Source of the DNA: Octopus sinensis
Taxonomy: Eukaryota
Direction of reading: 5' to 3'
Length of the DNA: 44,352 nucleotides
Assembly: GCF_006345805.1 (NCBI RefSeq)
Contig: NW_021835135.1
Span: 1 to 44,352 of the forward strand
Shown: piece by piece, positions 1-44,352 of the stretch
Layout of the letters: each line of letters opens with the position of its first letter
How positions within the stretch are numbered: position 1 is the stretch's first letter
Position numbers and translations under genes: made by a program
Notes under the pieces: generated by a model
Told to the model about the DNA's origin: nothing
Databases searched by the model: none
The model's input: the letters and a program-made list of their open reading frames with translations, nothing else

Positions 1-3000
1 GCAACGCTGGGCAAAAATGCTTAGCGGTATTTTGTCTGCCGCTACGTTCTACTAGTTCGAATTCCGTCGAGGTCGACTTTGCTTTTCAATCCTTTCAGGG
101 TTGATGAAATAAGGCGGCGAGCTGGCAGAAACGGTAGCACGCCGGGCAACATGCTTAGCGGTATTTTATCTGCCGCTACGTTCTAAGTTCTAATTCCTTC
201 GAGGTCGACTTTGCTTTTCATCCGTTCAGGGTTGATGAAATAAGGCGGCGAGCTGGCAGAACTGTAGCACGCCGGGCAAAATGCTGTAGCGCATTTTTGT
301 CTGCCGCTACGTCTAAGTTTCTAATTATCCGTCGAGGTCGACTTTGCTTTTCATCCTTTCAGGGTTGATGAAATAAGGCGGCGTGCGAGCTGGCAGAAAC
401 GTTAGCACGCTGGCAAAATGCTTAGCGGTATTTTGTCTGCCGCTACGTTCTAAGTTCTAATTCCGTCGAGGTCGACTTTGCTTTTCATCCTTTCAGGGTT
501 GATGAAATAAGCGGGCGAGCTGGCAGAAACGTTAGCACGCCGGGCAAAATGCTTAGCGGTATTTTGTCTTCCGCTACGTTCTAAGTTCTACTTCCGTGAG
601 TCGACTTTGCTTTGTCACATCCTTTAGGGTTGATGAAATAAGGCGGCGAGCTGGCAGAAACGTTAGCACGCCGGGCAAAATGCTTAGCGGTATTTTGTCT
701 GCCGCTACGTTCTAAGTTCTAATTCCGTCGAGGTCGACTTTGCTTTTCATCCTTTAAGGTTGATGAAATAAGGCGGCGAGCTGGCAGAAACGTTAGCACG
801 CCGGCGAATGCTTAGCGGTATTTTGTCTGCCGCTACGTTCTAAGTTCTAATTCCGTCGAGGTCGACTTTGCTTTTCATCCTTTAACGGGTTGATGAAATA
901 AGGCGGCGAGCTGGCAGAAACGTTAGCACGCCGGGCAAAATGCTTAGCGGTATTTTGTCTGCCGCTACGTTCTAATTCTAATTCCGTCGAGGTCGACATT
1001 GCTTTCTTTTCATCTTTTCAGGGTTGATGAAATAAGGCGGCGAGCTGGCAGAAACGGTAGCACGCCGGGCAAAATGCTTAGCGGTATTTTGTCTGCCGCT
1101 ACGTTCTAAGTTCTAATCCGTCGAGGTCGACTTTGCTTTTCATCCTTTCAGGGTTGATGAAATAAGGCGGCGAGCTGGCAGAAACGTTAGCACGCTGGGC
1201 AAAATGCTTACGGTATTTTGTCTGCCGCTACGTTCTAAGTTCTAATTCCGTCGAGGTCGACTTTGCTTTTCATCCTTTCAGGGTTGATGAAATAAGGCGG
1301 CGAGCTGGCAGAAACGTTAGCACGCCGGGCAAAATGCTTAGCGGTATTTTGTCTGCCGCTACGTTCTAAGTTCTAATTCCGTCGAGGTCGACTTTGCTTT
1401 TCATCCTTTCAGGGTTGATGAAATAAGGCGGCGAGCTGGCAGAAACGTTAGCACGCCGGGCAACATGCTTAGCGGTATTTTGTCTGCCGCGACGTTCTAA
1501 TTCTAATTCCGTCGAGGTCGACTTTGCTTTTCATCCTTTCAGGGTTGATGAAATAAGGCGGCGAGCTGGCAGAAACGTTAGCACGCCACGCCGGGCAAAA
1601 TGCTTAGCGGTATTTTGTCTGCCGCTACGTTCTAAGTTCTAATTCCGTCGAGGTCGACTTTGCTTTTCATCCTTTCAGGGTTGATGAAATAAGGCGGGCG
1701 AGCTGGCAGAAACGTTAGCACGCTGGGCAAAATGCTTAGCGGTATTTTGTCTGCCGCTACGTTCTAAGTTCTAATTCCGTCGAGGTCGACTTTGCTTTTC
1801 ATCCTTTCAGGGTTGATGAATAAGGCGGCGAGCTGGCAGAAACGTTAGCACGCCGGGCAAAATGCTTAGCGGTATTTTGTCTGCCGCTACGTTCTAAGTT
1901 CTAATTCCGTCGAGGTCGACTTTGCTTTTCAATCCTTTCAGGGTTGATGAAATAAGGCGGCGAGCTGGCAGAAACGTTAGCACGCTGGCAAAATGCTTAG
2001 CGGTATTTTGTCTGCCGCTACGTTCTAAGTTCTAATTCCGTCGAGGTCGACTTTGCTTTTCATCCTTTCAGGGTTGATGAAATAAGGCGGCGAGCTGGCA
2101 GAAACGTTAGCACGCCGGGCAAAATGCTTAGCGGTATTTTGTCTGCCGCTACGTTCTAAGTTCTAATTCCGTCGAGGTCGACTTTGCTTTTCATCCTTTC
2201 AGGGTTGATGAAATAAGGCGGCGAGCTGGCAGAAACGTTAGCACGCTGGGCAAAATGCTTAGCGGTATTTTGTCTGCCGCTACGTTCTAAGTTCTAATTC
2301 CGTCGAGGTCGACTTTGCTTTTCATCCTTTCAGGTTGATGAAATAAGGCGGCGAGCTGGCAGAAACGTTAGCACGCTGGGCAAAATGCTTAGCGGTATTT
2401 TGTCTGCCGCTACGTTCTAAGTTCTAATTCCGTCGAGGTCGACTTTGCTTTTCATCCTTTCAGGGTTGATGAAATAAGGCGGCGAGCTGGCAGAAACGTT
2501 AGCACGCCGGGCAAAATGCTTAGCGGTATTTTGTCTGCCGCTACGTTCTAAGTTCTAATTCCGTCGAGGTCGACTTTGCTTTTCATCCTTTCAGGGTTGA
2601 TGAAATAAGGCGGCGAGCTGGCAGAAACGTTAGCACGCCGGGCAAAATGCTTAGCGGTATTTTGTCTGCCGCTACGTTCTAAGTTCTAATTCCGTCGAGG
2701 TCGACTTTGCTTTTCATCCTTTCAGGGTTGATGAAATAAGGCGGCGAGCTGGCAGAAACGTTAGCACGCTGGGCAAAATACTTAGCGGTATTTTGTCTGC
2801 CGCTACGTTCTAAGTTCTAATTCCGTCGAGGTCGACTTTGCTTTTCATCCTTTAAGGGTTGATGAAATAAGGCGGCGAGCTGGCAGAAACGTTAGCACGC
2901 CGGGCAAAATGCTTAGCGGTAATTTGTCTGCCGCTACGTTCTAAGTTCTAATTCCGTCGAGGTCGACTTTGCTTTTCATCCTTTCAGGGTTGATGAAATA

Positions 3001-6000
3001 TGGCGGCGAGCTGGCAGAAACGGTAGCACGCCGGAAAAAATGCTTAGCGGTATTTTGTCTGCCGCTACGTTCTAAGTTCTAATTCCGTCGAGGTCGACTT
3101 TGCTTTTCATCCTTTCAGGGTTGATGAAATAAGGCGGCGAGCTGGCAGAAACGGTAGCACGCCGGGCAAAATGCTTAGCGGTATTTTGTCTGCCGCTACG
3201 TTCTAAGTTCTAATTCCGTCGAGGTCGACTTTGCTTTTCATCCTTTCAGGGTTGATGAAATAAGGCGGCGAGCTGGCAGAAACGTTAGCACGCGGGCAAA
3301 ATGCTTAGCGGTATTTTGTCTGCCGCTACGTTCTAAGTTCTAATTCCGTCGAGGTCGACTTTGCTTTTCATCCTTTAAGGGTTGATGAAATAAGGCGGCG
3401 AGCTGGCAGAAACGTTAGCACGCTGGGCAAAATGCTTAGCGGTATTTTGTCTGCCGCTACGTTCTAAGTTCTAATTCCGTCGAGGTCGACTTTGCTTTTC
3501 ATCCTTTAAGGGTTGATGAAATAAGGCGGCGAGCTGGCAGAAACGTTAGCACGCCGGGCAAAATGCTTAGCGGTATTTTGTCTGCCGCTACGTTCTAAGT
3601 TCTAATTCCGTCGAGGTCGACTTTGCTTTTCATCCTTTAAGGGTTGATGAAATAAGGCGGCGAGCTGGCAGAAACGTTAGCACGCTGGGCAAAATGCTTA
3701 GCGGTATTTTGTCTGCCGCTACGTTCTAAGTTCTAATTCCGTCGAGGTCGACATTGCTTTTCATCCTTTAAGGGTTGATGAAATAAGGCGGCGAGCTGGC
3801 AGAAACGTTAGCACGCTGGGCAAAATGCTTAGCGGTATTTTGTCTGCCGCTACGTTCTAAGTTCTAATTCCGTCGAGGTCGACTTTGCTTTTCATCCTTT
3901 CAGGGTTGATGAAATAAGGCGGCGAGCTGGCAGAAACGGTAGCACGCCGGGCAAAATGCTTAGCGGTATTTTATCTGCCGCTACGTTCTAAGTTCTAATT
4001 CCTTCGAGGTCGACTTTGCTTTTCATCCTTTCAGGGTTGATGAAATAAGGCGGCGAGCTGGCAGAAACGTTAGCACGCCGGGCAAAATGCTTAGCGGCAT
4101 TTTGTCTGCCGCTACGTTCTAAGTTCTAATTCCGTCGAGGTCGACTTTGCTTTTCATCCTTTCAGGGTTGATGAAATAAGGCGGCGAGCTGGCAGAAACG
4201 TTAGCACGCTGGGCAAAATGCTTAGCGGTATTTTGTCTGCCGCTACGTTCTAAGTTCTAATTCCGTCGAGGTCGACTTTGCTTTTCATCCTTTCAGGGTT
4301 GATGAAATAAGGCGGCGAGCTGGCAGAAACGTTAGCACGCCGGGCAAAATGCTTAGCGGTATTTTGTCTGCCGCTACGTTCTAAGTTCTAATTCCGTCGA
4401 GGTCGACTTTGCTTTTCATCCTTTAAGGGTTGATGAAATAAGGCGGCGAGCTGGCAGAAACGTTAGCACGCGCGGGCAAAATGCTTAGCGGTATTTTGTC
4501 TGCCGCTACGTTCTAAGTTCTAATTCCGTCGAGGTCGACTTTGCTTTTCATCCTTTAAGGGTTGATGAAATAAGGCGGCGAGCTGGCAGAAACGTTAGCA
4601 CGCCGGGCGAAATGCTTAGCGGTATTTTGTCTGCCGCTACGTTCTAAGTTCTAATTCCGTCGAGGTCGACTTTGCTTTTCATCCTTTACGGGTTGATGAA
4701 ATAAGGCGGCGAGCTGGCAGAAACGTTAGCACGCCGGGCAAAATGCTTAGCGGTATTTTGTCTGCCGCTACGTTCTAAATTCTAATTCCGTCGAGGTCGA
4801 CATTGCTTTTCATCCTTTCAGGGTTGATGAAATAAGGCGGCGAGCTGGCAGAAACGGTAGCACGCCGGGCAAAATGCTTAGCGGTATTTTGTCTGCCGCT
4901 ACGTTCTAAGTTCTAATTCCGTCGAGGTCGACTTTGCTTTTCATCCTTTCAGGGTTGATGAAATAAGGCGGCGAGCTGGCAGAAACGTTAGCACGCTGGG
5001 CAAAATGCTTAGCGGTATTTTTTCTGCCGCTACGTTCTAAGTTCTAATTCCGTCGAGGTCGACTTTGCTTTTCATCCTTTAAGGGTTGATGAAATAAGGC
5101 GGCGAGCTGGCAGAAACGTTAGCACGCCGGGCAAAATGCTTAGCGGTATTTTGTCTGCCGCTACGTTCTAAGTTCTAATTCCGTCGAGGTCGACTTTGCT
5201 TTTCATCCTTTAAGGGTTGATGAAATAAGGCGGCGAGCTGGCAGAAACGTTAGCACGCCGGGCAAAATGCTTCAGCGGTATTTTGTCTGCCGCTACGTTC
5301 TAAGTTCTAATTCCGTCGAGGTCGACTTTGCTTTTCATCCTTTCAGGGTTGATGAAATAAGGCGGCGAGCTGGCAGAAACGTTAGCACGCCGGGCAAATT
5401 GCTTAGCGGTATTTTGTCTGCCGCCACGTTCTAAGTTCTAATTCCGTCGAGGTCGACTTTGCTTTTCATCCTTTAAGGGTTGATAAAATAAGGCGGCGAG
5501 CTGGCAGAAACGTTAGCACGCTGGCAAAATGCTTAGCGGTATTTTGTCTGCCGTACGTTCTAAGTTCTAATTCCTCGAGGTCGACTTTGCTTTTCATCCT
5601 TTAAGGGTTGATGAAATAAGGCGGCGAGCTGCAGAAACGTTAGCACGCCCGGAAAAATGCTTAACAGTTTGTCTTGTCTGCCGCTACGTTCTAAGTTCTA
5701 ATTCCGTCGAGGTCTCGACTTTGCTTTTCATCCTTTCAGGATTGATGAAATAAGGCGGCGAGCTGGCAGAAACGTTAGCCAGGCCGGGCGAAATGCTTAG
5801 TGGTATTTTGTCTGCCGCTACGTTCTAAGTTCTTAATTCCGTCGAGGTCGACTTTGCTTTTCATCCTTTCAGGGTTGATGAAATAAGGCGGCGAGCTGGC
5901 AGAAACGTTAGCACGCCGGGCAAAATGCTTAGCGGTATTTTGTCTGCCGCTACTTTCTAAGTTCTAATTCCGTCGATGTCGACTTTGCTTTTCATCCTTT

Positions 6001-9000
6001 CAGGATGATGAAATAAGGCGGCGAGCTGGCAGAAACGTTAGCACGCCGGGCAAAATGCTTAGCGGCATTTTGTCTGCCGCTACGTTCTAAGTTCTAATTC
6101 CGTCGAGGTCGACTTTGCTTTTCATCCTTTCAGATTGATGAAATTAGGCGGCGAGCTGGCAAAGAAAGACGTAGCACGCCGGGCGAAATGCTTAGCGGTA
6201 TTTTGTCTGCCGCTACGTTCTAAGTTCTAATTCCGTCGAGGTCGACTTTGCTTTTCATCCTTTCAGGGTTGATGAAATAAGGCGGCGGCGAGCTGGCAGA
6301 AACTTTAGCACGCCAGGCAAAATGCTTAGCGGTATTTTGTCTGCCGCTACGTTCTAAGTTCTAATTCCGTCGAGGTCGACTTTGCTTTTCATCCTTTTAG
6401 GGTTGATGAAATAAGGCGGCGAGCTGGCAGAAACGTTAGCACGCCGGGCGAAATGCTTAGCGGTATTTTGTCTGCCGCTACGTTCTAAGTTCTAATTCCG
6501 TCGAGGTCGAATTTCCTTTTCATCCTTTAAGTGTTAATGAAATAAGGCGTCGAGCTGGCAGAAACGTTAGCACGCCGGGCGAAATGCTTAGCGGTATTTT
6601 GTCTGCCGCTACGTTCTAAGTTCTAATTCCGTCGAGGTCGACTTTGCTTTTCATCCTTTCAGGGTTGATGAAATAAGGCGGCGAGCTGGCAGAAACGTTA
6701 GCACGCCGGGCAAAATGCTTAGCGGTATTTTGTCTGCCGCTACGTTCTAAGTTCTAATTCCGTCGAGGTCGACATTGCTTTCATCCTTTAAGGGTTGATG
6801 AAATAAGGCGGCGAGCTGGCAGAAACGTTAGCACGATGGGCAAAATGCTTAGCGGTATTTTGTCTGCCGCTACGTTCTAAGTTCTAATTCCGTCGAGGTC
6901 GACTTGCTTTTCATCCTTTCAGGGTGATGAAATAAGGCGGCGAGCTGGCAGAAACGGTAGCACGCCGGGCAAAATGCTTAGCGGTATTTTGTCTGCCGCT
7001 ACGTTCTAAGTTCTAATTCCGTCGAGGTCGACTTTGCTTTTCATCCTTTTAGGGTTGATGAAATAAGGCGGCGAGTGGCAGAAACGTTAGCACGATGGCA
7101 AAATGCTTAGCGGTATTTTGTCTGCCGCTAGGTTCTAAGTTCTAATTCCGTCGAGGTCGACTTTGCTTTCATCCTTTAAGGGTTGATGAAATAAGGCGGC
7201 GAGCTGGCAGAGAAACGTTAGCACGCCGGGCAAAATGCTTAGCGGTATTTTGTCTGCCGCTACGTTCTAAGGTCTAATTCCGTCGAGGTCGACTTTGCTT
7301 TTCATCCTTTAAGGGTTGATGAAATAAGGCGGCGAGCTGGCAGAAACGTTAGCACGCTGGGCAAAATGCTTAGCGGTATTTTGTCTGCCGCTACGTTCTA
7401 AGTTCTAATTCCGTCGAGGTCGACTTTGCTTTTCATCCTTAAGGGTTGATGAAATAAGGCGGCGAGCTGGCAGAAACGTTAGCACGCCGGAAAAATGCTT
7501 AGCAGTATTTTGTCTGCCGCTACGTTCTAAGTTCTAATTCCGTCGAGGTCGACTTTGCTTTTCATCCTTTCAGGATTGATGAAATAAGGCGGCGAGCTGG
7601 CAGAAACGTTAGCAGGCCGGGCGAAATGCTTAGCGGTATTTTGTCTGCCGCTACGTTCTAAGTTCTAATTCCGTCGAGGTCGACTTTGCTTTTCATCCTT
7701 TCAGGGTTGATGAAATAAGGCGGCGAGCTGGCAGAAACGTTAGCACGCCGGGCAAAATGCTTAGCGGTATTTTGTCTGCCGCTACTTTCTAAGTTCTAAT
7801 TCCGTCGATGTCGACTTTGCTTTTCATCCTTTCAGGATGGATGAAATAAGGCGGCGAGCTGGCAGAAACGTTAGCACGCCGGAAAAATGCTTAGCAGTAT
7901 TTTGTCTGCCGCTACGTCTAAGTTCTAATTCCGTCGAGGTCGACTTTGCTTTTCATCCTTTCAGGATTGATGAAATAAGGCGGCGAGCTGGCAGAAACGT
8001 TAGCAGGCCGGGCGAAATGCTTAGCGGTATTTTGTCTGCCGCTAACGTTCTAAGTCTAATTCCGTCGAGGTCGACTTGCTTTTCATCCTTTCAGGTTGAT
8101 GAAATAAGGCGGCGAGCTGGCAGAAACGTTAGCACGCCGGGCGAAATGCTTAGCGGTATTTTGTCTGCCGCTACGTTCTAAGTTCTAATTCCGTCGAGGT
8201 CGACTTTGCTTTTCATCCTTTCAGGGTTGATGAAATAAGGCGGCGAGCTGGCAGAAACGTTAGCACGCCGGCGAAATGCTTAGCGGTAATTTTGTCTGCC
8301 GCTACGTTCTAAGTTCTAATTCCGTCGAGGTCGACTTTGCTTTTCATCCTTTGAGGGTTGATGAAATAAGGCGGCGAGCTGGCAGAAACGTTAGCACGCC
8401 GGGCGAAATGCTTAGCGGTATTTTGTCTGCCGCTACGTTCTAAGTTCTAATTCCGTCGAGGTCGACTTTGCTTTTCATCCTTTAAGGGTTGATGAAATAA
8501 GGCGGCGCCTGGCAGAAACTTAGCACGGCACGCCGGCGAAATGCTTAGCGGTATTTTGTCTGCCGCTACGTTCTAAGTTCTAATTCCGTCGAGGTCGACT
8601 TTGCTTTTCATCCTTCAGGGTTGATGAAATAAGGCGGCGAGCTGGCAGAAACGTTAGCACGCCGGGCGAAATGCTTAGCGGTATTTTGTCTGCCGCTACG
8701 TTCTAAGTTCTAATTCCGTCGAGGTCGACTTTGCTTTTCATCCTTTCAGGGTTGATGAAATAAGGCGGCGAGCTGGCAGAAACGTTAGCACGCCGGGCGA
8801 AATGCTTAGCGGTATTTTGTCTGCCGCTACGTTCTAAGTTCTAATCCGTCGAGGTCGACTTTGCTTTTCATCCTTTCAGGGTTGATGAAATAAGGCGGCG
8901 AGCTGGCAGAAACGTTAGCACGCCGGGCGAAATGCTTAGCGGTATTTTGTCTGCCGCTACGTTCTAAGTTCTAATAATTCCGTCGAGGTCGACTTTGCTT

Positions 9001-12000
9001 TTCATCCTTTCAGGGTTGATGAAATAAGGCGGCGAGCTGGCAGAAACGATAGCACGCCGGGCAAAATGCTTAGCGGTATTTTGTCTGCCGCTACGTTCTA
9101 AGTTCTAATTCCGTCGAGGTCGACTTTGCTTTTCATCCTTTAAGGGTTGATGAAATAAGGCGGCGAGCTGGCAGAAACGTTAGCACGCCGGGCGAAATGC
9201 TTAGCGGTATTTTGTCTGCCGCTACGTTCTAAGTTCTAATTCCGTCGAGGTCGACTTTGCTTTTCATCCTTTAAGGGTTGATGAAATAAGGCGGCGAGCT
9301 GGCAGAAACGTTAGCACGCCGGGCAAAATGCTTAGCGGTATTTTGTCTGCCGCTACGTTCTAAGTTCTAATTCCGTCGAAGTCGACTTTGCTTTTCATCC
9401 TTTAAGGGTTGATGAAATAATGCGGCGAGCTGGCAGAAACGTTAGCACGCCGGGAAAAATGCTTAGCAGTATTTTGTCTGCCGCTACGTTCTAAGTTCTA
9501 ATTCCGTCGAGGTCGACTTTGCTTTTCATCCTTTCAGGATTGATGAAATAAGGCGGCGAGCTGGCAGAAACGTTAGCAGGCCGGGCGAAATGCTTAGCGG
9601 TATTTTGTCTGCCGCTACGTTCTAAGTTCTAATTCCGTCGAGGTCGACATTGCTTTTCATCCTTTCAGGGTTGATGAAATAAGGCGGCGAGCTGGCAGAA
9701 ACGTTAGCACGCCGGGCGAAATGCTTAGCGCGGTATTTTGTCTGCCGCTACGTTCTAAGTTCTAATTCCGTCGAGGTCGACTTTGCTTTTCATCCTTTCA
9801 GGGTTGATGAAATAAGGCGGCGAGCTGGCAGAAACGTTAGCACGCCGGGCGAAATGCTTAGCGGTATTTTGTCTGCCGCTACGTTCTAAGTTCTAATTCC
9901 GTCGAGGTCGACTTTGCTTTTCATCCTTTCAGGTTGATGAAATAAGGCGGCGAGCTGGCAGAAACGTTAGCACGCCGGGCGAAATGCTTAGCGGTATTTT
10001 GTCTGCCGCTACGTTCTAAGTTCTAATTCCGTCGAGGTCGACTTTGCTTTTCATCCTTTAAGGGTTGATGAAATAAGGCGGCGACCTGGCAGAACGTTAG
10101 CGTTAGCACGCCGGGCGAAATGCTTAGCGGTATTTTGTCTGCCGCTACGTTCTAAGTTCTAATTCCGTCGAGGTCGACTTTGCTTTTCATCCTTTCAGGG
10201 TTGATGAAATAAGGCGGCGAGCTGGCAGAAACGTTAGCACGCCGGCGAAATGCTTAGCGGTATTTTGTCTGCCGCTACGTTCTAAGTTCTAATTCCGTCG
10301 AGGTCGACTTTGCTTTTCATCCTTTCAGGGTTGATGAAATAAGGCGGCGAGCTGGCAGAACACGTTAGCACGCCGGGCGAAATGCTTAGCGGTATTTTGT
10401 CTGCCGCTACGTCTAAAGTTCTAATTCCGTCGAGGTCGACTTTGCTTTTCATCCTTTCAGGGTTGATGAAATAAGGCGGCGAGCTGGCAGAAACGATAGC
10501 ACGCCGGGCAAAATGCTTAGCGGTATTTTGTCTGCCGCTACGTTCTAAGTTCTAATTCCGTCGAGGTCGACTTTGCTTTTCATCCTTTAAGGGTTGATGA
10601 AATAAGGCGGCGAGCTGGCAGAAACGTTAGCACGCCGGGCGAAATGCTTAGCGGTATTTTGTCTGCCGCTACGTTCTAAGCTCTAATTCCGTCGAGGTCG
10701 ACTTTGCTTTTCATCCTTTAAGGGTTGATGAAATAAGGCGGCGAGCTGGCAGAAACGTTAGCACGCCGGGCGAAATGCTTAGCGGTATTTTGTCTGCCGC
10801 TACGTTCTAAGCTCTAATTCCGTCGAGGTCGACTTTGCTTTTCATCCTTTCAGGGTTGATGAAATAAGGCGGCGAGCTGGCAGAAACGTTAGCACGCCGG
10901 GCGAAATGCTTAGCGGTATTTTGTCTGCCGCTACGTTCTAAGTTCTAATTCCGTCGAGGTCGACTTTGCTTTTCATCCTTTCAGGGTTGATGAAATAAGG
11001 CGGCGAGCTGGCAGAAACGTTAGCACGCCGGGCAAAATGCTTAGCGGTATTTTGTCTGCCGCTACTTTCTAAGTTCTAATTCCGTCGAGGTCGACTTTGC
11101 TTTTCATCCTTTAACGGTTGATGAAATAAGGCGGCGAGCTGGCAGAAACGTTAGCACGCCGGGCGAAATGCTTAGCGGTATTTTGTCTGCCGCTACGTTC
11201 TAAGTTCTAATTCCGTCGAGGTCGACTTTGCTTTTCATCCTTTCAGGGTTGATGAAATAAGGCGGCGAGCGAGCTGGCAGAGAAACGTTAGCACGCCGGG
11301 CGAAATGCTTAGCGGTATTTTGTCTGCGCTACGTTCTAAGTTCTAATTCCGCCGAGGTCGACTTTGCTTTTCATCCTTGAGGGTTGATGAAATAAGGCGG
11401 CGAGCTGGCAGAAACGTTAGCACGCCGGGCGAAATGCTTAGCGGTATTTTGTCTGCCGCTACGTTCTAAGTTCTAATTCCGTCGAGGTCGACTTTGCTTT
11501 TCATCCTTTAAGGGTTGATGAAATAATGCGGCGAGCTGGCAGAAACGTTAGCACGCCGGGCGAAATGCTTAGCGGTATTTTGTCTGCCGCTACGTTCTAA
11601 GTTCTAATTCCGTCGAGGTCGACTTTGCTTTTCATCTTTCAGGGTTGATGAAATAAGGCGGCGAGCTGGCAGAAACGTTAGCACGCCGGGCGAAATGCTT
11701 AGCGGTATTTTGTCTGCGCTACGTTCTAAGTTCTAATTCCGTCGAGGTCGACTTTGCTTTTCATCCTTTCAGGGTTGATGAAATAAGGCGGCGAGCTGGC
11801 AGAAGAAACGTTAGCACGCCGGGCAAAATGCTTAGCGGTATTTTGTCTGCCGCTACGTTCTAAGTTCTAATTCCGTCGAGGTCGACTTTGCTTTTCATCC
11901 TTTCAGGGTTGATGAAATAAGGCGGCGAGCTGGCAGAAACGTTAGCACGCCGGGAAAAATGCTTAGCGGTATTTTGTCTGCCGCTACGTTCTAAGTTCTA

Positions 12001-15000
12001 ATTCCGTCGAGGTCGACTTTGCTTTTCATCCTTTCAGGGTTGATGAAATAAGGCGGTGAGCTGGCAGAAACGTTAGCACGCCGGGCAAAATGCTTAGCGG
12101 TATTTTGTCTGCCGCTACGTTCTATGTTCTAATTCCGTCGAGGTCGACTTTGCTTTTATCCTTTAAGGGTTGATGAAATAAGGCGGCGAGCTGGCAGAAA
12201 CGTTAGGCACGCCGGGCGAAATGCTTAGCGGTATTTTGTCTGCCGCTACGTTCTAAGTTCTAATTCCGTCGTCGAGGTCGACTTTGCTTTTCATTCATCC
12301 TTTCAGGGTTGATGAATAAGGCGGCGAGCTGGCAGAAACTTAGCACGCTGGGCAAAATGCTTAGCGGTATTTTGTCTGCCGCTACGTTCTAAGTTCTAAT
12401 TCCGTCGAGGTCGACTTTGCTTTTCATCCTTTAAGGGTTGATGAAATAAGGCGGCGAGCTGGCAGAAACGTTAGCACGCCGGGAAAAATGCTTAGCAGTA
12501 TTTTGTCTGCCGCTACGTTCTAAGTTCTAATTCCGTCGAGGTCGACTTTGCTTTTCATCCTTTCAGGATTGATGAAATAAGGCGGCGAGCTGGCAGAAAC
12601 GTTAGCAGGCCGGGCGAAATGCTTAGCGGTATTTTGTCTGCCGCTACGTTCTAAGTTCTAATTCCGTCGAGGTCGACTTTGCTTTTCATCCTTTCAGGGT
12701 TGATGAAATAAGGCGGCGAGCTGGCAGAAACGTTAGCACGCCGGGCGCGAAATGCTTAGCGGTATTTTGTCTGCCGCTACGTTCTAAGTTCTAATTCCGT
12801 CGAGGTCGACTTTGCTTTTCATCCTTCAGGGTTGATGAAATAAGGCGGCGAGCTGGCAGAAACGTTAGCACGCCGGGCGAAATGCTTAGCGGTATTTTGT
12901 CTGCCGCTACGTTCTAAGTTCTAATTCCGTCGAGTCGTCGACTTTGCTTTTCATCCTTTCAGGGTTGATGAAATAAGGCGGCGAGCTGGCAGAAACGTTA
13001 GCGCGCCGGGCAAAATGCTTAGCGGTATTTTGTCTGCCGCTACGTTCTAAGTTCTAATTCCGTCGAGGTCGACTTGCTTTTCATCCTTTCAGGGTGATGA
13101 TGAATAGGCGGCGAGCTGGCGCAGAAACGTTAGCACGCCGGGAAAAATGCTTAGCGGTATTTTGTCTGCCGCTACGTTCTAAGTTCTAATTCCGTCGAGG
13201 TCGACTTTGCTTTTCATCCTTTCAGGGTTGATGAAATAAGGCGGTGAGCTGGCAGAAGAAACGTTAGCACGCCGGGCAAAATGCTTAGCGGTATTTTGTC
13301 TGCCGCTACGTTCTATGTTCTAATTCCGTCGAGGTCGATTTTGCTTTTAATCCATTCAGGATTGATGAAATAAGCGGCGAGCTGGCAGAAACGTTAGCAC
13401 GACGGGCGAAATGCTTAGCGGTATTTTGTCTGCCGCTACCTTCTAAGTTCTAATTCCGTCGAGGTCGACTTTGCTTTTCATCCTTTAAGGGTTGATGAAA
13501 TAAGGCGGCGAGCTGGCAGAAACGTTAGCACGCCGGGCGAAATGCTTAGCGGTATTTTGTCTGCCGCTACGTTCTAAGTTCTAATTCCGTCGAGGTCGAC
13601 TTTGCTTTTCATCCTTTCAGGGTTGATGAAATAAGGCGGCGAGCTGGCAGAAACTTTAGCACGCCTGGCAAAAATGCTTAGCGGTATTTTTTCTGCCGCT
13701 ACGTTCTAAGTTCTAATTCCGTCGAGGTCGACTTTGCTTTTCATCCTTTAAGGGTTGATGAAATAAGGCGGCGAGCTGGCAGAAACGTTAGCACGCCGGG
13801 CGAAATGCTTAGCGGTATTTTGTCTGCCGCTACGTTCCAAGTTCTAATTCCGTCGAGGTCGACTTTGCTTTTCATCCTTTAAGGGTTGATGAAATAAGGC
13901 GGCGAGCTGGCAGAAACGTTAGCACGCCGGGCGAAATGCTTAGCGGTATTTTGTCTGCCGCTAGGTTCTAAGTTCTAATTCCGTCGAGGTCGACTTTGCT
14001 TTTCATCCTTTCAGGGTTGATGAAATAAGGCGGCGAGCTGGCAGAAACTTTTGCACGCCGGGCAAAATGCTTAGCGGTATTTTGTCTGCCGCTACGTTCT
14101 AAGTTCTAATTCCGTCGAGGTCGACTTTGCTTTTCATCCTTTAAGGGTTGATGAAATAAGGCGGCGAGCTGGCAGAAACGTTAGCACGCCGGGCGAAATG
14201 CTTAGCGGTATTTTGTCTGCCGCTACGTTCTAAGTTCTAATTCCGTCGAGGTCGACTTTGCTTTTCATCCTTTCAGGGTTGATGAAATAAGGCGGCGAGC
14301 TGGCAGAAACGTTAGCACGCCGGGCGAAATGCTTAGCGGTATTTTGTCTGCCGCTACGTTCTAAGTTCTAATTCCGTCGAGGTCGACTTTGCTTTTCATC
14401 CTTTCAGGGTTGATGAAATAAGGCGGCGAGCTGGCAGAAACGTTAGCACGCCGGGCGAAATGCTTAGCGGTATTTTGTCTGCCGCTACGTTCTAAGTTCT
14501 AATTCCGTCGAGGTCGACTTTGCTTTTCATCGTTTCAGGATTGATGAAATAAGGCGGCGAGCTGGCAGAAACGTTAGCACGCCGGGAAAAATGCTTAGCG
14601 GTATTTTGTCTGCCGCTACGTTCTAGTTCTAATTCCGTCGAGGTCGACTTTGCTTTTCATCCTTTAAGGTTGATGAAATAAGGCGGCGAGCTGGCAGAAA
14701 CGTTAGCACGCCGGGCAAAATGCTTAGCGGTATTTTGTCTGCCGCTACGTTCTAAGTTCTAATTCCGTCGAGGTCGACTTTGCTTTTCATCCTTTCAGGG
14801 TTGATGAAATAAGGCGGCGAGCTGGCAGAAACGTTAGCACGCCGGGAAAAATGCTTAGCGGTATTTTGTCTGCCGCTACGTTCTAAGTTCTAATTCCGTC
14901 GAGGTCGACTTTGCTTTTCATCCTTTCAGGGTTGATGAAATAAGGCGGCGAGCTGGCAGAAACGTTAGCACGCCGGGCAAAATGCTTAGCGGTATTTTGT

Positions 15001-15070
15001 CTGCCGCTACGTTCTAAGTTCTAATTCCGTCGAGGTCGACTTTGCTTTTCATCCTTTCGGGGTCGATAAA
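1..15070 (+). repeat. Satellite array of a 131-bp unit derived from a SINE 5' head (~115 copies; runs off the window start)
   Basis: Unit taaggcggcgagctggcagaaacgttagcacgccgggc(a/g)aaatgcttagcggtattttgtctgccgctacgttctaagttctaattccgtcgaggtcgactttgcttttcatccttt(c/a)agggttgatgaaa. Period 131 (e.g. starts at 13501 and 13632). Matches the first ~130 bp of dispersed SINE copies at 34145 (+) and 36332 (-). Confidence 0.98.
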
Positions 15071-15140
15071 ATAAGTACCAGTTACGGACTGGGGTCAATA
15101 TAATCGACTTAATCTGTTTGTCTGTCCTTGTTTGTCCTCA
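14941..15140 (+). mobile_element. tRNA-derived SINE forming the last unit of the satellite
   Basis: The last unit continues into the normal SINE body (ggggtcgataaaataagtaccagttacggactggggtc...tttgtctgtccttgtttgtcc), as in the copy at 34145-34380. Confidence 0.93.
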
Positions 15141-15457
15141 ATGCTATGAAATTTCATGTTTCCAATGTTGCCAATGGGAGACATGAGTTTAGTGTCATTT
15201 GTTTAGAAGATCTGTATTCTTTCACATTTTCTATCTCTGTGCCTGCAATTAAACAACATTAAATTTAACATAACCGAGTGTGTATCGTACTTAGCACAGA
15301 GACACCGTTCACAGACAAGAAACTGCCTTTTTCCTACCAAGATAAAACATCTTATAGATGTGTTCAATTAAAGAACACAATATATATGTAGTTACTGAAT
15401 TTGATGAATATATAAACAGAATGGCTGCATGTATTTCTGGAATCGGTCAAAAAAAGA

Positions 15458-15500
15458 CACTTCTGATGAGAACACGATTGGGTTCGAAAATTGTTTAAGA
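15458..15500 (+). ncRNA. Putative minimal type-I hammerhead ribozyme (C3-G8), degenerate
   Basis: ctt-CTGATGA(15463)-gaac acgattgg gttc-GAAA-a ttg t-TT-aag: perfect 4-bp stem II, 3-bp stem I, very short stem III. Confidence 0.5.
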
Positions 15501-15579
15501 CAGTTCATTTTCTCATTTTAAGGAGAATTATCTAAATTTGCACTGTTTATATAACTACCATATAACTACCGTATAGGTT

Positions 15580-15744
15580 ACATGCATACACACGCACACA
15601 CACTTACATACATATATAAACACACACACACACACACACACACATTCATACATACATACATACATACATACATACATGCATACATACATAAATACATACA
15701 TACATACATACATGCATACATGCATACATACATACATACATACA

Positions 15745-15778
<34 letters not shown>

Positions 15779-15915
15779 CATACATACATACATACATACA
15801 TAAATACATACATACATACATACATACATACATACATGCATACATGCATGCATACATACATACATACATACATACATACATACATACATACATACATACA
15901 TACATACATACATAA
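15580..15915. repeat. (CA)n/(ATAC)n microsatellite
   Basis: Direct inspection. Confidence 0.97.
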
Positions 15916-16470
15916 ATGATGGCTGCCCCCTCGTTATCGAGTATGGCCATTGCGCGAAGCTTAATCAATGTCGTTATCGTGCAATGCCTGTGCAAGAAGA
16001 CTTTTTTTAAGTGAGGAAAGGCTGTGCACTGAGTCAATCCTACTCACTAAGCAACAGCAGCCATAATCCGAAAAGAAAACAAGTCAACATCATCGGTAAC
16101 CACTGAGCCGCAGGTTTTATGTCGGAGTTATCCCAGTTACCTGAGTTACCATCTCCTAGAAGGATGCCCTGACAAAGGCCAGGAGTCCTTCACTCTCAAT
16201 GGTTTAACCGCGCGATCGGGTATTCAGTCCGATTATTTCTGTCTCCGCGCATGATACAGCCTTAAGACATTTATTGGATGGCCGTTGACTCTCAAGAGTT
16301 CCTCCGCCCTTTGACGGGTTTTGTTTTTCATCCCGCATGGTGTCCAATAAACACCCTCCTCTCCAAGCAAACTTGGTGGGGTTGCCGGTATAGTCGCCGA
16401 CGACCCGACCATGCAACAGGTTGTACTGGGTTACATGTTACCAGTAGCACTCGAAAGTGACCTGACATGA
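15916..16470 (-). mobile_element. Short non-autonomous retroelement (RTE-5'UTR-like) inserted in (ATAC)n
   Basis: ~550 bp of complex sequence flanked on both sides by (ATAC)n. The minus strand contains gggcatccttctaggagatggtaactc...aaacc, resembling RTE-clade 5' leaders (from recall). No meaningful ORF. Confidence 0.5.
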
Positions 16471-16572
16471 ACATACATACATACATATATACATACATAC
16501 ATACATACATACATACATACATACATACATACATACATACATACAAACATACATACATACATACATGCATGC
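16471..16572. repeat. (ATAC)n microsatellite
   Basis: Direct inspection. Confidence 0.97.
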
Positions 16573-16724
16573 ATCATGACCAACTTCGTGCAAGGATGAA
16601 GGAACGCTGGCTAGAAACTGCTCCTCTAAAGGAAACCTTACCTGCGATAGTGGTATTGTGACCACTTTTTTTTACTGAACGTTATTCACGACGAGAGAAT
16701 CCGTCATATATATATATAAATAGT

Positions 16725-16726
<2 letters not shown>

Positions 16727-16766
<40 letters not shown>

Positions 16767-16771
16767 TGTGT

Positions 16772-16811
<40 letters not shown>

Positions 16812-16890
16812 TGTGTGTGTGTGTGTGTGTCTGTGTGTCTGTGTGTCTGTGTGTCTGTGTGTCTGTGTGTGTGTGGTGTGAGTGTGTGTG
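16727..16890. repeat. (GT)n microsatellite
   Basis: Direct inspection. Confidence 0.97.
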
Positions 16891-16892
16891 AA

Positions 16893-17679
16893 CAGGGTGT
16901 TTTACAAAATTTTATATCATATTCTCGTTAAAACGACTTCAAATTTTACCAGAATGTGTAGAAACAGGTCAAAATTTTATGTTTAATGCTTGATATGTCT
17001 ATCTTTTCAGGTACAGAAATGGCATTGACTTGAAGAGAAAATACGTTTTCTGTGTTGGAGTATGCTCGAACACAATTGAACAAAACTGTGCAGCGTGCAT
17101 TTGTGAGAGAGTTCCCTAAAAAGTCACCAACGGCAATGCAGATTTGGACATGGCACAAAAAAATTCAAAGAGGAAGGCTGTCTGTGCAGAGCAAAAGTAT
17201 CTGGGGACCAGTAACAACGGAAGAGACGGTCGAGCGGGTTCGCCAAAGACTCTTGCGAAGCCCCAAGAAGTTCATAAAAAGAACAAGTTTGGAAACCCAT
17301 ATTCCTCCAGTTTGGCACGTCCGGATGAAATGTGCTGTTGAAATGGCCGTCACGTTCACTTGATCTGACACCTTGCAATTTTTTCTCTAGGGCTCCTGCA
17401 AACCTTGAGGAGCTCACGCAGAGAATCACTACCGCCCAAGACATGCTGCAGCGTGTTTGGGAGGAGATGGACAACCGTTTTGACGTGTGCCGTGACTCAG
17501 GCGGAGCGCATATTGAACATTTCTGAAGTCGTTCATGGAATCCACATACCTTTGAATTTCTCATTCAAATTTGGAGGAATTAATCTCACGTTGCCCAACA
17601 TTAATCCTGTTTACTTTCATTTGCTTTGTAGTTTCTGTGATATTTACATCTCAAATGATATCAAATTTTTTGAAACACC

Positions 17680-17682
<3 letters not shown>
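16893..17682 (+). mobile_element. Internally deleted Tc1/mariner-superfamily transposon (DUF4817-type HTH transposase pseudogene)
   Basis: TIRs cagggtgttttacaaaattttatatcat / atgatatcaaattttttgaaacaccctg followed by TA. Fragments LEYARTQLNKTVQRAFVREFPKKSPTAMQIWTWHKK, WPSRSLDLTPCNFF (WPxxSPDL motif) and GGAHIEH; frameshifted. Confidence 0.9.
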
Positions 17683-17741
<59 letters not shown>

Positions 17742-17992
17742 TTGGTGTATGCAGTTGAACTAGCATTAAATTTTAACCTCTATGTATGTATCATACATAA
17801 CGTATATACACAGTTGACAAGCAAAATATTGCGGTTTTCGTCCTAGTTAAGAATCTGTTATGCACATCTTGTGTTAACAACACAATCTGTATTGGAGAGA
17901 GGCGAATTGTTCTGGCAGCGACTAGCGAGGACGCCAGATGGATCTTGACATCTTGGAGTATGTCTACCTCCCCAATATAAGGGAAGTCACAG

Positions 17993-18614
17993 AAGAATGC
18001 ATGGACAATTTCATAGGGATGTTGAAGATAAGGCCTCCCCAATATAACGGAAGTCACAGATTTCGTCTGTGTATCTGGTTACAAGTACACACTATTGACA
18101 AGGCCTCGGAAGGTTGAATGCATTCGGAGTTTCTTACTCGCCGCTACCGGGACACCTTTTCTTCTTATTCCTATATACACTGTATTTTAAACACTTATTT
18201 CAAATATGTTCAAATATTGTAGAAAGTGTTAAAACAGTTATCAATGTATCATACTTAACGTATGCACACTATTTAAAGTTAAGATACTGTGTTTTTTGTC
18301 CGAGATAATTCTTATTGACGTGCTGTGTTTAACCCATTGACTCCCAAGCCCGTTTTGCGCTATCTTAATAATAAGTCGTGAGAAGTCACCAATGACTGCT
18401 ATGGTAAGCAAAATTTTTAAATTACAGTGTATATAGGAATGAGAAGAAAAGGTGTCCCGGTAGCGGCGAGTAAGAAACTCCGAATGCAGCCAACCTTCCG
18501 AGGCCTTGTCAATAGTGTGTACTTGTAACCACATACACAGACGAAATCTGTGACTTCCGTTATATTGGGGAGGTCTTATCTTCAACATCCCTATGAAATT
18601 GTCCATGCATTCTT
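17993..18614. repeat. ~200-bp inverted repeat (17993-18191 / 18416-18614) with 224-bp spacer
   Basis: aagaatgcatggacaatttc...tatacactgtattttaaa is the near-identical reverse complement of tttaaattacagtgtata...gaaattgtccatgcattctt. Confidence 0.93.
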
Positions 18615-19135
18615 TTCTTTCTCCACTTATTTTTAGTTTCATTCATTTTCAAATGCTTGTACAGTGCTTTAACTTTGCAATCTTCCATCTTACATAAGCC
18701 TGACCTTCTTACTTCCAATAATAGCGGTTCTGTGGATTTTTTTACAAACCATGCTCTAATGATGAGTTTGCATCCAATTAGTCCTCTTTCCCTTCTTTTT
18801 CTTGGTACATACAGTCTGTCTGTGTCACTTTTTGAGTGGAGTATCTCATATCTAGTCAGCAACTTCCTTGTCTTTTTATCTAAACTGTTTAGTTCGCCTG
18901 CTGCCCATACGATTAACCCTGCCCCATATCTAACGCGTGAAACCGCCCAGGAGTTAATAGCTTCCATCTTATTCCGTCTGTTTAATTTCGACTTAAGGAT
19001 CAGTGTCAGTCTGCGCAAGTACTCCACCTTAAATTTTTCTGTCATTTCTTTCTCCATCAATTTATCCATTTCCAATATCCCCAAGTTCTTATAGCCCGTC
19101 TCTTCTATTTGCTTCGTGACCTCCCCCGGCGGTAC
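18575..19135 (-). pseudogene. R4/Dong-like (RLE) non-LTR retrotransposon fragment, post-RT region
   Basis: ORF 18560-19084: KLNRRNKMEAINSWAVSRVRYGAG, HSKSDTDRLYVPRKRRERGL (HPKxDxDRLYxPRxxGGRGL motif), WRKKRMHGQFHR. Confidence 0.85.
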
Positions 19136-19137
19136 TC

Positions 19138-19430
19138 CATCCAGATTACAAGTTTATACCTGTAATTATTGGATATCTGGGATATGTAACACACTGTCTA
19201 AATACCAATCTTGAGAAATTAGGCTTCTCAGAAAGGAGAAGGCTAATTCGAAGTCTAAAGATCTAGTCCATCACTGGAACTATTAAAATTTGTAAAACTT
19301 TCCAGAAGTTTATAATTCAAATATATATGAGCATATCTAGATATGCAACTATATGCATGAGAAAACATAAAACAAAACATAACGAGATAAATCTATTATA
19401 AACACTAAGTCCTACGTATTAAGTTTAAAG
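19138..19430 (+). pseudogene. 3' end of an RLE-type (R4/Dong-like) LINE
   Basis: Translates to PDYKFIPVIIGYLGYVTHCLNTNLEKLGFSERRRLIRSLKI*SITGTIKICKTF (PIxIGAxG C-terminal motif), followed by an AT-rich 3' UTR. Confidence 0.65.
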
Positions 19431-19887
19431 ATTTAGTTAACAGAATATATTCAATAAGATATTTCATGTTTTTATTTTAAGATATATTGTTAAATTTTGT
19501 TCGATTTTTTATTGAAAAATTACGTATTTTTATATATATTTATATTTTCTTATAAGATAATATATGTACATTTATTTTTTTTTTTTTCTTAGATCTGATA
19601 AGTGACTATGTTTAAATAGAATTGATTTTATTGTTATCAATTTGAAAATATAGCCACGAAGCACGTGTAATTAAATACTATATATTTATTATTTCGTACT
19701 TTATTTCGATCTAGCTAAATATTTTATCGTATCTTTAATTTTTTCTATATGTTATGATTTAAGTATATCATTGTTGAATTGCTACATGGTGGTTCTTCTC
19801 TAATTTGTATACATGTATTATATATTGTGAAATTTGATTTAGTATTACTAAATTGAATTTTCCCCCGTTTGAAATCATATTCCCTAA

Positions 19888-19902
19888 TATATATATATAT
19901 AT

Positions 19903-19954
<52 letters not shown>

Positions 19955-20207
19955 ACACAATATATTATATAGATTATATATACACATATATATATATATA
20001 CACATATATATATATATACACACATATATATATACATATACATACATATATTATAATATATATATATATATAATATATATAATAATATATACATACATAT
20101 ATATTATATATACATACACATATATATATATATATATACATACATATATATATATATACATATATAATATATATAATATATATACATACATATATATATA
20201 TATATAC
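19888..20207. repeat. (TA)n-rich microsatellite
   Basis: Direct inspection. Confidence 0.95.
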
Positions 20208-20211
20208 ACTA

Positions 20212-20325
20212 TCCCACAAAAAATAGTAGACGCTGTTAATAAAATGCTGCAGGATTTGCGCAATTCCACATGTTTGATGTGAGGTGTGACAGTAGTACTT
20301 ACAGGTGATTTCAGACAATCATTTT
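20212..20325 (+). pseudogene. Helitron PIF1-like helicase fragment
   Basis: [32 protein letters not shown] matches PIF1 motif III context (LQDLR...GGxxVxLxGDFRQ). Confidence 0.8.
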
Positions 20326-20834
20326 CATAAATTTTTTTCAAAACATCCATGTTTGTTTTCAGACGTTTAATTAATTCTTATTTCATACATTCTGAGTAAC
20401 ACGATTCTTTCATATGTCCCAATCTGGAGGTTGAAAAAATGGGAATTTATATCATATATAATGCAAGTGCACCAAGGAAATATGTCCTGTGTATCATATG
20501 TGATGTACAGGACAGACAAAAGATAAGATTAAGGGCCAATATGCTGTAGACACGTGAAAGACAGTGCCTCATGTATCAGAAACATGAAGATAAGTGTAAT
20601 GCATGAGTTGTGATGGCTGCGTAATAGGCTTCTATTAGAGGTGGGAGATCATTGGTTGGGAGATTATTGGTTAAGGAAGCATAAGGAAGACTGTAGTGAT
20701 CAGAGAACTGGAGAGAAAGGTAGACAATGTTTCATTTTGGATGTAACAAAAAAATCTGAAATTTAAAAAAAATCTTTAACAAATTTGAAAACAAAATAGT
20801 TGTTGGCTCGTTGATTGTTGCATTTAAATGACAG

Positions 20835-21078
20835 TGTGTCCACGGAAACGCGTACCTTTAACATAGTTCTAAGGGAGATTCAGCGTGACACAGAGTTTAA
20901 CAAGGTCGGCATTTTGAAATACAGGTTGGCAAAATTGAGTCATTTTTGCCAGCCGAGTGGACTGGAGCAACGTGAAATAAAGTGTCTTGCTCAAGTACAC
21001 AACGAGACATCGAGAATCGAAATCACGACCTTACAATCATGAGCTGAATACTTGAGCCACTAAAGTACGCGCGTTCAC
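20835..21078 (-). mobile_element. tRNA-derived SINE
   Basis: Minus-strand head with A/B-box-like sequence, then ttgagcaagacactttatttcacgttgctccagtccactc, shared with copies at 28345 and 37115. Confidence 0.85.
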
Positions 21079-21181
21079 CAAATATAGCAATAAATATTGT
21101 TGGTCGATATTAAGAGCTCTTGGATAGAATGCCTTCGACAGCTCTCGACAACACAGCGCCAATTTATAACTAAAATATGCG

Positions 21182-21624
21182 GGATCTTTTCGGTTTGAAC
21201 GGCAGTTTTTAACATAATTTCTAGGTGACTAAAAAATTTTAAACTTCGTATATTGGTAGAATGTGTTTATAAAACATATTTTTCTCTTGGCTTTATTGAG
21301 AAAATTCTATAGATTGTAAGATATTTGTTGTTTTTTTCTTCAATTTCTGCAATTTCAACCAATCACCGACGTCTATTGAGTTAAAAAGCATTCTGTGTCG
21401 TATGAATATGTCCCTCGTTTAAGAAACAGATTGGGTTTATTTACATTTGTGAAGAAAAAAATATCCCTTTCCTCACCCCAAACCCTAACCTTAACCCTAA
21501 CGAACCCAATCTAACCCTAACCCCAAAAGAGATTGAAATGCAATAGATCGATACTAGGGTCATAATTATGTGAGAATTTCATATGACACCATTAGAAAAA
21601 ACTGCCGTCAAACCGAAATGATCC
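21182..21624. mobile_element. MITE/non-autonomous DNA transposon with ~29-bp TIRs and 8-bp TSD, containing (CCCTAA)-like repeats
   Basis: TIRs ggatcttttcggtttgaacggcagttttt / aaaaactgccgtcaaaccgaaatgatcc. TSD aatatgcg / aatatgtg. aaccctaaccttaaccctaa at ~21480-21522. Confidence 0.88.
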
Positions 21625-21629
21625 AATAT

Positions 21630-21683
<54 letters not shown>

Positions 21684-21964
21684 TAAAGACATAAACGGAC
21701 CCACTACAACACTAACCTGTTTGGCTTTTTTGAAGTATTTCTGGATCAAGCACAGTGTTAAAGTATAACGCTTCAGTTTCTAACACCAATGAAAATAAAA
21801 GGGCCGTAGAAAATTTCAACATGTTCCCTTTTTTTCTCTTTGTTCACTTATTCACCAATGTCTTGAGCCGTTGTTACTCATGAATGTTGCTCGCATCAAA
21901 TTCTTCTCTCGATGTCTATCGCTGATGTTAGCCGTTTTTCTTTTTTAGTTTTCATTAGCTCTAT

Positions 21965-22320
21965 CGCACTCTCACTCTCTCTCTCTCTCTCTCTTACTTT
22001 CTCTCTCTTACATATGTATGAATATATATACATATACATGATATGTATATGTGAGTGTGTATAGATGTACGGCTCGCTCTGCGTGTGTGCGTGTATCTAC
22101 ATGTGTACACATGCATATATATGCATGTATATACATATAGGTATACATGTAGATACACGCACACACACAGAGCCGTACATGTAACAACACACTCACATAC
22201 ACATATCATGTATATGTATATATATGCATACGTGCACACTTGCCACCCTTACACACTCACGCATACACACATTCACGCACACGCACACACACGCACACGC
22301 ACACATACACATACAACACA
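21965..22320. repeat. Compound (CT)n/(TA)n/(CA)n low-complexity tract
   Basis: Direct inspection. Confidence 0.9.
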
Positions 22321-22629
22321 ATAGTACTCTGCCTTGCTTTAGTTAAAAAAATATAACTCATCTTACTTACTGAGAAGAGCCGACAAGAATGAAATGAGAA
22401 GATCCATCGACTGTTTTGAATATTGCCCAGGACTCACACGGTGTTCTTTACAAACCTTTGAATTCATCGCATTGTTTCCCAATCATTTGAAGTCAATACA
22501 TAAATAGTTATATCAAATATATCATGTAAAACAAAATAAATATTACATATGCACATGTACAATGCGAAAAAAATATTGCATGTAAAACATCAGTCAGAAT
22601 GGTTGGGAATCAATTTCACTTGTGTAAAT

Positions 22630-22875
22630 ATGTGTGTGTGTTTGTCTGTTTGTCTATCTGTCTGTTTGTGTGTGTGTGTGTGTGTGTTTTTAGATATATA
22701 TATGCATATATATGGGTATATATATGTGTATCTAAAGAGACAGTCAAACAGAGATATAGAGAGAAAGAGATGTGTGTGTGTGTATGTGTGTGTTATGTGT
22801 GTGTATTGTGCGTGTGTGTGTGTATGTGTGTGTTATGTGTGTGTGTATTGTGCGTGTGTGTGTCTGTGTGTGTTT
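22630..22875. repeat. Compound (TG)n microsatellite
   Basis: Direct inspection. Confidence 0.9.
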
Positions 22876-22949
22876 CTATCTTCCTCCCTCACCGACACTA
22901 TCTATACTGCTCCTGATTACTAACTAAATATAAACGCTTTATCCAAATG

Positions 22950-24435
22950 TAAACTTTGTATTATTTGAAATTTCCTCTGATATGCGGCATTTGGTGAATG
23001 AGAACGTTTGATGCTGTCATCATCTGTGTTTCCTGAAGTGAGGTAAGCTCATCCGGAAACCTTGACAGGAGGAGATCCATTTTTTTAAAAACACTTGTAT
23101 CCACCATATACAGATCTCTCAAGCTTTTTAGGTTATTGAAGGAGTATAGTCCCTTGAAACCCAAGCAGTTGCAGTACATGATCCTGTATTTTGACGGTGA
23201 TGTTGAGATCCTTGACACTTTGCTGCGGCGCCCCGTTCTGCTGTTTACGTTAACTTTCAATGGCAAAGTTTGGTACAAGTTTTTCCAGGATCTTCGAGAC
23301 GTGTATCACTGCATATCTTTCCCGTCTTCGTTCTAAGGAGTAGAGTCTTAACTTTTTCAGTTTTTTCCAATAGCTGACACGTGTCACTGAGACGATTTTC
23401 TTTGTGTAGCTTCGCTGGATTACTTCGTGTTCCGCCTTTAATTTTGTATTATGTGGTGACCATAACTGGGAACAGCTGAAGACATATGATGTCTTCCAGA
23501 AGATAATCATGGTTTCCTGTTCTTTCGCTCTGAAAGTTCGGAGGTTCCATCCGGCTAGCCGCGTGTATTTTATTGCCAGCTTAATGATACGCACCTGGAA
23601 AGGAGCATCATTACTCAGGTCAATGCACCAGTCCCTCATGGGTCAATGTATCCTGTCTGCATTTTGCTTAGCTTTGTGCGCTGGTAACGCAAAGCTTGGA
23701 ATTTTCCAGCATTAAATTGCATTTTATTGTCATCAGCCCACATATATATTTCGCCTAACCCTAGTTTCCAGGCGGCTTCTGTGTCTTCTGTGAGACTTTC
23801 GTGTCATCTAAACAGCTTGTAACGGTGGCTATCTGAGTAGCTGAGGGCATGTCTAAGAGGGTCACTATGATTAGCTGTGGCTCTAAAACTGTCATTATTT
23901 GTGTTTCCTTTAAGGTGGCTACATTTACCACCACTGCCTGACTTCTATTTTTTACAAAGTCGTGTAACCACCCTCAGAGTTTTCCTACCGAGATCACACA
24001 GTTTGGACCTATCATTCTGGAGTCGACTTTATCAAGGGCTTTTGCAAAGTCAAGATACATCATGTCTACGTTGGGGTTGTTGAGAAACTACTTTAACACC
24101 CAGTCGTAGTGCTATAAGAGAAGTTTCGGGCAGCTTCTACCAGATAGAAAACCGTGCTGGGTGTCAGTCAGTGAAATCATTCTCTTTAAGGAATGCAATT
24201 AGTTTTTTGCGGACTATTCGTTCCATGACTTTGTTAAAGTGTGAGGTTAGAGAAATAAGCCTATAATTTTTAGCATCATCTGTTTCCTCTTTTACGGAAA
24301 CGACATACTATTCCCTCCTTCATTTTGCCTGGGTGCTTACCACTTGCAAGGAAGCTCTGAGAATGAAGCCGTAATAGTTTGCAAGGGTACGTTTGCAGTA
24401 TTAGGGAAGGATTGCTAGGAATCCATCTCTACCTT
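22950..24435 (-). pseudogene. Decayed CR1-group LINE, RT domain and 3' end
   Basis: Minus-strand motifs RLISLTSHFNKVMERIV, QHGFLSGRSC, YLDFAKALDKVD, SCLDDTK (degenerate YADD) and KLRLYSLERRRERY; many stops and frameshifts. Confidence 0.88.
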
Positions 24436-24460
24436 CCTCGCTCGTGGTAGATCAAAAGCA

Positions 24461-24779
24461 GTTACGACTGAATGCGTGACGTGAACTGAGAGAACACTTG
24501 GAAGTTGATCCGGGCCTTTTTTTTGGAGGTCGTCACTGATGGCGAAAGATGGTGCTGCGGAATTTGCAGATGTGGAAGAGGGGAAGAAAAAGCGATGGAA
24601 GCGTTAAAAGGCATCATTTCGCAAGAGTTCCTACACTGCTTCGAATAGCGGAAAACGCATCTGGACCGATGCATTGCTTCACATGGAGGAAACTCTGAAG
24701 GTGATAAAAGTGCAAACGTAAAACTAAGTGAATAAAATAATATTGCAAAATTCAGGTTTCTTTCGGGTCCCCACTTGTA
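24461..24779 (+). pseudogene. mariner transposase remnant with probable 3' TIR
   Basis: LEVDPGLFLEVVTDGERW (ITGDETW-like, frameshifted) and EALKGIISQEFLHCFE*RKTHLDRCIASHGGNSEGD (C-terminal C..G.YFE-like); ends ...gggtccccacttg|ta. Confidence 0.75.
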
Positions 24780-25064
24780 CAATTCAGACTTCAATATTAA
24801 GTTTTTTAAATTCATTTCTCAACGAAGTCGATCGTCACGGTCTAATGTCAGCGATGAGCTAACGTATTTGGTTAAGATGCGGTGACCCTATTTACAATGT
24901 TTACGATGGACAGAGAATTTTTTCAGTTGATAAAACAGGACTAGAAATATAACAAGATTCCATGCAGAAAGGGAAATTACTAAGACGGAGATGTTACACT
25001 CTCCTAATAACAGTTAATTTACAAATCAATAACGAAATTTACCAAAAAGCGAATTTACATGTAT

Positions 25065-26990
25065 GGAGACCTCTTGTTCTTGGATTGCACAGATGTAGCC
25101 TTCTAAGTGGAATATCCTAAACTTGTCGGTACTCCATGCAAGCTTTTGACATGGTCAGTCCATTCTGCAGCTTGTGTTTTACGTACCAAGCGCCCATGTT
25201 CTATCTTCTCAGTGAACTGGTCCATTTTTCTGTTGTTCTGGTAAATAGATTTAACCATTGGCCCTTGGGGCGAGATCTGTATGAGCTCTTATTTCATACC
25301 TCTCCTCAACTTCATTATCCCAAGTATATTACTGGTTTTATGGTCACGAACTTAGGCAGGATAGTTACTGTTCTCTTTCCTCTGCTGCAGAAGTTGTTTC
25401 TGTGCCAGTATGTGTTTCATGTGACATCAGTACAGATTTGAGACCGCGACCACCATCCTTGCATGGGAAGTATAGCCTGTCTACATTTTCATTGGTGTTA
25501 AAATTTCCTGTAACACAGAAACGCTTGCGAGTTGGGAAATCTATCGAATTTAGTTCCTATAGTGTCCATCTCAGAAGGCCAAAGGCACGAAGACAGGCAC
25601 TACAAGGGTGTTGTGAGCAATATGCTTGTTATAAGTTGAGAGTTCTGATGACCATATTCTCTTTACTCTCCCGCCATATTCCTGTCTTGCCCTCTTCTTG
25701 TTTATGGGTCCATCATATCCGACATTCTCATCTTGCCCGAGATATATCTATGACTGTCACCTGACTGTAGAAGTTTGAATTGTCAATCCGTTCATTGTAA
25801 GATTTTCAGAGGAGGGCACAACTTTTCCACGTTTTATCGTTAAAAAGGCACTTTTAGACTCACTAAATTTCATCCCAATGTCAGTAGAAAATTGGGTTAT
25901 AAGGTTCAATTGTTTTTATATGGTTGATATTTGGCCCATACAATTTCAGATCACCGACAAAGAAAGGATGGGAGATACTTCTGGATCCATTTCTCTGGTC
26001 ACTATGTTTTTGTGAGCGAGTATGATAACGGATTTAATGAGAAGACGAAGAGTAACAGTGAGAGGATATCACCCTGACGTTTACCTTTTTGGCAGTAAAT
26101 GCCAATCTGCTCCTTATCAGTCCTAAACAACAAAGTGGTTGTACTAAGTCTTAGTCAGGAATTCTATAGTAGTCACTCGTGGTTGTACTAGCTGGTTTGG
26201 CTAACTGTAAAGCCTCGATAATCCACCCATGCCGTATACTATCAAAAGCCTTCTGTAGTCCAGTCATACTAGTTAACTTGCTGCGATTTTTCTGGTTTAT
26301 CTTCGATCGTTGTAATTAGTAGTTACTCCTTCTTTCCTTCAACTTGTTCATGTGTTATAATGTTGTTGGTGGCACAATGATCATGCAAGAACAGATTGAG
26401 ACACCCTGTGTATAATTTGTACATGATGTTCTAGTAATTTTTAGCAAGGGTTTACCATTTTAGGGGATGCAGTTGATAACCATTGGAGCAGTTCTTGTGT
26501 GTCCTTGATACTCGCCGATAAAAAGTGAAATTCTTCAGCCTGTAACCTGTTATGAGGTTTGGGCCTGAGGATTTCCTGTTTGACATTTCTGTACAACTAT
26601 TTCCAGTACTTCGCCGGGGTTTTTGTTTTGCTTGTTTTTTGGGGGGTTTTTTTATATTGCTTTTGCTGAACATGCTTATAGTTGTCCTGCTCCACTTCTT
26701 TTAGTCATCCGGCTTGTTTGTTTAACTGAACATTTATTTCCCGTTCAGATCTCCAATTTGGTCTTTTGGCCCTCAATCTGATTTTTGTGGAGGTCTCTCG
26801 TGCAGTGATTGAACCTTTTGCATTGAAGGTGCAGTAAACTGTCTTGGAATCTCTGGCAAATAATTTACTGGACAATTACCGTTTATATGTTGTGGATTTT
26901 CCTTTTAGTTTTTCAACTGTAGCTAGGAGACTTTTCAGCTAGCGCAGTTTAGAGTTTAGAATTTTGAATCTTGTATCACCAAATTACCTT
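25065..26990 (-). pseudogene. Decayed R4/Dong-like LINE (RT domain)
   Basis: Minus strand: NIMYKLY, QKAFDSIRHGW, RQGDIL, ISHPFFVGDLKLYG (degenerate F/YxDD), GNFNTNENVDRLYFPCKDGGRGL, EGYICAIQEQE. May continue at 27580-28320 beyond the SINE. Confidence 0.87.
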
Positions 26991-27002
26991 TTTTACACTT
27001 TA

Positions 27003-27200
27003 ACTCTTTTACTTGTTTCAGTCATTTGACTGCGGCCATGCTGGAGCAGCGCCTTTAGTCGACCAAATCGACCCCAGGACATTCTTTGTAAGCCTAGTAC
27101 TTATTCTATCAGTCATTTTTGCCGGACCGCTAAGTGACGGTGACGTAAACACACCAGCATCGGTTGTCGTGATGTTGGGGTGACAAACACAAACACACAA

Positions 27201-27241
<41 letters not shown>

Positions 27242-27255
27242 ACACACACACACAC

Positions 27256-27292
<37 letters not shown>

Positions 27293-27577
27293 TCATCATT
27301 GTTCGACCGTGGTCGAGACAATGGAATTACCATGTTGCGCCAGACTTCACGGTCCATCATAGCATTACGGAGGTCCTGTTGCTGGATGCCTGTATCCCTG
27401 GAGATTACATATATACGACGGGCTTCTTTCAGTTTCCGTCTACCAAATCCACTCACAAGGCTTTGGTCGGCCTTAGGCTATAGTAGAAGACACTTGCCCA
27501 AGGTGCCACGCAGTGGGACTGAACCCGGAACCATGTGGTTGGTAATCAAGCTACTTACCACACAGCCACTCCTACGC
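27003..27577 (-). mobile_element. tRNA-derived SINE with internal (TG)n microsatellite
   Basis: Head gcgtaggagtggctgtgtggtaagtagc...ccgggttcagtccc, tail ccagcatggccgcagtcaaatgactgaaacaagtaaaagag. Same family at 32975, 34578, 38512 and 39670. Confidence 0.92.
27290..27410 (-). mobile_element. 5'-truncated RTE-type LINE 3' end nested in the SINE microsatellite
   Basis: VISRDTGIQQQDLRNAMMDREVWR (AxDRxxWR terminal motif) followed by a (GAT)n tail. Confidence 0.75.
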
Positions 27578-28344
27578 TCAAGTTTTTTCTTTTTTATTTC
27601 TGAGATCTTCCTGATGTTATGTGAGGCTGTTCTCTCGTTACATTTCATAACTACAATCATCTGCGAGATGCTTTTTTGCAGCATTAAATTTCAGTTTTTA
27701 AATCACATGCCCATGCTTGAATCTCGATCCGTTAGCAATGTAACAGCTGAAACACATATCAAGATGATTAATAGTTCCATAGTCTGTATTCATACATCCT
27801 AGACTGTATGGTCTCCAAATATCTGTTTGTGCTCTCCTTTACTGATTCTAATTCTAATTTACTGGGTTCCTTACTGATACTGATGTTATATGGTCTGTCA
27901 TTCAAATTAAGATTGCAACATCCCACATCACTTGTAAGGCGTCCACAAGTTTTTGGTGTTCTTCTGCTTGTACAGCGTAGGTATGGATCGCAGTTATATT
28001 GCTGGCATGTTGCTTGCTGCTAGATTTAGCCGACCCATTTGTCTGTCCACCAGTGGAAATGAGATGGATTTCAGCCAAATTGTTGGTGTGTTGTTTACTG
28101 CTAAATTCAGCTGACCGTCCTACCTGTCCATCAATGGAAGTGGGATGATTATCTTCAATGGCTGGCTTTATGGTGCCTACCTACTTTGAATCAGACATGA
28201 TTGTTAGATGTATTCATTTACAACTAATAATACGTTTTGCTGGTTCATTTAAATGAAATTTGGGGATGAATCTAATCCTGATGTTTAGAGTTCCACAAAT
28301 ATTTTAGCTTTTGCATAAAACTGATCTTCTGGGGCTCAGACAGT

Positions 28345-28662
28345 ACTCCGTATAGTACTCCGTCGGTTACGACGACGAGGGTTCCAGTTGATCCGATCAA
28401 CTGAATAGCCTACTCATGAAATTAACGTGCAATTGGCTGAGCACTCCACAGATACGTGTAACTCTAACGTAGTTCTAAGGGAGATTGAGCGGGACACAGA
28501 ATGTGACAAGGCTGATCCTTTGAATCACAGGTTCTACTCATTTTTGCTAGCTGAATGGATTGGAGCAACATGAAATAAAGTGTCTTGTTCAAGGACACAA
28601 CGCACCACAGGATATCGAACTCACGACCTTACGATCGTCAGCCGATTACCCTAACCACTAAT
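28345..28662 (-). mobile_element. tRNA-derived SINE
   Basis: Head tagtggttagggtaatcggctgacgatcgtaaggtcgtgagttcgatatcc; tail cgtcgtcgtaaccgacggagt shared with the 41351 copy. Confidence 0.88.
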
Positions 28663-28829
28663 CCACTAATCATACTTCATATAAATCTTAGTTAAGATCC
28701 ATTGTAGGATTTTTTTCTGTTTGGCAGCGACTTGTAATTTTTCTTTCAATTTTTGTTCTAATTGATTTCTTATTTGTTGAATTGGTGCAGTTTCCGTTTT
28801 GTAGAGAACGAAAAGCAGTCCGTAACAAG

Positions 28830-29070
28830 AACGAGAGACGAGGATGCCACGTCAAATTTTATATGGTGAACTTTCCACCGGAAGAACACTCCGTGTCTGT
28901 CCTCTCCGTCGAAACAAGGGCAAGCTGAAGCAAAAGCTAAAACTGACTGGAATCGATCCCAAAGCGTGGGACACTGAAGATCAGGACAGGCCCGGCTGAC
29001 ATCATTCCATCACCACTATGACAGATCATTTTGAAGTTGGACGACAGTCGAAAGAAGAAGAGAAATGACA
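28830..29070 (+). pseudogene. RTE-clade LINE C-terminal remnant
   Basis: RMPRQILYGELSTGRTLRVCPLRRNKGKLKQKLKLTGIDPKAWDTEDQDRPG* resembles the RTE RxPKxILYGEL...DRxxWR pattern. Confidence 0.78.
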
Positions 29071-29201
29071 ATAAAGAAAATGGAGGTGCAACAATCTAAG
29101 CCCCCAACGTGGATCCTTTGTGAACTTTGAAACAGACACTTTCGTTAGTTATCATATGTATATGTGTGTGTATGTATGTATTCATATACATACATATATA
29201 C

Positions 29202-29276
<75 letters not shown>

Positions 29277-29371
29277 GGGAAGCTTAATGAAAATAAACAA
29301 AAGACGAAGGCAGGTGGAATACAAACAAACAATTGTATTAGTATGGCGCTCAGGAATATAAATAAAACAAG

Positions 29372-29408
29372 TATTTTACGTTTCGAGCCTACGCTCTTCA
29401 ACAGAAAG
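29372..29408 (-). ncRNA. Degenerate minimal hammerhead ribozyme in a Penelope-like non-coding tail (~29275-29660, ends in (TA)n)
   Basis: Minus strand: cttt-CTGTTGA-a-gagc gtag gctc-GAAA-cg-TA-aaat. Position A6 is changed to U; stem III is the palindrome ACGT. Confidence 0.62.
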
Positions 29409-29675
29409 ATACACAGAAAAGAAACACAGAAAAGAAACAAGGAGAGAAAAAAATGCGTGCAGAGGCTAGCGAATCAACATGGCGATCTGATTTCGGCCAG
29501 AAGTCAAAGATCAAACGTGAGACGCAAGAGCGAAATTAGGGGGATAATAGGGTTAAATGACCTCGCCCCAACATAAGAGTGTGTGTGTTTATGTGAGAGG
29601 GTATGTAGTGCGTATGAGAGGTCTGGACGTGTGTATGTATATATGAGTGTGTGTAAAGTCGTATGGTGTAGTGTA

Positions 29676-29900
29676 GAGAGAGGAGATGAGGGGGAGAGGG
29701 GAAGAATGGGGGAGGTAAGGGGGAGAGAGGGGAGAGGGGGGGGAGGGGAGGGGGAAAGAGGATAAGAGGAGGGGAAGGGGAAGAAGGAAGGAGAGGAGAG
29801 GAGGAGGGGAGAGGAGGAGGGAGGATAGAGGGAGAGGGGGAGAGAGAGAGAAGGGGAGTGAGGGAGAGAGAGAAGAGGGAAGGGGAAGAAGGGAAAGAGG
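29676..29900. repeat. Polypurine (GA/GGA) tract
   Basis: Direct inspection. Confidence 0.93.
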
Positions 29901-30212
29901 AGTAGTAGGTGAAAGGATGAATATATATATATATAAATGACAATACACCATGCGAAAAAATCAAAAATATGAAATGATAATTTACCCAATGCACCTTGTG
30001 TATACATGTTTTTGTGCGTATAAACATATATACATTATATATATATATATATATCTATATATATATAGATATATATAATTATAATTATTACCTTTGAGTA
30101 TTTTATTCCAAGCTAGCCACCTGATAAGATCGGTATTTTTAATAACGATCTTATCCTTATTTATATAAATATAGATATATATATATATATTTTATTATAT
30201 ATATGTGTGTGT

Positions 30213-30285
<73 letters not shown>

Positions 30286-30289
30286 GTAC

Positions 30290-30520
30290 ATCAATGAAAT
30301 CAACGCAGTACTGCAAGCTCTCAGGAAATAAGGTGTGACGTCGCAATACATCACCCTCTTTAGGGAGACGAATACTGAGTGCAGAACGTGTGTGGCCCTA
30401 TTTCTGTTATCCTCACCTGTGAATGTTCCGATGGAGAAGGTGTCAAGCAAGGAGAAACCATCTCTCCTAGGCTCGTCATGGCTCGTCTAGAGATGGTCAT
30501 ACGAGACATTAACTAAAACC
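30290..30520 (+). pseudogene. RTE-like LINE RT fragment
   Basis: EINAVLQALRK*GVTSQYITL...GVKQGETISPRL (GVxQGDxxSP motif). Confidence 0.75.
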
Positions 30521-30642
30521 GAGACATAGGGATAAGCGAAAAGCTGCTCACCCATCTAAAAATTTAAAATATGAAATGATAATTTGCCCATTGCACCTTG
30601 TGTATATTTGTGTATATATACATGTTTTTGTGCGTATAAACG

Positions 30643-30835
<193 letters not shown>

Positions 30836-30904
30836 GCATTCTGAAATTACATGTCCATGGAAAGGTGGTTAGGCCACTCGAAATAAATAATTCAAAATTC
30901 TGTG

Positions 30905-31025
30905 CCCGAGGTCGATTTTGCCTTTCATACTTTTGGAATCGATAGAATAAGTTGTAGTGGAGTACTGAGGTCGACTTACCCCTACATCTGAAATTGCTGG
31001 CCTTGTATCAAATTTTGAAACCAGT
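30905..31025 (+). mobile_element. SINE body fragment (related to the satellite-source family)
   Basis: gaggtcgattttgcctttcat...tactgaggtcgacttaccc...tttgaaacca. Confidence 0.7.
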
Positions 31026-31226
31026 ATGTCTTATTTAAAAGAACGGGTCCAAGAATATACATTTCATTTCTTCCAAAATTATTTTTCCGGCAGCTAGTTA
31101 ATAAAAGGGTTAATAATAAAAGTTAAGTTCCTACCGTAGAGATAGTGAAGAATAGAGAAGCAAACTGATCAACGCAATGGGTAGAAAGAGAGACATACCG
31201 ATAGGAGCAAGGTTTTAGGTGAAGCA

Positions 31227-31702
31227 ATGACGGCTATGACGGTGGTGGTTGGTGTTGTTTGTTGTGGTGGTAGGTTGGTGGGGTGGTTGGGTGATGGTGT
31301 CGTCATCATCGAGATGGTCATGGTCATAGTGGTCTTCGTCGTCGTCGTTATCGTCTTCGTTGTTGTAGTAGTGGTTACGGTGGTGGTGGTGGTGCTGCTG
31401 CTGCTGCTGCTGATTTTATGATGGTGGTGGTGATCGTCGTCGTCATGATGATGATGATGAGAGGGAGGAGGCGGAGGCGGAGGCGGAAGGAGGTGGAGGA
31501 GGGAGAGGAAGAGGAGGAGGGAGGAGGGAGGAGGGAGTGGAGGGAGAGTAGGAGGAGAGAGAGAGAGGAGGAGGAGGAGGAGGAGGAGGAGGAGGAGAGA
31601 GAGAGGGGAGGAGGAGGGGAGGAGATGGGAGAGGGAGAGGAGGATGGAGAGGAGAGGAGGAGGGAGAGGGAGAGGAGGAGGGAGAGGAGGGAGAGGAGGA
31701 GG
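31227..31702. repeat. Compound trinucleotide (GGT/CGT/GAT/GAG) and polypurine tract
   Basis: Direct inspection. Confidence 0.93.
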
Positions 31703-32329
31703 ATATGCAACAGATGGGAAGCATGTAGGTGGTTGCGAGGATGAAAATGCTAATTCCCGCCCAAGATCACACTCTCCATAAGACCTTATTTATTGGTCGT
31801 CTATTCTACGGTCTCCGTAATGACACCATAAAACCATATTCTTCATTGTATATTACCAGTCACCTTAATAAATATTACTGGTTGTTTATTACAGCTTCCA
31901 TAGAAATTCATTTGTCGACTGCTTATTGCAGTCATCCTAAAATTTCATTTATTGAGATGGGAATTAAAAGATCAGTTTCGTTTGTTTAATAGGTATATGA
32001 TCAAATGTATTCCAGATTTCGTTATATTTCGGGATGGTCATTTTTCTGGTTTTTTGGGGTGTTTTTTGCCTTGTATCATAGAAAGACAGAATGGACTAAA
32101 GAGAACAGGAGGAGACACGTGTGATGGAGAGTAGTTGAAGAGATCGCAGGATGTGTGTTGAAAGATTTCAGACAAAGGACACAAGGATAAGAACAGCAAT
32201 AAAACTGAAGTATCTTGTACGTGTGTTTCTTTGACAAAAAGAAAAAAAAATGACCATCACGCACTGAGATCGATGAGGTCGACTTACCCTTCCACCGAAA
32301 TTTCAGGCCTTGTGCATATAGAAGAAAAG

Positions 32330-32360
<31 letters not shown>

Positions 32361-32362
<2 letters not shown>

Positions 32363-32875
32363 TAGAAATATTGAATTTCTAAATGTCTCAACGAGACATG
32401 AGCAGTGGTGGGGCGATAGAGTGGTTGTATAAAGTCAACATAACGTGACGGTCCCATAGAGGGAATTACACCACCGCTATATAGCCCTAGGAAGCATCGA
32501 CGCTTCTTGTCGGCTTTGACACATTCCTGCGCCCTTATATTTGCAAAGGGAATTTAGAAATTCAATATTTCTAATTACGGTGACCAGTGAATAAATTTCA
32601 CTGTAAATAGATATATTCGCAAGGGCTTGGAAAGTATCACTGCTAGCGGGGACACGCTACCCTGAACTGATGACGGGCAATACCCAGAAACATGCATGTC
32701 CCCAGGTTGCTAGTTCTAGCTGGTGGGGGGTACTTGCCTCCCCTTTGCAAATATAAGGACACAGGAATGTGTCAAAGCCGACAGGAAGCGTCGATGCTTC
32801 CCAGGGCTATATAGCAGTGGTGTGGTTCCCTTTAAGGGACCGTCACGTTATGTTGACTTTATACAACCATTCTAT
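32361..32875 (+). mobile_element. Hammerhead-containing non-coding element with inverted partial copy (retrozyme/Penelope pLTR-like)
   Basis: Arms 32416-32550 and 32741-32875 are reverse complements; 32361-32384 is the reverse complement of 32552-32574. HHR lies in the spacer. Second family copy at 39493-39650. Confidence 0.8.
32661..32706 (+). ncRNA. Type-I hammerhead ribozyme (C3-G8), GUC cleavage site after 32700
   Basis: cctgaa-CTGATGA(32667)-c ggg caata ccc a-GAAA-catgcatg-TC-cccagg. Palindromic stem III; stem I cctg/cagg with two proximal mismatches. Confidence 0.78.
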
Positions 32876-32974
32876 TATTATTTATTTATCTATTTTGTTC
32901 ATCATGTACAAGTACGTGGGTATTCATCTTCATTATATCCATTTCAAACAATTTTAGAAAAATTGAATCATGCT

Positions 32975-33181
32975 AGGGGAACAAACACAGACACACAAAC
33001 ACATACACACATACATACATATATACGACGGGCTTTTTCAGTTTCCGTCCTACCAATCCACTCACAACAAGGCATTGGTCGGCCCGGGGCTATAGCAGAA
33101 GACAAGATGCCACGCAGTGGGACTGAACCCGGAACCATGTGGTGGTTAGCAAGCTACTTACCACACAGCCACTCCTGCGCC
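32975..33181 (-). mobile_element. tRNA-derived SINE 5' half
   Basis: gcgcaggagtggctgtgtggtaagtagcttgct...ggttccgggttcagtccc. Confidence 0.88.
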
Positions 33182-33182
33182 C

Positions 33183-33213
<31 letters not shown>

Positions 33214-33447
33214 TAATGTAGGATAAAAATGTTTTCGAAAAAAGATTTTATCAATGGCCAGCATATTAAAAAATACCTTCAAAGGTTAAAATTATAAACA
33301 ACTTATAAATAAGGGCAAACGAAAACATTTCTAATGCCAAATATTCCGAAAATTGGACATATTGTCCATTACCATATAAATTTTCACAATACGCACGCTA
33401 CTCGAAAAAAGGCCGACAGAAATTTCTAAAAAATTCCATTATTACCA

Positions 33448-33500
33448 TATCGGACCGATTTCAGGGTTAGTTCGTAAGAACCCTCCCTTCGTCAGTGATA
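33448..33500 (-). ncRNA. Type-I hammerhead ribozyme (C3-G8) in a Penelope-like tail (~33215-33718)
   Basis: Minus strand: tatca-CTGACGA-aggg agggttcttacgaactaa ccct-GAAA-tcgg-TC-cgata. Stems I and II pair; GUC site. Confidence 0.8.
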
Positions 33501-33718
33501 AATGTAGTAAAAAAATAAATGAGATAGTTACTCATACCCATGGAAGAAGCAAACACTAAGTCATGAGCACAATTAAGTACCCCAAATACATCCAAAATAG
33601 AAATACTCCAGCCCATTCGAGACACGTGCGATTTTTAATTGTGCTCATGACTTAGTGTTTTGCTTCTTCCATTTTATCTCATTTATTTCTTTGACACATT
33701 TATCACTGACGCAGGGAG
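33483..33718. repeat. Inverted repeat 33483-33576 / 33635-33718
   Basis: aaacactaagtcatgagcacaattaa vs ttaattgtgctcatgacttagtgttt; the right arm ends in a half-hammerhead (tatcactgacgcagggag). Confidence 0.88.
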
Positions 33719-33929
33719 TGGTGGTGGTGGTGGTGGTGGTGCTGCTGCTGCTGGTAATGGCAGCGGCGGTGACAGTGGCGGCGGAGGTGGTGGTGACGTC
33801 GATGACGGCGATAGCGATTCTACCAAAGTTATCAGTATCGTCGCCACCACCACCACCACCACCACATTCATCACTATTATCATCACTACTTCTGCCATCA
33901 CTATTACCTGTCTCCCATGTCTTTGCTCA

Positions 33930-34124
33930 CCTGGCACAAGACCAGCAAGTTTAGTAGGGAAGAGGTTAATACGATGGCATTGATCCCAATGCTCAACGAC
34001 CCCGAAAGAATGAAAGATAAAGTCGACCTCGGTGGAATTTGAAGTCAGACCGCAAAAAGGCGCACGAAATGACCCCAAAGCATTTTGCCCGGCGTGCTAA
34101 CGACTCTGCCAGCTCACCGCCTTA
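33930..34124 (-). mobile_element. tRNA-derived SINE (satellite-source family)
   Basis: Minus strand begins taaggcggtgagctggcagagtcgttagcacgccgggcaaaatgc. Confidence 0.88.
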
Positions 34125-34144
34125 TAAATTCAAATAGCTAACTC

Positions 34145-34380
34145 TAAGGCGGCGAGCTGGCAGAATGGTTAGCACGCCGGGCGAAATGCGTAGCCGTATT
34201 TCGTCTGCCGTTACGTTGTGAGTTCAAATTCCGCCGAGGTTGACTTTGCCTTTCATCCTTTCAGGGTGAATAAATTAAGTACCAGTTATGCACTGGGGTC
34301 GATGTAATCGACTTACTCCGTTTGTCTGTCCTTGTTTGTCCCTTCTATGTTTAGCCCCTTGTGGGTAATAAAGAAACACA
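34145..34380 (+). mobile_element. Full-length tRNA-derived SINE (satellite-source family)
   Basis: taaggcggcgagctggcagaatggttagcacg...gagttcaaattcc (B-box)...gtgggtaataaagaaa. Confidence 0.93.
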
Positions 34381-34577
34381 AATATCCTTTGGATGTGGTG
34401 TCCATCATTCTCTTTTACTTACATTCGTGCACAAAAACTCTTTACTTCGTCACACAAATCCCGTTATAGTACCGGAGTGGTTCATACAACAACAGGTGCC
34501 TTTCTTTTTTGCTATCCGGGCAATAATTAGCTTCCCAATGACATATAATATTGCGAGATAGAATAAAGATTTTGAAA

Positions 34578-34762
34578 TTCGGGACTGTGTGGTATGAAGC
34601 GTGATTCCCGGGCTATATGGCTCCGGGTTCAGCCCCACTTAGTGGCATTTTAGGCAAATGTCCTCTTCTATATAGCCTCAGGCCGCCGACCAAAGCCTTG
34701 AAAGTGGGTTTGTCTGACGGAACCTGAAAGAAGCCTATATATATCTATCTATAGATAGATAA

Positions 34763-34821
<59 letters not shown>

Positions 34822-35013
34822 CATACATACATACATACATACATACATTCATACATACATACATACATACATGCATACATACATACGTACATACATACAT
34901 ACGTACATACATACATACATACATACATACATACATACATACATACATACATACATACAGACAGACAGACAGACATACATACAAACTTACATACAGACAT
35001 ACATATATACACA

Positions 35014-35044
<31 letters not shown>

Positions 35045-35240
35045 GCGCGCGCACTGCTTGATAACCAGTGTTGGCGGGGGTGTTAGGTCCCCGCAGCCTA
35101 GCGGCTTGGTGATCGAGAGAATGAGTACCATACTTTACTAGAATTAGTCTTGGGGTCATGTGATTCGACTAAAAATTCTCCAAGGTGGTGCCCCAGCATG
35201 GCCGCAGTCTGACGACTGAAACAACTAGAAGATAAAGATA
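34578..35240 (+). mobile_element. SINE with expanded internal (GATA)n/(ATAC)n microsatellite (34745-35045)
   Basis: Head gactgtgtggtatgaagc...ccgggttcagcccc; tail ccccagcatggccgcagtctgacgactgaaacaac. Confidence 0.85.
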
Positions 35241-35289
35241 CGTTGTGTCTATGAACGACATATCTCCCTTGCTTTCAAATTTTGTTACA

Positions 35290-35492
35290 ACGCTTGTGGT
35301 TTCGGGCGAGTGGGTAAGTCGATATTCCATCGACCCAGTGCTCAACTTGAACTTATTTTATTGATGCCGAAATGATGAAAGGTAAAATCGACCATGCATT
35401 TGAACTCAGAACAAATGACAGCATTTGAACTCAGAACACAAAGAAAGAAGGAGCATTTTTCCCGGAGTACTATCGATTCTGCCAGCTCACCA
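35290..35492 (-). mobile_element. Diverged SINE fragment
   Basis: Plus-strand cgattctgccagctcacc, tttgaactcagaac and atgaaaggtaaaatcgacc are the reverse complement of family head and body motifs. Confidence 0.72.
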
Positions 35493-35600
35493 ACAAGTTC
35501 GAAATGTTAAGAGTTATCTTTTCTTGGCATAAGGCGTCTATCGTTTTCTTTATTTTTCATTTGTATACAGAAACTCTTTACATCATCGCACAAAACGCGG

Positions 35601-35643
<43 letters not shown>

Positions 35644-35647
35644 ATAA

Positions 35648-35978
35648 CATTTTATATAAAAAAAGGCTTAGTAAAATAAATTACTTTGCCGCATACTGAA
35701 CTCATTAGAAATAGCAGCTAAAAAACTTTTTTAAAGCTATTTCTAATACTTAAAGAAAATCTCTCTCATATAGTGTTTGCTTAATTCAACTCACAAAAGT
35801 TTGGGGGTAAGGACATCGATACCCCAAAACTTTTGTGAGTTGAATTAAGCAACACTATATATGAGAGAGATTTTCTTTAAGTATTAGAAATAGCTTTAAA
35901 AAAGTTTTTTAGCTGCTATTTCTAATGAGTTCAGTATGCGGCAAAGTAATTTATTTTACTAAGCCCTTTTATATAATG
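35648..35978. repeat. Near-perfect ~160-bp-arm palindrome with 10-bp loop
   Basis: 35648-35809 is the reverse complement of 35820-35978; flanked by (TA)n on the left, with a further (TA)n at ~36076-36101. Confidence 0.95.
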
Positions 35979-36100
35979 GTAATAATTTGAATTCGCCTTG
36001 AATGGTCCCTTTGCATACTGAACACTTGGTGAAATTGATTAATAATTAATTAATTTTGCCCTCATTGTTGAAATTATATATATATATATAATATATATAT

Positions 36101-36332
36101 ATTTCTTTACTGCCCACAAAGGGCTAAACATAGAGGGGACAAACAAGGACAGACAAAGGGATTATGTCGATTACATTGACTCAGTGCGAAACTGGTACTT
36201 TTATTTATCGATGTAGAAAGGATAAAAGGCAAAGTCGACCTCGGCGGAATTTGAACTCAGAACGTAACGACAGACGAAATACCGCTAAGCATTTCGCCCG
36301 GCACGCTATCGTTTCTGCCAGCTCACCGCCTT
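36101..36332 (-). mobile_element. Full-length tRNA-derived SINE (satellite-source family)
   Basis: Reverse-complement homolog of 34145-34380. Probable TSD gcacaaaa(a)cgcggtatat at 35588 and 36333. Confidence 0.93.
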
Positions 36333-36499
36333 GCACAAAAACGCGGTATATATAGCAACGGAGTAGTTCGTACTACCAAAGGTGACTTTGTTTTTCTTCT
36401 CCTGGGTATAATTAATCCCAGTGATATAAATATTTCCGGGTGGAATAGAAATTTTGAAATTCGGAGCTTATTCAAATATTGGTACAATGCCAGTACTTT

Positions 36500-36935
36500 C
36501 ATCAAAGTCGACTTTGGCTGAATTTGAACTCAGAACGTAAATACGGCGGAAATGTCGCTAAGCATTCTGCCAATTCGCCGCCTTATCAGTATATATTATA
36601 CAGATTTCAAATTTTGGCACAAGACCAAAAATGCGGGGGGGGGGGCGTAAATCGATTACATCGACCCCAGTCTTCAGCTGGTACTTATTTTAACAACCCC
36701 AAAAGAATGAAAGGCAAAGTCGATATTGGTTTCAAATCTTGGCAAAAGGCCTGTAGGTTTGGAGAAGGGGCCACGTCGATTACATCGACCCCAGTACTCA
36801 ACTGATACTCATTTTATCGACCCCGAAAGAATGAAAGGTAAAGTCAACCCCGGCAGAATTTGAACTCAGAACATACAGACGGACGAAATGCCGCTAAGCG
36901 TTTTGACCGGCATGCTAACGATTCTGCTAGCTCTC
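36500..36935 (-). mobile_element. Cluster of nested/partial SINE copies
   Basis: Repeated cgattacatcgaccccagt...gaatgaaagg(c/t)aaagtc and tttgaactcagaac motifs. Confidence 0.82.
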
Positions 36936-37055
36936 CAAATATTGCTATATAAAATCCTGTACATTCTGTTGTGTCTGGGGAGAGTCATTTTCTTTTTGTG
37001 CCTTATAATTTAACACACTCACCGGTAAAATTTCCACTTATTTTTTATTTTTATC

Positions 37056-37096
37056 TTCTAAAATTTTCGTTGCGTCTTGCAACCTTATCAATAAAA
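37056..37096 (-). ncRNA. Putative minimal hammerhead ribozyme with U3-A8 core variant (in a ~160-bp repeat, 36938-37098)
   Basis: Minus strand: tttta-TTGATAA-g-gttgc aagac gcaac-GAAA-at-TT-tagaa. 5-bp stem II, 5-bp stem I (one G-U), loopless palindromic stem III (AAUU). Confidence 0.62.
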
Positions 37097-37114
37097 TCCA
37101 GTAGTTATTGTAAT

Positions 37115-37372
37115 GGGAGGCGCGTGGCTTAGTGGTTAGGGTGTCAGCATCATGATCGATCGTAAGATTGTGGTTTCGATTCCTGGACCGGGCGACGCGT
37201 TGTGTTCTTGAGTAAAACACTTCATTTCACGTTGCTCCAGTCCACTCAGCTGGCAAAAATGAGTAACGCTGCGATGGACTGGCGTCCCGTCCAGCTGGGG
37301 CACACATACGCCATAGAAACCGGGAAACCGGGCCCATGAGACTGGCTAGGCTTTAAAAAGGGCACATTTATT
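37115..37372 (+). mobile_element. tRNA-derived SINE
   Basis: ggaggcgcgtggcttagtggttagg (A-box)...ggtttcgattcc (B-box). Confidence 0.9.
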
Positions 37373-37482
37373 TTTTATTAGTAATTGTAATTATGATGCA
37401 TGTAGGGGGAATAACTCTTTATTTTCTTCCCTGTAATAATTATCTGTATTGAACAGGTTTTAAATTTTTCCTTTATTTTCTA

Positions 37483-37985
37483 CTAGCAGTATCGCCCGGC
37501 GTTGCTCGGGTTTGTAAGGGAAATAACTATATAAGTATTTTTAGTGAGTTATAGCAAAAAAATAGCAAAAAATGCATTAAAAATGGAATAAAAAATGATG
37601 GTAATTTTTTTTTTAAATCGTTGACTCATCGTAGACATTTTTAGAGAGTTAATTTCCTTATATAATAGCGAAAAATGCATTAAAATGGAATAAAAAATGA
37701 TGGTAATTTTTTTTTTAACCGTTGACTCATCGTAGACATTTTTAGAGAGTTACTTCCCTTATATAATAGCGAAAAATGCATTAAAATGGAATAAAAATGA
37801 TGTTAAATTATTTTTAAAATCGTAGACTCATCGTAGACGCGCGCTAATAGCCAGACGGGCTCGATATGAATCACGACTATAAGATACCCGAATTTGGTTA
37901 AACTGCACCGCAAAATGTGGGAGTAGTTAGGAATCTAAATCGAAGGGGACAGACACTCGCACAACTACAGTTTTATATATATAGA
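37483..37985 (-). mobile_element. Non-autonomous Helitron, copy 1, with ~100-bp internal tandem repeats
   Basis: Minus strand starts TC(tatatatataaaac), has the subterminal hairpin cccgagcaacgccggg and ends CTAG followed by T. Confidence 0.9.
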
Positions 37986-38510
37986 CTAGCAGTATCGCCC
38001 GGCGTTGCTCGGGTTTGTAAGGGAAATAACCATAAAGCATTTTTTAGAGATTTTACTTACTTCCTTTATAGATGCCAATTCGAGCTTTCTTAGCCATTTC
38101 TGTTTTGGTGTCTTCAAGCCATGAATTCGTTGTTCTAAAAGAACGCTGGTCTCCTTGACAAACGCTTTACGGCGTTGATTTCCTACACTCCTTACTTCCC
38201 CTTCCCCAGTTTCACGAGGAGGAAGAAAGGGGAGAAGCAAACACAGGTGCAGGTGTTTGACCATGGACGCCAACTCCGCCGCCATCGACACCACGAAAAA
38301 TTATGCATTAAAATGGAATAAAAAATGTTAAATTATTTTTTAAATCGTAGACTCATCGTAGACGCGCGCTAATAGCCAGACGGGCTCAATATGAATCACG
38401 ACTATAAGATACCCGAATTTGGTTTAACTGCACCGCAAAATGTGGGAGGAGTTAGGAATCTAAATCGTAGGAGACAGACACTCACACAACTACAGTTTTA
38501 TATATATAGA
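37986..38510 (-). mobile_element. Non-autonomous Helitron, copy 2, with a different internal segment
   Basis: Same termini as copy 1; preceded by A on the minus strand (A|T target). Confidence 0.9.
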
Positions 38511-38511
38511 T

Positions 38512-38790
38512 TTACTTGTGGCAGTCATTGGACTGCAGCCATCGTGCAGCGCCACCTGGAAGGGTTAAATCGATCAAATCAGCCGGTTTTTGTTTTTTTT
38601 TTTTGTTTTTAAGTTTGGTACTTATTCTATCAGTGGTTTTTTTTTTTGGCGGGGGGCTTTTTTTTTGCCGAACCGATAAGTTATGCGAACATAAACAAAC
38701 TAACACTGATTGTCCAGCTATGCCTGAGGACAAAGACAAAAACGATGACACATATACTTATACTTCATACATACATACATACATACGTAC
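38512..38790 (-). mobile_element. SINE 3' half
   Basis: cagtcattggactgcagccat...tacttattctatc...gccgaaccgataagt, as in the 27003 family. Confidence 0.78.
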
Positions 38791-38919
38791 ATATATCTAT
38801 CTATATATATATATATATATATAATTAGTAATAATTTTCCCCTTTTGCCTACGTGGTTTGTTTTCAAGTGCTTTGGTTTTTCTGGGAACTCCCTTTTAAG
38901 TAGAAAAGAATAGCTAGGA

Positions 38920-39005
38920 TTTTGACTGCTATTTCTAAACTTCGGTGTGTGGTGAAGCTAATCGTTGCTGAACCCTAATTATATAGTATATACTATATAT
39001 ATATA

Positions 39006-39067
<62 letters not shown>

Positions 39068-39156
39068 ATATATATATATATATAATATACTATATAATTA
39101 TGGTTCAGCAACGATTAGCTTCACCACACACCGAAGTTTAGAAATAGCAGTCAAAA
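38920..39156. repeat. ~70-bp inverted repeat flanking a (TA)n tract
   Basis: ttttgactgctatttctaaacttcggtgtgtggtgaagctaatcgttgctgaacc vs ggttcagcaacgattagcttcaccacacaccgaagtttagaaatagcagtcaaaa. Confidence 0.93.
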
Positions 39157-39174
39157 CTTCGTGCTGCACGAAGC

Positions 39175-39225
39175 TTTGTCAGTGAACAGGTCGCGGTCTC
39201 AAAGCGACGAAAATGTTTTGACAAA
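39175..39225 (+). ncRNA. Putative type-I hammerhead ribozyme with G3-C8 swapped core
   Basis: tttgtca-GTGAACA-g-gtcgc ggtctcaaa gcgac-GAAA-a tg t-TT-tgacaaa. Perfect 7-bp stem I and 5-bp stem II. Confidence 0.72.
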
Positions 39226-39492
39226 TTTATATGTTGAAGTGAATCTAACGGTTTTGTGTTTTTCTTAAATGGCTTATAAACACCTTCCACGCTGCAATTA
39301 TTTAGTAAATAAGAAAAATGTAATTTCTCATATTACGAAATATTATGGCAGTTATCACTTTATTTTCACGTATTAAAATGATTTAAAATTGATTTACAGT
39401 CAAGTTTAGCAACAGTGGAATAATAATGGGTGAAAGATGGTTGATCAGTATTAAATGGTTTGGCTTATTTGAATATTTCATTTAATTAGCAA

Positions 39493-39650
39493 TCAGGAAA
39501 TGTGCCAAGGCCGACAGGAAGCATTGCTGCTTCCTAGGGTTAAATAGCGGTGGTGTGATTCCCTTCATGGGACTGTCACATTAAGTTGACAGTATACAAC
39601 TACTCTATCGTACTGCTACTTCTTATATCACTCTGAGATATTTAGAAATG
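39493..39650 (+). mobile_element. Diverged partial copy of the 32.4-32.9 kb hammerhead element
   Basis: caggaaatgtgccaaggccgacaggaagc...gtatacaactactctatcg...gagatatttagaaat. Confidence 0.85.
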
Positions 39651-39669
39651 TAATACTCTCTCTCTCTCT

Positions 39670-40062
39670 TTTTACTCTTTTACTTGTTTCAGTCATTTGA
39701 CTGCGGCCATGCTGGAGCACCGCCTTAAGTCGAGCAAATCGACCCCGGGACTTATTCTTTGTAAGCCCAGTACTTATTCTATCGGTCTCTTTTGCCGAAC
39801 CGCTAAGTGACGGGGACGTAAAAACACCTCATCGGTTGTCAAGCAATGCTAGGGGACAACACAGACACACAAACATATACACACACACTTATATAATATA
39901 CATATATACGAACAGCTTCTTTCAGTTTCCGTCTACCAAATCCACTCACAAGGCATTGGTCGGCCCGGGCTATAGCAGAAGACACTTGCCCAAGATGCCA
40001 CACAGTGGGACTGAACCATGTGGTTGGTTAGCAAGCTACTTACCACACAGCCACTCCTGCGC
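39670..40062 (-). mobile_element. Full-length tRNA-derived SINE
   Basis: Same family as 27003-27577. Confidence 0.92.
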
Positions 40063-40279
40063 CTATTTCAATTTTATAATCTTGTGTCCTGGCTTCCCAC
40101 AGTATCAACAATTTATTCCAACCATCTCTTGCTCTTTCTTTTTCAAACAGCTTTCTCTTTTATGTCCGACCTTCTCGCAGTACCAACAACTCTCATTAAA
40201 TTTCCTGCTTCACGTACTTTCCCCTTCTTTGCTTTGAATTCGGAACTGGAGTCCACCTGAAATCTTCCTGTGCCAGACC

Positions 40280-40715
40280 TTACATACAACTCAAATTCCA
40301 GAGCTCAAGCCAATGCCTCTTGTTTAGTATTTGACTGTGCTTGTTTCACTTGAACTTTGAGCTTTGCATTGCTCAAAGCGTCGACAAACTGGTCTTTCAG
40401 AAGAAGAGCCAAAAGTTCCTGGGCAAGCTGTTGTGGTGATTCTCTGCTAGCCCTTACACGGGTCCGAAATCGTACCTTGTACACTCCACCCAGGTACATA
40501 GTGCTATATCTTCTCCCTCCCTAACGCTTCAGCTAGTGAAGAATTCTGTCCTCTTCAGACAACTGGCTCCGTTCCTCTAGTGCAGCACCCTTTAGACTAG
40601 TAGCAAGCTGAACTGCTCTTTGCCCCTCGTCCCATCCATCCTGGTTAACCAGTAGCTCAAACTGGACACAGTAGATCTCCCATGACATTTTGCCGTCAAA
40701 TTCTTAAAGCTGCTT
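40280..40715 (-). pseudogene. LTR-retrotransposon (Ty3/Gypsy-like) gag fragment
   Basis: FDGKMSWEIYCVQFELLVNQDGWDEGQRAVQLATSLKGAALE and LLKDQFVDALSNAKLKVQVKQAQ resemble a retrotransposon capsid pattern. Confidence 0.72.
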
Positions 40716-40769
40716 TTTTATGGTTACTCTACTGTGGCCTTGTACATTTTTGGCACTACCTTTTTTTAT

Positions 40770-41852
40770 CGTAACTTTTTTTACTACTGAACCAAATTTT
40801 GATTATTTTAAGTCAAATTGTAGCTTACTACTGATCCATTATAGTGCAAAAAACCAAATTAAGATTGAGCTGAAACTGAATTAGTGGTAAAGCGTCAAAT
40901 TGGCCGCGTGTGAGTAAAAGTTGGAAACAACAAATTATAACATTTTTCTTTTCCTCACTTAAAGCTGCATAACTTTTTTCTATCTAATATCTTTAGATAT
41001 TAACAGAGTTTTTACCAAAAGATTGCACTCATCGAGTTCATTCTTTTAAAATGATATAATTAAAGTATAGTTTCATTTGAAATACCTTAGATATTTTAAG
41101 TCAAAGTTAATTTTAGGTGTTACTTTCCAAATTTTTGGCTACTTAGAGTTGCATAACTTTTTTTTCTATCAAATATCTTTTAAAGAAGTTTTCACCAAAA
41201 GATTCTACTTATTGAGTTCTTTTAAAAAATATAATTAATATATAGTTTGCTTTTCAAATAACTGAGGAATTACGAGTCAAAGTAAATATCGGGTTTTACT
41301 CCCCCATTTTTTGCGCTATGTTTCTTATCATAACGTTTTTACTGAACCAAGTGGAGGCGCAATGGCCCAGTGGTTAGGGCAGCGGACTCGCGGTCGTAGG
41401 ATCGCGGTTTCGATTCCCAGACCGGGCGTTGTGAGTGTTTATTGAGCGAAAGCACCTAAAGCTCCACGAGGCTCCGGCAGGGATGGTGGTGATCCCTGCT
41501 GTACTCTTTCACCACAACTTTCTCTCACTCTTACTTCCTGTTTCTGTTGTACCTGTATTTCAAAGGGCCGGCCTTGTCACTCTCTGTGTCACGCTGAATA
41601 TCCCCGAGAACTACGTTAAGGGTGCACGTGTCTGTGGAGTGCTCAGCCACTTACACGTTAATTTCACGAGCAGGCTGTTCCGTTGATCGGATCAACCGGA
41701 ACCCTCGTCGTCGTAACCGACGGAGTGCTTCCACCACTGAACCAAACTTCAATTATTTTATGTGAAAATGTAGCTTACCACTGGTTCATCAGTGGTTGAG
41801 CTAAAACTGAATTAGTTGTAAAGCGTAAAGTTGGCCGTGAGTGAGTAAAAGC
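40770..41852. repeat. Old composite repeat: ~150-bp direct repeats (40770-40920; 41330-41852, SINE-interrupted) enclosing two ~185-bp tandem units
   Basis: actgaaccaaa...tgtagctta...ttgagct(g/a)aaactgaattagt...gtgagtaaaag occurs twice; gcataacttttt...ccaaaagatt...agtcaaagt occurs twice. Confidence 0.7.
41351..41735 (+). mobile_element. Young full-length tRNA-derived SINE with 10-bp TSD
   Basis: A-box tggcccagtggttagg, B-box ggtttcgattccc; TSD actgaaccaa at 41341 and 41736. Confidence 0.95.
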
Positions 41853-42104
41853 TGACCTTAAGAATATGATTCACACACTCAAGAGTTCACCATTGTCTGA
41901 TTCTGGAACAGAGCTAATCTGTTTTCACACAATGACATCAACAAAAACAACAGAGAAAAATAGGAATGAAAAAAGAAGCAACAACAAGATGTAAGAAATA
42001 ATATCAAATTTTATTTGCCACAGAAAAGAGAGTAATTCTTTCGTGAATACTTGTTTAGAATTGTAAAGAAAACATTGGTCTATTTTGCACGTACGCATAC
42101 GTGA

Positions 42105-42218
42105 GAGTATAATATATGTGTATCACCTCTTATATATAATATATATGTGTGTGTGTGGGTGTGTGTGTGTATACCATAATATATTATGTGTGTGTGTGTG
42201 TGTGTGTGGTGTGTATAC

Positions 42219-42263
<45 letters not shown>

Positions 42264-42649
42264 CCTATATATATATATATACTATATATATATATATATA
42301 CCTATAATATATATATATACCTTATATATATATATATACCTATATATATATATATATATATACCTATATATATATATATAGCTATATAATATATATATAT
42401 ATACCTATAAATATATATATAATATACCTATATATATATATATATATACCTTATACTATATATATATATATACCTATAATATATATAGTATACCTATATA
42501 TATATTATATTACCTATATCATATATATATATATACCTATAAATATATATATATTATATATAGAGAGAGAGAGAGAGAGAGGCAGAGGGAGAAAGAGAGA
42601 GATTATATACATATATGGATTATATATACATATATACATCTACATATAT

Positions 42650-42700
<51 letters not shown>

Positions 42701-42714
42701 ATATATTAGTGCAT

Positions 42715-42750
<36 letters not shown>

Positions 42751-42900
42751 GACTGTATATATGTATATCTACAAATAACGAAAAATATTACTGCTGACGT
42801 GTATTTCCATGCGCGCAAGCGCACAGATTTGTGCGTATATATAAGAGCGTGTATGGATGCACGTATGTACGTATGTACATATATGTATGCATAATATTTG
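42105..42900. repeat. Compound (TG)n/(TA)n microsatellite with periodic 'cc' interruptions
   Basis: Direct inspection. Confidence 0.95.
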
Positions 42901-43019
42901 ATAGCAGATGTGGATGTGTGTGTATGTGCGCGTGCGTGCGCGTGGTTTTCACGCGATTACACGATGAGGTGCTAATTAAACAGCGTGCGATTGCAAATCC
43001 ATCTTAATTTCTCTAAATT

Positions 43020-43170
43020 TATTATCATCACCTTCATCATCATCATTATTATTATTGTTACCACTACAAGTATTACTATTGCTATTATTATTATTATTAT
43101 TATTATTGTTGTTATTGTTATTGTTATTGTTGTTGTTGTTGTTGTTGTTGTCGTCGTCGTCGTCGTTCTT
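43020..43170. repeat. Trinucleotide gradient (ATC/ATT/GTT/GTC)
   Basis: Direct inspection. Confidence 0.9.
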
Positions 43171-43460
43171 GCTGTTATTTATAACGACACCCCCCCCCCC
43201 ACAAACAGAAACTCGTCGCTCGGGGCACGTTAACCTACTTTCTCCTTAATCGTTTCCCATGCGCTTGAAATCTTATTCTTAATCTTTTCCTTCATCTGAT
43301 GAAACAAACCATGATTGTTTATCCATTTTGTCAACTCGCTGGCTTTCTCCGAGAAGCATTTACCGGCGATTTTACCAATATTTTTCCATATTCTGCAAAA
43401 ATAAAACAAAACGGGAAAAAAATAGAATGAAAAATTTCCGTTTATTTCACTCTTTAATTT

Positions 43461-43498
43461 CTTAAAATTTTCGTTGCGTCTTGCAACCTTTTCAACAC
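43461..43498 (-). ncRNA. Second U3-A8 hammerhead-like motif, with fold-back copy at 43515-43532
   Basis: Minus strand: TTGAAAA-g-gttgc aagac gcaac-GAAA-at-TT-taag; stem II identical to the 37.07 kb copy; stem I disrupted. Confidence 0.52.
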
Positions 43499-43536
43499 TT
43501 TTTCAAAAAAACTATTGAAAAGGTTGTAAGACATTG

Positions 43537-43537
<1 letters not shown>

Positions 43538-43612
<75 letters not shown>

Positions 43613-43722
43613 TGTGTGCGTGTATGTATGTATGTATGTACGGATGTTTGTAGATATATATATTTATAGGCTAAACTGGAAAATGACCATTCCGAATGTA
43701 ACAATCTATATATATAACATAT

Positions 43723-43777
<55 letters not shown>

Positions 43778-43786
43778 TATATATAT
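43538..43786. repeat. (TG)n and (TA)n microsatellites
   Basis: Direct inspection. Confidence 0.95.
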
Positions 43787-43859
43787 GGCGGTGCCCCAGC
43801 ATGGACACAGCTCGTGAGCTGAAACTACATAAAATGAATATAAATAAATAAATAAAAAT

Positions 43860-44301
43860 ATAGGACGGCCTGCTGTGCTGACCTTGGATCGTAGAGTGAC
43901 CCGTTGTTCTTGAGGAGACCTATTTGAGTCAAGTTCATCAACATCAAAATAAAAATTCAAATGGAAGCTGTAGTTAAGACACCCGTGCCAGTGACACGTA
44001 AAAAGTACCGTCCGAACGTGGCAGACGCCAGCGCCGCCTGGCTGGCGTCCGTGTCGGTGACACGTAAAAGCACCAACCGATCGTGGCCGTTTGCCAGCCT
44101 GCTCTGGCTCCTGTGCCGGTGGCACGTAAAAAACACCCACTACACTCACGGAGTGGTTGGCGTTAGGAAAGGCATCCAGCTGTAGAAACACTGCCGGATC
44201 AGACTGGAGCCTGGTGCGGCCTCCATGGCTTCCAGACCCCGGTCGAGCCGTCCAACCCATGCTAGCGTGGAAAATGGACATTGAATGATGATGATGATGA
44301 T
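43860..44301 (+). mobile_element. 3' portion of a SINE-like retroposon with internal gtgacacgtaaaa repeats and (ATG)n tail
   Basis: Three gtg(a/g)cacgtaaaa units, ggcgttaggaaaggcatccagctgtagaaac, ends tgatgatgatgatga. Confidence 0.75.
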
Positions 44302-44352
44302 ACACGCACATATATACATGTATATATATACCATGTATATATACATATATAT

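Follow-up and report, generated by a model that had tools for sequence, protein, structure and literature searches.

Can a natural hammerhead ribozyme carry the core pair at positions 3 and 8 in reversed order, as G3-C8, and does a mobile family use such a core? The question is raised by a 44,352-nucleotide stretch of Octopus sinensis DNA (assembly GCF_006345805.1, contig NW_021835135.1), which as a whole is referred to here as the window. Near its right end lies a hammerhead-like motif preceded by a hairpin and an arm mirrored across a (TA)n tract.

A hammerhead motif with positions 3 and 8 exchanged

Positions 39175-39225 of the forward strand form a minimal type I hammerhead motif with G3-C8 in place of C3-G8, made up of the following parts:

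39175-39181 and 39219-39225, + strand: stem I, 7 bp
39182-39188, + strand: core box GTGAACA, with G3 at 39182 and C8 at 39187
39189, + strand: extra G after the core box
39190-39194 and 39204-39208, + strand: stem II, 5 bp, closed by a 9-nt loop
39209-39212, + strand: GAAA
39212-39217, + strand: stem III, a self-complementary 6-mer (putative dimer interface), with U16.1 at 39217
39218, + strand: U17; predicted cleavage site at 39218..39219, after U17, from the hammerhead consensus

The core is ordered G3-U-G-A-A-C8-A9, extra G, stem II, GAAA, palindromic stem III and U17. U4 G5 A6, A9, G12 A13 A14, A15.1-U16.1 and H17 of the hammerhead consensus are all present, as is G10.1-C11.1, and stems I and II flank the core. 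The motif departs from the strict consensus at positions 3 and 8, for which that consensus demands C and G; its own G and C there are complementary to each other. The original prediction had named this exchange as the only core change, between a 7-bp stem I and a 5-bp stem II, and every part was found at its predicted position. It had also called the UUU cleavage triplet suboptimal. The triplet is indeed UUU; its use has a precedent in the Penelope hammerheads of Fig. S3 of PMC4209133, which shows UUU in Crassostrea and an extra G in Nasonia.

A descriptor allowing any Watson-Crick pair between positions 3 and 8 matched once in the non-satellite part of the window (15101-44352), and in none of 200 resampled versions. 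The Rfam hammerhead gave no match at E values up to 10 within 37500-40500. Given that stem III is a self-complementary 6-mer, the motif belongs to the dimer type. This stem reads AATATT in 107 of 117 family copies; the window copy has a G at 39215 where most have A, a letter found in 3 of the 117, and with this G its core box can mispair into a rod.

The window also contains a 131-bp satellite at 4-15075 (about 115 copies, 95% identity), with related single units at 34146-34312, 36200-36332 and 36775-36936. Further long inverted repeats lie at 17974-18633, 32416-32875 and 35655-35975, with arms of 118-223 bp that are 93-98% complementary and 85-214 bp apart.

The exchanged core is the common state of a genomic repeat family

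In a DNA search of the 2.7-Gb genome, most of the family matches listed (40 scored of 2,808 candidates) were 88-95% identical over 39152-39303; we refer to this family as family A. An 18-base pattern holding G3 and C8 has 6,011 exact matches in the genome and its reversed control has none, which bears out the proposal that the exchanged core is the state of a mobile family. Single-site variants of the pattern number 364 at position 8, 202 at position 3 and 171 at position 7, and G3-C8 accounts for 5,840 of 6,406 matches (91%) among the single-site classes at positions 3 and 8. We also drew a sample of 30 copies, chosen by the sequence 3' of the cut site and not by the core. It comprised 24 copies with G3-C8, one with G3/G8, one with G3/T8, four without a readable core and none with C3-G8. 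Of the 26 cores that could be read, 24 are G3-C8. At each core place, every alternative letter stayed below 5% in contigs (contigs only, 80% likeness) from four public runs bearing the labels of four organisms.

Copies in which C8 has become G number about 153 (42 in the first 100 of 364), roughly fivefold the strand-equivalent G3-to-C class of about 32 (16 in the first 100 of 202), whereas the remaining substitution types at positions 3 and 8 match between strands. The C8-to-G copies are spread over subfamilies. We find no support for a replicating G3/G8 intermediate lineage: the 42 such copies are dispersed over all subfamilies. In an older subfamily, G8 occurs in 2 of the first 100 of 1,288 copies.

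Loop II differs between subfamilies while the core and stems stay constant. The flank 3' of the core is about as conserved as the core itself, so constancy within the family is by itself little proof. Across subfamilies with endonucleases about 13% apart, the core letters other than 3 and 8, both stems and the palindrome are all kept. G3 and C8 could in principle be held in place by some other, overlapping constraint, such as a short upstream frame from the 5' end of the repeat, a promoter or a splice element, their complementarity being incidental. An ATG-started frame of 19-22 codons does cross the core in several subfamilies, reading it as Val-Asn, and the 5' ends of copies accumulate at its start. 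Yet in a young subfamily (L107-type) this frame is shifted and stops before a core that is still G3-C8, and no reading frame across the core is kept in all subfamilies. Such a constraint would also leave the complementarity unexplained, and we regard it as very unlikely.

The repeat belongs to a Penelope-like retrotransposon

A conserved upstream element with 380 exact matches provided the route from the repeat to coding sequence, leading to GIY-YIG and reverse transcriptase (RT) frames. The longest ORF has 1,042 open codons, with DKSG and YVDD, a C-X3-C-X2-C linker and a GIY-YIG-like end. Its protein has 61 homologs at an E value of 1e-30 or better, one of which, labelled Octopus vulgaris, has an endonuclease sequence in common with family B, a related family described below. 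In Pfam the ORF itself matched no family at E 0.01; among aligned homologs RVT_1 matched weakly in 4 of 33 and GIY-YIG in 3 of 33, and a profile search returned one solved RT at E 2e-4. The form of the cysteine linker points to Neptune or Nematis, an assignment made by the linker and not by a reference RT tree.

The motif accompanies this coding sequence. At 25 of 30 loci picked by the endonuclease it lies in sense orientation 784-1133 bp after the ORF stop, with G3 and C8 throughout; of the five loci that lack it, one had a flank of just 187 bp. Among 20 more diverged endonuclease loci it was found at 10, nine with G3-C8 and one with G3/G8. At locus L117, which represents the window's own subfamily (87% endonuclease identity), the repeat is linked to the GIY-YIG ORF by a related 3' UTR, and four loci (L109-L112) have the layout inverted repeat, truncated ORF, repeat. 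The GIY-YIG ORF of L064 was tried as a partner of family A and rejected: it belongs to family B, and only 1 of its 30 loci carries a family A repeat, as a nested insertion.

Copy structure was read from 45 copies at 40 loci taken in chromosome order. A short 3' end was reached in 38 and a further tail of about 58 nt in 21, and the upstream element was kept in 3. Hallmarks of Penelope elements (PMC11167929, PMC8557442) include two fixed ends and an optional tail, insertion at AT-rich targets, and inverted copies. We are almost certain that the repeat is the pseudo-LTR (pLTR) of a Penelope-like element. A 5' pLTR running into the ORF was absent from six long family A loci and three family B loci.

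The conserved upstream element with 380 exact matches lies at L117:1300-1326. It is branch-point-like and pyrimidine-rich, and its terminal YAG directly precedes the 5' start that solo copies have in common; in many of these copies a G replaces the pyrimidine. It could be a splice acceptor, the first exon then being very short; alternatively, it could be an initiator, the G being copied from the cap.

The window copy is a solo pLTR at an inverted junction

Around the motif, the window has the following arrangement:

38920..38979, + strand: left arm of an inverted repeat in host DNA about the (TA)n tract, outside the element family; 59 of 60 positions identical to reversed 39097-39156
38980..39096, unstranded: (TA)n tract, the customary insertion target of family A, whose ends adjoin (TA)n at many loci
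39097..39156, + strand: copy of the left arm in inverted orientation; the final 5 bases are shared with an inverted pLTR remnant (microhomology)
39152..39178, unstranded: palindromic junction containing the hairpin 39157-39173; inverted pLTR remnant, head-to-head with the sense copy, with the same centre in L003, L013, L017 and others
39166..39299 (wider limits 39152-39299), + strand: solo pLTR of a Penelope-like element, with the short 3' end and no 58-nt tail, from alignment to L008, L016 and L219; 89-95% identical to most matches in the genome
39269..39298, + strand: likely first ten ORF codons, MAYKHLPRCN, ended by the short 3' end; they are similar to the start that follows the hammerhead in families B and C

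No copy was found that connects the MAYKHLPRCN start to a long ORF. The window pLTR has a 5-bp deletion after stem I. In 17 of the 45 sampled copies an inverted copy lies directly upstream, and in L003, L013 and L017 the centre of the hairpin joins long inverted copies; in the window the inverted copy is reduced to 13 bases, 5 of which overlap the host-DNA inverted duplicate. The hairpin forms only where an inverted copy joins, and its candidacy as a fixed RNA element was dropped. The mirror arms continue into AT-rich sequence, and none of the scored candidates of the genome DNA search included a family match covering the mirrored arm. As a family feature the mirror was likewise rejected, (TA)n-centred mirrors occurring at 2 of 163 tracts near copies, one of them the window, vs 2 of 458 far from copies (p = 0.28). 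The mirrored arm and the (TA)n tract are not part of the repeat family. The hairpin and mirrored arm of the original prediction are both real, the arms agreeing at 59 of 60 positions, but they are by-products of insertion and not parts of a ribozyme.

The arrangement in the window could be accounted for by fold-back synthesis at the nicked (TA)n and a subsequent template switch. At L199 (tract 256-298), it is the tail of the element that recurs in mirror image across the adjoining (TA)n, in a similar way to the host arm of the window, a hint of fold-back synthesis at the target.

Among the copies, many form long palindromes about the hairpin, as would be expected if the motif were a chance look-alike within a MITE or fold-back element bounded by the hairpin and mirrored arms. 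However, these palindromes consist of pLTRs paired in inverted orientation, as documented for Penelope elements (PMC8557442), the repeat follows an RT-endonuclease ORF, sister families have a canonical core at the same place, and the motif descriptor matched none of the 200 resamplings. A chance resemblance of this kind is hardly credible. The window copy, with its stem III change that favours misfolding, is best seen as a dead by-product of the Penelope-like family and would be of little importance alone.

Sister families place the exchange on a single branch

Relaxing positions 3 and 8 together gave 64 matches, and of 10 that were retrieved, 7 are members of other families, in which the stems are the same and the core is C3-G8 or U3-G8. 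A canonical-core pattern has 191 matches in the genome. Two sister families were characterised. Family B (L133-L162 and L263-L265, for example L263:6371-6410), picked by protein, has C3-G8 in 36 of 38 copies; family C has C3-G8 in 18 of 20, these copies being picked by a pattern that holds Y3/G8. Stem II shows a compensatory change between families (GTCGC/GCGAC vs GTCAC/GTGAC), and stem III has different letters in each that are still self-complementary or nearly so. Position 17 is U almost throughout family A and mostly C in family C.

Family B is young and has long intact frames. Its core reads C3-U-G-A-U-G8-C9, the conserved A9 being C in 37 of 38 copies; this A9C core would be a dead ribozyme or, alternatively, another natural variant of the core.

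For the C-terminal region, a tree was built from 27 rows (10 from family A, 3 from B, 4 from C and 10 database homologs) and rooted at the midpoint. Family A forms a clade (100/99) that is sister to B+C (100/100), and the three families group together (96/95). Given C3-G8 in sister families of the same layout, and an exchange that falls on one branch of the tree, G3-C8 is a derived, family-wide covariation. It appears to have arisen once, on the branch to family A, and it has lasted through several changes of loop II. A single event is not statistical covariation; yet both changes hit the partners of one pair and nothing else in the core.

Related motifs occur more widely. Seven loci (L067, L069, L073, L076, L173, L175 and L177) represent related pLTR families of greater age, whose stems are the same and whose cores are mostly U3-G8, L073 having A3. 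The minus strand of L021 has, about 1,170 bases from the start of that strand, a hammerhead with canonical C3-G8 and a loop II of 41 nt; it follows a different GIY-YIG frame and belongs to another Penelope family.

Does the exchanged motif cut?

The 5' ends of copies give no sign of cutting. One of 30 copies begins at the predicted cut, with no pile-up there, and this single copy is a stem I microhomology junction; 26 of the 30 extend at least 41 nt upstream of the cut, with a mode of 53-61 nt. Ends so far upstream match the published use of uncleaved RNA as template. Folding predictions also count against cutting. Stem III is made of A-U pairs only, and the predicted energy is -0.2 kcal/mol for the active 6-bp duplex vs -3.8 for a competing 10-bp duplex that would bury A13, A14 and U17. 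In the predicted MFE structure of L002, G3 wobble-pairs with U17. The fixation of A9C in family B further indicates that a perfect core is not required for success in this clade and that cores can drift.

In the Penelope hammerhead of PMC11167929, an engineered C3G/G8C double mutant gave partial rescue and cleavage needed protein; rescue by the double mutant is also described in the review PMC8495972. PMC11167929 further reports that cleavage is not needed for insertion, catalytic mutants being without effect on insertion in vitro. A G3-C8 variant is said to be less active with C17 than with G17 (PMC3884650, as data not shown there). The U17 of family A fits a co-adaptation with G3 that would avoid this G3-C17 trap.

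Several of these points are what would be expected if the element were the same and its hammerhead catalytically dead or irrelevant, the fold acting as a structural or protein-binding signal and the exchange being a chance double change carried by a successful lineage. The missing 5'-end footprint at the cut site, A9C fixed in a young family, a weak stem III with a longer duplex in competition, and insertion in vitro that is unaffected by catalytic mutants (PMC11167929) would all follow. Such a history does not sit well with a core that has only two changes, complementary and exactly on the partners of the active-core pair. Nor does it account for the upkeep of the rest of the core, the stems and the palindrome across the endonuclease divergence noted above, or for G3/G8 copies that are dispersed and form no lineage, the older subfamily having 2 among its first 100. 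We consider a dead or irrelevant hammerhead possible but unlikely. Measurable cleavage by the family form we judge about equally likely to be present or absent; if present, it is predicted to be slow or weak.

The explanation that we favour, with some reserve, is that the window holds a decayed solo pLTR of a Penelope-like element, in whose family G3-C8 likely restores the 3-8 pair; cleavage after U17 would then be slow and would require a dimer or the help of protein. The observations behind it are the motif, the family, the site downstream of an RT and GIY-YIG ORF, the pair of fixed 3' ends, the junctions between inverted copies, the (TA)n targets and the C3-G8 of the sisters. The exchange probably passed through a mismatched 3-8 state. 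Since insertion does not need cleavage, we propose, this state was tolerated, and the exchange was then kept because a paired fold is useful. Where two copies stood in one tandem transcript, their palindromic stems III would pair with each other, and uncleaved RNA would be the source of most insertions. That family A has a natural and active purine-pyrimidine exchange, fixed in a successful retroelement lineage and with a co-adapted U17, is a stronger claim, which we would put at slightly less than an even chance.

Comparison with known hammerheads and Penelope clades

Hammerheads in Penelope pLTRs are already known, as are natural U3-A8 (PMC3088659, PMC4209133) and U3-G8 (PMC4209133). The octopus motif resembles the Penelope pLTR hammerheads of Cervera and de la Pena 2014 (PMC4209133) in its type I order, the extra nucleotide after A9, G10.1-C11.1, a short palindromic stem III, a U-rich flank and its position in the pLTR, and the elements share many solo copies and close opposite-strand pairs. 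In contrast to the G3 of family A, all 56 motifs listed there have C3 or U3 (C3-G8, U3-A8 or U3-G8), with no purine at position 3. Natural 3-8 covariation was described by Perreault et al. 2011 (PMC3088659); there it takes the form U3-A8, which keeps the pyrimidine-purine order, whereas family A has purine-pyrimidine.

Anolis Poseidon PAc (Frangieh et al. 2024, PMC11167929) has its hammerhead just before or at the ORF start, and two fixed 3' ends within the ORF start that give an optional tail; its targets are AT-rich and uncleaved RNA is the main template, all points that we list as common with family A. Unlike in family A, C3G/G8C was engineered there, the tail is quoted as 30-40 nt against about 58 nt, and the ORF of family A has the cysteine linker of Neptune/Nematis. 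These EN+ clades (Craig et al. 2021, PMC8557442) share with family A an RT followed by a C-terminal GIY-YIG, a CX2-5CxxC linker, inverted 5'-truncated copies, a tail at one end and microsatellite targeting.

What appears to be new is that a natural G3-C8 core is shared by a whole family of Penelope pLTR hammerheads. In the literature searched we found G3-C8 only as engineered mutants, which does not establish that a natural one is absent from print, and the accessible portions of PMC6765202, PMC11014351, PMC6155905, PMC3376415, PMC1636495, PMC7151607, PMC10085705 and bioRxiv 10.64898/2026.07.22.740005 hold nothing decisive on the matter.

Significance

The role of hammerheads in Penelope elements is debated, with RNA processing, a structural role and a passenger state all under discussion (PMC8557442, PMC11167929). 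The octopus genome offers a natural series in one place, with C3-G8 in family C, G3-C8 in family A and A9C in family B, and a comparison of cleavage across the three would be a direct test of selection on catalysis. Published descriptors demand C3/G8 or U3/A8 and would thus miss thousands of such motifs per genome. If the exchange is active, it would be evolutionary proof of selection for active-core geometry in Penelope hammerheads, and it would mean that searches based on CUGANGA overlook a whole class of genomic ribozymes.
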